NCBI GenBank assembly: GCA_041738395.1
Contig: JBGSPW010000025.1
Span: forward strand, 4,100-68,099
Source: Thermoflexales bacterium
GTDB lineage: Bacteria > Chloroflexota > Anaerolineae > Fen-1058
Direction: 5' to 3'
Length of the DNA stretch: 64,000 nucleotides
Shown here: positions 1-64,000 of the stretch, one piece after another
Position numbering within the stretch: position 1 is the stretch's first letter
Layout: every line of letters begins with the position of its first letter
Program-made: the position numbers and the translations under genes
The notes under the pieces: model-generated
The model's input: only the letters and a program-made list of their open reading frames with translations
Told to the model about the DNA's origin: nothing
The model's database searches: none

Positions 1-2
1 TG

Positions 3-3000
3 CTGGAATTGATCCTGACCCGCCCCATTGAGCGGCAACTGGTCCAGGCCGCGCAAGGGCTGCGCTTTCTGGTACTAGATGAACTGCACACCTATCGCGG
101 ACGGCAAGGCGCGGATGTGGCTTTGCTGGTCAGGCGAGTGCGTGATGCATTGAATGCCCCGACGTTACAGTGCGTGGGCACCTCGGCGACGCTGTCTAGC
201 ATGGGCACTTTCGATGAGCAACGCGCAGACGTGGCCCGCGTGGCGAGCAATCTGTTCGGCGCGCCCGTCCTGCCGCCGAATGTGATCGGCGAGACGCTGC
301 GCCGCGCCACGACCGAACGTGATCTGAATGATCCCACGTATGTCACAGAACTTACGGCGCGCGTGATAGATTCTGATCGGCAGCCTCCGCTTAAATATGA
401 AGCGTTTATCCACGATCCGCTGTCGATCTGGTTGGAGAGTACGTTTGGGATTACCACCGAAACGGGCACGGGGCGGTTGGTGCGAGCGCAGCCCAGCAGC
501 ATCACGGGCAAGGAAGGCGCTGCCCTCAAACTGAGTACGCTCACGGGCGTGAGTGTCGAGCCATGCAGTCAAGTTATTGAAGCGGGTTTGATGGCTGGCT
601 ATCAATGTCACGATCCGCAGACGGGCTTCCCCGCCTTCGCCTTTCGCCTGCATCAATTCATCAGTCGCGGGGACACCGTCTACGCCTCGCTCGAGACCGA
701 GGAGACACGCCATCTCACCCTGTATCGACAACAATACGTTCCCGGCGATCGCAGCAAGGTCTTGCTCCCGTTGGCGTTTTGTCGTGAATGCGGTCAGGAA
801 TACTACAGCGTCCGAGTGGCAGAAGACAAAGCGAGCGGCGCACAACAATTCATCGCGCGTGATCTGACTGACCAGACACCCAGTGATGATGGTGAGCCAG
901 GGTTCCTGTATTTCAACACCGCTCATCCGTGGCCGAGTGATCCCGAAGACATCGCACAGCGTGTGCCCGATGATTGGCTGGAAGATCACAAGGGCGGGCA
1001 GCGGGTGCGCAGCGATCGTAAGAAATATTTACCGCAGCCCGTACGGGTAGGTTCTGATGGTAACGAATCGGAGCCTGGCCTGGCCGGCCACTATCTGAGC
1101 GCGCCGTTTCGCTTCTGTCTTCACTGCGGAGTCACGTATGGTGGTCGCCAGTATAACGATTTCGCCAAGTTATCCTCGCTGGCCTCGGAAGGCCGCAGTA
1201 CCGCCACAACGATCTTGAGCCTGGCGGCGATTCGCGGCTTGCAGAATGATCAAACGCTCAGGCCCGAAGCGCGCAAGATGTTAAGTTTCACCGATAACCG
1301 CCAGGATGCTTCCTTGCAGGCCGGCCACTTCAATGATTTCATCGAGATCGGACAATTGCGATCGGGGTTGCAACGAGCCGTCCAGCACGCCGGCGTCAAT
1401 GGCTTTTACCATGATCAACTGGCGCAGCAAGTCTTTGATGCCTTGAGTCTGCAACCGGAGGCTTACGCCGTCAATCCGCAGGTGCGCTATCAGGCGAAGA
1501 ACGAAGTGGATCGCGCCTTGCGCAATGTCTTGGGGTATCGCCTGTATCGCGATCTGAAACGCGGCTGGCGCATCACGTCGCCGAACCTTGAGCAATGCGG
1601 CCTGCTGGAGATTCACTATCCAGCGCTGGACGAGATCTGCCAGGACGAAACGCTGTGGTCGTCGCGCCAGGGTGTGCTTGCCACGGCCAGTCCGCAAACG
1701 CGGCTCAAGATTGCCAAGGTGCTGCTGGATTTCATGCGACGCGAATTGGCGATCAAGGTCGACTATCTCGACCAACGTTTCCAGGAGAGCATCCAGCAAC
1801 AGAGCAGCCAATTGCTGATTGCGCCGTGGGCCATCGACGAAAACGAGAAGATGGAATTTGCGGCGATCCTGTTTCCGCGTTCGCGCTCAGCGCAGGATTA
1901 TCAAGGCAACGTCTTCTTGTCGGCACGCGGCGGCTTCGGGCAATACCTGCGCCGACGCACGACGTTCACCGAACTTGCCGAACGACCCAGTCTGGCCGAT
2001 ACCGATACCGTCATCATCGATCTGTTGAGTGTGCTCAACATCGGCGGCCTGGTGCAAGAAGTTGAGCCGCCACGCGAACAGGGCGATGTGCCAGGTTATC
2101 AATTGCCGGCGTCGGCGATCGTGTGGCTGGCCGGTGATGGCACACGCGCTTTCCATGATCCGATCCGTGTGCCCAATGAGCCGGAAGGCGGCGGCCGGAC
2201 CAATCCGTTCTTTGTCAATTTCTATCAGCACCAGGCGAACCATCTGCAAGGCATGGCAGCGCGCGAACACACCGCGCAGGTTCCCTCCGAGGATCGGGAG
2301 GAGCGCGAGATTCTGTTCCGCGAAGGCAAATTGCCGATCTTGTATTGTTCGCCGACGATGGAATTGGGCATCGACATCAAAGACCTAAATGTCGTCAATT
2401 TGCGGAACATTCCACCGACGCCGGCGAACTATGCCCAGCGCAGCGGGCGCGCCGGGCGCAGCGGACAACCCGCGTTGGTCTTCTCGTACTGCGCGACCGG
2501 CAGTTCGCACGATCAATATTTCTTCAAACGGCCTGAGCGGATGGTAGCCGGAGCCGTGACGCCGCCGCGCCTCGACCTGACCAACGAAGATCTGGTGCGC
2601 GCTCACATTCATTCGATCTGGTTGGCCGAAAGCCACCTGAGCCTGGGCAAGTCCTTGAAAGATATTCTCGATGTGGCGGGCGATGATCCCACGTTGAAGT
2701 TGCAGGAGGGTGTCCGGGCCGACATCGAGGCCGAGGGGCCGCGGCAACGCGCGCGGGCGCGTGCCGAGCAAGTCATCGACACGTTCCGTGCCGATCTGCT
2801 CTCCTCGGGTTGGTATCACGACGGCTGGTTGGACGATGTTCTCACGCAGGTAGCCCGCCGCTTCGATCAGACGTGCGATCGCTGGCGAGGCTTGTATCGG
2901 TCGGCTTTAGCCCAGGCGCGGGTGCAGGACAAAATCATCCGCGACGCGACGCGCAGCGCCGACGACAAGAATCAAGCCTATCGGCTGCGCAGCGAGTCCG

Positions 3001-4577
3001 AAGAACAATTGCGCCTGTTGACCGACGTCGAGAATCTGGCGCAGTCGGATTTCTATAGTTACCGCTACTTCGCCAGCGAAGGCTTCCTGCCGGGTTACAA
3101 CTTCCCGCGCCTGCCGCTGTCGGCCTACATTCCCGGCCGGCGTACCAAGCAACGCGATGAGTTTCTGTCACGACCACGCTTCCTGGCGATCTCGGAATTC
3201 GGCCCGCGGGCGATTGTGTATCACGAAGGCTCGCGCTATCTCATCAACAAAGTGATCATGCCGGTCGATGGCGATGAACCGTTGATGCATCTGGCCAAAC
3301 GGTGTGAAGCCTGCGGCTATCTCCACCCGATCGCGACGGGCGACGGCCCCGATCGCTGCGAGCGCTGCGGGGCCATGCTCGAAGCGCCGCTGCGAGCGTT
3401 GTTCCGCCTGCAGAACGTCTCGACCAAACGCCGCGACAAGATCAACTCCGACGAAGAAGAACGCATGCGCATGGGCTATGAAATCATCACCGGCGTGCGC
3501 TTCATCGATCAAGGCGAGCGGCCTGCCTACCAGACGGCGACGCTGGAAAAAGACGGCGAGAGTTTGGTACGCTTGACTTACGGCCACGCGGCCACGTTGT
3601 GGCGCATCAACCTGGGCTGGAGTCGTCGGGCTAACAAGGAGCAGTATGGTTTTGTGCTCGATGTGGAGCGCGGTTACTGGGCCAAGAATGATCAACTCCC
3701 TGATGATGCCCAGGACGATCCGCTGTCGGCGCGGGTCAAACGCGTGATTCCCTACGTCGAAGACTCGCGCAATTGTTTGCTGTTCGAGCCGGTCGAGCCG
3801 CTGTCCAATGAAGAGATGGCATCGCTGCAGGCGGCGCTCAAGAGCGCGATTCAAGTGCAGTATCAACTGGAAGACAACGAATTGGCCGCTGAACCACTGC
3901 CCTCGCCGGATCAACGCCGCCAGATTCTGCTCTACGAATCGGCCGAAGGCGGCGCGGGCGTGTTACGGCGCTTAGTGGAAGACCCGCAGGCGTGGGCGCA
4001 GGTGGCGGCCGAAGCCTTACGCATCTGTCACTTCGATCCGGCCACCGGTGATGATCAGCGACGTGCGCCGCATTCGCGCGAAGACTGCGAGGCGGCGTGT
4101 TACGACTGCTTGATGAGTTACTATAACCAGCGCGAGCATCGCCTGCTCGATCGGCAGAAGATCCGCGACATCTTGTTGGAGTATGCGCAGGCGCAGGTGG
4201 TCACTTCACCGGTGGAAAAGACGCGCAGCGATCATTTGCAGGCGCTGATACGGCAGGCCGGTTCTGATCTGGAACGCCAATGGCTGAAGTATCTGGAAGA
4301 TCGTAAGTATCGCCTGCCCTCGAAGGCGCAAGTGTTCATTGCGGCGTGCCAAACTCGACCGGATTTTCTCTACGAAGCAGAACAGGTCGCCGTGTACATT
4401 GACGGGCCGCACCATGCTTACGCCGAACGGCACGCGCGCGATGTGAAACAGACTGAGGATATGATCGATCGCGGCTATACCGTGATTCGCTTTGGCCTAA
4501 CGGACGATTGGGAAAGCATCATCGCGCACTATCCCTACGTTTTCGGGACGGGATCGAGGATGGCGGCTCAGGCCTGA
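3..4577 (+). CDS. drmA: DISARM DrmA/DrmB-like fusion: SF2 DEAD/DEAH helicase + DUF1998 zinc domain + C-terminal DUF559/Vsr-like endonuclease fold; 5' end cut by window edge
   Basis: ORF 9..4577 stays open to the window start. Motif II DELHTYRG, GTSATL, helicase-C motifs (SPTMELGIDI, QRSGRAGRSG). DUF1998-type signatures (EGFLPGYNFPRLPL; CEACG..CERCG; CYDCLMSYYNQ). Tail VYIDGPHH..RD..GYTVIRF resembles DUF559. Confidence 0.75.
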   Translation: MELILTRPIERQLVQAAQGLRFLVLDELHTYRGRQGADVALLVRRVRDALNAPTLQCVGTSATLSSMGTFDEQRADVARVASNLFGAPVLPPNVIGETLRRATTERDLNDPTYVTELTARVIDSDRQPPLKYEAFIHDPLSIWLESTFGITTETGTGRLVRAQPSSITGKEGAALKLSTLTGVSVEPCSQVIEAGLMAGYQCHDPQTGFPAFAFRLHQFISRGDTVYASLETEETRHLTLYRQQYVPGDRSKVLLPLAFCRECGQEYYSVRVAEDKASGAQQFIARDLTDQTPSDDGEPGFLYFNTAHPWPSDPEDIAQRVPDDWLEDHKGGQRVRSDRKKYLPQPVRVGSDGNESEPGLAGHYLSAPFRFCLHCGVTYGGRQYNDFAKLSSLASEGRSTATTILSLAAIRGLQNDQTLRPEARKMLSFTDNRQDASLQAGHFNDFIEIGQLRSGLQRAVQHAGVNGFYHDQLAQQVFDALSLQPEAYAVNPQVRYQAKNEVDRALRNVLGYRLYRDLKRGWRITSPNLEQCGLLEIHYPALDEICQDETLWSSRQGVLATASPQTRLKIAKVLLDFMRRELAIKVDYLDQRFQESIQQQSSQLLIAPWAIDENEKMEFAAILFPRSRSAQDYQGNVFLSARGGFGQYLRRRTTFTELAERPSLADTDTVIIDLLSVLNIGGLVQEVEPPREQGDVPGYQLPASAIVWLAGDGTRAFHDPIRVPNEPEGGGRTNPFFVNFYQHQANHLQGMAAREHTAQVPSEDREEREILFREGKLPILYCSPTMELGIDIKDLNVVNLRNIPPTPANYAQRSGRAGRSGQPALVFSYCATGSSHDQYFFKRPERMVAGAVTPPRLDLTNEDLVRAHIHSIWLAESHLSLGKSLKDILDVAGDDPTLKLQEGVRADIEAEGPRQRARARAEQVIDTFRADLLSSGWYHDGWLDDVLTQVARRFDQTCDRWRGLYRSALAQARVQDKIIRDATRSADDKNQAYRLRSESEEQLRLLTDVENLAQSDFYSYRYFASEGFLPGYNFPRLPLSAYIPGRRTKQRDEFLSRPRFLAISEFGPRAIVYHEGSRYLINKVIMPVDGDEPLMHLAKRCEACGYLHPIATGDGPDRCERCGAMLEAPLRALFRLQNVSTKRRDKINSDEEERMRMGYEIITGVRFIDQGERPAYQTATLEKDGESLVRLTYGHAATLWRINLGWSRRANKEQYGFVLDVERGYWAKNDQLPDDAQDDPLSARVKRVIPYVEDSRNCLLFEPVEPLSNEEMASLQAALKSAIQVQYQLEDNELAAEPLPSPDQRRQILLYESAEGGAGVLRRLVEDPQAWAQVAAEALRICHFDPATGDDQRRAPHSREDCEAACYDCLMSYYNQREHRLLDRQKIRDILLEYAQAQVVTSPVEKTRSDHLQALIRQAGSDLERQWLKYLEDRKYRLPSKAQVFIAACQTRPDFLYEAEQVAVYIDGPHHAYAERHARDVKQTEDMIDRGYTVIRFGLTDDWESIIAHYPYVFGTGSRMAAQA

Positions 4578-4963
4578 CTTAGCCAGGTTTCAATCTCAGC
4601 CAGAATTTGGTTGAGGCTTGGCGGATCGGCGGGCGCGAGCCGGTCTGCGGGACCGAGGTGCTTGTGATGAAGATGCGTGACGATTTCAGGATGGTGCGGC
4701 GCATTGTCGTAGCGAAAGACGCGCTGCCCGTGGCGAAGATAGGTGTAGGCGTAACTCACACGGATAGGATAGCCTAATTCGGTACTCACGACTTCGTAGA
4801 GGTCGAGATACGAATCGTCCCAGAAAACGACGCGACAACGGATTAAGCCATTGTAGTCATCTGAGGCGAGACAGGTAAATGGCTCTTCGAGGCGACCGTT
4901 GGGAATACGCTTCGCGTGACGCAGGCCGCGCTCCAGGGTTTCAAAATAGGCGTCGACGTTCAT
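4568..4963 (-). CDS. DUF6516/TumE-like putative toxin (131 aa from internal Met)
   Basis: Motif YDNAPHHPEIVTHLHHKH as I recall for the DUF6516/TumE family. The start overlaps the stop of the upstream small gene (ATGA). Confidence 0.5.
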   Translation of the reverse strand: MNVDAYFETLERGLRHAKRIPNGRLEEPFTCLASDDYNGLIRCRVVFWDDSYLDLYEVVSTELGYPIRVSYAYTYLRHGQRVFRYDNAPHHPEIVTHLHHKHLGPADRLAPADPPSLNQILAEIETWLSQA

Positions 4964-5178
4964 ACCGAGGCAGACACGTTTTGCATGAACTGGCGAACCG
5001 GCAGTGAGGTGAGGTAGAGATGATACAAGCCGGCCCACAGCATCAGGTCGTCGTCATCGCCCAGTTCGCCGTCTTCGTAGCGGCGGTAGAATTCGATCGT
5101 GGAGTAGCCGTACTTGCGCTCGTATTCGCGCAAACGGTCCGACAGTTCGTCAAAGGTCAGGCGTTGTGATTTGACCAT
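4960..5178 (-). CDS. small partner protein of the DUF6516-like gene (putative antitoxin)
   Basis: 72-aa ORF with GGGAG-type SD, translationally coupled to 4568..4963. Shares the theme KYG(Y/M)..(E/Q)F..acidic run..W with 8451..8780. Confidence 0.45.
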   Translation of the reverse strand: MVKSQRLTFDELSDRLREYERKYGYSTIEFYRRYEDGELGDDDDLMLWAGLYHLYLTSLPVRQFMQNVSASV

Positions 5179-5254
5179 GGCTCTGCTCCCAATAGTCACT
5201 CGTTCTTAAGCAGATTATAGCACGGCCAGCGTCGTGTGCATGGAAGGGGAATCG

Positions 5255-8077
5255 ATGACGTTTGCAGTCGGGTCGCTAGTCAAAGCGCGCGGGCGCGAGT
5301 GGGTGGTGCTGCCGGAATCAGCGGACGAGATGCTGATCCTGCGGCCATTAGGTGGCACGGAAGATGAAGTGGCCGGCATCTATTTGCCGTTGGAGCGCGT
5401 CGAGTCGGCGCAATTTGATCTGCCTGATCCCACGCATCCGGGCGACTATCGTTCCAGCCGCTTGCTGCGCGATGCAGTGCGGCTCGGCTTCCGATCGAGC
5501 GCGGGGCCGTTTCGCTCGTTTGCGCGCATCGCGGTTGAGCCACGCCCATATCAACTGGTGCCGCTGCTGATGGCGCTGAAACTCGATCCGGTGCGGCTGC
5601 TGATCGCGGATGACGTGGGCATCGGCAAGACCATCGAGGCGGGCCTGATCGCGCGGGAATTGATCGATCGCGGCGAGGTGGAACGGCTGGCGGTGTTGTG
5701 CCCGCCGCAGTTAGCCGAGCAATGGCAGGTCGAGCTGCACGACAAATTCCATATCAACGCCGAACTGGTGCAGCCGGGCACGGCCACACGCCTTGAACGG
5801 AATTGCCGCGTGGGTCAATCGTTGTTCGATCTGTATCCGTTTGTGATTGTCTCGATGGATTTCATCAAGTCCGATCGGCGGCGCGATGAATTCCTGCGCA
5901 CCTGCCCGGAGCTGGTGATCATCGACGAGGCGCACACCTGCGCGTATGGCGGCGAAGGGCGCGGCGGGCGACATCAGCGGCATCATCTGGTGTCGGGCCT
6001 GGCTGCGAACCTCAAGCGGCATTTGATCCTGGTGACGGCCACACCGCACAGCGGCAATGAAGCCGCCTTTCGATCGCTGTTATCGTTGCTCAATCCCGAC
6101 TTTGCCGAACTGCCTGACGATATGACGGGCAAGGAAAACGAGCACCATCGGCGCAAGTTAGCGGCGCAGTTTGTGCAGCGCAAGCGCGGCGACATCCGGC
6201 GGTACATGGAGACGGATACGCCGTTCCCCACGCGCGACGGCGGCGACGTTGAGGAAACGTACAAACTGTCGGACGACTACAAGCGCCTGTTTGAACGCGT
6301 GTTGAAGTATGCGCGCGAGATCGTCAGCAATCCGGCCGATGGCAATCAACATCGGCAGCGGGTGCAGTGGTGGTCGGCGCTGGCCTTGCTGCGTTCGCTC
6401 GCGTCGAGTCCGGCAGCGGCCGCCGCGACATTGCGCACGCGCGCGGCGAGTGCGGACACCGATACGGTCGCTGAGGCGGATGAGATCGGGCGGCGCGGGG
6501 TGCTCGATATTGTCGACGACGAATCGGCCGAAGGGATCGATCTGCCACCGGGCGCGGACTACGAAGAGGGCGAAGACCAGAGCAATCGGCGGCGCTTGCT
6601 GCAGATGGCGCGCGAGGCCGAAGCCTTGCAGGGTGAGCAAGATGTGAAGTTGCAGAAGGCTATTGTCTTGATCAAAGGCTTGATCAAGGATGGGTATCAG
6701 CCGATCGTGTTTTGCCGCTTTATCCCCACGGCGGAGTATGTGGCCGAGGCGCTGCGCAAAGCCCTACCCAAAGGCGTCGAAGTGGCGGCGGTCACGGGGC
6801 TGTTGCCTCCCGAAGAGCGCGAGGCGCGCGTGATCGAATTGGGCCAGGCCGCGCAGCATGTGCTGGTGGCCACCGATTGTTTGAGTGAAGGCGTCAATCT
6901 GCAAGAGCATTTCAACGCGGTGCTGCACTATGACCTGTCGTGGAATCCGACCCGCCACGAACAACGCGAGGGCCGCGTCGATCGCTATGGGCAGCCCAGC
7001 CCGACGATCCGCGCCATCACCTACTACGGCGTGGACAACCAGATCGACGGCATCGTGCTGGATGTGCTGATCCGCAAGCATCGCACGATCCGCAATTCGC
7101 TGGGCATTTCTGTGCCGGTGCCGATCGATACCGATCAGGTGGTTGAAGCAATCTTCGAGGGCCTGTTGCTGCGCGAGAAATCTAGCGGCGCGCAGCAATT
7201 GCTGCCGGGGCTGGAAGAATATCTGCGCCCACAGAAGGAAGACCTCAATCGACGCTGGGATGCGTCGGCGGAGCGCGAGAAACGCTCGCGGACGATGTTT
7301 GCACAGGAGACGATCAAGGTTGAGGACGTGGCGCGCGAATTGAAAGCCACGCAGGCCGCGATCGGTTCCGGCGTGGATGTGGAGATGTTTGCGAAAGAGG
7401 CGTTCCAGGCACATGGCGCAATTGTCAGCAAAAAGCGCAACGCAACTGAATTTGATCTCGCTGAGATTCCGGTGGGGTTGGCCGAAGCCGTGGGGCGCAA
7501 GGGCAAGTTCGCGGCACGGTTTGAGTTGCCCGTGCAAGATGAGCAAGTGTATTTGAGCCGCACACACCCGATTGTGGAAGGATTGGCGACGTACGTGATG
7601 GACACCGCGCTCGATCCGATTGGCGAGGGCGTGGCACGGCGTTGCGGGGTGATCCGCACAAGCAAGGTGGAGAAACGCACAACACTATTGCTGGTCCGGT
7701 TCCGCTATCACATTCTGACGAAGCGCGGCGAGACTGAACAGGCGCTGCTGGCCGAAGATTGCCAACTGCTGGCCTTTGCCGGGTCGCCGCAAAACGCCCA
7801 GTGGCTGGATGGCTCAGTCGCCGAGGAGTTACTTTTAGCACAGCCTGACGCCAATGTGCATGCCGAGCAAGCACGCGACTTCTTGCAAAGGGTGCTGGAT
7901 GGCTTTGACGCGCTGCGCCCGCACTTGAATGAAGTGGCTGTGCAGCGCGGCGAGGAGCTGTTGGAACAGCATCGCCGCGTGCGGACGGCTGCGCGAGTGC
8001 AGGGTGTGAGTCAGCGCGTCGAGCCGCAATTACCGCCGGATGTGTTGGGTGTGTATGTGTATCTACCGAAAGGCTAG
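5255..8077 (+). CDS. drmD: SNF2-family helicase, DISARM DrmD-like
   Basis: Walker A DDVGIGKT, motif II IIDEAHTC, VTATPHSG, SNF2 C-terminal block LHYDLSWNPTRHEQREGRVDRYGQ. GGAAGGGG SD precedes the ATG at 5255. Confidence 0.7.
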   Translation: MTFAVGSLVKARGREWVVLPESADEMLILRPLGGTEDEVAGIYLPLERVESAQFDLPDPTHPGDYRSSRLLRDAVRLGFRSSAGPFRSFARIAVEPRPYQLVPLLMALKLDPVRLLIADDVGIGKTIEAGLIARELIDRGEVERLAVLCPPQLAEQWQVELHDKFHINAELVQPGTATRLERNCRVGQSLFDLYPFVIVSMDFIKSDRRRDEFLRTCPELVIIDEAHTCAYGGEGRGGRHQRHHLVSGLAANLKRHLILVTATPHSGNEAAFRSLLSLLNPDFAELPDDMTGKENEHHRRKLAAQFVQRKRGDIRRYMETDTPFPTRDGGDVEETYKLSDDYKRLFERVLKYAREIVSNPADGNQHRQRVQWWSALALLRSLASSPAAAAATLRTRAASADTDTVAEADEIGRRGVLDIVDDESAEGIDLPPGADYEEGEDQSNRRRLLQMAREAEALQGEQDVKLQKAIVLIKGLIKDGYQPIVFCRFIPTAEYVAEALRKALPKGVEVAAVTGLLPPEEREARVIELGQAAQHVLVATDCLSEGVNLQEHFNAVLHYDLSWNPTRHEQREGRVDRYGQPSPTIRAITYYGVDNQIDGIVLDVLIRKHRTIRNSLGISVPVPIDTDQVVEAIFEGLLLREKSSGAQQLLPGLEEYLRPQKEDLNRRWDASAEREKRSRTMFAQETIKVEDVARELKATQAAIGSGVDVEMFAKEAFQAHGAIVSKKRNATEFDLAEIPVGLAEAVGRKGKFAARFELPVQDEQVYLSRTHPIVEGLATYVMDTALDPIGEGVARRCGVIRTSKVEKRTTLLLVRFRYHILTKRGETEQALLAEDCQLLAFAGSPQNAQWLDGSVAEELLLAQPDANVHAEQARDFLQRVLDGFDALRPHLNEVAVQRGEELLEQHRRVRTAARVQGVSQRVEPQLPPDVLGVYVYLPKG

Positions 8078-8454
8078 CCGGCGAAGGTCGTCAAATAGTC
8101 GAGTACCAGCGGCAGATCGTGATCGGGATCGCCGTTGAGGGTGGAATCGCCGACAAGGCCGGTCGCCGCGTGAAAGTGATGAGGATGTGTTGTGAGGCCG
8201 GGGAAATGCTCTTTGTTGTCCCAGCGGAGTACGGGCTGATCGGCCTGAAACAACTGATAGGCGTAATCGACGTGGCGATCGTTATAATACAGGCGAACTT
8301 GCAGCACACCGCCGCGTGTCAGCTCGGCGCGGACCTTCAGTGCAAACTGTTGAGCGGAAAATTGCTGCGTTTCAAGGACATGCACGGCCTTGCATAATGG
8401 AGAGCCTTGCAGGGTGGTGATGACCAGATTGAGAACAGTAGCGGGCGTGGTCAT
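8074..8454 (-). CDS. DUF6516/TumE-like putative toxin, paralog of 4568..4963
   Basis: WDNKEHFPGLTTHPHHFH motif. 4-nt overlap with the upstream partner gene. Confidence 0.5.
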   Translation of the reverse strand: MTTPATVLNLVITTLQGSPLCKAVHVLETQQFSAQQFALKVRAELTRGGVLQVRLYYNDRHVDYAYQLFQADQPVLRWDNKEHFPGLTTHPHHFHAATGLVGDSTLNGDPDHDLPLVLDYLTTFAG

Positions 8455-8780
8455 GCGGCGACTTCGCCCTGCAGGCCGAGCCAGCTGGTCAGCATGTCAC
8501 GGGCGATGCGCCAGTCCTGGGCGTCTTCTTCTTCCAGCATGACGGCCTGATTGAGCGCGACATTCGGCGCAGCCGTCAGGGTGGCCGAGCGCGATTTGAG
8601 ATAGGCGTCGAACTGGTCGTAAGTCATGCCGTACTTGGTGCGCAGCCGGTCATCAACCGCGCGATAGCGCTCGATCTGGCGCAGCACGTAGTCTTGCGCC
8701 ATTTCCGCGACGGCTTTTTCGGTCGAGGGGAATAGCCCGCGCCGCACAAAGGGCTGGACGATATCGGTTACGGTGTGCAT
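8451..8780 (-). CDS. small partner protein (putative antitoxin), analog of 4960..5178
   Basis: 109-aa ORF coupled to 8074..8454. KYGMTYDQFDAY ... EEEDAQDW resembles the other partner protein. Confidence 0.45.
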   Translation of the reverse strand: MHTVTDIVQPFVRRGLFPSTEKAVAEMAQDYVLRQIERYRAVDDRLRTKYGMTYDQFDAYLKSRSATLTAAPNVALNQAVMLEEEDAQDWRIARDMLTSWLGLQGEVAA

Positions 8781-8875
8781 TTTGGCTCCCGTGATTGACG
8801 ATGTACGACTATCGTGATTATACCATTCGAGCAGACTGGCCTGATCATTTGATTATGGAGTTGTCGATTGACTAA

Positions 8876-8948
8876 CCATCGAACCACCTTCACGACCATT
8901 CGCACCGAGGGGGCGATATTGCCCGCCGATCTTCTTCAGCGCATCGCC
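8876..8948 (+). pseudogene. orphan copy of codons ~4-28 of the drmMI-like methyltransferase gene
   Basis: 73 nt match 19876..19948 with 4 mismatches, and the last ~45 nt are identical. Would encode HRTTFTTIRTEGAILPADLLQRIA, then diverges into stops. Confidence 0.85.
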
Positions 8949-8980
8949 TGCTACAGTGGTGTGAGCAGCATGCCGAGCGA

Positions 8981-9325
8981 GTGTATTGGGGAAACGGCGC
9001 TAAAGACGGGTCATTCAATGCCATGCTAGGCTGGGACAGTGAGCATGCCGTCAATGTCTTTGGCGTGTGGACCTACGGGACAGTTGAGGTCGGTTTTCAG
9101 TATGCCAAAGTGTACCCGCCTTTTGATCAGGAAGAGAAGCGGCGCGAGTGGCTGAAACGGCTGAAGGGTATAGACGACAAGGCACTTTCAGCAGATTCCC
9201 TCAATCGCCGTCCCAATTTTCCGTTAGCCGCCTTGGCTGATGAAAAGAAGTTCCAACAGTTTGTCGAAACAATGGAATGGGTGATCAAACAACTGCAAAC
9301 CGCGCGTGATGCGAATGCTGGATGA
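8981..9325 (+). CDS. hypothetical protein (GTG start; possibly a gene fragment)
   Basis: 114-aa ORF directly after the methyltransferase remnant. No motif recognised. Confidence 0.3.
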   Translation: MYWGNGAKDGSFNAMLGWDSEHAVNVFGVWTYGTVEVGFQYAKVYPPFDQEEKRREWLKRLKGIDDKALSADSLNRRPNFPLAALADEKKFQQFVETMEWVIKQLQTARDANAG

Positions 9326-9341
9326 ACTGAGGAGAACATTG

Positions 9342-12317
9342 ATGTCATCTCCGTCTTTTGACCAAGACAAAGAACTCGCCGAATTCTTCACCGACGTGGA
9401 GCACTTGCGCAACGCATTCAAGGATGCCGTCGCCGCACCGACGTTGGCGAAGCGGCTGTTTGTCATTCACGGCGTCGGGGGTGTAGGTAAGTCGTCGCTA
9501 CTGCGGATGTTTCGCCTGTACTGCAAGAGTGTGAATGTCCCCGTCGCGCTCGCCTCGGGCGATGAAGCCAAATCCGCCTTCGATATTCTGGCGCGCTGGA
9601 CAGCCGATCTGAAGGCAGACGGTGTAGCATGCCCATTATTCAGCAAGATGTACGACCATTATCGCGCTCTTCAAGCCAAGGTCGAGACTGAAGCGGGCAA
9701 GATTGCTGGGCAGGCAGTCAAAGGTGCGGCAAAGACCGTGATTGAGACAGCAGCAAGTACTGTTCCCGGCATTGGCCCATTGCTGGGAAAACTGGGCGGA
9801 ACAAGCGTCGAGGCACTGGCTGACATACTTTTGAGCCGCGGATTCAAGCGGCCAGATATCGACTTGCTTCTCGACCCGACCAAGAAGCTTACCGATGATT
9901 TCCTCGATGACATGAATAAAGCCGCAGACAAACAGCGTGTTGTGCTGATGCTTGATACATTTGAGCAAATGACCGCGCTTGAAGATTGGGCGCGTGATAT
10001 TGCGCAACGCTTGCCTTCCAATATGTTGTTCGTAATTGCAGGTCGCGCTTTGCCGAACTGGAGCCGAACATGGGATAGTTGGCAAAAGAACGCGTACGTT
10101 GAAGAACTGAAGCCGATGACCGAAGACGTGATGCGCGAGTTGATTCGGCGCTATTACGCGACGATGCGCGGCGGTGAACCGGACCCTATACAAGTTGAGG
10201 CGATTATCCATTTTGCACGCGGTTTACCGATGGTCGTGACAAGCGCGGTGCAGTTGTGGGTCAAGTATGGTGTTGAGGATTTTCAAGCGGTAAAGGTCGA
10301 AATTGTTGCCAATCTCGTGGACCGCTTGATGGAGGGTGTGCCAAGCACGTTGATACCTGCCCTCGAAGCAGCAGCGGTTGTGCGTTGGTTCGATCAACCA
10401 ATCTTGCGTGCGGTGATGCAGCAAGATGATTTGCGCGAAGCATACAATGAGTTGCGACGCTTCCCGTTTGTGCGCGTGCGCGTGGAAGGGCTGGCGCTGC
10501 ACGATGCCGTGCGTGAGATTATGGACGAGAACTTGCGCGTACAAGATTCCGAGCGTTATCGTGAACTGCATAAGCGCGCGGCGGTGTATTTTGAAAAACG
10601 GCTGGGGAACGCAGGGAGCGAAGAAACAAGCCGGCTAGAGATGGAACGTTTGTATCATCGGATCCATGCTGATGAAGTCACTGGCCTCACGTTGTTTCAG
10701 GAGATGGCGGAAAATCTGACGCGATATCGCCTTGTCAATCGCTTGCGGGCGGTAGTAGATGATGCATACACTTATACGCTGGAGTGCAACAAGAGTAAGC
10801 TGTGGCGAGACTACTATAACGCACGATCAGCAGAGCTTGAGCGACATCTCGAAAAAGCGGAGGCGATCTACGAATCTATCCTCAAGCCTGAACCTGGAGA
10901 AAAGCTTGAAGGCAGATTGGAAGGATACACACTATGCGATTTAGGTGGCTTGCTGACGAGGCCATCACGATTAAGTGGAGCGAGTGAACGAAAGAAAGCC
11001 CACGATGTGCTAGAGCGTGCCCAAAGATTAATTGCTCGTTCAGATCCTAAGTTACTCGTCGTGTTGGAAAACATGCAGGAGATCACCAAGATAGAAAGTA
11101 ATTGGCCACTGACAGATAAGCTGTTTGATGATCGCATTGAAATATGCCGGGAGAATCACCATGCATTTGAACTGATTTACGCGTTAATCGCTCGAATTTC
11201 TGTTTCCGAAAGGCGAGGCAATTGGAATGGCGTGCGTGAACAAGAATATGAAGCGAGTGTAGCACTTGAAGACATTGGGGCTCCGCTTTTCTTACAGTAT
11301 ACGCTCCTACACCGCAGTCTGTATTGGATGCGAACTGGCCGGTACCATGAAGCGGAAAACCGCAGACGTAAATGCCTTGAAATAGCAGGACAGTTGAATC
11401 TGGCGCGCGAGCCCGCTTTAAGCCTTAATTGGCTTGGTTATTTACAAGGAATCCAAGACAAACTTGAATCGGCAGCCACATTGCAGGAATGCAAAGAAAA
11501 GCTAGATGACGCACAAAGTGACTGGGTCACGACCGCATTTAACTGTAACAAAGGATATGTGAATCTGCGGCAAGGCCATTATTTCGATGCAGAGGAATCT
11601 TTGAGGCAAGGACTAGCAGGTAAGCAGAAGCTTGACCCAAAGGCGATCCCATTGATTCAGATATGGCTGGGAGAACTATGTGCATGCCAAGGGAAATGGA
11701 CAGAAGCTAACTCGCAGTATGAAGAAGCTCTCTGGCAGCGAATATCAGATAGCTATGATTTGCGCAGCACTGCCTTGACAGGTCTCATCTGCGTCAAGCA
11801 CGCACAAGGCGACTATACTGCTATCCCGCCACTACTCGCCGAAGCTGAGCAACTCGCCCAGCAGTACGAATATAACGATCATCTCGCCTCGTTGCGATTG
11901 ACGCAAGGGCATATCGCGTGGGAGGGCAATGCGCCGACGTGGGATAACGGTTTTGAGGCGACGCTGCACTTCTACCAACACTCGCTGATCTACGCTCTGC
12001 GCTACAACCGCTTTTTGCTGGACGAGGTGCTGTCAGGGCGACCGCAAGGATCACCCCTACGGCCGATTATTCCGCACTGTCTAGAACGCGGCGATGAGGG
12101 TCGGCAAATGCTGATCGCCTTGCGTGAATGGTGGCAGGCAGGCCTCAACGACATCGGCACACCGCGCCCGGATACGATTTCACCGATTCCTGAAGGCATT
12201 CCGTTGTTGGAAGCGGAACGTGTCGCGCGCGGCCGCGAGCCGGGTGATGGCTCGCCGCAAAAGAGTGTGATCGAGCAGATTGAGGCGGCGTTGGTGAAGT
12301 TAGGCGAGATTGCGTAA
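9342..12317 (+). CDS. P-loop STAND-like NTPase with C-terminal TPR array (paralog A1)
   Basis: Walker A VIHGVGGVGKSSLLRM, Walker B VVLMLDTFEQM, Gly-rich hydrophobic insert between them, long TPR-like helical C-terminus. GAGGAG SD precedes the ATG at 9342, and the N-terminus aligns with the paralog start MSS(P/S)SFDQDKELAEFF. Confidence 0.75.
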   Translation: MSSPSFDQDKELAEFFTDVEHLRNAFKDAVAAPTLAKRLFVIHGVGGVGKSSLLRMFRLYCKSVNVPVALASGDEAKSAFDILARWTADLKADGVACPLFSKMYDHYRALQAKVETEAGKIAGQAVKGAAKTVIETAASTVPGIGPLLGKLGGTSVEALADILLSRGFKRPDIDLLLDPTKKLTDDFLDDMNKAADKQRVVLMLDTFEQMTALEDWARDIAQRLPSNMLFVIAGRALPNWSRTWDSWQKNAYVEELKPMTEDVMRELIRRYYATMRGGEPDPIQVEAIIHFARGLPMVVTSAVQLWVKYGVEDFQAVKVEIVANLVDRLMEGVPSTLIPALEAAAVVRWFDQPILRAVMQQDDLREAYNELRRFPFVRVRVEGLALHDAVREIMDENLRVQDSERYRELHKRAAVYFEKRLGNAGSEETSRLEMERLYHRIHADEVTGLTLFQEMAENLTRYRLVNRLRAVVDDAYTYTLECNKSKLWRDYYNARSAELERHLEKAEAIYESILKPEPGEKLEGRLEGYTLCDLGGLLTRPSRLSGASERKKAHDVLERAQRLIARSDPKLLVVLENMQEITKIESNWPLTDKLFDDRIEICRENHHAFELIYALIARISVSERRGNWNGVREQEYEASVALEDIGAPLFLQYTLLHRSLYWMRTGRYHEAENRRRKCLEIAGQLNLAREPALSLNWLGYLQGIQDKLESAATLQECKEKLDDAQSDWVTTAFNCNKGYVNLRQGHYFDAEESLRQGLAGKQKLDPKAIPLIQIWLGELCACQGKWTEANSQYEEALWQRISDSYDLRSTALTGLICVKHAQGDYTAIPPLLAEAEQLAQQYEYNDHLASLRLTQGHIAWEGNAPTWDNGFEATLHFYQHSLIYALRYNRFLLDEVLSGRPQGSPLRPIIPHCLERGDEGRQMLIALREWWQAGLNDIGTPRPDTISPIPEGIPLLEAERVARGREPGDGSPQKSVIEQIEAALVKLGEIA

Positions 12318-12401
12318 CTTCAGTGTGATTCTGTATCCACTCACTACACGCTCTTCAACGCAATATACCGAACAAGCCGCTCAAAACTGAGGGAAACCTG
12401 A

Positions 12402-15400
12402 ATGTCATCTTCGTCCTTTGACCAAGACAAAGAACTGGCCGAATTCTTTACCGACGTTGAGCACTTGCGCGAAGCGTTCAAGAATGCCGTCGCCGCACCA
12501 ACGCTGACGAAGCGACTGTTTGTCATTCACGGTGTTGGCGGGGTGGGCAAGTCGTCGCTGTTGCGGATGTTTCGCCTGCACTGCAGGAGCGTGAATGTCC
12601 CCGTCGCGCTCGCCTCGGGCGATGAAGCGAAGTCTGCCTTCGACATTCTGGCGCGCTGGACGGCCGATTTGAAGGTGGACGGCGTGTCGTTTTCGGCGTT
12701 CAGCAAGACGTTCGCGCATTACCGCGAAATTCAAGCCAAAGTAGATGCACAGGCGAAGAAGGCGGGTGGACGCGCGGCGGATATTGGCGGCAAGGCCGCC
12801 TCGAAAACGGCGGAAGCGGCCGGCGGTGCACTGGCAGGAGCGGCCATCGGCTCGATGATTCCTGGCGTCGGTACAGCAATTGGTGGTGCCCTGGGCGGTG
12901 TGCTGGGTGGGATGGGTGCGGAGGCATTGACGGACTGGCTGCGCGGATTTCTCAAACAACCGGACATCGATTTGCTTCTTGACCCGGCGAAGAAACTCAC
13001 CGACGATTTCCTAAACGACATTACCAAAGTCGCGGATAAGCGGCGCAGCGTGCTGATGCTCGACACGTTTGAACAGATGACGGCGCTTGAAGATTGGACG
13101 CGTGACGTTGCACAACGCTTGCATCCCAATGTGTTGTTCGTGATTGCAGGACGTGCCCTGCCGAACTGGAGCCGGGCGTGGGATAGTTGGCAAAAGCGCG
13201 CGTACATTGAAGAACTCAAGCCGATGACCGAAGACGTGATGCGCGAGTTGATTCAACGCTACTACGCGACGATGCGCGGCGGTGAACCAGCCCCCGCACA
13301 GGTTGAGGCGATTATCCGTTTTGCCCGCGGCTTGCCGATGGTCGTGACGAGCGCGGTACAGTTGTGGGTCAAGTATGGGGTCGAAGATTTTCAATCGGTT
13401 AAAACCGAAATCGTCGCCAATCTGGTGGATCGCATGACGGAAGGCGTTCCAAGTGCGTTGCTTCCCGCGCTCGAAGCGGCAGCCATTGTGCGCTGGTTTG
13501 ATCAACCAATTTTGCGGGCGGTATTGCAGCAAGACGATGTGCGCGATGCGTATAACGAGTTGCGACGCTTCCCGTTTGTACGCGTGCGCGTGGAAGGGTT
13601 GGCGTTGCACGACGCCGTGCGTGAGATTATGGATGAGAACCTGTGCGCACAAGATTCCGAACGCCACCGAGAAATGCACGAGCGTGCCGCGACCTATTTT
13701 GAAAAGCGGCTGGAAAAGGCAACAGGCGAAGAGGCCGAGCGACTTGGATTGGAACGATTGTATCATCGCGTCCGCGCAGATGAAGTGACAGGTATCAAAT
13801 TGTTTCAGGAGACGGCAGAGGAATTGGTGCGATCTCGTCTGATCAGTCGATTGCGCGCGTTGTTGAATAATGTTCGAATCGATTTGCTTGAACAAGAAAA
13901 TAGTAAACTATGGGTTGAATACTACAGTGCTCGTTTGCTACACTTGGAAGCCCAACGCGCTGATGCAGAAAAAGCATACCAATCCATCTACGAAAATAAT
14001 AACGCTGAAACTCGCTTGCGTGCGTATGCACTCTGCGATTGGGGAAGCATTCTAGAGAGAACAGCTTGGTTATCGAAACCCGGCGGCACAGAGAAGGCAA
14101 CGAACGTCTTGGAAAGAGCATTGACCATCTTATCCAATGAGGATCCCAAGACGGTTTCAGCTCTTCTAAGTCTGTGTGGAGTATATACGAGACTAGGGGA
14201 CTACGAACACGCGATTTATTATGGCAAAAAGGCAATTGAGTTTTCAGAGATACGTCAAGATAGCTATGCGTTGATATTAGCCCTGGAATCACTGCGATGG
14301 ATATATGTACTTAGCGGGGACTGGCAAAGCATGTTAGCAAATCAAGCCGCTGGAGAAAAATTGCTCACCAGTCATGGAAAAAGTCCCTACCTACTTGCCA
14401 GAGTAATTGGATCCTTCACAATTGGCTGTTCATGGGCAGGAAACTACTCTGAAAGTGAACGGAGATCTATAATCGCTCTTGGGGCATTTGAGGAGCTAAG
14501 TGCTCCCGCTACACTTAGCTATCTAAGAGAGCTAGCATATGCAGAAGGAATGCAGGATAAGTATGAAAAGGCTGACGAAAATTTCGGCAAAGCTCTTCAG
14601 GTTGCCAATCTTCTTGGCTACCAAAGAGAAAAAGTAACCCTGAGTTTTTGGGGCAGAATCCTCATCAGACAAGGAGCAGTGGAAAAAGCCAGAAACTTGC
14701 TAATTGAGAGTTACAACTCGGGACAGGAGTTGAAAGACCCTGGCGTGATGATAGAATCTCTGAATTGGCTTGCAGAAGTAGCTGAGATCGCTCATGATTG
14801 GCTGGATGCAGAAACGCAATACAATCGGGCACTTGAATTGCGAAGGACTCGCCGCTACTACTTCGAATGCGGTGCCCTCACAGGCTTCGTTCGCGTCAAG
14901 CACGCGCAAGATGACTTTGCCGCTATCCCACCACTCCTCGCGGAAGCAGAGCAACTGGCCCAGCAGTATGAGTACAACGACCATCTCGCGTCATTGCGGC
15001 TCACACAAGGGCATATCGCTTGGGAAGGCAAGGCGCCGACCTGGGACAACGGCTTCGAGGCGGCGCTGCATCTCTATCAACACGCGCTGATCTATGCCCT
15101 GCGCTACAACCGCTTTTTGCTGGATGAGGTGCTGTCGGGGCGATCGCAAGGAACACCACTGCGACCGATTATTCCGCATTGTCTAAAACGCGGCGAAGAA
15201 GGACGACAAATGCTGATCGCGTTGCGCGATTGGTGGCAGGCAGGCGTCAACGACATCGGCACGCCGCGCCCGGACACGATTTCGCCGATTCCCGAAGGCA
15301 TTCCGTTGCTGGAGGCAGAACACATCGCACGCGAACGTGAGCCGGGAGATGGTTCGCCGCAAAAGAGTGTGATTGAGCAGATTGAAGTAGCGTTGGGTTA

Positions 15401-15413
15401 TTCGGTAATCTGA
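12402..15413 (+). CDS. P-loop STAND-like NTPase with C-terminal TPR array (paralog A2)
   Basis: Same Walker A/B as A1. Glycine-zipper-like insert GSMIPGVGTAIGGALGGVLGGMG. N-terminal ~470 aa and C-terminal ~190 aa are highly similar to A1, while the centre is divergent. Confidence 0.75.
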   Translation: MSSSSFDQDKELAEFFTDVEHLREAFKNAVAAPTLTKRLFVIHGVGGVGKSSLLRMFRLHCRSVNVPVALASGDEAKSAFDILARWTADLKVDGVSFSAFSKTFAHYREIQAKVDAQAKKAGGRAADIGGKAASKTAEAAGGALAGAAIGSMIPGVGTAIGGALGGVLGGMGAEALTDWLRGFLKQPDIDLLLDPAKKLTDDFLNDITKVADKRRSVLMLDTFEQMTALEDWTRDVAQRLHPNVLFVIAGRALPNWSRAWDSWQKRAYIEELKPMTEDVMRELIQRYYATMRGGEPAPAQVEAIIRFARGLPMVVTSAVQLWVKYGVEDFQSVKTEIVANLVDRMTEGVPSALLPALEAAAIVRWFDQPILRAVLQQDDVRDAYNELRRFPFVRVRVEGLALHDAVREIMDENLCAQDSERHREMHERAATYFEKRLEKATGEEAERLGLERLYHRVRADEVTGIKLFQETAEELVRSRLISRLRALLNNVRIDLLEQENSKLWVEYYSARLLHLEAQRADAEKAYQSIYENNNAETRLRAYALCDWGSILERTAWLSKPGGTEKATNVLERALTILSNEDPKTVSALLSLCGVYTRLGDYEHAIYYGKKAIEFSEIRQDSYALILALESLRWIYVLSGDWQSMLANQAAGEKLLTSHGKSPYLLARVIGSFTIGCSWAGNYSESERRSIIALGAFEELSAPATLSYLRELAYAEGMQDKYEKADENFGKALQVANLLGYQREKVTLSFWGRILIRQGAVEKARNLLIESYNSGQELKDPGVMIESLNWLAEVAEIAHDWLDAETQYNRALELRRTRRYYFECGALTGFVRVKHAQDDFAAIPPLLAEAEQLAQQYEYNDHLASLRLTQGHIAWEGKAPTWDNGFEAALHLYQHALIYALRYNRFLLDEVLSGRSQGTPLRPIIPHCLKRGEEGRQMLIALRDWWQAGVNDIGTPRPDTISPIPEGIPLLEAEHIAREREPGDGSPQKSVIEQIEVALGYSVI

Positions 15414-15471
15414 ACTGTGGTTGCCGTTCGATACGCGGACTTTTGCAAGTACCTTCCTACGAGACAGATAG

Positions 15472-18400
15472 ATGACTACTTTATTTGACGCCGTCATCCC
15501 AAACCTTGTTGCCGAAGCTCTGATCCGTGCGGGCGATCATCTGTTTGGTTCTGCTATTCGTAAAGCGCTTGGTCGCTCAGAAGAGATTCGCTTGAAAGCG
15601 AGCATTGGAAGAGCACTGCATGAACTTGCCTCGGATTATGCACAACTGGAGCGCGCCGAAGGCCCTGCCTATATTCTTGATTCAAGGTTCTTTGAGGACA
15701 AAGCTGCGCGCACTGAACTTCTCAAGGTCTACAGACCTGATTTTATTTCGCGAGATGTGCTCGTCGCTCGCTATATTGAATTATACGGCTATGAGGACTT
15801 GGATAAGTTTCAGCGCAATTTGTCAGATTTCCTCCGAAATCTACATGAGATCAATTGGGAATTGTTGCCTCCGGGTGATCAATTTCAAACATCTTTCTTG
15901 ACGCGAGAAATACGTCAGCTGAGCGAACGAGTCGATAGCCTAATCTCAAATAATCAGACTGCCCAGCCTGCTTCTCCAACCCCATCCGCTGAGACCGCAA
16001 AGCCATCCGACATTTACACATTCTCCCGAAAAAGGGAAGTGCCAGATGCCATACAAGACGCTTTGACCACACTCACGTTGGCGGTACAAGAATCTTGGGC
16101 ACAGCCTGTTCCCCTTTATCGCGAGCTCGTTGAAGAAGAAACACAGCGCGAAATTGAAAAAGCGCGGAGTTTCCTGAAGCAGGGTGATATCAAAAGAGGA
16201 CATAGAATACTCTCTCATATCGAACAATCGAGGTCTAAGGTTCTTGATGATCTGCCTGCTGCAATTCGTTTCGATCTATTCCGACTTCTCGGCGCAGTGT
16301 ATCTGGTGCAGGGCGACATAGAGACGGCTGAATCCTATTTAAGGCGATCTGAAGTGGTATCGCCTGATGATTCGCGCTTAAACACTAACTGGGCCCAATT
16401 GCATCTCTTGAAACGTGAGTTTTTAGAGGCTGAGCGACTTGGTATAGAGGCTGAGCGAAGTGGCACTAATCGAGCTCAATCTATCGAAGTTGTGATTCAG
16501 GCAATGCTAGCCCAAAAGAAAGCGGAGGCTGCTCTAGCGTGGCTGGGGGACATAGATGTTGCCGAAGATCTTGAACATATCTATGTGTGTTGGGGACAAG
16601 TCTATTTTGCACTCGGTGATTTAGATGGAGCGCAGGAATATTTAGATAAGTCACTTGAACTGAAGCGCAATTATGCACCTGCGGATGCATTTATGGGCGA
16701 CGTTAAACTCGCCAAGTTGTACGAGCGTATCCGCAATTTCGCAGTACTCGAACAGGCTGACGATCTTCTTGACCAGGAATTACTGCAATCAATTGTGGCG
16801 CACTACACCAGCGCAATTAAGTCTTATGAGCATGCAGGGCTACTCGTACAAACAGAGGTAATTCACGTCAATCTTGCAAATGCGTTAAATCTCTTACGCA
16901 GGCCTAAAGAAGCCCTCGTACACATCAAAAAAGGACTTCGAAATTCCCCTCCCGTGCCTGAACCATGGCTGATAGCAGCAAGAGTCGCTCGCGATAGCGG
17001 TCAGATTGAATTGGCGGAGCACTGGTGTACTGAAGCCGCAAAACGCGCGCCAGATATCCCAGAGCCTTACTTTCAGCTTGCCGAAATTCGCTTAAGCCAG
17101 TCCAATACACAAGGCGCGCTAAGTGCTCTCAATCAAGCAGAAGCGATGTGCAAATCAGATCGTCATAAGACTGAGTTGGCGCTATTTCGTGCTGATGTAT
17201 ATAGCCAATGTGGAGACAGTGCGGGAATCCGCCAGGCCCTCGACTCAGTTCCTGAGGCGGCCCGTGATTCCTCTGATGTGATGTTAGCAGAGGCCGGGTG
17301 GTCCCGTCGCGCAGGCGATACTGATGGAGCTCAAACCATTCTTCTTAAGGCTGCGGAGAAATTTCCTGAGAATGTGAGTGTAGCAGCGTCAGCTGGGCGC
17401 TTTTTGTTATACGACAAGCAAAATCCAAAGGACGCAGTTCCCTTCCTACAGAAATGGGTAAAGTCTGCCCCTAGTAAAGTTAGCTATTTCCATCTAGCCC
17501 AATCTTTCTTTGGTTTAGGACATTATCAAGAAGCGCTGCGAGTCATTAATGAAGCTCGCTTGGCAAAGTGTGCAGATGATTACTTGCGGCGAATTGAAGG
17601 CGGCGCACTGTTAGGGCGGAAACGTTATCGTGAAGCTGTTCAAGTACTTGAGACAGTACCAATTGATAAAAGAGACTTTTCAAGCTGGTGCAATCTTGGG
17701 GCGGCCTGGCGATTGTTAGGTGATCGCGATCGAGCAATCGACGCGTATGAGAATGCATCTCGTATCAATGAAAAGCAACCGGAACTGTTTTTGACTTTGG
17801 CGGAGTTGTACCTACAACTTGAAGACAATGAGAATGCATATCACTATGCCCAAGCGGCATTGAAACTGGGGGAAGACGATCCTGACATTCACATGGGTTT
17901 CTTCCATACTGTTTTTGCCGCACAGCGCGAACGTGAGGCACTCCAAGTTCTGATGGAAATACCGAAACGATTTCCAGAATACACGGGACTGTATGCAGCG
18001 GGGTTAGACGAAGTCCGCCGCGTCTTTTCCGAAGGACAAATTCGCTCTCAACAGGCACTCAGCGAATATTTGGCAGGCCGTCTGCCGTTTACGATACTCT
18101 CGCTTTTGCTGAACTTGGCTACTGTTGAGCTATGGTTCGGATTTAGGCACGATGGGTTGAAGCAGCTATACGCTTCCGGCACACTTGAAGAACAGAGATC
18201 CGAAAGGAGTTTACTATCCAGTAGTGAGGTCGTCGTTGATTACACTGCATTATTGACGTCGCACGCACTAAACCTGCTTGAAGTATTACCATCGATCTTT
18301 GACAAGATATATATCCCTTCCACTGTGAGTTGGGCGATCATGTCAGATCGGGCACGGCTAATCCACACCCAACGTGAGCGCCTGAAAAGGCTGAAGGAAT

Positions 18401-19863
18401 TAAAGGAGTTCATTGGGAAATATCCACGCGTGACAATTCACTCTGATTGGGTAACCCCACCCGAACAATTCTTCGCAAATGATGGCGATCGCGCTGAAGC
18501 ACTCGACATGCAAGATATGATCTTGGTGAAGGAGTTCAATGCTGTATACGTGTGCGACAACGAGGCGAACTTCGCAGCGTTTGCCCGCTTAGTAGAGAGC
18601 CCAAGCGTTGGCAGTTGGGATATTTTGGAAGTACTAATTCGTGACGAGCTGCTAACTGTCGAGGAACAAGCCAAGGCCGCGCGTTATATGGCAGAGAATC
18701 GCTTAGTGCGGATTTCCCCTGAATATTTCCTCTCTCATGAGGATGAACTGGTACTGAGCTGGCATAGTCTGACCTCCTTATTCGAATGCGAGCCAAGTTT
18801 GCTGCGTGTGATTGCTGCACATTTTCGCCGAGTACACATCAGTCCAAGCACATGGGCCTTATTAGACAAAGACGCATTGCGCAGCGAAGTCATTGAACTG
18901 GCCATACCGGCACTAACTGAAATTGAAAACGCCCTGAAAACTAACGAGAAGTATGAAATTGTCTCTTCCGAAGAATTTGCCGAGAGGAACCTTGATTCCG
19001 AAGCGCAATTCAATCTCGCAAATCAAGTTCTCGACGCTATTGGCGTAGCTAAAGAGAAAGGCGTACCGCTTTGGACAGACGACTTGGTAGCTCGACGATT
19101 GGCTGCTAACGACAGTGCGGGACCAGCAACTATCTGTTCACGCGCAGTCCTCGACAAGACCCAGATTGAGCAAATATTAACGCCGCAGGCTTACTGTGAA
19201 AAAGTCTTTTTCTTGCTTTCAAATCAATACGAGTTTACTAGTATCAACTCTCTATTAGTGTATTGGCTGCTCGAACAGCATGGATTTCAAGACAATTCGG
19301 AAATCCAGCTCGTCTTGACAAAGTTAAACGAAACGGCAAAGCAAATCGTAGCTAATACATCAGCGGGTGATAGTCTCAAAGAATTTGGGCTCCATTTGAA
19401 CGAAGGCCTACATTCTTATTGGTCGGTTTTATCTACGGCGATTGCTTTGCTCTGGCTGATACCCACAGAAGTAAAGCCCAACATACGCAATCAATGGGCT
19501 AAAATCCTACTAGAGCAAAGTATGGAAGTGCAAAGTATTTTCCCATCAATGGATATCGTGATGATGCTAATCATTACTTCATATATGGACATTGTCTCGC
19601 GTCACAATCTTGATGCAGCACGTAAATATTACTCATTTGCTTGGACCTATTGCTGGCTTCGTGGTCTAGAGGAAGAATTCTATGACGGCCTGCTTACGAT
19701 GGTCCGTGCGTTTGAACAAGTAGATGTACCTGATGATTATCGAAGATCGTTTATTGCAGAGTTGCTACATTCGGTGAAAGGAAGGATTGCACCTGCGAAG
19801 ATCGCGCGATATATTATCCAGACCCACCCAGACTGGCTAACTACATCACCCAAAGATTCCTAA
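15472..19863 (+). CDS. 1463-aa TPR-repeat protein with unknown N-terminal domain and possible PIN-like C-terminal region
   Basis: Multiple TPR-like repeats (LGAVYLVQGDIETAESYLRRS etc.). C-terminal half has VVVDYTALL, YVCDNEA and PLWTDDLVARRLA, reminiscent of PIN acidic motifs. The stop TAA lies 1 nt before the drmMI ATG. Confidence 0.6.
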   Translation: MTTLFDAVIPNLVAEALIRAGDHLFGSAIRKALGRSEEIRLKASIGRALHELASDYAQLERAEGPAYILDSRFFEDKAARTELLKVYRPDFISRDVLVARYIELYGYEDLDKFQRNLSDFLRNLHEINWELLPPGDQFQTSFLTREIRQLSERVDSLISNNQTAQPASPTPSAETAKPSDIYTFSRKREVPDAIQDALTTLTLAVQESWAQPVPLYRELVEEETQREIEKARSFLKQGDIKRGHRILSHIEQSRSKVLDDLPAAIRFDLFRLLGAVYLVQGDIETAESYLRRSEVVSPDDSRLNTNWAQLHLLKREFLEAERLGIEAERSGTNRAQSIEVVIQAMLAQKKAEAALAWLGDIDVAEDLEHIYVCWGQVYFALGDLDGAQEYLDKSLELKRNYAPADAFMGDVKLAKLYERIRNFAVLEQADDLLDQELLQSIVAHYTSAIKSYEHAGLLVQTEVIHVNLANALNLLRRPKEALVHIKKGLRNSPPVPEPWLIAARVARDSGQIELAEHWCTEAAKRAPDIPEPYFQLAEIRLSQSNTQGALSALNQAEAMCKSDRHKTELALFRADVYSQCGDSAGIRQALDSVPEAARDSSDVMLAEAGWSRRAGDTDGAQTILLKAAEKFPENVSVAASAGRFLLYDKQNPKDAVPFLQKWVKSAPSKVSYFHLAQSFFGLGHYQEALRVINEARLAKCADDYLRRIEGGALLGRKRYREAVQVLETVPIDKRDFSSWCNLGAAWRLLGDRDRAIDAYENASRINEKQPELFLTLAELYLQLEDNENAYHYAQAALKLGEDDPDIHMGFFHTVFAAQREREALQVLMEIPKRFPEYTGLYAAGLDEVRRVFSEGQIRSQQALSEYLAGRLPFTILSLLLNLATVELWFGFRHDGLKQLYASGTLEEQRSERSLLSSSEVVVDYTALLTSHALNLLEVLPSIFDKIYIPSTVSWAIMSDRARLIHTQRERLKRLKELKEFIGKYPRVTIHSDWVTPPEQFFANDGDRAEALDMQDMILVKEFNAVYVCDNEANFAAFARLVESPSVGSWDILEVLIRDELLTVEEQAKAARYMAENRLVRISPEYFLSHEDELVLSWHSLTSLFECEPSLLRVIAAHFRRVHISPSTWALLDKDALRSEVIELAIPALTEIENALKTNEKYEIVSSEEFAERNLDSEAQFNLANQVLDAIGVAKEKGVPLWTDDLVARRLAANDSAGPATICSRAVLDKTQIEQILTPQAYCEKVFFLLSNQYEFTSINSLLVYWLLEQHGFQDNSEIQLVLTKLNETAKQIVANTSAGDSLKEFGLHLNEGLHSYWSVLSTAIALLWLIPTEVKPNIRNQWAKILLEQSMEVQSIFPSMDIVMMLIITSYMDIVSRHNLDAARKYYSFAWTYCWLRGLEEEFYDGLLTMVRAFEQVDVPDDYRRSFIAELLHSVKGRIAPAKIARYIIQTHPDWLTTSPKDS

Positions 19864-19864
19864 T

Positions 19865-22800
19865 ATGCCCACCCACCATCGATCCACCTTCACCACCATC
19901 CGTACCGAGGGGGCGATATTGCCCGCCGATCTTCTTCAGCGCATCGCCGAGGGGGATGCGACGCTGGGCGGGTTAACGCCGGAGGCGTATCACCTGGCGG
20001 CGGGCGAGAAGATTAACGAAGCTATCAACCGCGCGTGGAATCGTTGTCTGGGCGCGTGGGCGACGTTCCAATCGGCGGCGGCAAAGTTGCCGGAGAATGA
20101 TCTGGGTACGTCGATCACGCGCGAGCGCTGGCTGCTGCCACTGTTTCAGGAGTTGGGTTATGGCCGCCTCGTGCCTGCCAAGGCGATCGAGATTGCTGAA
20201 GGGGCGGGGTCACCCCGCCCGTACCCGATTTCGCACGGCTGGCAGAACACGCCGATCCATCTGGTGGGGCTGCAGGTCGATCTGGATCGGCGGACGCCGG
20301 GCGTGGCCGGGGCGTCGCGCAGCAGTCCGCATAGTCTGGTGCAGGAACTGCTGAATCGATCGAGCGAGCACCAATGGGGGATCGTGTCGAACGGGCTGCG
20401 GCTGCGCGTGCTGCGCGATAACGCGCGGTTGACGCGGCAGGCTTACGTGGAGTTCGATCTGCAGGCGATGATGGACGGGGAGGTGTACGCGGATTTCGCG
20501 CTGTTGTGGTTGGTGGGGCATCAATCGAGAGTGGAAGTTGGCCCCCCCTCTGTCCCCCCCGTCTTCGACAGGGGGGAGGAACGAGGACGCATCGACAGGC
20601 GAGAAGAATGCTGGCTTGAAAAGTGGATGAAGGCGGCGCAGGATCAGGGGACGCGGGCGCTCGATCAACTGCGCGGCGGTGTGGAGGCGGCGATTACGGC
20701 GCTGGGGACAGGCTTTATCGCGCCGACGAGCAATCGGGCGTTGAGGGAGAAGTTGCAATCGGGGTCATTGAGCGCGCAGGAGTTTTATCGGCAGTTGCAG
20801 CGCATGGTGTATCGATTGATCTTTTTGTTCACGGCCGAGGAGCGTGGCTTGCTGCTCGATCCCAAGGCCGCTGCGAGCGCGCAGGATCGCTATACGCGGT
20901 ATTACTCGATCGGGCGGCTGCGACGCCTGGCGGAACGCCGCAGCGGGACGCGACATGTCGATCTGTATCACGGCCTGCGGCTGGTGATGGATCATCTGGG
21001 CGGCGATGGGTGTCCTGAATTGGCGCTGCCGGCGCTGGGCAGTGATTTGTTCAACAACGAGTTCATCCGCGATCTGGAGGGTTGCGAGATCGCCAATCGG
21101 GCGGTGTTGGACGCGATCCGCGCGCTGGCTTTTATCCAGAGCAAGGGCGTGCGGCGGTTGATCGATTACAAGAACCTCGGCTCGCAGGAATGGGGCAGCG
21201 TGTATACGTCGCTGCTGGAACTGCATCCGATGTTGAATTTGGGCGCGGGCACGTTCGAGTTGCAGTCGGCGGCGGGCAATGAACGCAAGACGACGGGCTC
21301 GTATTACACCGAACCGGGGCTGGTGAATGAATTGGTCGAGAGCGCGCTGGAGCCGGTGATCGCCGATCGGTTGAGCCGCGCCCGTACGCGCGAAGAAAAA
21401 GAACGCGCGCTGTTGTCGATCAGGGTGCTCGATTCCGCGAGCGGCAGCGGTCACATGCTGCTGGCGGCCGGGCATCGACTGGCGCGCCATCTGGCGATCA
21501 TCCGATCGGGCGACGAGGAACCGTCGCCGGAAGCAATGCGTAAAGCGCTGCGGGATGTGATCGGCCACTGCCTGTACGGCGTGGACAGCAATCCGATGGC
21601 GGTGGAGTTGTGCAAGGTGAACCTGTGGATGGAGGCGCTGGAGCCGGGCAAGCCGCTGTCGTTTCTCGATCATCACATCAAGTGCGGCAACAGTTTGATC
21701 GGCGCGACGCCGGCGCTGCTGGCCGGGGGCATCCCCGATGAGGCCTTCACGCCGATCGCGGGCGACGACAAGGCGGTGTGCAGCGCGTTCAAGAAGAAGA
21801 ACAAGCAGGAACGCTCGGGCCAGCGCAGTCTGTTCGACGCGGCGCTGCAACCGTGGGAGCGCGTGGGCGACATCGCGGCGAGCCTGCTGCAGGTGGACGA
21901 ACTGGCCGACGATACGATCGAGGGCGTGCGCCGTAAGCAGGCGCGGTATGCGGAGGTGGTGCGATCGAGCGGCTACGAATACGGCCGCCTGTGGGCCGAT
22001 AGTTGGTGCGCGGCTTTTGTGTGGAAGAAGACGAAAGAGTTTCCATACCCGATTACGGAGGAGGTGTTCCGCCGCATCGAGCACAACCCGTTCGACCTCG
22101 CGCCGTGGATGCGGGAAGAGATCGAGCGACTGGCGGGGCAGTATCAGTTCTTTCATTGGCATTTGGAGTTTCCAGAAATATTTGGCCCCCTTCCCGGCCT
22201 TTCCCCGTCGGAAAAAGCGCCGACAGGGGAAGGAGCAGGCGGGTTTGATGTGTTGTTGAGCAATCCGCCGTGGGAAAAAATCAAACTTCAAGAAGAAGAG
22301 TTCTTCGCGGCGCGTGATCCGCGGATTGCGACTGCACCGAATACGGCCGCACGCCAGAGACTGATCGCTGTGTTATCAAAGACAAATCCTGCACTAGCGC
22401 TTGAACTATCCGAAGCGAAACGTGCTACCGAAGGCGTAAGCAAGTTCGTTCGATTAAGCGAGCGCTACCCATTGACAGGCATTGGCGATGTAAATACATA
22501 TGCGCTGTTTGCAGAGCTTGATCGCAGTTTGATTGCATCGAATGGCCGCACTGGCATCATCTTGCCAACAGGCATTGTCACGGATGACACTACCAAAGAT
22601 TTCTTTGGTGACGTGATGGCGAATCAAGCCTTGGTAAAGTTGATTGGCTTTGAAAACGAGTCATTCATCTTTCCAAATGTTCATCATTCATTTAAGTTCT
22701 GTGCTGTCACAATAACCGGTCAACAATCAAGGCTCGAACGTGCAGACTTCGTTTTCTTTTGCCGTCACTTCGAGAATGTCAAACAAGCGGAGCGACATTT

Positions 22801-23899
22801 TGAATTGTCGCGTGAAGACCTTGTTCTGCTGAATCCCAATACTCGCACATGCCCAATTTTTCGGACTCGCGTCGACTCTGAATTGACCAAGAAGATATAT
22901 CGTCGTGTGCCGGTATTGGTGAATGACCATTCAGATGCTAATCCTTGGAGCCTAACACTCCTGCGATTATTCGACATGTCGAACGACAGTGGTTTATTCG
23001 CTTCAGAGTCACAAAATGGCTATGTTCCGCTTTATGAAGCAAAGCTTATTCACCAGTTTGATCACCGATATGCTACCTATGAAGGTGCGCTGCAGGCGAA
23101 TTTGAACTCGGGCATACTGCCACAGGCATCCTACAAGCAGAAGCAAGATGCCAATTTCTCAGCCTTGCCTCGATACTGGGTACCAATTAATGAAGTTGAA
23201 ACGAGACTAAAGACGTGGCGGCATTCTTGGTTGCTAGGATTTCGTCGAATAACAAGCAGCGTGGTTGAACACACCATGATAGCCTGCCTGTTTCCGAGAG
23301 TGGGAGCAAGCGATGTCTTGCCAGTGTGTCTTTCTGATGGCGTGGAGATTACACTGCTATCTTGCTTGCTGGCAAACTTTAACTCAGTCTGTTTCGACTA
23401 TGTGGCACGCCAAAAAGTTGGTGGCACCCATATGGATTTCCATTACCTAAAGCAACTCCCTGCCCTGCCGCCGTCGGCCTACACGGCGGCGGACATCGAC
23501 TACATCGCGCCGCGGGTGCTGGAGTTGGTCTACACCGCGTGGGATTTGAAGCCGTTCGCGGAGGACATGGGCTATCACGGCGAACCGTTCAAGTGGGATA
23601 CGGATCGCCGCGCGCAATTGCGGGCGGAACTCGACGCGTATTATGCGCGGCTGTACGGGTTAAGTCGGGATGAACTGCGGTACGTGCTCGATCCACAGGA
23701 GGTGTATGGTTCGGACTTTCCGGGGGAGACGTTCCGCGTGCTGAAGGAGAAGGAGATGAAAGCGTACGGGGAGTTTCGGACGAGGAGACTCGTGCTGGAG
23801 AAGTGGGATGTAGGTGAACACCTTCAATTGGTTTTATTAGCAACGGATGGCAAAGATAGTAAAGGCATGACTGAAGATTCGCCATTGCGTTCAATTTAG
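19865..23899 (+). CDS. drmMI: large Eco57I/type IIG-like N6-adenine DNA methyltransferase, DISARM DrmMI-like
   Basis: Motif I VLDSASGSGHML, YGVDSNPMAVELCKVNLW, motif IV LLSNPPWEKIK. 1344 aa. Lies next to helicase/DUF1998 and SNF2 genes. Confidence 0.7.
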   Translation: MPTHHRSTFTTIRTEGAILPADLLQRIAEGDATLGGLTPEAYHLAAGEKINEAINRAWNRCLGAWATFQSAAAKLPENDLGTSITRERWLLPLFQELGYGRLVPAKAIEIAEGAGSPRPYPISHGWQNTPIHLVGLQVDLDRRTPGVAGASRSSPHSLVQELLNRSSEHQWGIVSNGLRLRVLRDNARLTRQAYVEFDLQAMMDGEVYADFALLWLVGHQSRVEVGPPSVPPVFDRGEERGRIDRREECWLEKWMKAAQDQGTRALDQLRGGVEAAITALGTGFIAPTSNRALREKLQSGSLSAQEFYRQLQRMVYRLIFLFTAEERGLLLDPKAAASAQDRYTRYYSIGRLRRLAERRSGTRHVDLYHGLRLVMDHLGGDGCPELALPALGSDLFNNEFIRDLEGCEIANRAVLDAIRALAFIQSKGVRRLIDYKNLGSQEWGSVYTSLLELHPMLNLGAGTFELQSAAGNERKTTGSYYTEPGLVNELVESALEPVIADRLSRARTREEKERALLSIRVLDSASGSGHMLLAAGHRLARHLAIIRSGDEEPSPEAMRKALRDVIGHCLYGVDSNPMAVELCKVNLWMEALEPGKPLSFLDHHIKCGNSLIGATPALLAGGIPDEAFTPIAGDDKAVCSAFKKKNKQERSGQRSLFDAALQPWERVGDIAASLLQVDELADDTIEGVRRKQARYAEVVRSSGYEYGRLWADSWCAAFVWKKTKEFPYPITEEVFRRIEHNPFDLAPWMREEIERLAGQYQFFHWHLEFPEIFGPLPGLSPSEKAPTGEGAGGFDVLLSNPPWEKIKLQEEEFFAARDPRIATAPNTAARQRLIAVLSKTNPALALELSEAKRATEGVSKFVRLSERYPLTGIGDVNTYALFAELDRSLIASNGRTGIILPTGIVTDDTTKDFFGDVMANQALVKLIGFENESFIFPNVHHSFKFCAVTITGQQSRLERADFVFFCRHFENVKQAERHFELSREDLVLLNPNTRTCPIFRTRVDSELTKKIYRRVPVLVNDHSDANPWSLTLLRLFDMSNDSGLFASESQNGYVPLYEAKLIHQFDHRYATYEGALQANLNSGILPQASYKQKQDANFSALPRYWVPINEVETRLKTWRHSWLLGFRRITSSVVEHTMIACLFPRVGASDVLPVCLSDGVEITLLSCLLANFNSVCFDYVARQKVGGTHMDFHYLKQLPALPPSAYTAADIDYIAPRVLELVYTAWDLKPFAEDMGYHGEPFKWDTDRRAQLRAELDAYYARLYGLSRDELRYVLDPQEVYGSDFPGETFRVLKEKEMKAYGEFRTRRLVLEKWDVGEHLQLVLLATDGKDSKGMTEDSPLRSI

Positions 23900-23961
23900 T
23901 ATAGTGGCACTTACGTTTGAGCGCACTTTTCACTGCGGGGAGAACAATTAGGAGCATTAAC

Positions 23962-25518
23962 ATGTTTTCTGCACTGCGCAATCTGTATCGTAGTCGCAAA
24001 CGATGTCTAAAACTGCTGATAGTTTTGGCTTCCATATTTGCTTTCCTTCAACCTCACGTCATCAACGCACAGATTCTTCCAATCCTGCTGACACAAATGA
24101 ATCAGGCAATTCAAGAATGGCCGCAACCTGGTCGGACCGGGCAAAGACTAGCGGCTACTTCTGAACTAATTTTGCCGCCACTTACGCCGCGCTGGACCGT
24201 CACTTTTCCTAGTGGTGGATTGACAGATTATGGGCCAATCACTATCGCAGTCCACGACAAGATCTTTGTCGTTCTTCGTAGTGGTGATTCGACTCGGAGC
24301 CTGGTAGCGCTAGATGCTGAAACAGGTAGTGAGGTATGGTCAAAAGGGTTCGTCGACAATCGAAGTTTTGACTATGTGGGCTACGACGAAACCACGGATC
24401 GACTGTATGCCTCAACTGCGACCGATGTCTTTGTGTTTAATCCGGAGACCGGCAATATCCTTAACCAGTATCCGGTCCCGGTATGGTGTGGTTGGACACG
24501 CTTTGCGATTGTGGACGGCAATCTGTACTTAGTTGCCTGTGCTCGACTCTCGCGCATCGATGAAAACGGCAATGTACTCTGGACTAATACAGATCCCTAT
24601 TTCCCAAATGGCGGCTTCGGTACGCCAACCGTATATGACGGCATAGTCTACGTAGGCTCGAATAGTTGGACGATTCAAGCGATTGATGCCAATACCGGGC
24701 AGATGATCTGGCAAGCGCCTACGAATGGCGGACCTTATACTGCGCCAATCGCCGCTGATGGTCTAATTATGGTTGGTTGCCAAGGACAAGGATCAGGTAG
24801 TCAGACTGTACTTGCATGGGATGCACATACCGGGCAGCCCAAATGGGGAGTAGTCACTGGATATGGTGGAACGATAGATACACCTATGAGTTATTACGAT
24901 GGTGTGTTGTACTTTGGCTCCGCCGATCAAACAGTATATGCAATTGATACGCGGGCGCCGAGGATGCTGTGGGCGACTGAGACACCGAGCGATATTGCAA
25001 GCCCCGTCGTCTACATGGGAGGACTCGTATATGCAATATCGGGTGGGACCCTAAGGGCGTTTGATTCACAAACTGGCGAGGCCGTTTATGAGCAAAATGT
25101 AGATGGCTGGGGTAACCTCGTGCCATACAAAGGTATGCTGATCATGTCTCGTCGAGATTGGCTACAATCTCTTGACTCCCATCCTGGTATTCGACTGAAA
25201 GTTAATCCACCTTTTCAGATTGCAATACCAGGTGAACAGACGCGATTATATCTTGACCTTCAGTCAACCTACAATTTCACGGAGACTTTGCAAATCTCGA
25301 GCAGCAACACCCCGGATGGTATCTCAATTGACATTGCACCGCTAGCAGGCGTTGGCTCTCAGAGGATAACGACAACGGTGACACTTTCACCTACGATCTC
25401 TACCTCTGGTTTCATTAGCCTAACTTTTACAGCTAGTTCGACTTCAACATTGCAGATGACAACGGCTGTGCTCTTCGTTGCAAAGTCTCGTATCTTCCTG
25501 CCATGGATCACGAAGTAA
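23962..25518 (+). CDS. secreted/lipid-anchored PQQ-like (BamB-type) beta-propeller repeat protein
   Basis: N-terminal hydrophobic signal CLKLLIVLASIFAFLQP. Repeated DG.(V/L)Y(V/F)GS...(Y/L)A(I/W)D..TG...W blades. AGGAG SD precedes the ATG at 23962. Low-GC segment. Confidence 0.65.
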   Translation: MFSALRNLYRSRKRCLKLLIVLASIFAFLQPHVINAQILPILLTQMNQAIQEWPQPGRTGQRLAATSELILPPLTPRWTVTFPSGGLTDYGPITIAVHDKIFVVLRSGDSTRSLVALDAETGSEVWSKGFVDNRSFDYVGYDETTDRLYASTATDVFVFNPETGNILNQYPVPVWCGWTRFAIVDGNLYLVACARLSRIDENGNVLWTNTDPYFPNGGFGTPTVYDGIVYVGSNSWTIQAIDANTGQMIWQAPTNGGPYTAPIAADGLIMVGCQGQGSGSQTVLAWDAHTGQPKWGVVTGYGGTIDTPMSYYDGVLYFGSADQTVYAIDTRAPRMLWATETPSDIASPVVYMGGLVYAISGGTLRAFDSQTGEAVYEQNVDGWGNLVPYKGMLIMSRRDWLQSLDSHPGIRLKVNPPFQIAIPGEQTRLYLDLQSTYNFTETLQISSSNTPDGISIDIAPLAGVGSQRITTTVTLSPTISTSGFISLTFTASSTSTLQMTTAVLFVAKSRIFLPWITK

Positions 25519-25584
25519 TGGAACTTTGCCCAGATTTGATCCCGGTAACGCCGTGGCAGGCCGTCCACGAGATGTTGACCCACG

Positions 25585-25736
25585 ACGTGCTCGATCCGCA
25601 GGAGGTGTATGGCTCGGACTTTCCGGGGGAGACGTTCCGCGTGCTGACGAAGTCCCCATCTTTTGGGGGAAGGAGAAGGAGTTGAAGGCGTACGGGGAGT
25701 TTCGGACGAGGAGATTGGTGTTGGAGAAGTGGGATG
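25585..25736 (+). pseudogene. orphan copy 2 of the drmMI 3' end, interrupted by a 22-nt hairpin insert
   Basis: Matches 23686..23810 (VLDPQEVYGSDFPGETFRVL / KE(M/L)KAYGEFRTRRLVLEKWD) with extra cgaagtccccatcttttggggg at 25648..25669. Confidence 0.85.
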
Positions 25737-25822
25737 AGATGGACGGATGAAGGATGAGGGATGAAGGATGAAGCGGATGGCGGGACGACTTGTAGCACAG
25801 CAGCGAGATAAGTGAGGCAGAG

Positions 25823-27922
25823 ATGACGGATCAACCTCAAAGGCAACAGCCTGAACCCGAGAATTCGGTCGCCAATGTCAGCGGTGGGGTAAACATTGAG
25901 GCCAATCGTGATGTCAATACCGGTGGCGATGCGGTGGGGCGGGATAAGATCGTTCACATCGAGCACTACCATGAAGGTGGTGAAGCGGTTCCGAACAAGC
26001 CGAAGGTCTATCACAATCTGCCGCAGCCAGATTACACGCGCTTCGTTGGGCGCGCGGAGGAGTTGGCCTGGTTACGTGAACGTCTGTCGCCTGAGGATCA
26101 GGCCTGGCAGATTGCCATCACTGGTATCGGAGGAGTTGGGAAGAGTGCGTTGGCGCAGGCAACGGCTCATTTCTATTTTAAGCAATACGACGAATTGCCT
26201 GTGGACGAACGCTTTGAAGCCATTGTGTGGGTTTCTGCAAAGGAAGAGGTTCTTACGGCTGAGGGTAGAGAAGATGCTTCCTTACCCGGTACGATTTTGC
26301 GGACGTTGGAAGACATCTACATTGCAATTGCCCAAACGATGGAACGTGAGGACATCACACTGGCCACGGCACACAATCAATTCGATCTCGTATTGAAAGC
26401 ATTGCGCAAGAACCGCACCTTGCTTGTCATTGACAATTTCGAGAGCGTAAACGACCGTCGCGTTAAGGCTTTCCTGCGCAATTTACCCACACCCACCAAA
26501 GCATTAATCACCTCGCGTGAGTGGCTAGATGTTGTTAACACGTTGGAACTAAAGCGCTTGCCAGATAACGAGGCCGGCAAATTGATTGTGGGAGAAGTAG
26601 CGGGGTGGCATTTGGCCTTGAAGGGGCCTCAACAGCAAATGCTGCACGACTTGACGTCAGGCCTTCCTCTGGCAATCAGACTTAGCATTGCACGATTGGC
26701 AAGTGGCGAGAGGTTTGAGGCGGTAGTCCATTGGCTGAACGATGCTACGGGCGATGTGCCAGAGTACTGTGTGCAAGGACAGGTCGATTTAGCCAACCGA
26801 CGTGATCCTAACACTTTGCCCCTACTACTAGCCTGTTCACTATTTGACCGAACAGCGGGCGGCTCTCGCGACGCACTCCGACAGATCACCAATCTTTCAG
26901 TGTTGGACTGCGACGAAAGCCTCGCCAGATTGCAGCGCCTCTTTCTGCTCAACCGAAATGACGACGATCGTTTTTGGGAGTTGCCTATCACGCAAAGATA
27001 CGCTCACGCACAGTTTGCGAAAGTAGATAGTGACCAACTTGTAGAGCGTTGGATCGCCTGGCTATTAAACTTCGCCGCTACATATGGCCTCGACTTGGAG
27101 CTGCATGTTGAGCAGGCACATCTATTAGCTCCAGAATATCCCAATGCGCGCAGCGCCATTAGCTGGTGCTACGAGCACCAAAGATGGGAAACTCTATTGC
27201 AACTGGCAGAATGTATATGGTATTTCCCCTTCCTCACTTGTCTGTACATCGATTTGCAGGAAATCTTGGACGCTGCTGTTGAATCTGCAAAGATTCTAGG
27301 AGCTAAGCAGGAGGAAGGTCGATGGGAATGTCGGCTCGGGCGGTTGGATTGGGTCCGGGGACAGGGCGACGATGTTGTGGTGCCACATCTTGACAGAGCC
27401 GAAGAGATGGCACGTCAATTCCACGATATGGCTGAGTTGGGCCGTGTTTTGCACTTTCGTTCGGCCCTGTTGCGCCGTCAAGGAAAATTGCCAGAGGCTA
27501 TTCAGCTAGCTCAAGCCATGTTTGAAATCGGCAAACAAATTCAAGACGTGGAATTGAAGGTGTTTGCAGCGCATCGATTGTCGGCATTTGCCTGCGAGCA
27601 GAAACGTTTCGAAGAAGCCCTGTGTTTGCTAGCCGATGCTGAGGAATGGGCGCGAGAAGGCCATTGGTCACGAGGATTAGCGTGGACTTTGTATCATCGC
27701 GGCAACACCCTAATTCAGCAGGAAGCGTTTGAAGATGCTGAGCCCTCGCTCGTACAGAGCCTGGAGATGGCAATTTCATGGGGCGAGCGGCGCTTGATAG
27801 CCTACAACAAACATTGCCTGGCTAAAGTCTACTGTGCGGCCAATAGAACTGGGATGGCCTCCCGAGCGGCGGCGGAGGCGCAAGATTTGTTTGAACGATT
27901 GGGAATTGACCAATCTTCATAA
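25823..27922 (+). CDS. NB-ARC-type STAND NTPase with C-terminal TPR repeats
   Basis: P-loop ITGIGGVGKSALA, Walker B TLLVIDNFESV, RNBS-B-like KALITSREW, GLPLAIRL motif. TPR-like C-terminus. G/N/V-rich N-terminal 45 aa. Confidence 0.75.
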   Translation: MTDQPQRQQPEPENSVANVSGGVNIEANRDVNTGGDAVGRDKIVHIEHYHEGGEAVPNKPKVYHNLPQPDYTRFVGRAEELAWLRERLSPEDQAWQIAITGIGGVGKSALAQATAHFYFKQYDELPVDERFEAIVWVSAKEEVLTAEGREDASLPGTILRTLEDIYIAIAQTMEREDITLATAHNQFDLVLKALRKNRTLLVIDNFESVNDRRVKAFLRNLPTPTKALITSREWLDVVNTLELKRLPDNEAGKLIVGEVAGWHLALKGPQQQMLHDLTSGLPLAIRLSIARLASGERFEAVVHWLNDATGDVPEYCVQGQVDLANRRDPNTLPLLLACSLFDRTAGGSRDALRQITNLSVLDCDESLARLQRLFLLNRNDDDRFWELPITQRYAHAQFAKVDSDQLVERWIAWLLNFAATYGLDLELHVEQAHLLAPEYPNARSAISWCYEHQRWETLLQLAECIWYFPFLTCLYIDLQEILDAAVESAKILGAKQEEGRWECRLGRLDWVRGQGDDVVVPHLDRAEEMARQFHDMAELGRVLHFRSALLRRQGKLPEAIQLAQAMFEIGKQIQDVELKVFAAHRLSAFACEQKRFEEALCLLADAEEWAREGHWSRGLAWTLYHRGNTLIQQEAFEDAEPSLVQSLEMAISWGERRLIAYNKHCLAKVYCAANRTGMASRAAAEAQDLFERLGIDQSS

Positions 27923-27932
27923 ATGTCGTCAA

Positions 27933-28123
27933 GCGGGATGAACGCGGTACGTGCTCGATCCGCAGGAAGTGTATGGCTCGGATTTTCCGGGGGAGACGTT
28001 CCGCGTGCTGACGAAGTCCCCGTCTTTCGCCCAGCGCGTCCCCGGCACATAGTGCTCCCTTCGGCAGGGTGTGGGGGAATGGAGAAGGAGTTGAAGGCGT
28101 ACGGGGAGTTTGGGGCGCGGTAG
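27933..28123 (+). pseudogene. orphan copy 3 of the drmMI 3' end, interrupted by a 66-nt insert
   Basis: gcgggatgaacgcggtacgtgctcgatccgcagga... matches 23665.. onward. Insert at 28012..28077. Homology is lost after ggggagttt (about 28110). Confidence 0.85.
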
Positions 28124-28177
28124 CAAAATACGACGGGCAGAATATCTACTCGCCGTACAACAAGGCTACATCGAGAA

Positions 28178-28378
28178 CTACTTGCCGTTGGCGCGTTTCT
28201 TTGAAGAGGCCATTTTGCGTCGACGCGACGTGGAGGGCTGAGGCTTAGGCAAGCCAATTGCGCCCTCAAAGACCGAAGAATCGTACACGTTCTCGGCGAT
28301 CATGCGACGGCGTGTTTGTGCATTGCGCAAGTAGCGATTGGTATGAACCAGTGATAGCATGAAGCAATTATAGCGCAT
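28178..28378 (-). CDS. hypothetical small basic protein (uncertain)
   Basis: 66-aa ORF divergent from 28511..28735 across a palindromic operator-like region. Confidence 0.3.
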   Translation of the reverse strand: MRYNCFMLSLVHTNRYLRNAQTRRRMIAENVYDSSVFEGAIGLPKPQPSTSRRRKMASSKKRANGK

Positions 28379-28401
28379 CGGGCTTTCAAACGCAGGCTGG
28401 G

Positions 28402-28454
28402 AACGTGATCATGATCGTGTTAAAGATGATCACTGGCATTGCCATGATCACGTT
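28402..28454. promoter_or_regulatory. operator-like cluster of three ATGATCAC boxes, including the 12-bp inverted repeat AACGTGATCATG / CATGATCACGTT
   Basis: Seen directly. Boxes at about 28405, 28426 and 28444, between divergent small ORFs. Confidence 0.5.
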
Positions 28455-28510
28455 TAGGGTGGTAGAGCTTCAATGGATGCAGTATTTTGCGATGGAACTG
28501 AGAAAATCTC

Positions 28511-28735
28511 ATGACCAAAAAGAAGACGACTAAGGCAACCTGGGCTGACGTTCGAGCGCGGTGCGGACTCGACGAAGCGACCATTCAGATGGCCCAGCGA
28601 TTAGGAATGAGTCCGCGAACTGTGTTGGCCAATCAGGCCAGCACTCGGCAAGAGCGATGGAAGGCACCCACGGCCGACTGGATTCAGGATCTGTATCGAA
28701 AGAGATTCGGGGATGCGAAACTGGGCGAGGGATAA
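28511..28735 (+). CDS. hypothetical 74-aa protein (possible small DNA-binding regulator)
   Basis: The only plus-strand ORF at the element boundary, downstream of the palindromic boxes. No motif recognised. Confidence 0.4.
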   Translation: MTKKKTTKATWADVRARCGLDEATIQMAQRLGMSPRTVLANQASTRQERWKAPTADWIQDLYRKRFGDAKLGEG

Positions 28736-28831
28736 CGCGGCCCGCCCGTACCGCCCACAAAGATTATGGCCTGTTTCCACGTACGCGCCAAAATACAGCG
28801 AGGGGGAAGCATCTGCTTCCCCCTCGTCTGA

Positions 28832-31372
28832 TCAAAACAACGTCAACTGTTTATCCGACATCGCCACCTTCCGAACTGGCAACCTGCGTGGCACAGGCAT
28901 CAGCTGCTCTCGCACTGCGGCCAACTCAGCGAGCGTCTTCAACTGCGGACTCGCCAGCGTGGGCGATCCAAGCGGCGACGGCGTCACCGCCGGCCTATTC
29001 CCGATCGAGAAGATGCCCTCGGCGCGACCGATGTTGAGCTTGCCCATCGCTTTGCGCACGAGATCGCTCAGCAGATCGCCATCCTCGAGTTCATCGACCA
29101 ACGCGCCGCCCACGGCATCACCATAGAAGAGCTGCGCGGCCAGCATCTTGTGGCCGAGCAAGTCCAGCGCGCTTTCTTCGAGCGTGTCCTGATACACGGG
29201 GAAGAACAACTTCACTCGCTTGGGCGCCCCCGGCCGATATAGCCGACGCATGAACTGCCAAAGCACATAGAGGCTCCACTCAAACTCGAAGAGAATCGCT
29301 GTGTTGAACATGGTCAGGTTGAGGCCAACCTCAACCAAACGCGCATTGGTCAGCAACACGTCAAACTCGTGCGCGTGGTTCTTGATCCACGTGGCCCGTT
29401 TGGCCGGAGCCAACGAGGGACGCAGGATGCCGGCGCGCAGTCCGGAGACTTCCAACGCTTGCACGAGACGCGGTTGGATATCGCGTGTTCCGGTCTGACG
29501 CACGCCGATCAAAGTTTTGTATCCTTGATCGCGTTCGATCAGACACTGATGTGCCGTCCACATTTCTTTCGGCAGCCATTCACCTGGGCCGACGATTGGC
29601 GGTAGCGTCAGCACCGATTCTTCGCGCCGCACGGCAAAGCGACCGCGGCCGGAGACACGCGGGTGAAAGATCACATGCTCACCCCGGAACATCGCATCAG
29701 GCCGATTCAGCGCCGTGTTGAGCCAGACGCTGATCGCGCCTTTGCCATCCTCTTCCTGTTTCCGCGCCATCGCCCAGCGGAACAAGCCTTCCGCTTCATC
29801 GGGCTGTCCGTCGGCTTGCTTCATTTGCGCCTGCATGGCATCTGTCAGATCCAGACGCACGATCTCTTCCGAATAGTCGGGAAGCGGCAGCCCCACATCG
29901 TTCAGGCTGCTGAAGGTGCAATATTTCAAGCCGATACCCGCGATGGCCGGCGAGATGCCCGGCATCTCCGACACGGAGAGATATTCACGCGTGCCGGTGT
30001 AGGCGCCGTCTTCGGGAATCGCTTTCGGGTCCTCAACGTAGAACGTATTTTTGAGCAGGCCATACTTCTCGACCCAGCGGCGTTCATCACTGTAGCCGAA
30101 CTCACGACGCACTTCACCCGACAGGCGATGCAGTAGCCAAAAGATTGACGTACTGTACCCGCCGAACAACGTCCCAGTTAAACCGACCGTATAGCGACAG
30201 GCGTTGTTGAGCACCGTCAACGCCCAACCCACACCGGTGCCTTTCGCCTTACATTTGTGCAACTCATCAACGCCTAGCGCTCCGAAGAACTTCTTAACTC
30301 GTTTGGCGACCGAAGCGGCCGGCATGCGTCGCAAATCACTCACCTCAAACAGTGGCGCACCGCACACATAGCGCTCGCCATGTTCATCGGTGACGAGTGC
30401 GACGTGCTTCCCGCGTTCTTCGTCCCACACGCGGCGCGGCTGCGGAGCCTGACAGTAGCGGCGGTGTAAGCCCACCCACTCAACGGCTTGACCGGGTGTG
30501 ATGATTTTGTCCGCTAACGGAGAACCATCTTCATCATCGTATTCTTCCACGACCACAGCGCCACACGTGGGGCAAGCACAGACCTCAACGCTCCGCGTTT
30601 GAAGTCGATTGTGCTCATCCCGATACTTCTGATGCACGTGGCGCGTCACCATCGCCGGGACGCGGCCCGATCCGAGTTTCGCCGTCTCATAGGAGACGAT
30701 CGCAAAACTCTTTTCCGGCAGCGCGCCGCTGCGATAATCGGCGACAAACTGTAACAGCGAGTAGCGATTGATCATCTCCCGCGCATGTTCTTCTTCGCGG
30801 GGCAGATCGAGGCCCAGCCACAGATAGCCGCCGATGCGCGCATCGAGTAGATTCGTGTTCTGCGCGTGTGGCCGCCGGCGCGGGGGATTCTTCCATGCCG
30901 CTGTCAGCGTAAAGCGCAACGGGATCAACGCCTGTTTGATCCGCAGACCAAAGCGTGCGCGGAGATCCTTGTCTTTGATGCGGCGCGTGATCTGCCGCAA
31001 CTTATCCATGAACTCGTCAGGTGCTAACCCTTCAAATTCATCGTCGCGCAGATATTCATCCGCAGCCTTGAGCTCCAGCAGGAACTGCTGATGCTCTTCC
31101 TCAGTTTGTGACTGCGTTCGACTGACGTGGCTAAAGAACTGTTGACGCAACCACGCGCCCACTTTCACCGGCTTTGGTGCGGGCTTCGCCCCGATTGTGA
31201 TGACCTTGCTGGCTGCACCGGGAATCACTTCCGCAATCTCTTTGGGCCAGTTCTCAACCCCGGTCACCACACCCGGACCCACGATCAACGCAGGATAAGC
31301 CGTGGCTTGCCGACCGCGACGAGATTGCGCCACGCGCATGTATTCGACGATCGCCAGGAAGATGGTGCTTTT
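28832..31372 (-). CDS. exon 2 of methyltransferase-helicase fusion gene: SF2/SNF2-like helicase part
   Basis: The in-frame peptide upstream of the annotated Met reads KSTIFLAIVEY with no RBS or start. It joins exon 1 (..AEMGSG) to form Walker A GSGKST. Motif II VDELHKCK. C-terminal helicase block LLTNARLVEVGLNLT..RRLYRPG. Confidence 0.8.
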   Translation of the reverse strand, partial: KSTIFLAIVEYMRVAQSRRGRQATAYPALIVGPGVVTGVENWPKEIAEVIPGAASKVITIGAKPAPKPVKVGAWLRQQFFSHVSRTQSQTEEEHQQFLLELKAADEYLRDDEFEGLAPDEFMDKLRQITRRIKDKDLRARFGLRIKQALIPLRFTLTAAWKNPPRRRPHAQNTNLLDARIGGYLWLGLDLPREEEHAREMINRYSLLQFVADYRSGALPEKSFAIVSYETAKLGSGRVPAMVTRHVHQKYRDEHNRLQTRSVEVCACPTCGAVVVEEYDDEDGSPLADKIITPGQAVEWVGLHRRYCQAPQPRRVWDEERGKHVALVTDEHGERYVCGAPLFEVSDLRRMPAASVAKRVKKFFGALGVDELHKCKAKGTGVGWALTVLNNACRYTVGLTGTLFGGYSTSIFWLLHRLSGEVRREFGYSDERRWVEKYGLLKNTFYVEDPKAIPEDGAYTGTREYLSVSEMPGISPAIAGIGLKYCTFSSLNDVGLPLPDYSEEIVRLDLTDAMQAQMKQADGQPDEAEGLFRWAMARKQEEDGKGAISVWLNTALNRPDAMFRGEHVIFHPRVSGRGRFAVRREESVLTLPPIVGPGEWLPKEMWTAHQCLIERDQGYKTLIGVRQTGTRDIQPRLVQALEVSGLRAGILRPSLAPAKRATWIKNHAHEFDVLLTNARLVEVGLNLTMFNTAILFEFEWSLYVLWQFMRRLYRPGAPKRVKLFFPVYQDTLEESALDLLGHKMLAAQLFYGDAVGGALVDELEDGDLLSDLVRKAMGKLNIGRAEGIFSIGNRPAVTPSPLGSPTLASPQLKTLAELAAVREQLMPVPRRLPVRKVAMSDKQLTLF

Positions 31373-32269
31373 GTTATAGTCGGTCAGGGCGCATCTCCTA
31401 GCCTTTCGACTAGGGTGGATTCCCTTTTCCGCTACTGCCGAACCGTGCGTGACACTTTCGCGTCACACGGCTCTAGGCATGGGCGGGGTTATTCCCCCGT
31501 GCATCACGTAGACTTCAACTCGATAGCTGTTCGTTGGTATCGTCTATCGGTATTTGCCCTCGCTTGTGCATAAAGCATCTGCTGTATCCTCGACACTTCA
31601 CGGTCTACGTCGGTCATAGACTGCTCCTTGTTTCAAGGGGCTATCGTGTTGAAGGCTTCCATCGATGCTGTTCCCATGCTGGACACCCTTCGCCTTGAAG
31701 TGGGAGTTACCCCACTGCCTTTGACTACTACGGTGTCCTCCGCCCCCAGATTGCCACGTCAGACGCAACTATCCCAGCCCTAACACGGAGGGCGGGTCAA
31801 TCTGGGTTCCCACGTTCATCGCGTATGTCTCTACCTGGACTTAGACTCTGTCTATACGCCGGCGGTTCTATCCGGTCGATTACACCTCTGTATCGACCGG
31901 CCATGCACTTCCCATCGGGTGAAGGTAAGTGCAAGCCTCTCATCAAGCGGTGCGCTGAGAGATAACCGCGTTCCCCAACCATTCCTAACATTTAGCGGTC
32001 GGGTTAATGGTAACGACGCCTCGACGACAGTTCGTCATCCTAGTCATATCCAGGCACGGCTGGCAGCCTCATCGCATGTTAGGATACTGCGACTCTGCTT
32101 ACTGTTGTCCCTAGAGCTTCACACCGGTTGTTGTTCCTGGTCCCCAGCATGTCTAGGTAGCCGTGTGCCCCTGTGAGGTCAGGGGCCAGTGGATTCGTCG
32201 ATGCTCTGGCGAATCCGCCGCAGTTGTAGTCTGCGGCTAACTCATCATACGCCACGCTTCGTGGCACAC
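31373..32269 (-). mobile_element. ORF-less group II intron (about 897 nt)
   Basis: 5' end GUGUG (GUGYG consensus) directly after the GSG codons. Domain V at about 31440..31473: GAGCCGUGUGACGC-GAAA-GUGUCACGCACGGUUC, with AGC triad, AC bulge and GAAA loop. 3' end ..CUAUAAC (AY). Removal restores the frame and the Walker A motif. Confidence 0.85.
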
Positions 32270-33769
32270 GCCACTGCCCATTTCCGCGGTTATTACTCCC
32301 GCGCCATAGCGCAGGCACAGACGGCCGAGCGCGATCGCCAGGTGTTTCTGAAACTCGGTCAGCCCGGTTTCCTCGCGGCCCGGCAGTCGACGACCTTGCG
32401 ATAGATCATCGAACACGGCCCACTCCCACGGTTCTGGCTTCATGTCATACTGTGGCACGTTGCGCGCCTGCACGATCTCGGCGAGCTGTTCAACGTAGCT
32501 ATCCAGTAAGCCTTTGATCGTTTCGACGTGAGACGTGATGTTCAATTCGCCCTGCGCATCGAGTGTCGCCAGAGCCGTTTCAAACTGCTGTTTGACCTCG
32601 ACTTTGGTCAGGTGCTCTTTGCCATCGTCGCGCTTGGTCGGATCGTCGTCAGGATCGTGCACAACCGTCTTGCTCGTCTTGCGCACATTGCCTTTGATCA
32701 GCAACGGCTGCTGATCGGGTGTCCGCACCAGATTCGTGCCGAGCAGTCCACCGTTGAGCTGCATGGCGATGTGCCCTTTCTTGGGCGTCATCGCCGGTTC
32801 GATCACGGGTGGCGTCGTCGGCGGAATCAGATCGAGCCAGTCACGGCTTTGTTCCAGGTGCGCGATGGAATCCTGCGCCACCCGCAGCCGATCTTCGTCC
32901 GTGACCGGAACAAACTGAAAACGAAACGCGCCGCGCGGGCCGCGCAACGGACTAGCCGGGATGGCATATTCTCCATGACTCGCCGCTAACTCAGGCAGAT
33001 CGCCGTAGACCGGCTGACGCACTTTCTTTTTCGCCTGCCCCGCGCTTCTCAGCGGGGTCGGCTGGCCGTCCGCTGTTAGTTCGCCTTCAACTTCGACTTC
33101 GATCTGCTGGTAGTCGACAACGATCTTCGCTTCGGCCCAGGCCTGCACGGCGCGTAGACCGTCGCCGCTGGCCGGGGTGTAAGTCTTGCGCCGCACACCG
33201 AAGATCACAATTTGCTTGAACGTGTCGTAGTCATCACCAGCCAACTTGAAGCAGCGCAAATCGTCATACCAGCCGGCGAGATGCCGCGCCACTTTTTCAT
33301 TGATCCGTTGATGAGGAATGATGTACACCAGCACACCCCCTGGCATGAGGCGCGGGGTTGTGTCGAGCAGAAAAGTTTCTTCCAGACGCTTACCACCGCC
33401 CGTCATCCCTTCACCATCATAGGGTGGATTGAGCAGCACGAACGAGAAGGTCTCATCCGCCAACACCGCATACTCATAAGCCGTGTTGAGCACATGATCC
33501 AACGCACGTGCGGCGTCTGTGGCCCGCACATCCGACAACTCGATGCCGTAGGTTTCAGCCGGGCCATGCGCAGCCGCGATCGCGGCCAACGCCTCGCCCT
33601 TACCACAGCACGGATCGAGATAGCGGCGCAGGCCGACTTCGATCGAGAGGACCAGCCATGTGAGAATGATCATCAGGCTGGTCGTGGGCGTGGGATAATG
33701 CCCCAACTTACTTTGTCCCTCCAAGCGCATAGTGCGCCTCCTTTCTTCCCGCCCGGAGACGCACCTCAC
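32270..33769 (-). CDS. exon 1 of methyltransferase-helicase fusion gene: N6-adenine DNA methyltransferase part
   Basis: Motif I YLDPCCGKGEAL, motif IV FVLLNPPYDGEG. The ORF track extends 10 codons (VCHEAWRMMS) into the intron before a stop. Confidence 0.8.
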
Positions 33770-33826
33770 CCCGTAGGGGAGAAAAGCGCGTCCCCTGGTA
33801 GGGTGTATTCAATACCGTTTGTTCGG

Positions 33827-34048
33827 CTACACGTTGACCGGCGTCAACGATCCATCGGCAGCACGTAACTCAAAATGCAGCAGTTGCGCTGGCACGTCAG
33901 GAAAGTGCGATCGCATGTAGCCGGCCATATACGTCAGGCTGAACATCGTCGTGCTCGTGAAGGTGATCGCCGTGACGCGCTCCCGATACTGGCCGTAAGC
34001 GCTATACGCGCGATAGCACCAGTTGATCAACTCCATCACGTTGTCCAT
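33827..34048 (-). CDS. hypothetical protein (73 aa)
   Basis: The internal Met start overlaps the upstream stop (TGATG). Confidence 0.45.
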   Translation of the reverse strand: MDNVMELINWCYRAYSAYGQYRERVTAITFTSTTMFSLTYMAGYMRSHFPDVPAQLLHFELRAADGSLTPVNV

Positions 34049-34758
34049 CACACCTCCACCGAGCGCCGCGTGTTGAACACGCTCGCGCTGCCCACGGCGA
34101 TAGCCGCCGTCTGCTGAGTGCCGTCCAAAGTGATCTGCCCCGACTTGACCCCGGCCGCGATGATCTCGCGCCACGGTGCCGGATCGATCAAATAGCCTTG
34201 CGGCGAATTGCCGCCCGTCAGCAGCGGACGCGCATAACCTTGCGCTGCGGCTTCGGCCAGCAGATAGTCGCCCCAGCCGATTTGAATCGGATACGGCGAG
34301 CCTTGCTCGAGCATCGCCGCCAGCGCCGTGCTGGCTGGCAGACCGGGCCAGTCCAGCGCGATGAACGGCTGCGTATAGTCTTCCACCCGGCTGGCCTCCG
34401 GCGCGATCAACCGCAAATGCTTCGGTCGAGCACGCCCGGCCAGGCTGGGCGCATCCGCCGCCAACCGCCGATAGCGCCGGCGCAGGCCGCGCGCCAGGTA
34501 GGTCGGCATATGAGCGTCATAGTCGGCGAGGCGCACGTCCGAACTGCCGCCGTTCACGAGGGTCGCCCAGATCGCGTTCAGTACCTTGGGATGATTGGGC
34601 GCGAGGTCGAGCCAGACGATCACATTCTCACGTTCATCATTCGGCACCGGCTGCTGTTTCTGCTGCGCCTCCTGTAAGGCCTTCTCATCAGCAAAACGCG
34701 CGATCGCGAAACCGCACGCCAGGACGCTGAGGCTGTCGTTGGAAATGCGGATGCTCAT
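34048..34758 (-). CDS. hypothetical protein (236 aa)
   Basis: ATGA overlap with the upstream gene. No motif recognised. Confidence 0.55.
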   Translation of the reverse strand: MSIRISNDSLSVLACGFAIARFADEKALQEAQQKQQPVPNDERENVIVWLDLAPNHPKVLNAIWATLVNGGSSDVRLADYDAHMPTYLARGLRRRYRRLAADAPSLAGRARPKHLRLIAPEASRVEDYTQPFIALDWPGLPASTALAAMLEQGSPYPIQIGWGDYLLAEAAAQGYARPLLTGGNSPQGYLIDPAPWREIIAAGVKSGQITLDGTQQTAAIAVGSASVFNTRRSVEV

Positions 34759-35231
34759 GGCGTCACCTCGACGACTGGCCTGGCAAGTTTCTGCGCCGCT
34801 TCGATAAAGCGTTGCGCCCGAAGATTCGGCGCCCAGACTTCATTGAGGAAGTGCATGACTTCGCGCTTGGACTGCGGCGCGAAAAGCATCTGCCCATCCT
34901 CTCGATACACGGTGACCTGCGTGTAGCCCGCCACCTGTGACAACTCGATGGGCCACCCATCGTCTCTGATCTCCACTTCGGGATCGGGAACCAGATCGCC
35001 CGCCTGCTCGAAGTAGTGGGCGACGCTGATACGCCGGTTCTCACCGGCGATGGGCGAATCCCACGCCTCAATGCTGAGAGGCAGGTAGGGTAGATTCTCG
35101 ATTCGCAGGCTGACGTGTGGACCCCGTTGGGCAAACCGATCATGTTGACCGGCAGCCGCGACAATCTCAAAAATCAGATTGGCAAAACGTGTTTTCATAG
35201 CGTATTCCTTTCTTGCCCACGCGGGGCACAT
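34755..35231 (-). CDS. hypothetical protein (start 35231 or 35198)
   Basis: GGAGAAAACACCATG at 35231. Alternative AAAGGAA-ATG at 35198. Confidence 0.55.
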   Translation of the reverse strand: MCPAWARKEYAMKTRFANLIFEIVAAAGQHDRFAQRGPHVSLRIENLPYLPLSIEAWDSPIAGENRRISVAHYFEQAGDLVPDPEVEIRDDGWPIELSQVAGYTQVTVYREDGQMLFAPQSKREVMHFLNEVWAPNLRAQRFIEAAQKLARPVVEVTP

Positions 35232-35345
35232 GGTGTTTTCTCCGATCAGCACAGACACTGGCCGGACATGGAACAATCCCCATCCTCTGGTGGGATGGTG
35301 CCAATCCCAGCACTTGAGGACAACTGGAATTGTCGGGGACTACGA

Positions 35346-35463
35346 GGTAGATACAGGGTGAGGCACGTGGTGAGCAGCAGAGGAACAACCGCGCTGCTCA
35401 AGGTAGATGCAGACTCAATACTCATCAAAGAGGATGAGCAATGAGAACGAAAGAATGAAGGGG
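35346..35463 (-). repeat. structured intergenic element, copy A
   Basis: GGTAGATACAGGGTGAGGCACGTGGTGA box + hairpin GAGCAGC/GCTGCTC + GGTAGATGCAG box + hairpin CTCATC/GATGAG. Homologous to 47111.., 49021.. and 57899... Confidence 0.8.
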
Positions 35464-35546
35464 ATAAGAGCAGCTGGCGAAGAAGATAACTCCTTCGCCA
35501 GAGAAACAACATTCAGCAACCGTCACGCTCGGGCCACCGGTCGGAT

Positions 35547-36719
35547 TCAGATGGACAGAGGCATCTGAGTCACGCTCGGCGCCAGAACCTTGCACCGGTT
35601 CAGGATGGTTTCGGCAATACCGCGAAACTCGCTGTGCCGGATCACGGTGGCTTTGAGATGATACGTCGCGCCAATCTCCAGTTGCGGATCGGCCGACGCA
35701 AACCACGCGGCCCGATTGCCACTTGCCGGATCGACGAACTTATACAGCACCGTGACGCCCTCCGGTTTCGGGATCTCGGTGCGATTAAGCACCAGCAGCG
35801 TCACGGTCAAGCGCTCGCTGACCTGGCCGAAATGGCGGCTCGGTCGATCGGTCAACTGCCGTTCGACTGCGCGTTGCGCCGCTGACTGATGCGCCTGCAA
35901 CAACGACGCAGCCAGACCGGTCTCGCCATAGGTGATCGTGTCTTGTTGCGCGATCTCGTGCAGGCGTCGCTCGTAATCACTGAGATCACGTTCTTCCTGC
36001 GCAAGTTGTCGCGCCCACGCGATGGCCGCTTGAGCCGTTTCCCTGGAAACTACATCGGGCGTCACATCGTGTACCGCGAACAGCGCATCGAGCGCCAGTT
36101 CGGAGGTGGGCGGCTTGCCGGTCGTCTCCGCTTGTTTGCGGCTGACCCAGCCGTGCAGCGCGATCACGCGGGCAACTTGCGCCAGATACTTATCGAGCCG
36201 GTACGCATAGCGATCGGCGCTGAAGACATCGATCTCATAGCCCTGGGCCTGCCGCGTCGCAGCATCCGCGGCGATCAGGCGGTCGGCATACTGCACGGTC
36301 GCCGGGCCAGTCGCGCCCAGCACCGCCGCGACACAGCCTCGACCGATTTGGAGACAGGCGCCTGTGAGCAAGTTGCGCAGCACCAGCAGATCGCTGGCGT
36401 GAGCGGCGCAATGTCCGCAGGCGGGTGGCGCATGTAGAAACCGTTCCGGCACGCCGCAATCGGGAACCGCGTTGACCTGCACCTGACCGCGCGCCTCGAA
36501 CTGCAGCGCAGCGATCACCGCCCAACCATTCACCTCCGGGCGATCGCCTTTCAGTTCGACGGTCACCTGATCAGTGATGACGCCCTGAGCACTCTCACTG
36601 GTGGTGCGTTTCACGGCCAGCAACGAGAACAGGCGATTCACCGCAACGGCTTGCTGGATCAGAGCGCCGACTTTTGCTTCCAGCGCGGGCAGCGCTGCAT
36701 GGCAGATGATGTATTGCAT
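35547..36719 (-). CDS. hypothetical protein (390 aa)
   Basis: AAGGAGG SD precedes the ATG at 36719. Cys/His cluster CGVPERFLHAPPACGHC. Confidence 0.6.
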   Translation of the reverse strand: MQYIICHAALPALEAKVGALIQQAVAVNRLFSLLAVKRTTSESAQGVITDQVTVELKGDRPEVNGWAVIAALQFEARGQVQVNAVPDCGVPERFLHAPPACGHCAAHASDLLVLRNLLTGACLQIGRGCVAAVLGATGPATVQYADRLIAADAATRQAQGYEIDVFSADRYAYRLDKYLAQVARVIALHGWVSRKQAETTGKPPTSELALDALFAVHDVTPDVVSRETAQAAIAWARQLAQEERDLSDYERRLHEIAQQDTITYGETGLAASLLQAHQSAAQRAVERQLTDRPSRHFGQVSERLTVTLLVLNRTEIPKPEGVTVLYKFVDPASGNRAAWFASADPQLEIGATYHLKATVIRHSEFRGIAETILNRCKVLAPSVTQMPLSI

Positions 36720-36789
36720 AGAAACCTCCTTGGTCCAATCTCCCCTCCAGCGCAACTTTGCACGCCGGAGGGGAGACTGTGGTGTTTCG

Positions 36790-37140
36790 CTATTCCTCTT
36801 CCGCGACGAGATACCAGACCGGCCGAGACTTACCCCGCCGGCGTGGCCGCCAGACTTCGTGTTCGACGCCACGGCGGCGAATGACCCCGTAGAATCGGGA
36901 CTCGGTCAGTCGCAACTGCCGTACCGTACACGTGAACCAACACGTCGTAATCTGGATCGTTTGGGCGGATAGGTGTGAGACGCACGTCTGATGGATCGTC
37001 GGGGTGCTGCCCCGGCGCTCATCAGCAGCGGCTTCTTTCTTGGCATCGCCCCGATCAAGGTAGATGAGCGAACGCCACTGCGGAGATTCGGTCAGAGTCA
37101 CGTAGTAGGCGGGAACGCCCATGAGGACGTTGGCTGCCAT
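36790..37140 (-). CDS. hypothetical protein (116 aa)
   Basis: Starts 1 nt after the stop of the upstream 1215-aa gene. Confidence 0.45.
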   Translation of the reverse strand: MAANVLMGVPAYYVTLTESPQWRSLIYLDRGDAKKEAAADERRGSTPTIHQTCVSHLSAQTIQITTCWFTCTVRQLRLTESRFYGVIRRRGVEHEVWRPRRRGKSRPVWYLVAEEE

Positions 37141-37141
37141 G

Positions 37142-40100
37142 TTACGCCCCGACCGACGCTGGTACGCGCCAGGTGATGTCACGCCCGTAGATCGGCGTCT
37201 TGAACTCGCCGCGCCCGTCGCTCCGGCGGCACGTCAACTGCTTACCCCCGGTGACCTTGACGATCGCCGCCGCGATCCACTGCGGCGTCCGATCGCCGAC
37301 ATCCACTTCGATGATTTCGGGGATGTCAGCCGGCAGACCGGTGGGGCGTTTGATCGGTTTGGCGGGTTGAGCCGTAACCGACTGAATCGGTAACGGTTTC
37401 ACCTCTTCAGGCTCGGCAGGCGTTTCCGTGGAAACACCCACCGGCCCGCCGCCTCGTCGTGTCCTGCTACGCGTGGGCGACGCGCTAAGCGACGGCGGAC
37501 ACGGGCCAACAGACACTGCGGATGCCTCCGAGGTGGGCCATGCGCCGACGATCTCGTCGGGGGTGAAAGTCCGTCCAGTCTTCGCTTCATGTAGCCAAAC
37601 GGACCACCACTCGTTAAAGTCGTTCCAACTGATCGGCGTGCCGCGCACCGTACGCCCGTCATCAAGCCGCACGGCCACATCGCCAACATACTTCACCGGC
37701 CACGTCTTCTTGTTCTTCGCCACTTCTTTGACCAGCGCCGCTGCCAGGTCTCTGGCAACGACGATCGCGGCATTGACCGGATCACCGTATCGCTGCACAT
37801 CAGCGAATTTGGCGAAGTGACTGTGAAAGCCGGTGGTGCTGATGGTCGGCCCGCGGAAGTCATATCCCAGGCTCCCGTGATCAAAGCCGATGCTGTCACT
37901 CCCGTCATACTCGGCCACGACGATCGCGCCATCGAGGTAAAACTCAAACTTATCCCGCTTGTGCCAGACTGCCGGGTAATCCACCCGAGGTTCCGGCGCA
38001 GGCTGCTTTTTCTCGCGCTTGGATTTGGTGGGCTTCGCCAAAGTGGGCGCGACACTTGCCACCGTAGGCGGCGTGACCGGTTCGCTCTCGTCAGCCGCTG
38101 ATGGGGCGGGATACTGCGCCGCCAGATCAGGATAGTCGGCCAGCACCTCAGCCGGCACCGGCTTGGATTCAGCCAGCGCGACCTGCACCAGTGTTTTCCG
38201 CAGGTCGGTGAGCCAGACGATCGCATCGGAAGATATCTTGGCCGATACCGACTCGTTGTCGTTGCTCGCTTGCACATCACGAGCATGGGCCAGGATGAGG
38301 TCCAATAACATCCGGCCCTGTGTACCGTTCGATATCGGACGCTGCGTGGCCATGAACTCCGGGCGCGTCATCTGCCACGGCTCTTTGCCTTGAGCCGCTT
38401 GAGCAGCTGCAGCAAAGTCGCGTTCGATGTGCGTGGTGTCCACGTGCAGCGTCGTGATCGAGAAACGCGGGGCTTGCGCTTCATATTCCGCGATCCAGTG
38501 TTCGAGCGTGTCCTTGACCTGTGCGGTGTCGTAGGGGAAGGTTCCCCGCTCAATCTGCACAGTGGTCCAGCCCAGACCGTTGCTCAACCGATTCATCGAT
38601 CCGCCGGCATCCCAGTTGACGGTGTAGTCTTCCGTCACACTGCGAAACGTCCCAAACCCCATATGCTCAGGGTTAGGGATGTGATGAATCGTCGGCAGCC
38701 CGAGATCTTCGTCGGCGATGAGCACCGGCGCGCCGCGGCTGACGATCTCCAGCAGTTCACGCAGCACGGTCGCGTTCCAGGCCGAGTCACGCGGTTGCAA
38801 CACGAGGCGCGTTTCCACGCTCCAGGCTTGCAGGTGCTCGCGCACTGCAGTCAGCGCCTCGAACAGCGTCGCGCCTTGCACATAGCCCGTGTCATCACCT
38901 TGTGTGATGGGGGTCAGTGGCAGCGGTGCATATTCACCGGCGTCTTGCGCACTCGGCACACGGGTCGCGTAACACACGGTCCACGGCAGTCCATGCTCGC
39001 CTTTCGGCTGCATGATCGTCAGATGATCGTTGCCCCATGCCTCGTAAGCCGTGCTGGTCGAGTGCTGAAGAATCTGAGTCGGATGAGCGGCGTACCACTG
39101 CCGTAGTTGACCCGGCAATTCCGCTCGCGGGCGATTATCGTCAGCGCTCAACCGTGGCCAGGGCGCGATACTTTGCGCTTTCTGTGCGGCGCGCACTTGC
39201 CGCCAACCGGCGGCGGCCTGCGGTGAAGTTTCCTCGATCGCGGCAGCCCAGGCGGTGAAAGCGTCGTCCGTCATATCCAGCGGGTCCGTATTGGCGATGC
39301 CAAAGTTCGGCACACTGAACGTCTCACCACGTTCGGCGGGCGAGACGCTCTGCGCGTCCCACAGCCCCACCAGGTCAGCGGATGAAACAAAGCATTTCCA
39401 CCCGTCGTGACGCCGAGTCACTTCGACGGCGCAACCACTGCCCGGAACTACGCGCACGACATCGGCCTCCACGCGATGATTCAGTTCGCGGTAGACGATG
39501 TGATCGCCCAGCTGCAAGTGTGTGGCGAAGTACGTCACCCAGTTCTCCAAAATGTCGTCCATTTTGAGGGTAACGACCCGCGCCTCGCGCCGCAACCAGA
39601 TGCGCCATTCCTGATCGTGATCGTTCCAGGAGATCGGATACCCGCGCACAACCTGCTCGTCGACTTGCACCGCCACGTCGCCGGCATACTTCACCGGCCA
39701 GGCACGTTGATTGTTTACGCGCTGCTTCTGCCAGGCGGCGACAAGACTGTGCGCTTCGCGTTGCGCCAGAGCATAGAGATCTTCCGCTGGCTCACGCGCC
39801 GCGAAGCGGGTGATATAGCCGGTCGCACTGACGGTCGGACCGTGAAAATTGAAGCACACATCGGGGCCGATCTGCCGCTTCGGATCGTAATCAACCCGCA
39901 CCAGGTCGCCATCCACTTCGATTCCGAAAGTCCGTACCGTTTGCTCTTCTTCGGCTTCATCCAGTTCAGGATCGGGTGTAGAGGGTGTGGCATTCTGCAG
40001 TTTGTAGACTTCATGATCTTCCGGTTTGGTCTCTTTCGGTTTGGCCTGCAACTCGTTCACTAAAGCGCCGTCTTTCGTCACGCCCAACACATACAGGGTC

Positions 40101-40789
40101 GTGGCGATATTGGTCAGCGGCTTAAACGTGTCTGGCGGCAGATCGAATTCATTGATGAGCATGAAGCGCGTCCGCAGAGTCACATTCGCCTTCGGGCGTT
40201 CCTTCTGCATATACCCGCGCGGCAGAATCGCCACAACGCGCGTGTTGCTTTTTGACAGATCGGCAATGCGCGTCATGAAATCCAGCGTCGCATCACTGCT
40301 CCCAAAAACTTTGCCGTACGGTGGATTCACGATCACGGCGTCAAACGCCGGCGGCCGAAAGCCGTCGGTGAAGTCCGCGTAGTGAATACGATCGTCGCCC
40401 CAGATCGCTTGCGCGATCGGAATGACGGCGTTGCTATATTCCACCGGGATCGGGATGCCACCGCGTTGTTCGACCGCCCAGCTCAGGGAGCCAAAGCCGC
40501 AGCCCGGATCGAGTACGACCATACCGGACGTGATATTCAGCGCCTCAGCCGCCCGATCGGCCACCGGCGCCGGCGTCGGAAAGAACCCCGACCACGGTGT
40601 GCCGCGCTTGAAACGTTCCAGATACAGCGCGGTCGCCAATTCCAGCGGCGTGCCGCTGAAGTCGATCTCCGGATGTGACCCGATCTTGATCAGAGTCTGC
40701 ACGGCCAACAGGATATCTTTCTCCGGCGTCCACGCATTCATGCACTTCTTAGCCCAGTAGGCCAGAGAATATTTCTTCGTCTTGGACAT
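37142..40789 (-). CDS. orphan N6-adenine DNA methyltransferase with long C-terminal extension containing an internal ~135-aa duplication
   Basis: Motif I VVLDPGCGFGSL, motif IV AVIVNPPYGKVFG. Repeats at about 39514..39928 and 37538..37951 (..WPVKY(A/V)GDVAV..VRG(Y/T)PISWND..). Confidence 0.75.
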   Translation of the reverse strand: MSKTKKYSLAYWAKKCMNAWTPEKDILLAVQTLIKIGSHPEIDFSGTPLELATALYLERFKRGTPWSGFFPTPAPVADRAAEALNITSGMVVLDPGCGFGSLSWAVEQRGGIPIPVEYSNAVIPIAQAIWGDDRIHYADFTDGFRPPAFDAVIVNPPYGKVFGSSDATLDFMTRIADLSKSNTRVVAILPRGYMQKERPKANVTLRTRFMLINEFDLPPDTFKPLTNIATTLYVLGVTKDGALVNELQAKPKETKPEDHEVYKLQNATPSTPDPELDEAEEEQTVRTFGIEVDGDLVRVDYDPKRQIGPDVCFNFHGPTVSATGYITRFAAREPAEDLYALAQREAHSLVAAWQKQRVNNQRAWPVKYAGDVAVQVDEQVVRGYPISWNDHDQEWRIWLRREARVVTLKMDDILENWVTYFATHLQLGDHIVYRELNHRVEADVVRVVPGSGCAVEVTRRHDGWKCFVSSADLVGLWDAQSVSPAERGETFSVPNFGIANTDPLDMTDDAFTAWAAAIEETSPQAAAGWRQVRAAQKAQSIAPWPRLSADDNRPRAELPGQLRQWYAAHPTQILQHSTSTAYEAWGNDHLTIMQPKGEHGLPWTVCYATRVPSAQDAGEYAPLPLTPITQGDDTGYVQGATLFEALTAVREHLQAWSVETRLVLQPRDSAWNATVLRELLEIVSRGAPVLIADEDLGLPTIHHIPNPEHMGFGTFRSVTEDYTVNWDAGGSMNRLSNGLGWTTVQIERGTFPYDTAQVKDTLEHWIAEYEAQAPRFSITTLHVDTTHIERDFAAAAQAAQGKEPWQMTRPEFMATQRPISNGTQGRMLLDLILAHARDVQASNDNESVSAKISSDAIVWLTDLRKTLVQVALAESKPVPAEVLADYPDLAAQYPAPSAADESEPVTPPTVASVAPTLAKPTKSKREKKQPAPEPRVDYPAVWHKRDKFEFYLDGAIVVAEYDGSDSIGFDHGSLGYDFRGPTISTTGFHSHFAKFADVQRYGDPVNAAIVVARDLAAALVKEVAKNKKTWPVKYVGDVAVRLDDGRTVRGTPISWNDFNEWWSVWLHEAKTGRTFTPDEIVGAWPTSEASAVSVGPCPPSLSASPTRSRTRRGGGPVGVSTETPAEPEEVKPLPIQSVTAQPAKPIKRPTGLPADIPEIIEVDVGDRTPQWIAAAIVKVTGGKQLTCRRSDGRGEFKTPIYGRDITWRVPASVGA

Positions 40790-40807
40790 AGCGCCTCCTT
40801 CAAAACG

Positions 40808-40841
40808 TCACGGGCGCTGATGATGGGATCAGCGCCCGTGA
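40808..40841 (-). terminator. perfect 13-bp hairpin followed by CGTTTTG, immediately upstream of the RBS of the 1215-aa gene
   Basis: TCACGGGCGCTGAT..ATCAGCGCCCGTGA, read directly from the sequence. Confidence 0.55.
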
Positions 40842-40878
40842 CAGACATGGTGTTGAGGTTTGATTGATCGGACCAGCG

Positions 40879-42444
40879 TCACACAATCGCCGCAATCGCA
40901 CCGTGCAACTTCTGGCGTTCTTGCAGCAGATCATCGACGTGGATGATGGGATCGGCGAAGACCTGTGCGGCATAATTCTCGGCGCCCACCGACACCAACG
41001 CGATCTTGACCGGGTCAGTCTGACGCAAGCCAGTGAGGATTTCAAGAAACGCCTCGCTCGGCTTGCCGAATAGCCCATCGGTGATCACAAGGATGTCGGC
41101 TCGCTGCTGATCATCGTTGACCATCTGCACCACTTCACACGCCTGGGTCAGCGGCTCATACAACTCCGTGCCGCCGTTATAGAAGTGCGCCAAGTGCTCG
41201 GCCAGTGACTGCGCGTCGGCCTCACCGGCATACCACACGTCAAACTGATCGCGGCCGCTGAACGGAATGCTGTAGAACGGGCGGTTATCCCGCCGTGCGA
41301 TTTCCAGCAAGGCCCATTCCAGCGCCACGGCCAGCGCATGCGGCGCACCGGCCATCGAGCCGGATTCGTCGCGCACGATGATCAGGGGACCGCGTCCTTG
41401 CTTTTCCTGGCCACCATATTCCCGATGACGGATCGCGCCATCGAGCGCGCGGCGCTGCCAGTCGGCCTCGAGCGTCTCATCACCCGACAACAACGCGGCC
41501 CATTCCGAGCCGACCATGTGTTCAGGTTGTAAGGCGCGCGTTTTGTAGCCGACCAGTTCCGTATGTGAGCGAGGCGAGTTGCGCCAGGCGGCGCGCACCA
41601 GACTCCGCGCCCAGCCGAGCAAGTCGGCCAGGTCTTTCAGATTCGGATTCTGCCGCAGGGTCTGCATCGCCAGGTGGGCTGTTTCCGGGGAAACATGCGC
41701 CGGATCGCCGCCTGCCGCCAGAGAAAACCCGGCCGCAAACGTGCTGGCTTCTTCCGCCTGCTCACGTGCGCTGGCCGCCGCTTTGTTCAGGGCGGACGCG
41801 ACTTGCGCGGCCTGTTGATTCAGGCTGGCTTCAAATCCCGCCTGCGCCTGTGCGGCTTGACCTTGCGCCGTCTGCGCTTCCGCCTGCAAGCCAGCGATCT
41901 GATCTTGCAGATCGGCGGCCTGCTGCACAACGTCATCAGGCAGCTCCGCCTCCGCGTAGCGTTCTCTGAGCGCCTCGAGCAAACCGCTCAGAGATTCAGC
42001 CTCACCCTGGCGTTGTTCCGCCTGGTGTTGGGCCTGTGCCTGAGCGTGCGCCTGCTCTTTCATTTCTTCCGGCAGGGCCGCCAACGTTTCTTCCACGAAG
42101 GCTTGCGATCCGACACCGGCGGCGATTTGATCACCGACCGTCGTCTCGCGCAGGCGCTGCCATTCCGGCGTCGCCATGCCGCGTTGCAACAGATCGGCCA
42201 ACGGTTCGAGACCGCGCTCAAGTGGATCGGACAGACGGGGTGCGGATTTGTAAAGACTCAGGAACGCATCCTGCACGGGATGGCCGCAGAATTCGTCAGC
42301 GGCTTCGTCGTCAACTTTCGTCAGCGTTGGAATCGTCGTGTACGCTGCCGCCCAGTCTTCCAGATCAAAACGATCCGCGTCTAGCGCACTGTGGATCGCT
42401 TGACGCCAGAGCGGTGTGTTGCGGACAGGCTTGCCCGCTGCCAT
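40879..42444 (-). CDS. vWA-domain protein (partner of MoxR-like ATPase)
   Basis: MIDAS-type IIVRDESGSMAG ... LVITDG. Coiled-coil, Q/A-rich N-terminal half. TAATG overlap with the upstream ATPase gene. Confidence 0.75.
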   Translation of the reverse strand: MAAGKPVRNTPLWRQAIHSALDADRFDLEDWAAAYTTIPTLTKVDDEAADEFCGHPVQDAFLSLYKSAPRLSDPLERGLEPLADLLQRGMATPEWQRLRETTVGDQIAAGVGSQAFVEETLAALPEEMKEQAHAQAQAQHQAEQRQGEAESLSGLLEALRERYAEAELPDDVVQQAADLQDQIAGLQAEAQTAQGQAAQAQAGFEASLNQQAAQVASALNKAAASAREQAEEASTFAAGFSLAAGGDPAHVSPETAHLAMQTLRQNPNLKDLADLLGWARSLVRAAWRNSPRSHTELVGYKTRALQPEHMVGSEWAALLSGDETLEADWQRRALDGAIRHREYGGQEKQGRGPLIIVRDESGSMAGAPHALAVALEWALLEIARRDNRPFYSIPFSGRDQFDVWYAGEADAQSLAEHLAHFYNGGTELYEPLTQACEVVQMVNDDQQRADILVITDGLFGKPSEAFLEILTGLRQTDPVKIALVSVGAENYAAQVFADPIIHVDDLLQERQKLHGAIAAIV

Positions 42445-43664
42445 TACGCACCTCCGCTCGACATCAGGTCGAGGATCTGGTTGACAATGGCATTGGCCTC
42501 GTTCGCAACCGCCGTAAGCCGCGCTGCATACGCCCGGGCATCGGGTGACGCCGCGAGTTTCTGCGCCCGCGCGACCAGCTTGCGAGCCTTCCCGGCGATC
42601 TCGGCGCGTTCCTGCAACTTCGCGCCTTGCAGCCCGCCGGCCTTGACTTTGAGATCAGCCAACAGCGCCTCGCAGTCCAGCACATCGCTGGCGGCCGGAT
42701 CGGTCAGCGCGAGCACCGTGTTGCGGATGCTCGTTTCCTCGTCCGGCTCGCTCCACAACGTCCAGCGCGCGACGCCCAGATGACGCGGCGCCGGCGCTTC
42801 ATCGTACAGCAGCGCGTAGGCCATCGCCAGTTTGAGCGTCTTCTTCCAGCGGCGATCGCTGATGCGCCCGACGCCGATCTGCCGCCACAGTTCCACCACT
42901 TTCTCGGTCACTTCGGGCGGCGGATTCAACGCCAGCGCTTCCGCCGCCTGCCCGATCGTGCGCAGGTCAGTGGCCGTCAACACCGGCGTCACCGGATTCG
43001 CTGTGCTCGTGCCAACCGAGGTCAGCAGCGCGCGAAAGTCGTCGGGGTCGTGGACGTAGTCCAGGCTCACCCGCACCAAGAAACGATCGTAGGCGGCGCG
43101 CAGGGCCTTATCGTCCGGCACTTCGTTCGACGCGGCGACCGCCGAGATCAACGGGATCGGCAGATCATCGTCGCCATCCGTCACCAGGCGCTCTTCCAGA
43201 CCATCGAGCAGCATGTTTGCCACTTGCGGCGAGGCCTTCCAGACCTCATCGAGGAAAGCGATCTCCGACGTAGCAAACTTGCTCCACTTGCGCCGCCATT
43301 CACCGTTGCGCACGGCGGCCGGATCGAGCGGGCCGACAATGTCTTCCCGCGTGATGTCCGGATTGAGGACGATGCGGAAAAACTTGCCGCCGATCCCGCT
43401 GGCAAAGCTGCGCAGCAACGACGACTTGGCCGTGCCCGGAGGGCCGTACACAAAGACGTGCTCGTTGGCCGCCAGCGCGACCGCCACGGCCTCGGCCATT
43501 TCGGCGCGGGCCACGAACTGCGCTGCGACCTGATCGCGCAGTCCACGCAGGGCAGCAGTGGTCGCCGACAAGGGCGATCCTGCTACAAGTGCCGCCCAGG
43601 CCAGTGGGCCGGGTATCGTCCTCGGCTCATCCATCACGTCGACTTCAGTCTTCTTCTTAGCCAT
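42444..43664 (-). CDS. MoxR-like AAA+ ATPase
   Basis: Walker A VYGPPGTAKSSL, Walker B IAFLDEVWKASP. GGAGG SD precedes the ATG at 43664. Confidence 0.75.
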   Translation of the reverse strand: MAKKKTEVDVMDEPRTIPGPLAWAALVAGSPLSATTAALRGLRDQVAAQFVARAEMAEAVAVALAANEHVFVYGPPGTAKSSLLRSFASGIGGKFFRIVLNPDITREDIVGPLDPAAVRNGEWRRKWSKFATSEIAFLDEVWKASPQVANMLLDGLEERLVTDGDDDLPIPLISAVAASNEVPDDKALRAAYDRFLVRVSLDYVHDPDDFRALLTSVGTSTANPVTPVLTATDLRTIGQAAEALALNPPPEVTEKVVELWRQIGVGRISDRRWKKTLKLAMAYALLYDEAPAPRHLGVARWTLWSEPDEETSIRNTVLALTDPAASDVLDCEALLADLKVKAGGLQGAKLQERAEIAGKARKLVARAQKLAASPDARAYAARLTAVANEANAIVNQILDLMSSGGA

Positions 43665-43671
43665 AGAGTCC

Positions 43672-43720
43672 TCCAGAAAGCCGGCCCGCTGAGTGAATCT
43701 CAACTGGCCGGCGCATCGTG
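43672..43720 (-). repeat. 48-nt stem-loop repeat, copy 1, immediately upstream of the MoxR RBS
   Basis: Near identical to 44055..44102. Stem GCCGGCC/GGCCGGC followed by TTTCT. Confidence 0.7.
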
Positions 43721-43767
43721 TGAATGTTGATCGAGCGGTTTACGTTTCGAGATGCAGCAACACAAGA

Positions 43768-44046
43768 TCAAGCCGTGAGTGCGTCCACGTCTTCCAGCGT
43801 TTCGTCGGCGTGCAACAATACGATCGTGTTATCTTCCGACGCTGGCTCCAGGATGCGATCACGCACTCGCAAGAGCAGAGTGCCGTCCTCCGTCAGATCG
43901 ATGTTGATGGTCTTGCCGGCCATCCCATTATGATCAAGGACGTTGAGTTGAATGCCATCTTCCGCCGTGATAAGTTCCAGCGCGGCTTCCGCTTTCAGGT
44001 ATGGCACGGCCAACGGAATCGTCATGCCATTGATGGTGAATTGCAT
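43768..44046 (-). CDS. hypothetical protein (92 aa)
   Basis: ORF from MQFTINGM. The upstream extension in the ORF track is encoded by the hairpin repeat. Confidence 0.45.
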   Translation of the reverse strand: MQFTINGMTIPLAVPYLKAEAALELITAEDGIQLNVLDHNGMAGKTINIDLTEDGTLLLRVRDRILEPASEDNTIVLLHADETLEDVDALTA

Positions 44047-44054
44047 CGTGGCCG

Positions 44055-44102
44055 CCAGAAAGCCGGCCTGCTGAGTGAATCTCAACCGGCCGGCGCATGG
44101 TG
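44055..44102 (-). repeat. 48-nt stem-loop repeat, copy 2
   Basis: ccagaaagccggcctgctgagtgaatctcaaccggccggcgcatggtg, versus copy 1. Confidence 0.7.
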
Positions 44103-44245
44103 CTTGATGAAGATGGTCGATTCAATCTCATTTGGACCGCGTCAAGGCATCTACAAAACTCCCACATCACGCCTACATCACGCCCACCTCCGCAGGGGTG
44201 ATTACAAACTGCAACCACCCCCTCTCAGCGAGATCGACTGACTGC

Positions 44246-44683
44246 TTAGTCCACAGCGTAATTGAGCTGGGCAAAAACTTGCTCCAGTTCGATCGCTCGC
44301 TTGCGCAGTTGCCGGAGCGAGGTTACCTTTTCGCGGCGGGTTACGACGCGGCGCCAGCGATCCTGATCGTTCTCTTGCTGCCAGACCACGATCGTGCTTT
44401 CCGGCCAGTGGATTTCGATCTTCACAGGCCCTGAGCCAAGTCGCTCGGCAGATTCCAAGTTCGCCACCCAGTTGACCAGTTGCAACTCGACATGAACTTG
44501 CCGCAACGCCCGCGGCCCAGCCTTCCTCAGATCGACTGGTACCAGGCGATACACACCGGGGATCAAGCCGGTCGCACCGCTTTCCAGCGCTACTTCAGCA
44601 AAGCGTTGCGCGATTTCCGGCGCGGACGATGTGACGTTCCCGCCGACGACCTCACCATTGCTTTTGACAACCACGTATTTCAT
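44246..44683 (-). CDS. hypothetical protein (145 aa)
   Basis: Clean ORF co-oriented with its neighbours. Confidence 0.5.
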   Translation of the reverse strand: MKYVVVKSNGEVVGGNVTSSAPEIAQRFAEVALESGATGLIPGVYRLVPVDLRKAGPRALRQVHVELQLVNWVANLESAERLGSGPVKIEIHWPESTIVVWQQENDQDRWRRVVTRREKVTSLRQLRKRAIELEQVFAQLNYAVD

Positions 44684-44738
44684 GGTTGGCCTCCTGGGCT
44701 GATTTTTTCATCTGTCGCCAAACTAGATCGATAGCATC

Positions 44739-45722
44739 TCACACCACCAACCTCAAGGCCTTTGACACAGCGCCCTCGGCCATGTTCAGCATGTCGGCGA
44801 TGGTCGTTAGATCATCATCCAGGCTCTGTTGATACGCCCGAACCGCCGCCTGAATCAGCAGCAGATCGTTCGTCGCACCTTCGGCGATGCGATCGGCCTG
44901 ACGGCCCGACACGTGTCCGTGCAACAGCGGTTCGATCTTGTCAGACAGATCGGCGAGGCGCTTCTTGAATTCATCCGTCGCGCTCTCGATGATCTCTTCC
45001 TTCAAGTTTTCCGCTTCTTCACCGTGCAGCCGCACGACGTTGCAGGACGGGCGCAGTTTGCCCACCTGCCACATCGCCAGACCACGGATATAGGCGCGCA
45101 GCGCTTGCAGCTGCGGCTCGGCCCCGTCGTGACAGGGCACGAAGTACACGCCCCCCGTGCCGCGCAGACCCACCCGGTGCAGTTGTTCCAGCAATTTCCG
45201 CACGCCTTCGCGCACGTCATTGCCGTCGGCGTGATGGAGATAGTGGCGATACTTGTCCTCGATCTCCGTCACCACACCTTGCACGTTGCCGTTAGTCCAA
45301 CCATCTCGATCGTAAACAAACGTGCTGTCGGCGCGCTGCGCGTGACAGTCAAACTCCAACACGGCGACGGTCTGCAACGAGAGCTGCTTCCCGTGCTCGC
45401 TCGACGTTGGAATCGACGCTTCCCGCACCAGATGCCGCCGCAGCAACGGCGCACTGTCTGAGACGCGGCGCGTCAGCAGACGAACCACCGGCGGCACGCC
45501 ATACTGCAGGAAGACTTGATCGATCAGATGACTCGGCGGCTCCAACTTCAAACCGCGCTGACCGCCGACATTGGTCGCCTTCTCCCACGCATGACGCGCT
45601 GAAGCAGGGTTGGGCACACAATCGCTCGGCAGCCCGACGCGGCTGGCCAGTTGCAGCAAGTCGCTATACGCTGCCGATACATCCGGCACCGTCCACCAGG
45701 TCAAGAAACCCATCTCATTCAT
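44739..45722 (-). CDS. hypothetical protein (327 aa)
   Basis: Clean ORF. No motif recognised. Confidence 0.55.
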   Translation of the reverse strand: MNEMGFLTWWTVPDVSAAYSDLLQLASRVGLPSDCVPNPASARHAWEKATNVGGQRGLKLEPPSHLIDQVFLQYGVPPVVRLLTRRVSDSAPLLRRHLVREASIPTSSEHGKQLSLQTVAVLEFDCHAQRADSTFVYDRDGWTNGNVQGVVTEIEDKYRHYLHHADGNDVREGVRKLLEQLHRVGLRGTGGVYFVPCHDGAEPQLQALRAYIRGLAMWQVGKLRPSCNVVRLHGEEAENLKEEIIESATDEFKKRLADLSDKIEPLLHGHVSGRQADRIAEGATNDLLLIQAAVRAYQQSLDDDLTTIADMLNMAEGAVSKALRLVV

Positions 45723-45752
45723 GCTGACCTCCTGTCCATTGTGTGGCGTGAG

Positions 45753-46307
45753 TTACACGCCCTCGGGCGGGAGGTATTCCCAGCCCTCGAATTTGCCGTC
45801 TTGCAACGGCCCATAGATCAATCGGCCATAGTCACGGACATATTGCATGACCCAGTCCAGCGTAAGTTCCTTCGGCAGCCGGTAGCGCTTTTGCAGCGTC
45901 GGCCAGGGCACACCGATCTGGCTGAGATCATGCAACACGGTCAGCAGAAAATGCTCGTTGCCGGCCGGCATCTGGGGCACTTTCACTTCGTGGATCACGG
46001 CATCGGCCTGATCCGCGACCGGGGTGACACACCGCACGTTGGCCAACACGAGCCGGAGTTCGCCCACGCCGATCGGGGTGGTAGGCGGTGCGGCGACGGG
46101 CTGACCGCGCGCGGCGATTTGCCCGGACTGTACTGTGCGGATGTGCTTGCACGGTTGCCGGTTCCGCAGAAACGGCCAACAGCTGCAAATCAACTGGCCT
46201 TCCTGCGTGAGCGAGACCGTGTAGTAGGCCGAGGGATCGGACTCCGAAGGCACGTCCCACTGCTGCTCATAGCGCTTGGCATTGGACTTAGTCGTTGTCT
46301 TCCGCAT
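45753..46307 (-). CDS. SWIM zinc-finger protein
   Basis: CSCWPFLRNRQPCKHI fits the SWIM pattern CxCx(n)CxH. Confidence 0.65.
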   Translation of the reverse strand: MRKTTTKSNAKRYEQQWDVPSESDPSAYYTVSLTQEGQLICSCWPFLRNRQPCKHIRTVQSGQIAARGQPVAAPPTTPIGVGELRLVLANVRCVTPVADQADAVIHEVKVPQMPAGNEHFLLTVLHDLSQIGVPWPTLQKRYRLPKELTLDWVMQYVRDYGRLIYGPLQDGKFEGWEYLPPEGV

Positions 46308-46316
46308 GGCAACCTC

Positions 46317-47009
46317 CTAACTAAAACCTAAGCCCCGCTCTTTCAGCGAGACCCAGCGGGCTTGCCCGATCACAAGGTGATCGAGCACCTCGATATCGAG
46401 CAGTTGACCGGCACTGATCATGCCGCGCGTAACGCTCACGTCTTCGGGGCTGGGCTCCGGATCGCCTGATGGGTGATTGTGGAAAACAATCACCGCCGGG
46501 GCGTTACGCCGGATCGCTTCACGAAACACCTCGCCATTCCGCACGATGGACGAGTGGACGTTGCCGCGATAGATCGTGTCGATAGCCAGAATGCGGTTAC
46601 GCGTATCCAACGACATCACGCGCAACTCTTCCTGTTCCAACACGCCCATTTCGCCTAACAGCAGATCAGCGGCATCGCTCGGCGCGCGAATCTGCCGGCG
46701 TTCGGCGCCGCTACCCAGGTGAGCGCGGCGGCCCAACTCAATGGCGGCTTGCAACGCCGCCACCCGGTTCGGTCCCAGACCTTTGATGATGCCCAGATCC
46801 GCGACCGGCGCACGACACAGATCGTCGATGGTCGGATAGGTGGCCAGCACGCGCAAAGCCGTATCGGCGTCGCCAAGGACGGCGCCCAGCAGTTCGACCA
46901 GGGCCACATTCTTCGCGCCGGATTGTGTGACGCGCGTGGCCGGGGTCTCTCGTAACACGCGCAGCGAGGGCTGCGCCGACGGCAAGTTGCCGAATTGCAG
47001 TTGTCCCAT
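46317..47009 (-). CDS. radC: RadC-family JAB/MPN domain protein
   Basis: HhH-like N-terminus, JAMM motif VFHNHPSGDPEPSPED. GGAGG SD. Confidence 0.85.
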   Translation of the reverse strand: MGQLQFGNLPSAQPSLRVLRETPATRVTQSGAKNVALVELLGAVLGDADTALRVLATYPTIDDLCRAPVADLGIIKGLGPNRVAALQAAIELGRRAHLGSGAERRQIRAPSDAADLLLGEMGVLEQEELRVMSLDTRNRILAIDTIYRGNVHSSIVRNGEVFREAIRRNAPAVIVFHNHPSGDPEPSPEDVSVTRGMISAGQLLDIEVLDHLVIGQARWVSLKERGLGFS

Positions 47010-47110
47010 AGGTCCTCCTGTTCAGTGACATGGTGTTTTGTTGGTCGATGACGATCGGGATCGTCGGCATGGTGTTGGTCGAAAAGTGGAACGATTTCGA
47101 CCGCAACAGA

Positions 47111-47215
47111 GGTAGATACAGGGTGAGGCACGTGGTGAGCATCAGAGGAACAACCGCGCTGCTCGAGGTAGAGAAAAGACTCCAGCCCATTCAAAAAGAA
47201 TGAGCCATGAGACAA
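47111..47215 (-). repeat. structured intergenic element, copy B
   Basis: Same CACGTG box. Hairpins GAGCATC/GCTGCTC and CATTC/GAATG. Confidence 0.8.
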
Positions 47216-47339
47216 CTGGTTAAGAAAGATTGACCGATGGTCAGAAGTTGACCCGCACTCCGGGGCCAGGCTGGCTTTACCACGTTACCAGCCTGGCCCG
47301 CTCAAAGGCTAAAGGAGTTTTTACGGAACTCATTCGACC

Positions 47340-47480
47340 TTACCCGCGGTGACAATACGTACTCATCCGATCGTTGATCGGCTGCTGCTGCGCGGCGCGG
47401 CTGAATCCGATCAGCCAGGCAACCGCGCCTGTCACCAGCAGGCCTCCACCAAGGACTAAAGCGATTAACTCGACACCCAT
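47340..47480 (-). CDS. 46-aa single-TM peptide (below the ORF-track cutoff)
   Basis: Hand translation gives MGVELIALVLGGGLLVTGAVAWLIGF... AAAGGAG SD. Confidence 0.4.
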   Translation of the reverse strand: MGVELIALVLGGGLLVTGAVAWLIGFSRAAQQQPINDRMSTYCHRG

Positions 47481-47494
47481 GCTGCTCCTTTCTA

Positions 47495-47553
47495 TCTGAA
47501 AAGTTGAACCTACCTCCCTGTGTCAATAGCGCGCATTGACACAGGGAGGTAGG
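47495..47553 (-). terminator. rho-independent terminator (19-bp perfect stem + TTCAACTTTTCAG)
   Basis: CCTACCTCCCTGTGTCAAT / ATTGACACAGGGAGGTAGG. A second 12-bp hairpin lies at about 47601..47641. Confidence 0.65.
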
Positions 47554-47648
47554 CTCAACCAGTAGACAAACAAGAGCATGAGTTGCCGGACAGACGCTTG
47601 TGCCACAACCCGTCGGTGTTGTTTGTACCAACGGGTTGTGGCATTCAG

Positions 47649-47885
47649 CTAGTGCATGCGCCGACGCCATTCACCAGGTCGCGCGGGGATAGCCGTCTGC
47701 TCGAAGAAGACGACCAACTTTTCCGCGCGTCCGGCGCCGAACGTCTGCGCCATCATGTGTTGCATCGTCGCCGGTGAAGCGGGGTGTTCCCACTTGAACA
47801 CGTGGAACCACTCTCGTTCCGCGGGCGACAAGGTCGCCAGGGACAGCGCGGCAGGCTGATCCAGCTGTTGGCCCGTGTCCGCCAT
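47649..47885 (-). CDS. hypothetical protein (78 aa)
   Basis: Internal Met chosen to avoid overlap with 47963..48244. Confidence 0.35.
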   Translation of the reverse strand: MADTGQQLDQPAALSLATLSPAEREWFHVFKWEHPASPATMQHMMAQTFGAGRAEKLVVFFEQTAIPARPGEWRRRMH

Positions 47886-47962
47886 CGCCCTAGCGCGTCG
47901 CCCGCGTGTAGCGCGGGACACGACGATGCGGCGGACCGCTGGGCGCCGTGGAAACAACGCCG

Positions 47963-48244
47963 TCAACGAGAGCATGATCGCCCCCGTCGTCGTCGCGGTA
48001 CGCACGGCCGGTAGGCCTGCGGCGCAGGCGGCACGCGACTTTGAATCGTCAGGCGGAAGGGGCCTAGGCTGATCTGCCAGCGGCCTTCCCGCTTGACGAT
48101 GTCACTCAACCGCCGGGCTGCGAAAACGGCCGCCAGCACACTGATCAACGTGACGCCCAGCATCGCCAGCGGATGCTCGCCGTGCAACGCCTGCTCGGCC
48201 GCAACCCCACTGGCAAAGACCACGAACGTATACAGAATCAACAT
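47963..48244 (-). CDS. hypothetical membrane protein (93 aa)
   Basis: GGAGAAAACACCATG start context. Two hydrophobic helices. Confidence 0.5.
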   Translation of the reverse strand: MLILYTFVVFASGVAAEQALHGEHPLAMLGVTLISVLAAVFAARRLSDIVKREGRWQISLGPFRLTIQSRVPPAPQAYRPCVPRRRRGRSCSR

Positions 48245-48254
48245 GGTGTTTTCT

Positions 48255-48293
48255 CCCAAATACGCGGAGGCTCACATGACTGTGAGCCTCCGC
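48255..48293 (-). terminator. hairpin GCGGAGGCTCACA/TGTGAGCCTCCGC followed by GTATTTGG
   Basis: Read directly. Lies downstream of the 57-aa gene. Confidence 0.5.
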
Positions 48294-48328
48294 GTCCATT
48301 GTGATATTCAGTTGTCAGGTCGAATCAA

Positions 48329-48502
48329 CTAGCTGCGCTGTGCCTTGCGCGCGAACGACTTGCGCGTCAGACCGCGTTCGCTGTGGCGCGTGGCGATCGG
48401 TTCATCGACCACGCGGACCGTCTTATTCAGGCGGCGCTCAGCGGCGGTATACGGCGACAGGCGATTGCGGCGAGACTTCAGGGTGTTATCAATAGGTGAC
48501 AT
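48329..48502 (-). CDS. 57-aa basic protein (below the ORF-track cutoff)
   Basis: Hand translation gives MSPIDNTLKSRRNRLSPYTAAERRLNKTVRVV... GGAGAAAACACCATG start context. Confidence 0.4.
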   Translation of the reverse strand: MSPIDNTLKSRRNRLSPYTAAERRLNKTVRVVDEPIATRHSERGLTRKSFARKAQRS

Positions 48503-48563
48503 GGTGTTTTCTCCTAAGCATGGTGTGATAAGCCAGGCCGTCTCACGGCGGCCTGATCAGTTC

Positions 48564-48872
48564 TTACTGCTGATCAGCATATTGCAACAAGCTATCCCAC
48601 ACCGGATCATCCGCGGCGGGTTCAGCGAGATCGGTCGGCAGCGCCGCACGGTGCAGTAACGATCCACCTGGCGCGGAACCACGCGGCGCGCGATTCTGCA
48701 GGGCCTCGTACTGCGCCTGCAATACCGCAGTACGCAACGGCTGTTCGGCCTGCTGCGTCTTCATGAGACGCAGCCGCCAACCCTCAGCCTTCAGGCGCGG
48801 CCACAGCAGGAGGGCCTGAATGACGACCACCAACACGAAGAGGACGATCAACAACGGCAATACTTGGGACAT
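48564..48872 (-). CDS. hypothetical single-TM protein (102 aa)
   Basis: GGAGAACACACCATG start context. N-terminal TM LPLLIVLFVLVVVIQALLLW. Confidence 0.5.
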   Translation of the reverse strand: MSQVLPLLIVLFVLVVVIQALLLWPRLKAEGWRLRLMKTQQAEQPLRTAVLQAQYEALQNRAPRGSAPGGSLLHRAALPTDLAEPAADDPVWDSLLQYADQQ

Positions 48873-49020
48873 GGTGTGTTCTCCTGGAACATGGTATTGA
48901 GTGACGGCAAACGGCCGCCGCGCACTGCATCGAGAGCATGGTGTTGACTGCGGTGATCGCTTGACCACCGGACATGGCGCGGACGGCAGGCGGGGAGGCG
49001 CTGCCGACCAAACAACCAGA

Positions 49021-49203
49021 GGTCGATTCAGAGTGAGGCACGTGAGGTCACTTGAAAAAGTGACGAGGTGGATACAAACCGAGAGGTGGATACAGGGTGA
49101 AGCACGTGAGGGTCAATGTGAAACACAAGACCCAGGTAGAGAAAAAACTCAATGCTCATCAAAAAATGAGCAAAGAGAACGAGAATAAAGAAAGAGGAAA
49201 AGG
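49021..49203 (-). repeat. structured intergenic element, copy C (box duplicated)
   Basis: Two (G)AGTGA(G/A)GCACGTGAGG boxes. Hairpins GTCACTT/AAGTGAC and GCTCAT/ATGAGC. Confidence 0.75.
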
Positions 49204-49404
49204 GAACTACACCAGGGGACTGTCTGGCCCCTGGTGTAGTCAAACTGCGAGACGGCTAGTTCGGCGAGATGACTACAGAATTCATGCGGTCAGCTTCGCC
49301 CGACGGCACTGGCGTAGCCGCACTGGCAACACTCCCAGTATGCAAACGTCCTGTCTGTGTTGTAGACCGGACGCATTTCATGGTGAGCTTGATCGTGTTC
49401 CATC

Positions 49405-49671
49405 TCAAACTCTTTGACGGGCTGCAGCTTGTCGGACTTGATTCGCTGCTGCCCGGTGACATGCCAGATCGAGCCAGTCGCTCGTCTCCAACTGGAGCGC
49501 CTGATGATAGACCTCCCATTCAGGCAACTTGAGGTTGAGCGCGCGGACTTGTGGCAGCGGCACACCCTCGTGGGCGATGACGCGATCGGCGAGTACCGCA
49601 TAGTTGTGGCGCGTGATGGACAATCCATTCGCCTCTTTCAAAACGGCCGCTTGAATTTCCGCGAGGGTCAT
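49405..49671 (-). CDS. hypothetical protein (88 aa)
   Basis: Starts 6 nt after the upstream stop. The 3' end is uncertain (see the rejected note on 49290..49628). Confidence 0.4.
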   Translation of the reverse strand: MTLAEIQAAVLKEANGLSITRHNYAVLADRVIAHEGVPLPQVRALNLKLPEWEVYHQALQLETSDWLDLACHRAAANQVRQAAARQRV

Positions 49672-49677
49672 GATGCC

Positions 49678-50490
49678 CTAGCCTTCGGGCAGACCCGTGA
49701 CCAACGCGCAGGCCGGCGCGATCGTCACGACCGTCGCGTCACCGGCGCATTTCACAGTGTTCTGATCCCACAACATGGCCCGCACGTCGCCGTCCAGTAA
49801 TTCCACGCGCGTTACGGCGAGTTCATTGTCCGGGTCCATCACGCCCGGCGTCTGACCGGGTTCGGGGATAACAATCTCCACGTGCTCGCTCAAGAAGATG
49901 AGCACCTCTTGAGTCCCGACCGAATCCTCGCTGCCGTCATGCAGCGTAAAGCGGAAAGAGGTCGGCGTGGACGCAGTAGCGGTGGGCCAGGCGGTGGCGT
50001 ACGGCGCTAACACAGCCCGCGCGGCAATCACCCTCTGCCGGGCAATATCCGGATCAGTCCGCGGGTGATCGACGGTCTGGCAGAGAGCGTCCTGCGCCAT
50101 CTCCAACAGGCCTTCAGTGCGGCGCACGGCGTCCGCTAAACCCCAGGCCGGCGGCAAGCTGATGATCCCGAAGCGGGCGCGTAGCGCTTCCGCATCGGCC
50201 TCTGTCACTTTGCGCCAACCCAGCATCAGACACTGGTGCATCACGCCGCTGATCTCGACCACATCGCCCGTGCTCAACGAGCGGATGGATTGCCAGCCGG
50301 GGCGCTCCTCATCATTCAGCTGGGCGAAGATCAACTCCGGATTACTCAACTGTCCCGCCTCGCCATCAACCAGCGCGACCGCGCCGAAATCGTCCGGCGT
50401 GAACGGCCCGTCGAACATCTGATCGCGGCTGAGGCAAAACGGATCACGAGTTTTGTAGTACACGCGAATGGGCTGAGGCACGGCGTTCAT
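49678..50490 (-). CDS. hypothetical protein (270 aa)
   Basis: ATGA overlap with the upstream gene. Confidence 0.55.
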   Translation of the reverse strand: MNAVPQPIRVYYKTRDPFCLSRDQMFDGPFTPDDFGAVALVDGEAGQLSNPELIFAQLNDEERPGWQSIRSLSTGDVVEISGVMHQCLMLGWRKVTEADAEALRARFGIISLPPAWGLADAVRRTEGLLEMAQDALCQTVDHPRTDPDIARQRVIAARAVLAPYATAWPTATASTPTSFRFTLHDGSEDSVGTQEVLIFLSEHVEIVIPEPGQTPGVMDPDNELAVTRVELLDGDVRAMLWDQNTVKCAGDATVVTIAPACALVTGLPEG

Positions 50491-51113
50491 GCGCCCTCCT
50501 GATCAGGAGCGACCGGCGCATCGAGCGCGTCTTCTTCAGCACCCTCTTCGGTCGCATGCACGTAGAACTTGTAACCGCAATCGAGGCAGGTGTGCGACTG
50601 AAGCACTGCGCCGCAGCCGCTGCACTTATCAGCGGCTGCTGTGAACTCCGTCCGTGCGCCGCACTGCGGGCACGTCGGAGGCTGATCAGTCATGAAGTAG
50701 TGGTTGTCTTCTTCCGCTCCGTTGAGCGGCCGCCCTTCGTCATCGAGATCAGGCAACTCCGTCACGCACTCGACCACTTCGGCATACACTTTGCCGTTGG
50801 AGCCCAGCAGCAGTTTGACGCTGTTCTCCCAGGCATAGGTACGGTCGAACTCGCCGACTTCGAGGAAGCCACCGTCCGGTTTCCGGCCGGGCATCGGCGC
50901 GAAAGTGACCACCTCATGCCACGGGAAGTCGCGAATCGCGGCCACCGCTTTCTCCAATACCGCCGCGTCCTGATGTAGATTGTGTTGGCGCAGCAGCGCT
51001 CCGATCGACGGCGCGCGCAAATCCTGAATCGCGTACAGAGCGACCATGGCTTGCAGGACATTCTGTAACTGGGGCAAGGCGTTCGCTTCGATTTTCTGAG
51101 AATCATTAGGCAT
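50487..51113 (-). CDS. hypothetical protein with C-terminal zinc ribbons
   Basis: CPQCG...CSGCG...CLDCG Cys pairs. Confidence 0.55.
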   Translation of the reverse strand: MPNDSQKIEANALPQLQNVLQAMVALYAIQDLRAPSIGALLRQHNLHQDAAVLEKAVAAIRDFPWHEVVTFAPMPGRKPDGGFLEVGEFDRTYAWENSVKLLLGSNGKVYAEVVECVTELPDLDDEGRPLNGAEEDNHYFMTDQPPTCPQCGARTEFTAAADKCSGCGAVLQSHTCLDCGYKFYVHATEEGAEEDALDAPVAPDQEGA

Positions 51114-51181
51114 CGTGTCCTCCTGTATGAGAACGACAAACGCCGGGGGATCGGACCCTCAGCGTTTGTCGCACCTGGTGT

Positions 51182-51439
51182 CTACTTCTTTTTCCGTTGC
51201 CTGGTCGGAGGCTTTTCAGTCGCCGTACATGGCGCGAACGGATGTTGGCGCTGGAACTTCTGGAGCGCTCCTTTGGTCGTGCGCGCGGTCGGACCTGCGA
51301 GGTCGCAGTGTTGGCAGACCGCCTTGTGCAAGCGGCACCAAAGTTCGTTATCGGCATCCCATTCCTCGCCGGCCTCTACCGTCACGAGCGAATGACCGTT
51401 GTGCAACATCACGTCAGGCTTGGCGTTAGGCTTTGGCAT
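51182..51439 (-). CDS. hypothetical protein (85 aa)
   Basis: The internal Met start overlaps the end of 51426..51806. Confidence 0.4.
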   Translation of the reverse strand: MPKPNAKPDVMLHNGHSLVTVEAGEEWDADNELWCRLHKAVCQHCDLAGPTARTTKGALQKFQRQHPFAPCTATEKPPTRQRKKK

Positions 51440-51806
51440 GGCGACCACCCTGTTTCCAGTTCTGCCACGCCAGGTAGGCCTCGTGAAAGGCTGCATCCGT
51501 GGTTTTCCATACACCGCGTTGGATGTCCCTTTGCACTTCGCGATAGGCCAGCCAGGCGCGCACCATCTCCGCTTTCGGATGGCGGCCCGGCACCTGGTGC
51601 GGTTGCAATTCGCCGCAGGCTTGATCGAGCGTGTTCCACACCCGTTGCGGGATCGGCTTGCCGGTGACACACAGCGTAAGCCAGCGATCGAGCGCCTGCG
51701 CGATCGGATCGAGCGACGTCCCCGCCGACTTAGAGACGGTCGTTGGGGACCGGCGGCTCCGGCGAGCGATAGAGGAGCGAGTGACAGAGGACGAGCGGCG
51801 CTTCAT
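51426..51806 (-). CDS. hypothetical protein (126 aa)
   Basis: 4-nt overlap with the upstream gene. Confidence 0.45.
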   Translation of the reverse strand: MKRRSSSVTRSSIARRSRRSPTTVSKSAGTSLDPIAQALDRWLTLCVTGKPIPQRVWNTLDQACGELQPHQVPGRHPKAEMVRAWLAYREVQRDIQRGVWKTTDAAFHEAYLAWQNWKQGGRHAKA

Positions 51807-52234
51807 GCGTCCACCTCTTCCTCGTCGTCATCTTCCGTTTCCTCTTCCTCAGCGGCTCCCACGCATTTCGCACAGCGCCCATCATCTTCTGCCGCGCAAT
51901 CGGCGCACAGCACCGCGCCGCAGTCGGGGCAGGTTTGCGAACAGTCCACGCCACTGGTGTAGCAGTTGTCGCAACAGTCATCGCCGCCTGCTTCTTCCAA
52001 GGCCTCGTCAAACTCGTCGGTGTCTTCGTCGTCGATATCTTCGCTGCCGAGACTTTGGATATCCGCTAGCGTATCGCGCATTTCTTGCGCGGCGTTGTAG
52101 ATGGCCGACGACAGATCGGAACCGCCCGCCACCAGGTGCTCCACGGTGTCGACCAGTTCACCCAGAATTCCGCCGTCCGTTGGGCCGAAATCGGTTTCGA
52201 TCAAGCGCTTAAATTCTTCAAAAGTCAGCGTCAT
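51803..52234 (-). CDS. highly acidic 143-aa protein with Cys-rich zinc-ribbon-like core
   Basis: 45 D/E versus about 5 K/R by hand count. CCDNC..C..C..CPDCG..C..C..C..C. AGGAGG SD. Confidence 0.6.
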   Translation of the reverse strand: MTLTFEEFKRLIETDFGPTDGGILGELVDTVEHLVAGGSDLSSAIYNAAQEMRDTLADIQSLGSEDIDDEDTDEFDEALEEAGGDDCCDNCYTSGVDCSQTCPDCGAVLCADCAAEDDGRCAKCVGAAEEEETEDDDEEEVDA

Positions 52235-52257
52235 AGTGACACCTCCTGAGCGCATGG

Positions 52258-54033
52258 CTAGGCAGCGGCTTGTTTTTCGATGAACGACGCCAGCCGCTTC
52301 TGCTCCGTCTCGTACTTCTTCATCGCGGCCGCCAGCTGCTGCTTCAAGCGCGGCAATTGACCATCGAGCGCGGCGCCAACTTTGAGATCGCGGGAGACAG
52401 CGGACAGTTTGCGATCGGCCGCGTGCAGGGCTTCCAACACAGTCCGCGCCGCCATTTCGCGCTGTTGCGCGTCCTGGAGACTGCGCGACCCGTATTTCAG
52501 GATGTCGGACTGCCACGTGTCGTCGATGGCGGACACGTCTGCCGACCATTCGCCATACTCTTCTTGGCAGTAGTCGCACAACTGTCCTACATCCTCGTCG
52601 GCAATCTTCAGCAGCCAGCCACGGAAAACGTCGGCATACTCACCGAACGTCTTCAGCATCTGGGAGGCCGGTCCAGCCAGCACGACGAGAGGTTGATCGT
52701 TATCAACACTCAGGCCGCCCGCGCTCTTCAGATAAAACGGCAGGTCTTCGCCGCGCCAGGTGATGCGCTTGGCCGTGGCGACCAGGTTCCCACTCCGCTG
52801 CTTTTCGCCACAGACTTCCACGGCTTCATACCGACCCGCCTTCAATTCTTCCTCAGTCGCGTAACGCAGCCCCAGCGTGCGCTGGGTCTGCAACAACCAG
52901 GTCATGATGGTGTCGGCATCGGCGCGATCGATGACCAGCGCCTGGTCGCGGCGCGAGAGCACGTCATATCCAGGTCCCCCGAATTCCAGGGTGGGATACG
53001 TGCCCGGTCCATCGTCACTGTTTTCCCACTGCACCTGATACCCGGCGTAATCTTCAGCGTGCAGCCGCGACCACCCGAGTAACTCGCGCATGACGCGGCG
53101 CACATCTTCAATGCCGATATAGCGGTTGAGGCCCCTGATCTCCGTCACGCTGTCGGGCAGCCGGTCAACGTAAGCCTTGATCAGCCCCAACGCATGATCA
53201 CAGAGTGCCTGAGCGATAATCTGACACGCCGCCTTGAGATGCACGTCCACCTGCAGATCGTTCCGATCGGGCAGTTTGGGCGTTACCCCACAGGCCGGAT
53301 CAACAAACCAGGTGAACTGCGGATAGTTATCATAGATGCTCCGCAGGCAGACGGGCTGTTTCTGAAAGGCCGTATTCAATTCATCGGCGAAAGCATTGGA
53401 TTTCAGATCGCGCCATTCCCAAACCGCGGTGTTCGTGCGCGGCTTCTGGTAGTCGCCCTGGTTGAAGTACACCCGGCCAACCGGCGTGTTGATCATGAGC
53501 TCATGCTGGACCAGCGCCGGGTCGATGATCTCGCCGTCGAACGTCACCTTGAACGGGTAGAAGGCCCGCGCCTGCCGAATCTCGTCTTTCAGATCGGCGT
53601 GCTGCTCTTTGAGATAGAGCGTCAGGCTAAAGCCAACCGCCGGTTCGGCGTCAAACACTTTGGCGGAAGCCAGTTCTTTGGCGGCGCATTTCCATTCAGC
53701 GCGCCAGTCAGCAGAGCGAGCGATCACGCGTTCGATCAACTTGCCATTCAGCACGGAGATAAAGCCCATGCCGGCCGCCTCGACGACCTGGGTTTCATCC
53801 CAGTCGCTGCGGCCAATGCACATGAGCGCTTCCACATCCGGGCAGCCACGCCCGTTGTCCGTGATGGTCAGGATTGTTTGCGTCGCATCGAGCGTGACCT
53901 GCACTTCGGTCGCGCCGGCGCGATGCGCGTTCTGGAAAACTTCGCGCAACGTCGCCAGCCAGCCGCCGAAGAAGCGGGGAACTTCATGGATGAAGCGTTC
54001 GGCGATACTGGGTTTCACCATTCGATGGGTCAT
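52258..54033 (-). CDS. GHKL-superfamily ATPase (HATPase_c-like N-terminus)
   Basis: N-box-like EVFQNAHRAGA and G1 box ITDNGRGC. Confidence 0.6.
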   Translation of the reverse strand: MTHRMVKPSIAERFIHEVPRFFGGWLATLREVFQNAHRAGATEVQVTLDATQTILTITDNGRGCPDVEALMCIGRSDWDETQVVEAAGMGFISVLNGKLIERVIARSADWRAEWKCAAKELASAKVFDAEPAVGFSLTLYLKEQHADLKDEIRQARAFYPFKVTFDGEIIDPALVQHELMINTPVGRVYFNQGDYQKPRTNTAVWEWRDLKSNAFADELNTAFQKQPVCLRSIYDNYPQFTWFVDPACGVTPKLPDRNDLQVDVHLKAACQIIAQALCDHALGLIKAYVDRLPDSVTEIRGLNRYIGIEDVRRVMRELLGWSRLHAEDYAGYQVQWENSDDGPGTYPTLEFGGPGYDVLSRRDQALVIDRADADTIMTWLLQTQRTLGLRYATEEELKAGRYEAVEVCGEKQRSGNLVATAKRITWRGEDLPFYLKSAGGLSVDNDQPLVVLAGPASQMLKTFGEYADVFRGWLLKIADEDVGQLCDYCQEEYGEWSADVSAIDDTWQSDILKYGSRSLQDAQQREMAARTVLEALHAADRKLSAVSRDLKVGAALDGQLPRLKQQLAAAMKKYETEQKRLASFIEKQAAA

Positions 54034-54380
54034 AGGGTTTCTCCTTTTGCGCTGAGCCGCTGGCCAGCGCCATGATGTTTTTGCGGCCGTTCGCTATCGT
54101 CGTTCAGTTGAGCGATGACGGCGAGAACCGCCTGACGGTTTTCGGTCAGGATGCGATCGAATTCTTCCGGCCTCAGATCGAAGGGGTAGATCGGTTTGTA
54201 GTCTCGCGTGAAATCAGGCAGCGAGACGTAATGGTAGGCGTTACGGCCCCGCCATTTTGTTTCAAACACTCCGATATTTGCCGAGTGATCGTCGCACGAC
54301 TGCACGACTATTTCAGCGCCCGCGACCTGAATGACGCAACCTTCATAGAAACACCCCATGTCACACCTGGGGTGATCCAT
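54030..54380 (-). CDS. hypothetical protein (start 54380 or 54359)
   Basis: 4-nt overlap with the GHKL gene start. Confidence 0.45.
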   Translation of the reverse strand: MDHPRCDMGCFYEGCVIQVAGAEIVVQSCDDHSANIGVFETKWRGRNAYHYVSLPDFTRDYKPIYPFDLRPEEFDRILTENRQAVLAVIAQLNDDSERPQKHHGAGQRLSAKGETL

Positions 54381-54633
54381 ACTTGGCGATCACCGCAGCG
54401 CGCCAGTGCGTGAGCAATGCCATCACCGTATCCACATCACCGGTGAGTTCCGCCAGCGGCGCAGTAACTAACGCCGCCGACCAGCTCTGCGCCAGCACCC
54501 GGGCCGCCTCGAAAGCCGCCCATGAAGTCAAGTCGGCATCGCGGATGATGATCGGATCGCCGTCTTGAGCGGAGAGGTGCAACAGATCATTCGCGCTTGG
54601 CATAGCGGATTTAACGGTTGTCCGATCGCTCAT
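54361..54633 (-). CDS. hypothetical protein (90 aa)
   Basis: ATGA overlap with the upstream stop. Confidence 0.45.
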   Translation of the reverse strand: MSDRTTVKSAMPSANDLLHLSAQDGDPIIIRDADLTSWAAFEAARVLAQSWSAALVTAPLAELTGDVDTVMALLTHWRAAVIAKYGSPQV

Positions 54634-56051
54634 GGCTGGCGCTCGGGCGGTAACGGCTTGCCGCACTCGTCGCAAATCTCACCGCAGTCACGCCACTGAC
54701 CTTCCGTGTGCGTGACGGTCTCGTGATCGCACGAGCAGAACAGGCCGTCCACCTCCCAGACCTCATACCGACGGCCACCGTGGTGGTGTTCGTACACATG
54801 CGAAAAGGTGCTGTTGGCTTCTGCGGCAGCGGCGCACGCGTTGATCGCGTCCAGCAGGTTGTCAAACTCACCTGCTGGACCATCGTCCACACTGTAGGAG
54901 CCTTTGATCTCGGCGAGTTGCTCAGCGGACATATCCTCATAGGCGATGGAGACCCAGACCCAGGCCGCGACATACAATCCGGCATCTTCGCCGCGGCTAA
55001 ACACTGCTCCGTCGTCAATCTCGACACTGCCTTCGTGCTCGTACTGAGCACGTGCCGCTGCAATGATCTGCGCGCGGTTGACTTCATCGGGATCAGGTGT
55101 TGGCGTGGGTTTGCTTACCTTGGTGAGTAAGGCGTTCAGCGCATCCTGAGCATCACGGATATACGCCAGCAGATCGCTTTTCTTGTTGGCAGGATTCCAG
55201 GCCAGACAATCCAGCACATGGCATACATCGTCCGGGGTGATCGCGTCACCCTCATGAGTGTCTTCGTCCTCCATGTCCTCCTTGTTGTCAGAGACCGTGC
55301 TGCGCGTATGTTTCCGTGGAACGACCCCAACGCGACGCGCTGTCCCGCAGAGGGGAAACTCCCCGAGCGGGATCTGTTTCTTAGAAAACACCGCCGTGAA
55401 CTCTGCACCGTGCCCGCCGAGAAACCCTTCCCGATCGGCGAAGACCGCCGTCGTGCGATCCTCGTCCAGCCAGATCACCGGCCGGTCCGGCAAGCCACGC
55501 CACGTGGCCTGCGCCGTCTCGTATGCTGCACCGATCACCAGGTACGCCTGGCACGTGACAAACGCATCATCAACCACGATTAGCGGAGTGTCGGGATGCA
55601 ACGCGTTCCAGGCCGCGACCAGGCTCAGTGGGTCATGTCCGCCGGCATAGGCCGGATAGACCCTGAGACCGTCGGACGGCCTGGCTTGCGCCAGAAGCGC
55701 GTCGCGCTCGGCCTCGGCTTCAACTCGCAGCTGGTGTGGCGTCTGACCGTCGCGCCGCTGCACCGTCAGGATCAGGGGGCCGATACAGCGCTCCCAGCCA
55801 GGCGGGATTTGTTCCGTCAGCGGCGGCGCGATAAGCTCCATCTCCACGTAGTTGCGCCCTTGCTTTTCAAGGAACCACGCGGCCAGGAGTGCGGCCATGC
55901 TGCGCACGAAGGTTTCGCGCTTGCGTTTGGCCCGCATTTCGAGCGTGGCCTTACCAGATTCAACGTGCAGATCGACCGTTCCGAATTTCTTCATTTCACG
56001 CGACATCCGCGTGAAATGATGCTCCGCCAGCCTCCGGTAACCACGCTTCAT
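54630..56051 (-). CDS. hypothetical protein (473 aa) with C-terminal Cys cluster
   Basis: ATGA overlap with the upstream stop. The middle region is similar to 57209..57751. Confidence 0.55.
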   Translation of the reverse strand: MKRGYRRLAEHHFTRMSREMKKFGTVDLHVESGKATLEMRAKRKRETFVRSMAALLAAWFLEKQGRNYVEMELIAPPLTEQIPPGWERCIGPLILTVQRRDGQTPHQLRVEAEAERDALLAQARPSDGLRVYPAYAGGHDPLSLVAAWNALHPDTPLIVVDDAFVTCQAYLVIGAAYETAQATWRGLPDRPVIWLDEDRTTAVFADREGFLGGHGAEFTAVFSKKQIPLGEFPLCGTARRVGVVPRKHTRSTVSDNKEDMEDEDTHEGDAITPDDVCHVLDCLAWNPANKKSDLLAYIRDAQDALNALLTKVSKPTPTPDPDEVNRAQIIAAARAQYEHEGSVEIDDGAVFSRGEDAGLYVAAWVWVSIAYEDMSAEQLAEIKGSYSVDDGPAGEFDNLLDAINACAAAAEANSTFSHVYEHHHGGRRYEVWEVDGLFCSCDHETVTHTEGQWRDCGEICDECGKPLPPERQP

Positions 56052-56419
56052 GACGTCACCGCCACTGCCGACAAAGCCAGCATATCGGTCACAAGGCTGA
56101 AAGCGGCGGCTACTTCTTCGTCGCTCGACGGCGTTTCCAACAACTGCACTGTCTCGATCGTGCCCAGCGCAGCCTGAATCTCTTCCCGCAACGCGCGATC
56201 GATGTGACTCGATTCGGCGTCCATGGCCAGTGTTTCTGCCAAGACCGACCACGCCGTCACCGGCAGGATGATCGCCACCTTATCGGGATCGATCAGGCGT
56301 GCCGTGTCTTCCACCGCCGCCTTGAAACGATCAAATCCCGCGGGCGCGATCTTGACGAAGAAGCGCCCGAGATAGGCGTCATCGATCAACGTTCGACACA
56401 CTTGCAACAAATTGCTCAT
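56048..56419 (-). CDS. hypothetical protein (123 aa)
   Basis: AAAGGAGG SD precedes the ATG at 56419. Confidence 0.5.
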   Translation of the reverse strand: MSNLLQVCRTLIDDAYLGRFFVKIAPAGFDRFKAAVEDTARLIDPDKVAIILPVTAWSVLAETLAMDAESSHIDRALREEIQAALGTIETVQLLETPSSDEEVAAAFSLVTDMLALSAVAVTS

Positions 56420-56487
56420 AGAGTCCTCCTTTTGTCCGCCCCATTCGGACGAACACATCGTGATTCGCGCGGTCTGCGCGAACTCTT

Positions 56488-56946
56488 TCAAAACAACGCC
56501 AGTTGGCCGTGCTTGCCGCCCAGATGGGCCGCGTGCTCGGCCAGCCAGTCAGCCACCTCATCAGGTGACCACATCCGCACCACGCCGCGATCTTCGAGCC
56601 GCCGGAACAACATCACTAGCAGGGCCATCGCCGACGTGAACGCCAGGGCTTCCTCATCTTCGGGATATTCGGCTGTCATGATCATTTTTTCGTAATCTTG
56701 ATCAACCTCGTGCAACCGATCCAGAATAGCGTCGAGCGTCTCGTCTTGCGACAGCAGACAGACAAACCGATCAGCGTACTCCTCGGCCAGTTCCATCAGC
56801 CTGATGTTGCGCAACACGCACCACGTCTGTTCGTATTCCCGGCTCAGGTCGTCAGGTTCAACAGCCTGGCCCCGTGGGAGCGTGTCAACGAGCTGCCGAT
56901 AGATGCCTTCCAGTAGGGAGGCACTATCAAGCAGATTGCTAAACAT
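56488..56946 (-). CDS. hypothetical acidic protein (152 aa)
   Basis: The start overlaps the end of the upstream gene by 8 nt. Confidence 0.45.
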   Translation of the reverse strand: MFSNLLDSASLLEGIYRQLVDTLPRGQAVEPDDLSREYEQTWCVLRNIRLMELAEEYADRFVCLLSQDETLDAILDRLHEVDQDYEKMIMTAEYPEDEEALAFTSAMALLVMLFRRLEDRGVVRMWSPDEVADWLAEHAAHLGGKHGQLALF

Positions 56947-57157
56947 CGCCGGCCTCACTTGGCAACACAGTCAGCAACGTGTCGCCGCGCTTGCTGCCCG
57001 TTCCCCAGCTGCCCAAGCGAATCGCATAGCGCTCGTCGAGCGGATAGGTCGGGTCACGGTAGATCTTTTCCACTGTCTCGCCGTGGTAGGTGACTGCCGG
57101 CCGTTGTTCGGCGGGCAGTGCCAGATACGCGGCAATGGTCATCGTCGTTATGGGCAT
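56939..57157 (-). CDS. hypothetical protein (72 aa)
   Basis: AGGAGG SD precedes the ATG at 57157. Confidence 0.45.
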   Translation of the reverse strand: MPITTMTIAAYLALPAEQRPAVTYHGETVEKIYRDPTYPLDERYAIRLGSWGTGSKRGDTLLTVLPSEAGDV

Positions 57158-57208
57158 AGCCACCTCCTGAAAAACTTCGTAACCGACCACGAGATCGATG
57201 ACGAAGCG

Positions 57209-57751
57209 CTACTGGCCAGTCGTAATCGCTGGGACTGGCAACGGCTCCTCAACGAGATAAGCGCCCCGCTGGAGCCGATCGAGCAGCACACGCAAGTCAT
57301 GGAGCTCAGACTGATACGCGTACGCTTCACCTTCGCCGGCATCGACGACCGACGAAGCGTCATCAAGCGCGCTCAGCACTCCAGTCAGTTTCTCGACCAG
57401 TGCCTGGCGGGACAGGGTGCCATACACCACGCGCAACAGATCTTCCAGCGTGAGGCTGGTCTGGCTCATGAAGCCGCTGATCGCGCCATAAACCTCTGGG
57501 CCACCATCCGCCCAAATGACAGGTAGATCAGGCCAGGGCTTCGCGCTGGCGCGCCGGTCGGCAAACACCTCGTCCGCCAGATCAGCCGACGCGCCAACAA
57601 CGAGATAGACTTGCGCACCCTGCGGCCTGGCCGCGATGATCAACGGGTGCTCGGGGTGCAACTGCCCCCACGCATGGACAAACTCGGCCAGCGCTTCGTC
57701 CGGCTGGTCAGCCTCGACATTGATGGGATAGAAAACCAACGGTCTCTTCAT
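57209..57751 (-). CDS. hypothetical protein (180 aa)
   Basis: AAAGGAG SD. First gene after repeat copy D. Confidence 0.55.
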   Translation of the reverse strand: MKRPLVFYPINVEADQPDEALAEFVHAWGQLHPEHPLIIAARPQGAQVYLVVGASADLADEVFADRRASAKPWPDLPVIWADGGPEVYGAISGFMSQTSLTLEDLLRVVYGTLSRQALVEKLTGVLSALDDASSVVDAGEGEAYAYQSELHDLRVLLDRLQRGAYLVEEPLPVPAITTGQ

Positions 57752-57898
57752 AGGGCTCCTTTCCTGCTCGCTTACGCGAGCGCATCGTTATTTTTCGGCA
57801 AGAGCACAGGGCGCCAGAAACAGCATGGCGCGCATCGTGAGGTGGATCGACATGGTGCCGGCCAGTGGCAAAGAACCGCTGACCGTCGGAAACGACGA

Positions 57899-58003
57899 GA
57901 TAGATACAGGGTGAGGCACGTGGTGAGCATCGAGGATGCTCAAGGTAGATGCAGACTCAATACTCATCAAAGAGGATGAACAATGAGAACGAAAGAATGA
58001 AGG
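57899..58003 (-). repeat. structured intergenic element, copy D
   Basis: Nearly identical to copy A, except hairpin 1 is GAGCATC-gag-GATGCTC (compensated, short loop). Confidence 0.8.
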
Positions 58004-58091
58004 GCGACGGCCAGTGCGCTGTTTCCACAGAAACACCCGCCGGGCGTCAGCCACCGCGCAGCGGTTATCCCGTGACCAATGAAGAGATTGG

Positions 58092-58335
58092 CCTACCGCA
58101 CGAATGAGGTGCGGTAGGTTCCAAAGTCAGTGGCGCTGCCACAGCGCGCCCTCCGCGGGATACCTCCAGGGAGGTTGATCTGAAGTTGATCCAGATCAAC
58201 AATTCTGGAAAAAGATCAACTTTGCAAGGTTGCGCGGGGCATTCTGCAAGGTTCTGCCGCCCATTTTGCAACAGCGTGCCCATTTTGCGGCCTCGGCGTC
58301 CTGTTTTGCGGCGTTCCGGGGCTTGCTTTTCGGCA
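58092..58335. promoter_or_regulatory. non-coding cis-site cluster: hairpin, four GTTGATC/GATCAAC boxes, short direct repeats (candidate parS / origin / oriT)
   Basis: CCTACCGCAC..GTGCGGTAGG hairpin. GTTGATC x2 then GATCAAC x2 at 58174..58220. tgcaaggtt x2, cccattttgc x2 and ttttgcgg x2 at 58220..58335. Confidence 0.5.
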
Positions 58336-58384
58336 GGTCCGTCCGTCACGACGGGAGGTCATCCCGCCACCTCACCTGTATCCA

Positions 58385-58909
58385 TCACGCCCCCGCATCG
58401 CTCAGCGAGTCGGGATACAGCTCCTCGAACGTCGGTTCGCGCTTCAACAAGCGAACCAGCAAATCGCGTTCAGCCTGCCACTTCTTCTCCAGCCGGCGCA
58501 CTTCGACCCGTGGACGCTCGCCGTCCGCCGTGAGGCTTTCCGGCGACAGGTGGTTTTCCACAACTCGGAACAACAAGAGAATCTCCTCAGTCATGAGTTC
58601 TGGAGGCCTGCCCAGGGTCACTTCCGTCACACCCTCATCGGTGATGATCTGCACCAGCACCGCGCGGTAGTGACGCAGGTGGGCTTTCAAGTAGGCCAGC
58701 GTGTAGTTCGGATCAATTCCGAACAACGCCGCAATCCAAAAGTTCAACGCGACCTCTCGCCCAAAGATGAAGGGTTCGTCCACGGCGATTGCTTCGGGGC
58801 GAGCCACGTCGACGGCCGCTGCGATGATTTTCTTGACCGCAAAGATGCTGCCCATTTCCCAGAGATTAGGCTGGTAGGCAGTCGAGATTTTGACGTGCAA
58901 GATATGCAT
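58385..58909 (-). CDS. hypothetical protein (174 aa)
   Basis: AAGGAGG SD precedes the ATG at 58909. Confidence 0.55.
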   Translation of the reverse strand: MHILHVKISTAYQPNLWEMGSIFAVKKIIAAAVDVARPEAIAVDEPFIFGREVALNFWIAALFGIDPNYTLAYLKAHLRHYRAVLVQIITDEGVTEVTLGRPPELMTEEILLLFRVVENHLSPESLTADGERPRVEVRRLEKKWQAERDLLVRLLKREPTFEELYPDSLSDAGA

Positions 58910-58939
58910 AGTAACCTCCTTGAACATGGTGTGTTCATA

Positions 58940-58976
58940 CGCAAAAGCCCTACCGCATCAAAACGATGCGGTAGGG
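58940..58976 (-). terminator. rho-independent terminator (12-bp stem CCCTACCGCATC/GATGCGGTAGGG + CTTTTG)
   Basis: Read directly. Downstream of the HTH / small-TM gene pair. Confidence 0.6.
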
Positions 58977-58993
58977 TTGATCGTTGATTCGTC

Positions 58994-59122
58994 TTACTGC
59001 CCAATCGGCAACAACAAGCCGCGGGCGGCGCACCACACCAGCAACACCACCAGACTGATGAGCGCGCAACCGCAGGACAGGCGCTGCCGTTCTTTCTGAT
59101 GCTTCAAAGGAAAACGGCTCAT
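58994..59122 (-). CDS. 42-aa membrane peptide (below the ORF-track cutoff)
   Basis: TGATG overlap with the HTH gene stop. Hydrophobic core LISLVVLLVWCAA. Confidence 0.35.
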   Translation of the reverse strand: MSRFPLKHQKERQRLSCGCALISLVVLLVWCAARGLLLPIGQ

Positions 59123-59328
59123 CACTCGCCTGCGTCTTCGACTGCTTCGCCGCCGCTTTCCGCGCGCGGAGCCACGCGGTGATGAATGAGCATTTGATCC
59201 AGATCCTGCGGATCGACCCGAATGACATCGCCGATGCGCACAGCCGGCAGAATACCGCTTTCGATCCAACGCAGGACCGTGCGCTTGGAGACACTCATGC
59301 GGCGTGCGACCTCGGCCAGGCTCAGCAT
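59122..59328 (-). CDS. excisionase/MerR-type helix-turn-helix DNA-binding protein
   Basis: LSLAEVARRMSVSKRTVLRWIESGILPAVRIG..IRV is typical of the excisionase-family HTH. Confidence 0.7.
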   Translation of the reverse strand: MLSLAEVARRMSVSKRTVLRWIESGILPAVRIGDVIRVDPQDLDQMLIHHRVAPRAESGGEAVEDAGE

Positions 59329-59354
59329 CGCCGGTGGTGCATTGAAGGATGTAT

Positions 59355-61160
59355 TTATTTCTTCACCTCTTTCTTCGTAACCTTCTTCGCGGTCGGCTTC
59401 GCCGATTTCTTCGCCGTCGCTTTGCTCGACTGGCCGGGCTTGACCTGCGCGCGACATTCGTCCGAGCATGTCACCGTGCCGTTCGCGGCCGTCTGCCAGC
59501 CCTCTTCTTCATCACGCTTGGTGATATGATCCAGGCTGGTGAATTCACCACACACCCAGCAATTCGCTTCGGTGTGATGAAGCGGCGGCTTGTTCCACCC
59601 CGTCGGCAATTTAAGACCCAGTTCTTCGGCCAGTTCCTCGACCTTCGCCTCGACGTGATCCCAGATGTAGATCTGCTTCGGCTCGTAGTGGCTGCACTTC
59701 TCATTCAGCAGACTGAGCAGAATCAACCGACGGCGCAAATCTTCGGCGTTTTTGTCAGACACCGTTTCGGCCGTCTTTTCTATGGCCTTGATCACGTCTT
59801 CGATTTCCACCCAATGCCCGTTCGGGCGCACCCGGCTGCACACAAACTCGCTCAGATACGCGAGCGTGGCGCCGCTGGCCGTTAACTGCCCGGCCAGAAT
59901 CTCAGCCGTGTGCACGCCCAGCCAGGACACGTCAGCTTTGGCCTTGCGCGCCAACGCGCGTTCGGCTCGATTTTCGTCTCGCTGCTTTTCCTCAGCGGCC
60001 TGGCGTTTCGCTTTTTGTTCCGGCGATTCATCGGCCGGCGGTGCAGGCTGTGGGTCTTTGGCGCGACTGGTCAGCAGTTTCTCGATGTCACTGGCGGTTG
60101 AGGCCAGCGTGACCACCGTCGACTTGAGCAGTTCTTTATCCTGCCAGCCCGTATGCCACCCGGCAGGCAGCGGCACGATCCGCAAATGCTCCGGACGTGG
60201 CTTCGCCTTCAACCAGGTCGTGATGCGCGGCGCCGTCGAATATTCAATTTTGAACGGCGTCACCTTTTCATCCGGCCCGGCCAGCGGAATCTTGAGCGCG
60301 TGCGAGACACGCTGCAATTCTTCCTGCACGAACCACCAGCCTTTCGCCTCGTGACAAGTCTTGTCAGAGCAATACCAGGTTTGGCCGATACGCATCGAGC
60401 ACGGACAGCCTTCACAGGCGCGCACTTCGACGCCGCCTGTAGTCTGGCCAGCAGTGACGGTCGTCGGCGCTGCCGGCCACTGGGCACTCCACCCATATTG
60501 AATCTGGATGGCATTGTGATTGATGGCCTGCTCAACGATTCGATCCACATGATCGGGATCGGCCGCGATCTCTTTGGCCGCTGTCATGACGGCCGCTGGT
60601 TTGATCCTGGCCAGGGGCACCAGCCGCCGGGCCGTGCCCTGCGAAATTTGGTTTTGCCCTTCACCGATCATATCCAACACCTCAGTCGGCAAGGCCAGCA
60701 GCCGCTTGAGATTAGCGACCGTCGTACGCGCCTTGCCCACCCGCTGCGCAATCTGCTCGTCGCTATACCCATACTTCGTGGACAGCGCTTGATAGGCGCG
60801 CGCTTCTTCGGCGGCGCTCAGGTTCTCACGCTGCACGTTTTCGATCAGCGCGATTTCGGCCCGGGCACGATCATCCACCTGCCGTCTCACGATGGCAGGA
60901 ATAACTTCCAACCCGGCCAGCTGGGCGGCGCGCCAGCGGCGCTCACCGGCCAGTAGGACGAAATGATCGGTGCTGCCATTGGGCGTGACCACCACCGGTT
61001 GAATCAGGCTATGCTCACGAATCGAGTCAGCCAGTTCCTGCAGCGCCACTTCATCAAACTCAGTGCGCGGCTGATCGGGATTGGGCGAGATCGCTTTCAC
61101 GGGGATCTCCCACAATTCGGGTTGATTTTGCTCCATCAAGGGCTCATTAGTTTTAGTCAT
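59355..61160 (-). CDS. ParB/Spo0J-like nuclease-domain protein with long C-terminal extension (the N-terminus may extend, see findings)
   Basis: ISPNPDQPR, LIQPVVV, LLAGERRWRAAQLAG, plus HTH region. AGGAGG SD precedes the ATG at 61160. The ORF stays open upstream to 61517. Confidence 0.75.
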   Translation of the reverse strand: MTKTNEPLMEQNQPELWEIPVKAISPNPDQPRTEFDEVALQELADSIREHSLIQPVVVTPNGSTDHFVLLAGERRWRAAQLAGLEVIPAIVRRQVDDRARAEIALIENVQRENLSAAEEARAYQALSTKYGYSDEQIAQRVGKARTTVANLKRLLALPTEVLDMIGEGQNQISQGTARRLVPLARIKPAAVMTAAKEIAADPDHVDRIVEQAINHNAIQIQYGWSAQWPAAPTTVTAGQTTGGVEVRACEGCPCSMRIGQTWYCSDKTCHEAKGWWFVQEELQRVSHALKIPLAGPDEKVTPFKIEYSTAPRITTWLKAKPRPEHLRIVPLPAGWHTGWQDKELLKSTVVTLASTASDIEKLLTSRAKDPQPAPPADESPEQKAKRQAAEEKQRDENRAERALARKAKADVSWLGVHTAEILAGQLTASGATLAYLSEFVCSRVRPNGHWVEIEDVIKAIEKTAETVSDKNAEDLRRRLILLSLLNEKCSHYEPKQIYIWDHVEAKVEELAEELGLKLPTGWNKPPLHHTEANCWVCGEFTSLDHITKRDEEEGWQTAANGTVTCSDECRAQVKPGQSSKATAKKSAKPTAKKVTKKEVKK

Positions 61161-61589
61161 CGTGACCTCCTGTACAGGGTGTTCGTTTTCTTCGTTCCTA
61201 TCTTCATCGGGGACGAGGCCTCGCACACGCGCAATGGCAGTGCGTATGCGACGGGCCAGTGCCGGGTCATCACGCGCAACATGTTCGATCACGCGCTCGA
61301 GACTGCTCTCGCCGAGATGCAGCAAGCCGTCAAGGCCGTTATCTACCCAGCGGGTGTACCAGCGGCAGAGTGAATCCTCGCTGACGTGCAACGCCGCGAC
61401 GCTCTGCGTTTCTTCACGTGGTTTGCCGGCGGCATACCACAGGATGAACTGCGCGCGTTGCCCATGCCCAACGCTCCACAGGAGCGTTGGTGGGCCGCTG
61501 GGCGTGCCGATTTGAAATTACGCGGCTGCGCAGCAATTCTTCCTAAGATACGCACCTCGTCTGGATCGGGCACGCTACGCGTATCCCGC

Positions 61590-62096
61590 TCATTCCACGG
61601 GATCGGCAACAGGTTTGGCTGGCTCATCTTCGGCCTCTAGCATGGTGTGATATTTCCGGCCTGTCTGGCGGGGCGTCTTCCGCGCGCCGCCTTCGATCTT
61701 CTCGCGCAGCCACCGACGAAATCGCCGCAGCTCTTCAGCTTGCTGGCGATTCAGTTCGATCGGTTGCGATAGGCCGATGGCTTCCAGCGCGGATTGCCCG
61801 TCAGTCAAAAACCAACGCGGCAAAACGCGCTCGCCCAGGTGCAGCATGATGTCGGCCCAATCACGATCGAGGGGAGCCTCCAGACTGACGCACGAAAGAT
61901 AGCCCAGGGCTTCTTCTTCGGAAGCCAGTGGGCGTTCCTCCTGATCCTTGAGGCCGCGCATGACTTGCGTCCAGCGGATCACGGACATATGCTCGACCAG
62001 CCGGAGCGGGAAGTCCCAACTGTTTAGATGTGGCGAGATGAGGGGGCCGCTGAGATAACGCATTTCCGAATTGGTCAGAAATCCAGTCGAGGGCAT
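61590..62096 (-). CDS. hypothetical protein (168 aa)
   Basis: AAAGGAG SD precedes the ATG at 62096. Confidence 0.5.
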   Translation of the reverse strand: MPSTGFLTNSEMRYLSGPLISPHLNSWDFPLRLVEHMSVIRWTQVMRGLKDQEERPLASEEEALGYLSCVSLEAPLDRDWADIMLHLGERVLPRWFLTDGQSALEAIGLSQPIELNRQQAEELRRFRRWLREKIEGGARKTPRQTGRKYHTMLEAEDEPAKPVADPVE

Positions 62097-62170
62097 GGCA
62101 TACTCCTTTCCCACTTTGCAGTGTGCAGAGTCAATCAATCGGGAGCTGGACGGCCAGCTCCCGATTCGCC

Positions 62171-62425
62171 TCAGAAGATATTTCTCTGGTTGCGATCGGC
62201 CTTGATCGGCGTGAGGTAGAACACCTCGCCTTCTTCCGGGCAATCGTCGGCCTGCACGATACGAACACGCCCGAAATGGCGCCAATCGACAACCAGGCCG
62301 GAGTCAAGTGCAGCGTTCAGCATCTCGGAGATGCCGTCACGTTGTTCGTCTTCACTCCAGTTGGCGGCCACCGCAACTTCCAATTTGACGATGCGAACCC
62401 TCTGGTGAGGCTGCACAGCAAACAT
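62171..62425 (-). CDS. hypothetical protein (84 aa)
   Basis: Starts 2 nt after the upstream stop. Confidence 0.45.
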   Translation of the reverse strand: MFAVQPHQRVRIVKLEVAVAANWSEDEQRDGISEMLNAALDSGLVVDWRHFGRVRIVQADDCPEEGEVFYLTPIKADRNQRNIF

Positions 62426-62427
62426 GG

Positions 62428-62943
62428 CTAAGCGCCCGCCGCGTAAGTCAGCGGATGTTCAGCCAGAAACGCAGCGCGCGCCTCCGAAGAGACAAACGCC
62501 GTGCGGACTTCCGCATGATAGGCGGCGGCGTCTGGCGGCAAACTCGTCAACCACTTTTCCCGCGCCGCCCGCAAGCGGGTGACGCGATACTGGAAGTAGT
62601 GCGTGCTGTTGCTGAGGCACTCCCAACGGCCATCCACAACGCGTGTGTGATCGTTACAGATCGGGCACGGCCCCGTGGTGTACTTGAGGGCGCTGCCATC
62701 CGGCGCCGGCGGCCCGCCCGCTTTGAGATAAACCTTGACGGCGTGCTTACCGCGGCAATTGGTCGCACCGCAATTGCAGGTGCGATCCTTCAAGACCAGG
62801 TGAAAACGCGGCGTGCGACGCGGGCCAAGATCGACTTGATACCCGCCGGTGATCAACATGATGATTGGATAGTGCGGCGGTAACGCTACGGGCGGCCAGA
62901 CCGTCCGTCCAGTGGACTTCGTCGGTGTCAGTATCTGGAGCAT
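62428..62943 (-). CDS. Cys/His-rich (SWIM-like) zinc-finger protein
   Basis: CNCGATNCRGKH and CPICN..C motifs. AGGAGG SD precedes the ATG at 62943. Confidence 0.5.
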   Translation of the reverse strand: MLQILTPTKSTGRTVWPPVALPPHYPIIMLITGGYQVDLGPRRTPRFHLVLKDRTCNCGATNCRGKHAVKVYLKAGGPPAPDGSALKYTTGPCPICNDHTRVVDGRWECLSNSTHYFQYRVTRLRAAREKWLTSLPPDAAAYHAEVRTAFVSSEARAAFLAEHPLTYAAGA

Positions 62944-63055
62944 AGGAACCTCCTGAACATCGTAGTGAAACGGCAAAAGCCGGAGTTAAACCACCTCCGG
63001 CTTTCGGGTACATAGTGCGAATCAGATGTTGGCGTTCTAGTCCAAGACAGATCGT

Positions 63056-63451
63056 CTAGAACGGAATTTCATCCACGCTGCCAACCGGCGCATCGTCGTC
63101 GGACTTGCCGCCGTTGCCATTGCCGTTACCATCGGCCAACAGCGTGAGCGAGTCGGCCCACAACGTCGTCCAGTATTTCTTCTGGCCGTGCTCATCTTCG
63201 CGGCTCGTCGTCTTCAACTTGCCTTCGATGAGCACGCCCTTACCCTTCTTGAGATACTGCACGAGTTTGTCTACGCCTTCGCCCATTTTGGCGACGTTGA
63301 ACCACTCGGTGTGAATGTTGTCGCCATGGCCGGTCGAGACCGCCAGTGAGAACATCAACATTGCCTTACCGGACTGCGTGGTCTTGAGTTCTGCGTCCTT
63401 GCCCAAGTTGCCCAGCACGATGATGCGTTGATAACCATTCTTTTGACCCAT
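63056..63451 (-). CDS. ssb: single-stranded DNA-binding protein
   Basis: OB-fold N-terminus IIVLGNLGKDAELK, Gly-rich linker, acidic tip DEIPF. Confidence 0.9.
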   Translation of the reverse strand: MGQKNGYQRIIVLGNLGKDAELKTTQSGKAMLMFSLAVSTGHGDNIHTEWFNVAKMGEGVDKLVQYLKKGKGVLIEGKLKTTSREDEHGQKKYWTTLWADSLTLLADGNGNGNGGKSDDDAPVGSVDEIPF

Positions 63452-63538
63452 AGGGTGCCTCCTCGTTGAGTAGATGTTGATGATCGAGCTAACCCGAAGG
63501 GTCGCCTCGATCGCCAGATACCTATTCGCTAAACGTCG

Positions 63539-63994
63539 TTAAGCCGCGACCGCAGCCGGCTGATGCTTGAGCTGCGTGTACCAGGCCTTGAGCGACACCG
63601 CGCTGGCCGGCGGCAGTCCGTGATTCTGCTCCACAAAGAGATCGTAGACTCTGCGGGTGTCCGGATTGTCAGGTGCGGTGGTGAAGTCGCAATACATCTT
63701 CTTCCACACGCGCAACGCATTGGGCGAGGCCGGGGTGACTTGATAGACCTGCCGATATTCTGCAAAGGTCTCGCGCTCGACTTTGTTCAACGAGAGCGGT
63801 GTGTCGTCACCGTAAAACAGCGACTGCACCTTCTCCGCGACTTCAGTCGCGTCACGTGTGGCAGCGCTGGAGGCGACCAGATCGCCGTCGTCGCGGCCTA
63901 ACGCGCGTTTGCCTTTTTCGAGGGCATCCGGCGCAACCGGGCGCAGGCGCTTGAATTCGTTGTCGAAGTACCCTTTCACCACCGCCGCTTCCAT
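63539..63994 (-). CDS. hypothetical protein (reading frame remains open to the window end)
   Basis: 151-aa ORF. No motif recognised. Confidence 0.45.
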   Translation of the reverse strand: MEAAVVKGYFDNEFKRLRPVAPDALEKGKRALGRDDGDLVASSAATRDATEVAEKVQSLFYGDDTPLSLNKVERETFAEYRQVYQVTPASPNALRVWKKMYCDFTTAPDNPDTRRVYDLFVEQNHGLPPASAVSLKAWYTQLKHQPAAVAA

Positions 63995-64000
63995 CTCTTT

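Follow-up and report, generated by a model that had tools for sequence, protein, structure and literature searches.

The window, that is, the whole 64,000-nt stretch of DNA analysed here, carries a family of structured intergenic elements that precede gene blocks of a mobile element. Their architecture is distinct, as it combines two covarying hairpins, a co-evolving direct repeat, a strand bias and an upstream terminator over four to six successive operons. The element is uncatalogued: Rfam and the plasmid and phage collections do not contain it, and it occurs only in a single clade of integrative elements of Chloroflexi. Structured intergenic elements of this kind, forming a family with covarying hairpins and lying upstream of gene blocks, had been proposed by a model that saw the letters of the DNA (henceforth the sequence-only reading), and the present analysis bears out this proposal. 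We tentatively regard the element as a shared cis-regulatory leader or junction of sense-strand RNA, on which one trans-acting factor would dock, and place this reading somewhat short of an even chance. The well-supported structure marks a whole set of operons with DNA-handling and probable anti-defence genes, and could reveal how mobile elements switch establishment genes without canonical promoters. To our knowledge, gene regulation in the mobile elements of Chloroflexi has hardly been described.

A search for the box GATWCAGRGTGARGCACGTG with up to two mismatches found five boxes on the plus strand, at 35350, 47115, 49025, 49089 and 57903. None is expected by chance (100 shuffles), and a repeat search recovered the same families, so that the four copies proposed earlier stand at their coordinates. 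There are five boxes in four elements because one of them, copy C, consists of two tandem modules. Since all genes from 28.8 to 64 kb are on the minus strand, the elements are read in gene sense hereafter. An element of approximately 110 bases then comprises, in order, a pyrimidine block (ending in TTCATTCTTTCGTT), hairpin 2, a linker carrying direct repeat 1 (CTGCATCTACCTT), hairpin 1 and a 28-nt box, ACCACGTGCCTCACCCTGTATCTACCTC, which terminates in direct repeat 2. Hairpin 2 is composed of an outer helix CUCA/UGAG, a U·U mismatch or bulge and an inner helix of 7–9 bp (approximately −15 kcal/mol as RNA), and is preceded at a distance of 2–3 nt by a near-invariant pyrimidine-G step. Hairpin 1 has a stem of 5–8 bp and a loop of 3–18 nt, and is flanked on both sides by the direct repeat CTGYATCYACCTY; in the window, this 13-mer is confined to the elements.

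Copy A spans positions 35344–35463 (minus strand, as do all parts of the four copies and their upstream hairpins). According to the alignments, it begins with the pyrimidine block CCCCTTCATTCTTTCGTT (35446–35463), of which the near-invariant YG-TT end lies directly before hairpin 2 (35414–35445; outer CUCA/UGAG, U·U mismatch, inner UGCUCAUC/GAUGAGUA). Repeat 1 (35400–35412), hairpin 1 (35372–35399; GAGCAGC, a 14-nt loop and GCTGCTC) and the box (35344–35371, including repeat 2 at 35344–35356) follow. A GC-rich hairpin with a 12-bp stem, which was both read and folded, occupies 35474–35501, 3' of the stop codon of the gene at 35547–36872, and its pyrimidine-rich tail enters the element. Copy B (47109–47229) lies upstream of the radC-like gene at 46317–47009 and comprises hairpin 2 (47180–47211), repeat 1 (47165–47177), hairpin 1 (47137–47164) and the box (47109–47136); it is preceded by a GC-rich hairpin with perfect 12-bp arms (47263–47299) and a second, small hairpin (47231–47243). 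In copy C (49019–49195), the unit of repeat, hairpin 1 and box is duplicated in tandem. Its 5' half contains hairpin 2 (49148–49177), repeat 1 (49133–49144), hairpin 1a (49110–49133) and box a (49083–49109), and its second module contains an extra repeat (49065–49077), hairpin 1b (49047–49064) and box b (49019–49046). The terminator-like hairpin upstream of copy C (49206–49240) has perfect 13-bp arms followed by UUCCCUUUUCCUCUUUCUUU. Copy D (57897–58005), upstream of the gene at 57209–57751, comprises hairpin 2 (57956–57987), repeat 1 (57942–57954), hairpin 1 (57925–57941; 7 bp with a 3-nt loop) and the box (57897–57924).

The distance from the end of the element to the next start codon is 113 or 146 nt for copy A, 100 nt for B, 147 nt for C and 146 nt for D, in agreement with the 90–150 nt given by the sequence-only reading. 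Other details of that reading needed amendment. Hairpin 1 was said to keep its pairing while changing in sequence, and the covariation does hold, but copy B has a G/A mismatch (GAGCAGC/GATGCTC). Hairpin 2 covaries as proposed but had been described too short, as the 4-bp outer helix is continued by the inner one, and copy C, proposed as a single element, has two tandem units of hairpin 1 and box behind a single hairpin 2. The CACGTG core, which that reading emphasised, is not universal. It is CACATG in one copy (L003 325; related loci are given by their L numbers) and absent in L021 and L025 6891; for these reasons, and as only 6 bp are palindromic, we also rejected CACGTG as a parS site or palindromic operator.

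The two direct repeats read ATCTACCT in the window and ATCCACGT at both positions in L026. As the motif alters jointly at both positions, one co-evolving recognition factor is suspected. No antisense partner of the motif was found in the window. L013/L019 are without hairpin 1, and L021 and L025 6891 are without a part of the box, indicating that not all parts of the element are essential.

Plus-strand defence genes occupy 1–28 kb of the window, and the minus-strand arm runs from 28.8 to 64 kb. From 64 kb downward, the arm starts with the end of a Rad52-like gene, followed by the genes for SSB, a Zn-finger protein and a 678-aa ParB, and then by element D. A block of unknown genes, including one for an HATPase protein, separates element D from element C, and four small genes separate element C from element B. 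After element B come RadC, DUF6744, MoxR, VWA, a 1215-aa methyltransferase and a 441-aa protein, and after element A DUF6908, a DUF6094 methyltransferase and a helicase. These blocks are multi-gene operons of 2–12 kb. The blocks preceded by a copy in relatives include those of a 73-aa protein with the Rad52-like protein and SSB, of a beta-clamp, of RadC and of DUF6744, and a tyrosine integrase is encoded near the first copy in relatives, which marks this as an integrative element. The Rad52-like operon of a related metagenome-assembled genome (MAG) is also headed by a copy, and thus the window very probably carries another copy just beyond 64 kb. The gene set resembles those of leading or establishment regions (SSB, ParB, RadC and methyltransferases). 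Neither the window nor 28 loci yielded a relaxase, T4SS or oriT, a rolling-circle Rep or primase was likewise not recognised in the window and related loci, and the element-bearing loci showed no capsid or terminase gene.

A covariance-model search, as suggested by the sequence-only reading, found 25 full-length copies and three half-modules in the window and eight related loci, all in Anaerolineae/Thermoflexales elements. The model was built from 12 close copies, a second model added no copies, and 16 further loci had been fetched through homologues of ParB and the Rad52-like protein. Diverged copies were detected in L013, L016 (three), L019/L020, L021/L022, L023/L024, L025 (three) and L026 (four). 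The element was not found in the distant ParB relatives L014 and L015 (phage-like), nor in L027/L028. All of the copies are intergenic, in gene sense and ahead of gene blocks. In an exact-pattern scan of 185,579 genomes, the box matched only one Anaerolineae MAG (from a fen); it also matched fen metagenomes, and was not found in viral contigs. Neither megablast nor blastn yielded a match among 72,556 plasmids or in phages, and tblastn searches of the plasmids and phages with the DUF6908 and DUF6744 proteins returned almost nothing. No relevant Rfam match (radC, STAXI and Chloroflexi-1 included) was obtained over the elements at the gathering threshold or E ≤ 10.

Besides the element, a non-coding stretch of approximately 330 nt was noticed in L013 (1352–1700), L019 (9001–9348) and L023 (1272–1580). 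These sequences are 84–94% identical, rich in hairpins, with a strong terminator-like hairpin at the end, and lie between a gene for a 257–291-aa protein and the first copy of the element. They gave no Rfam match and could represent a small RNA gene or an origin.

A repeat of this kind might be selfish or passive, such as a MITE- or REP-like sequence, or a module boundary kept by recombination, without any regulatory role. The number and position of copies do differ between relatives; for instance, the RadC and DUF6744 blocks are separated by a copy in L026 but not in the window. Furthermore, the variants of hairpin 1 differ at orthologous sites: copy A (35372–35399) has the long-loop form shared with copy B, while its orthologue in the MAG (L002, 5396–5412) has the 3-nt-loop form of copy D. 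Such swapped variants suggest the exchange of segments between copies of the element. Nevertheless, we consider a purely passive repeat very unlikely. The copies in the window are restricted to the 35–58 kb arm, always in gene sense and behind a terminator, no terminal inverted repeats or target duplications accompany them, and the genome-wide scan hit the single related MAG alone. A generic genome-wide REP repeat, which the sequence-only reading had named among the findings that would together speak against its proposal, is not what we found. The compensatory changes described below also show selection on the structure. An integron attC-like site was rejected as well. A single long imperfect hairpin, conserved 7-nt cores at the ends and one site per cassette are characteristic of attC sites, whereas the element has two separate hairpins and long conserved unpaired stretches and precedes multi-gene blocks of 2–12 kb.

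The covariation was assessed in an alignment of 28 model-based matches. The alignment was fitted to the covariance model, which favours the structure, yet the effect is large: standard pairs fill 91.8% of the paired cells, compared with 30–46% when the partners are slid by 1–3 columns. Thirteen of the 17 pairs are altered on both sides, and none of 500 shuffles reached any of the observed covariation measures. The pairs are thus kept by compensatory changes across homologues, as is required of a structured RNA, and the earlier claim of covariation became much stronger with the relatives added. The inner stem of hairpin 2 is wholly different in L013 (ACGUGCGA/UCGCGCGU), L016, L025 (GCGCUUC/GAGGCGC) and L026 (UGCGAGU/ACUCGCA), and a C-G pair of the outer helix is replaced by U-A in L021. 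Compensatory changes extend into the leader past the element (e.g., CCGGCCAG/CTGACCGG versus CCGGTTAG/CTAACCGG).

The two strands can be distinguished by the non-Watson-Crick pairs. We counted unique stems in a hairpin scan that penalises every non-Watson-Crick pair equally, where a transition in a Watson-Crick pair gives G·T or A·C with equal prior. On the gene-sense strand, the stems contain eight G·T, no A·C and two other such pairs. The presence of G·T and the lack of A·C identify the gene-sense strand as the one under structural selection.

This asymmetry bears directly on one of the functions suggested by the sequence-only reading, namely a promoter of the Frpo/ssi type that works as folded single-stranded DNA (ssDNA). 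In Frpo, the transferred template strand forms a long stem-loop that rebuilds canonical −35 and −10 sequences (PMC9849209), and leading genes would be transcribed before synthesis of the complementary strand. The leading-region-like gene set speaks for this possibility, and so does the arrangement of the copies, as near-identical non-coding repeats, Frpo1 and Frpo2, head establishment-type operons (ssb and others) in one orientation in the leading region of F (PMC9849209). Folding of a single strand is essential in both cases. Unlike in Frpo, however, there are two short hairpins and no pair of hexamers, and the strand that folds is the gene-sense, non-template one. The template (plus) strand folds only into local hairpins of 13 bp or less, without a long stem holding −35 and −10, and all eight wobble pairs would become A·C mismatches on it. 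Neither sequence similarity to Frpo, nor any match among the 72,556 plasmids, nor conjugation genes were seen. As the folding strand is gene-sense, it cannot be the template for the downstream genes, and we reject the Frpo-type promoter, which we regard as extremely improbable. Leading-region-like genes preceded by hairpins are by themselves no sign of an F-type ssDNA promoter.

The gene-sense strand of the element is also unusual in composition, with 31% C, 38% U, 16% G and 15% A against a background of 29, 19, 31 and 21%, respectively. It is therefore G-poor and 69% pyrimidine (background, 48%), which leaves the linkers free of pairing. In a double-stranded binding site, there would be no reason for one strand to be biased in this way, and the bias is counted for an RNA leader. 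Hairpin 2, despite stem sequences that are unrelated to each other, is predicted to have a stability of approximately −14 to −16 kcal/mol as RNA in most copies (full range, −9.8 to −16.4), compared with −3.2 to −10.9 kcal/mol with DNA parameters. The greater uniformity as RNA is a weak pointer to RNA. The sequence-only reading had offered a cis-regulatory RNA leader common to the operons as an alternative, and it is this alternative that the strand asymmetry, the pyrimidine-rich sense strand and the uniform stability of hairpin 2 tentatively favour.

The same observations remain compatible with sense-strand ssDNA, because G·T is also the best-tolerated mismatch in DNA hairpins. The element could then be a priming site for the complementary strand, similar to sso or ssi, or another signal used during single-strand transfer or replication, in which SSB would bind to the pyrimidine tracts and leave the hairpins uncovered. 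SSB prefers pyrimidine-rich DNA, and several ssi signals are present in F and related plasmids. A defined folding strand and a constant orientation suit this alternative, as do the proteins for handling ssDNA (the element's own SSB, the Rad52-like annealing protein and, in relatives, the beta clamp), and both hairpins are stable with DNA parameters too (−2.3 to −10.9 kcal/mol). The element further resembles ssoA/ssoU, ICEBs1 sso1 and G4-type signals in being orientation-dependent, folded, intergenic and on one defined strand of a mobile element. The sso elements are, however, extensively base-paired over 150–200 nt and bear the RSB/CS-6 signatures, while most of the conserved bases are unpaired here and the location is tied to operon starts. 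Priming sites need no strict place behind terminators and ahead of long structured leaders. As the window and loci have no recognisable relaxase, T4SS, rolling-circle Rep or primase, and as hairpin 2 is far more uniform in stability as RNA than as DNA, we judge an ssDNA element to be quite unlikely. An oriT/nic site, suggested by a loose resemblance to the RP4 nic region, was likewise rejected, as five to six direct copies occur and no relaxase was found.

The position of the elements relative to transcription was examined in 20 copies, nearly all of which have a GC-rich hairpin, mostly with a U-rich tail, directly upstream. These hairpins also occur at the "first" copies that have no co-directional gene just upstream, and such an arrangement points to insulation from incoming transcription and to a start within or just before the element. 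If upstream termination is efficient, hairpin 2 would be transcribed only from a start in the pyrimidine block of approximately 20 nt or by read-through. No convincing promoter was identified in that block. A/T-rich, −10-like hexamers are located 2–7 nt upstream of the pyrimidine-G step, with variable spacing and no −35, and a start at this step, which we mention as a lead only, would make hairpin 2 a 5'-terminal stem-loop. In a terminator scan, hairpin 2 of copies B and C passed and that of copies A and D failed; the base of its stem is A/U-rich and the tails are mixed in U and C. The separate upstream hairpins look like better terminators than hairpin 2.

A canonical promoter is absent. Scans with the sigma-70 consensus found no hexamer pair in the four intergenic regions of the window, and a relaxed scan (at least 8 of 12 matches) from −120 to +200 of the 20 copies found nothing at a consistent position, for a lineage (Anaerolineae) of which the promoter rules are not established. 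Several individual candidates were also rejected. The −35 of TTGATG-N17-TACCTT coincides with a covarying arm of hairpin 2, L025 and L026 lack it, and the −10 is without its final T in copies B and C. A combination of TATCTA in repeat 2 (as −10) with a −35 located in the 3' arm of hairpin 1 fails because several copies have lost the A at position 2 and because L021 and L025 6891 do not keep the spacing. A sigma-54 site on the plus strand (GGCACG-N4-GAGCA) fits only the copies with a GAGCA arm, fails in both modules of copy C and points in the wrong direction. Hairpin 1 of copy D (7-bp stem, 3-nt loop) recalls the N4-type hairpin promoter; the other copies have loops of 14–18 nt, and there is no gene for a giant virion polymerase.

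The element could alternatively be a double-stranded cassette made of a non-canonical promoter, an element-specific factor and repeats that serve as repressor or activator operators, where the upstream hairpins and hairpin 2 would be mere terminators or insulators against incoming transcription. The terminator-like hairpins before nearly every copy make a separate start for each operon plausible, and the element is the sole conserved sequence between terminator and gene. The direct repeats change jointly between elements, as operators would, and the tandem duplication in copy C resembles tandem promoters or operators. A precedent is found in p576 of Bacillus pumilus, in which at least four establishment or anti-restriction operons share an upstream arrangement with short direct repeats bound by one element-encoded regulator, Reg576, four establishment-gene promoters having dual direct heptamers; one p576 promoter also has leader hairpins (PMC6294495). 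Several operons with a conserved upstream arrangement of direct repeats are common to both systems, but p576 has sigma-A promoters and adjacent duplex heptamers, whereas the element has no canonical promoter, a covarying hairpin between the repeats and a pyrimidine-biased strand. The family as a whole shows no conserved −35/−10 pair of fixed spacing. In L013, L016 5734 and L026 18807, the −10-like TATCYA of repeat 2 is without its A; −35-like positions fall inside covarying hairpin arms, and the distance from hairpin 1 to the box varies. The half-sites of hairpin 1, being 3 to 18 nt apart, are unfit for a dimer operator, and neither wobbles of the G·T type only, together with covariation, nor a pyrimidine content of 69% is expected of protein-binding duplex DNA. 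We thus regard the promoter/operator cassette as unlikely, albeit a serious alternative.

Returning to the RNA leader, we propose that the element, which heads every operon of one arm of the Anaerolineae integrative element, would work as folded gene-sense RNA. The strong terminator-type hairpin just before each copy may insulate it from upstream transcription. The two hairpins, free in sequence and kept in pairing, would hold open the G-poor, pyrimidine-rich single-stranded stretches, which carry the motif YATCYACSU in two copies (four in copy C) alongside the conserved sequence at the hairpin base, GUUCUCA...UGAGU. One trans-acting factor may dock on these motifs; a single factor is proposed on the grounds that, from one element to another, both occurrences of the motif change in concert. 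At the entrance of the operon, the putative factor would decide whether the polymerase continues or stops, and/or the hairpins would stabilise the transcript, so that all operons could be switched together. We leave the output undecided among terminator read-through, attenuation and stabilisation of the transcript, the tentative weight given above applying to the leader reading as a whole. PDB sequence searches of three conserved small proteins returned nothing, and no candidate for the trans-acting factor was identified. The conserved Zn-finger protein of the first operon was considered for this role as well, but a relative devoid of the element also encodes it. A bolder version, which we hold to be rather improbable, is a relay: the folded sense RNA (the hairpin base and YATCYACSU) would load the factor or act directly on the polymerase, which would read through the terminator at the end of the operon to the next copy. 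If true, more than 35 kb of a Chloroflexi mobile element would be transcribed as a cascade that is ordered and all-or-none.

The antiterminators of lambda (nut), HK022 (put) and rrn operons resemble the element as cis-acting RNAs near the start of units that contain terminators, and as a hairpin of free sequence adjoining conserved, single-stranded, pyrimidine-rich boxes; a single long rrn unit also contains the signal more than once. The element departs from them in that GUUCUCAU is only loosely similar to boxA, and this likeness was discarded as weak, half of GUUCUCAU being paired. Unlike in nut, put and rrn, the hairpin loops show no conservation, neither an N-like nor a Q-like protein was found, and there are 4–6 copies per element rather than two.

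Among the known structured motifs, the radC motif is placed in the 5' regions of radC and of DNA-manipulation genes. Both radC (RF01754) and STAXI (RF01728) share with the present element the position of a conserved structured motif beside radC, ssb and antirestriction genes of mobile elements. In kind, the element can also be grouped with those promoter regions of establishment genes that mark a regulon. Nonetheless, neither the radC nor the STAXI model matches the window at the gathering threshold or E ≤ 10. The architectures differ as well, STAXI being a repeated pseudoknot, and the phyla of the two motifs are Proteobacteria/Enterobacteriales, as opposed to Chloroflexi here. In the literature, the radC motif is listed among conserved structured motifs, and STAXI, often repeated, is found near genes for Ssb, topoisomerase, antirestriction proteins and integrase, with its action as RNA or ssDNA being debated (PMC2864571).

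Some genes around the copies deserve separate description. The plus-strand defence island (9–27922) encodes a DruE/DrmA-like helicase with an MrfA Zn domain, an SNF2 helicase of the DpdE/DrmD type (E = 6e-271 to DpdE) and a DrmMI/type IIG-like methylase. It further contains two tandem 3-kb STAND/TPR paralogues (84–87% identical) and genes for a 1463-aa TPR-PIN protein, an NB-ARC NTPase and a TumE toxin-like protein. The Zn-finger protein of the first operon (62428–62976, minus strand) is conserved, with 171–182 aa, a SWIM-like CxCx4Cx3H motif and a second, zinc-ribbon-like motif (CPIC...WEC...H), and has no sequence match in Pfam or PDB; it is also present in L027, a relative without the element. 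A remnant of a group II intron (31373–32125, minus strand) lies between the gene for the DUF6094 methyltransferase, which ends at 32237, and that for the helicase, which starts at 31339. Rfam domains V/VI match at 31373–31475 with 57 bits, the intron-encoded protein is reduced to a 38-codon stub (MTDVDREVSRIQQMLYAQARANTDRRYQ...), and a possible GUGUG 5' end is located near 32125. An ORF-less intron is one possibility, and the remnant might interrupt a single large methylase-helicase gene.

The leaders downstream of the copies contain a further motif, ACACCATG, which occurs 12 times on the minus strand and once on the plus strand of the window (minus-strand positions include 35236, 40853, 47036, 47075, 48249, 48507, 48526, 48877, 48944, 58932 and 61648). 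One or two of these are found in the leader downstream of each element of the window, three in the leader after L003 325, and others before other genes; typically, a hairpin, a Shine-Dalgarno sequence and the real start follow. The ATG of the motif is not conserved as a start, as the frames differ and the motif is CACGCTG in L021 and ACACCACG in L026, and thus ACACCATG looks like a nucleic-acid signal of the leader rather than the start of an ORF. Two very long, near-perfect inverted repeats, 47503–47559 (25-nt arms) and 47601–47643 (17-nt arms), immediately precede what is likely a short gene with its start near 47480. Both fall within an ORF (47302–47670) that, given its low third-position GC, is probably not real. 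The first inverted repeat contains CCTACCTCC/GGAGGTAGG and CCCTGT/ACAGGG, echoing the repeat and the box of the element. Finally, a 59-nt sequence is repeated with 88% identity at 43662–43720 and 44044–44102. In gene sense, it is composed of CACGATG, a GC-rich hairpin, GGAGG and ATG, and is a duplicated translation-start module in the same style as the ACACCATG leaders.
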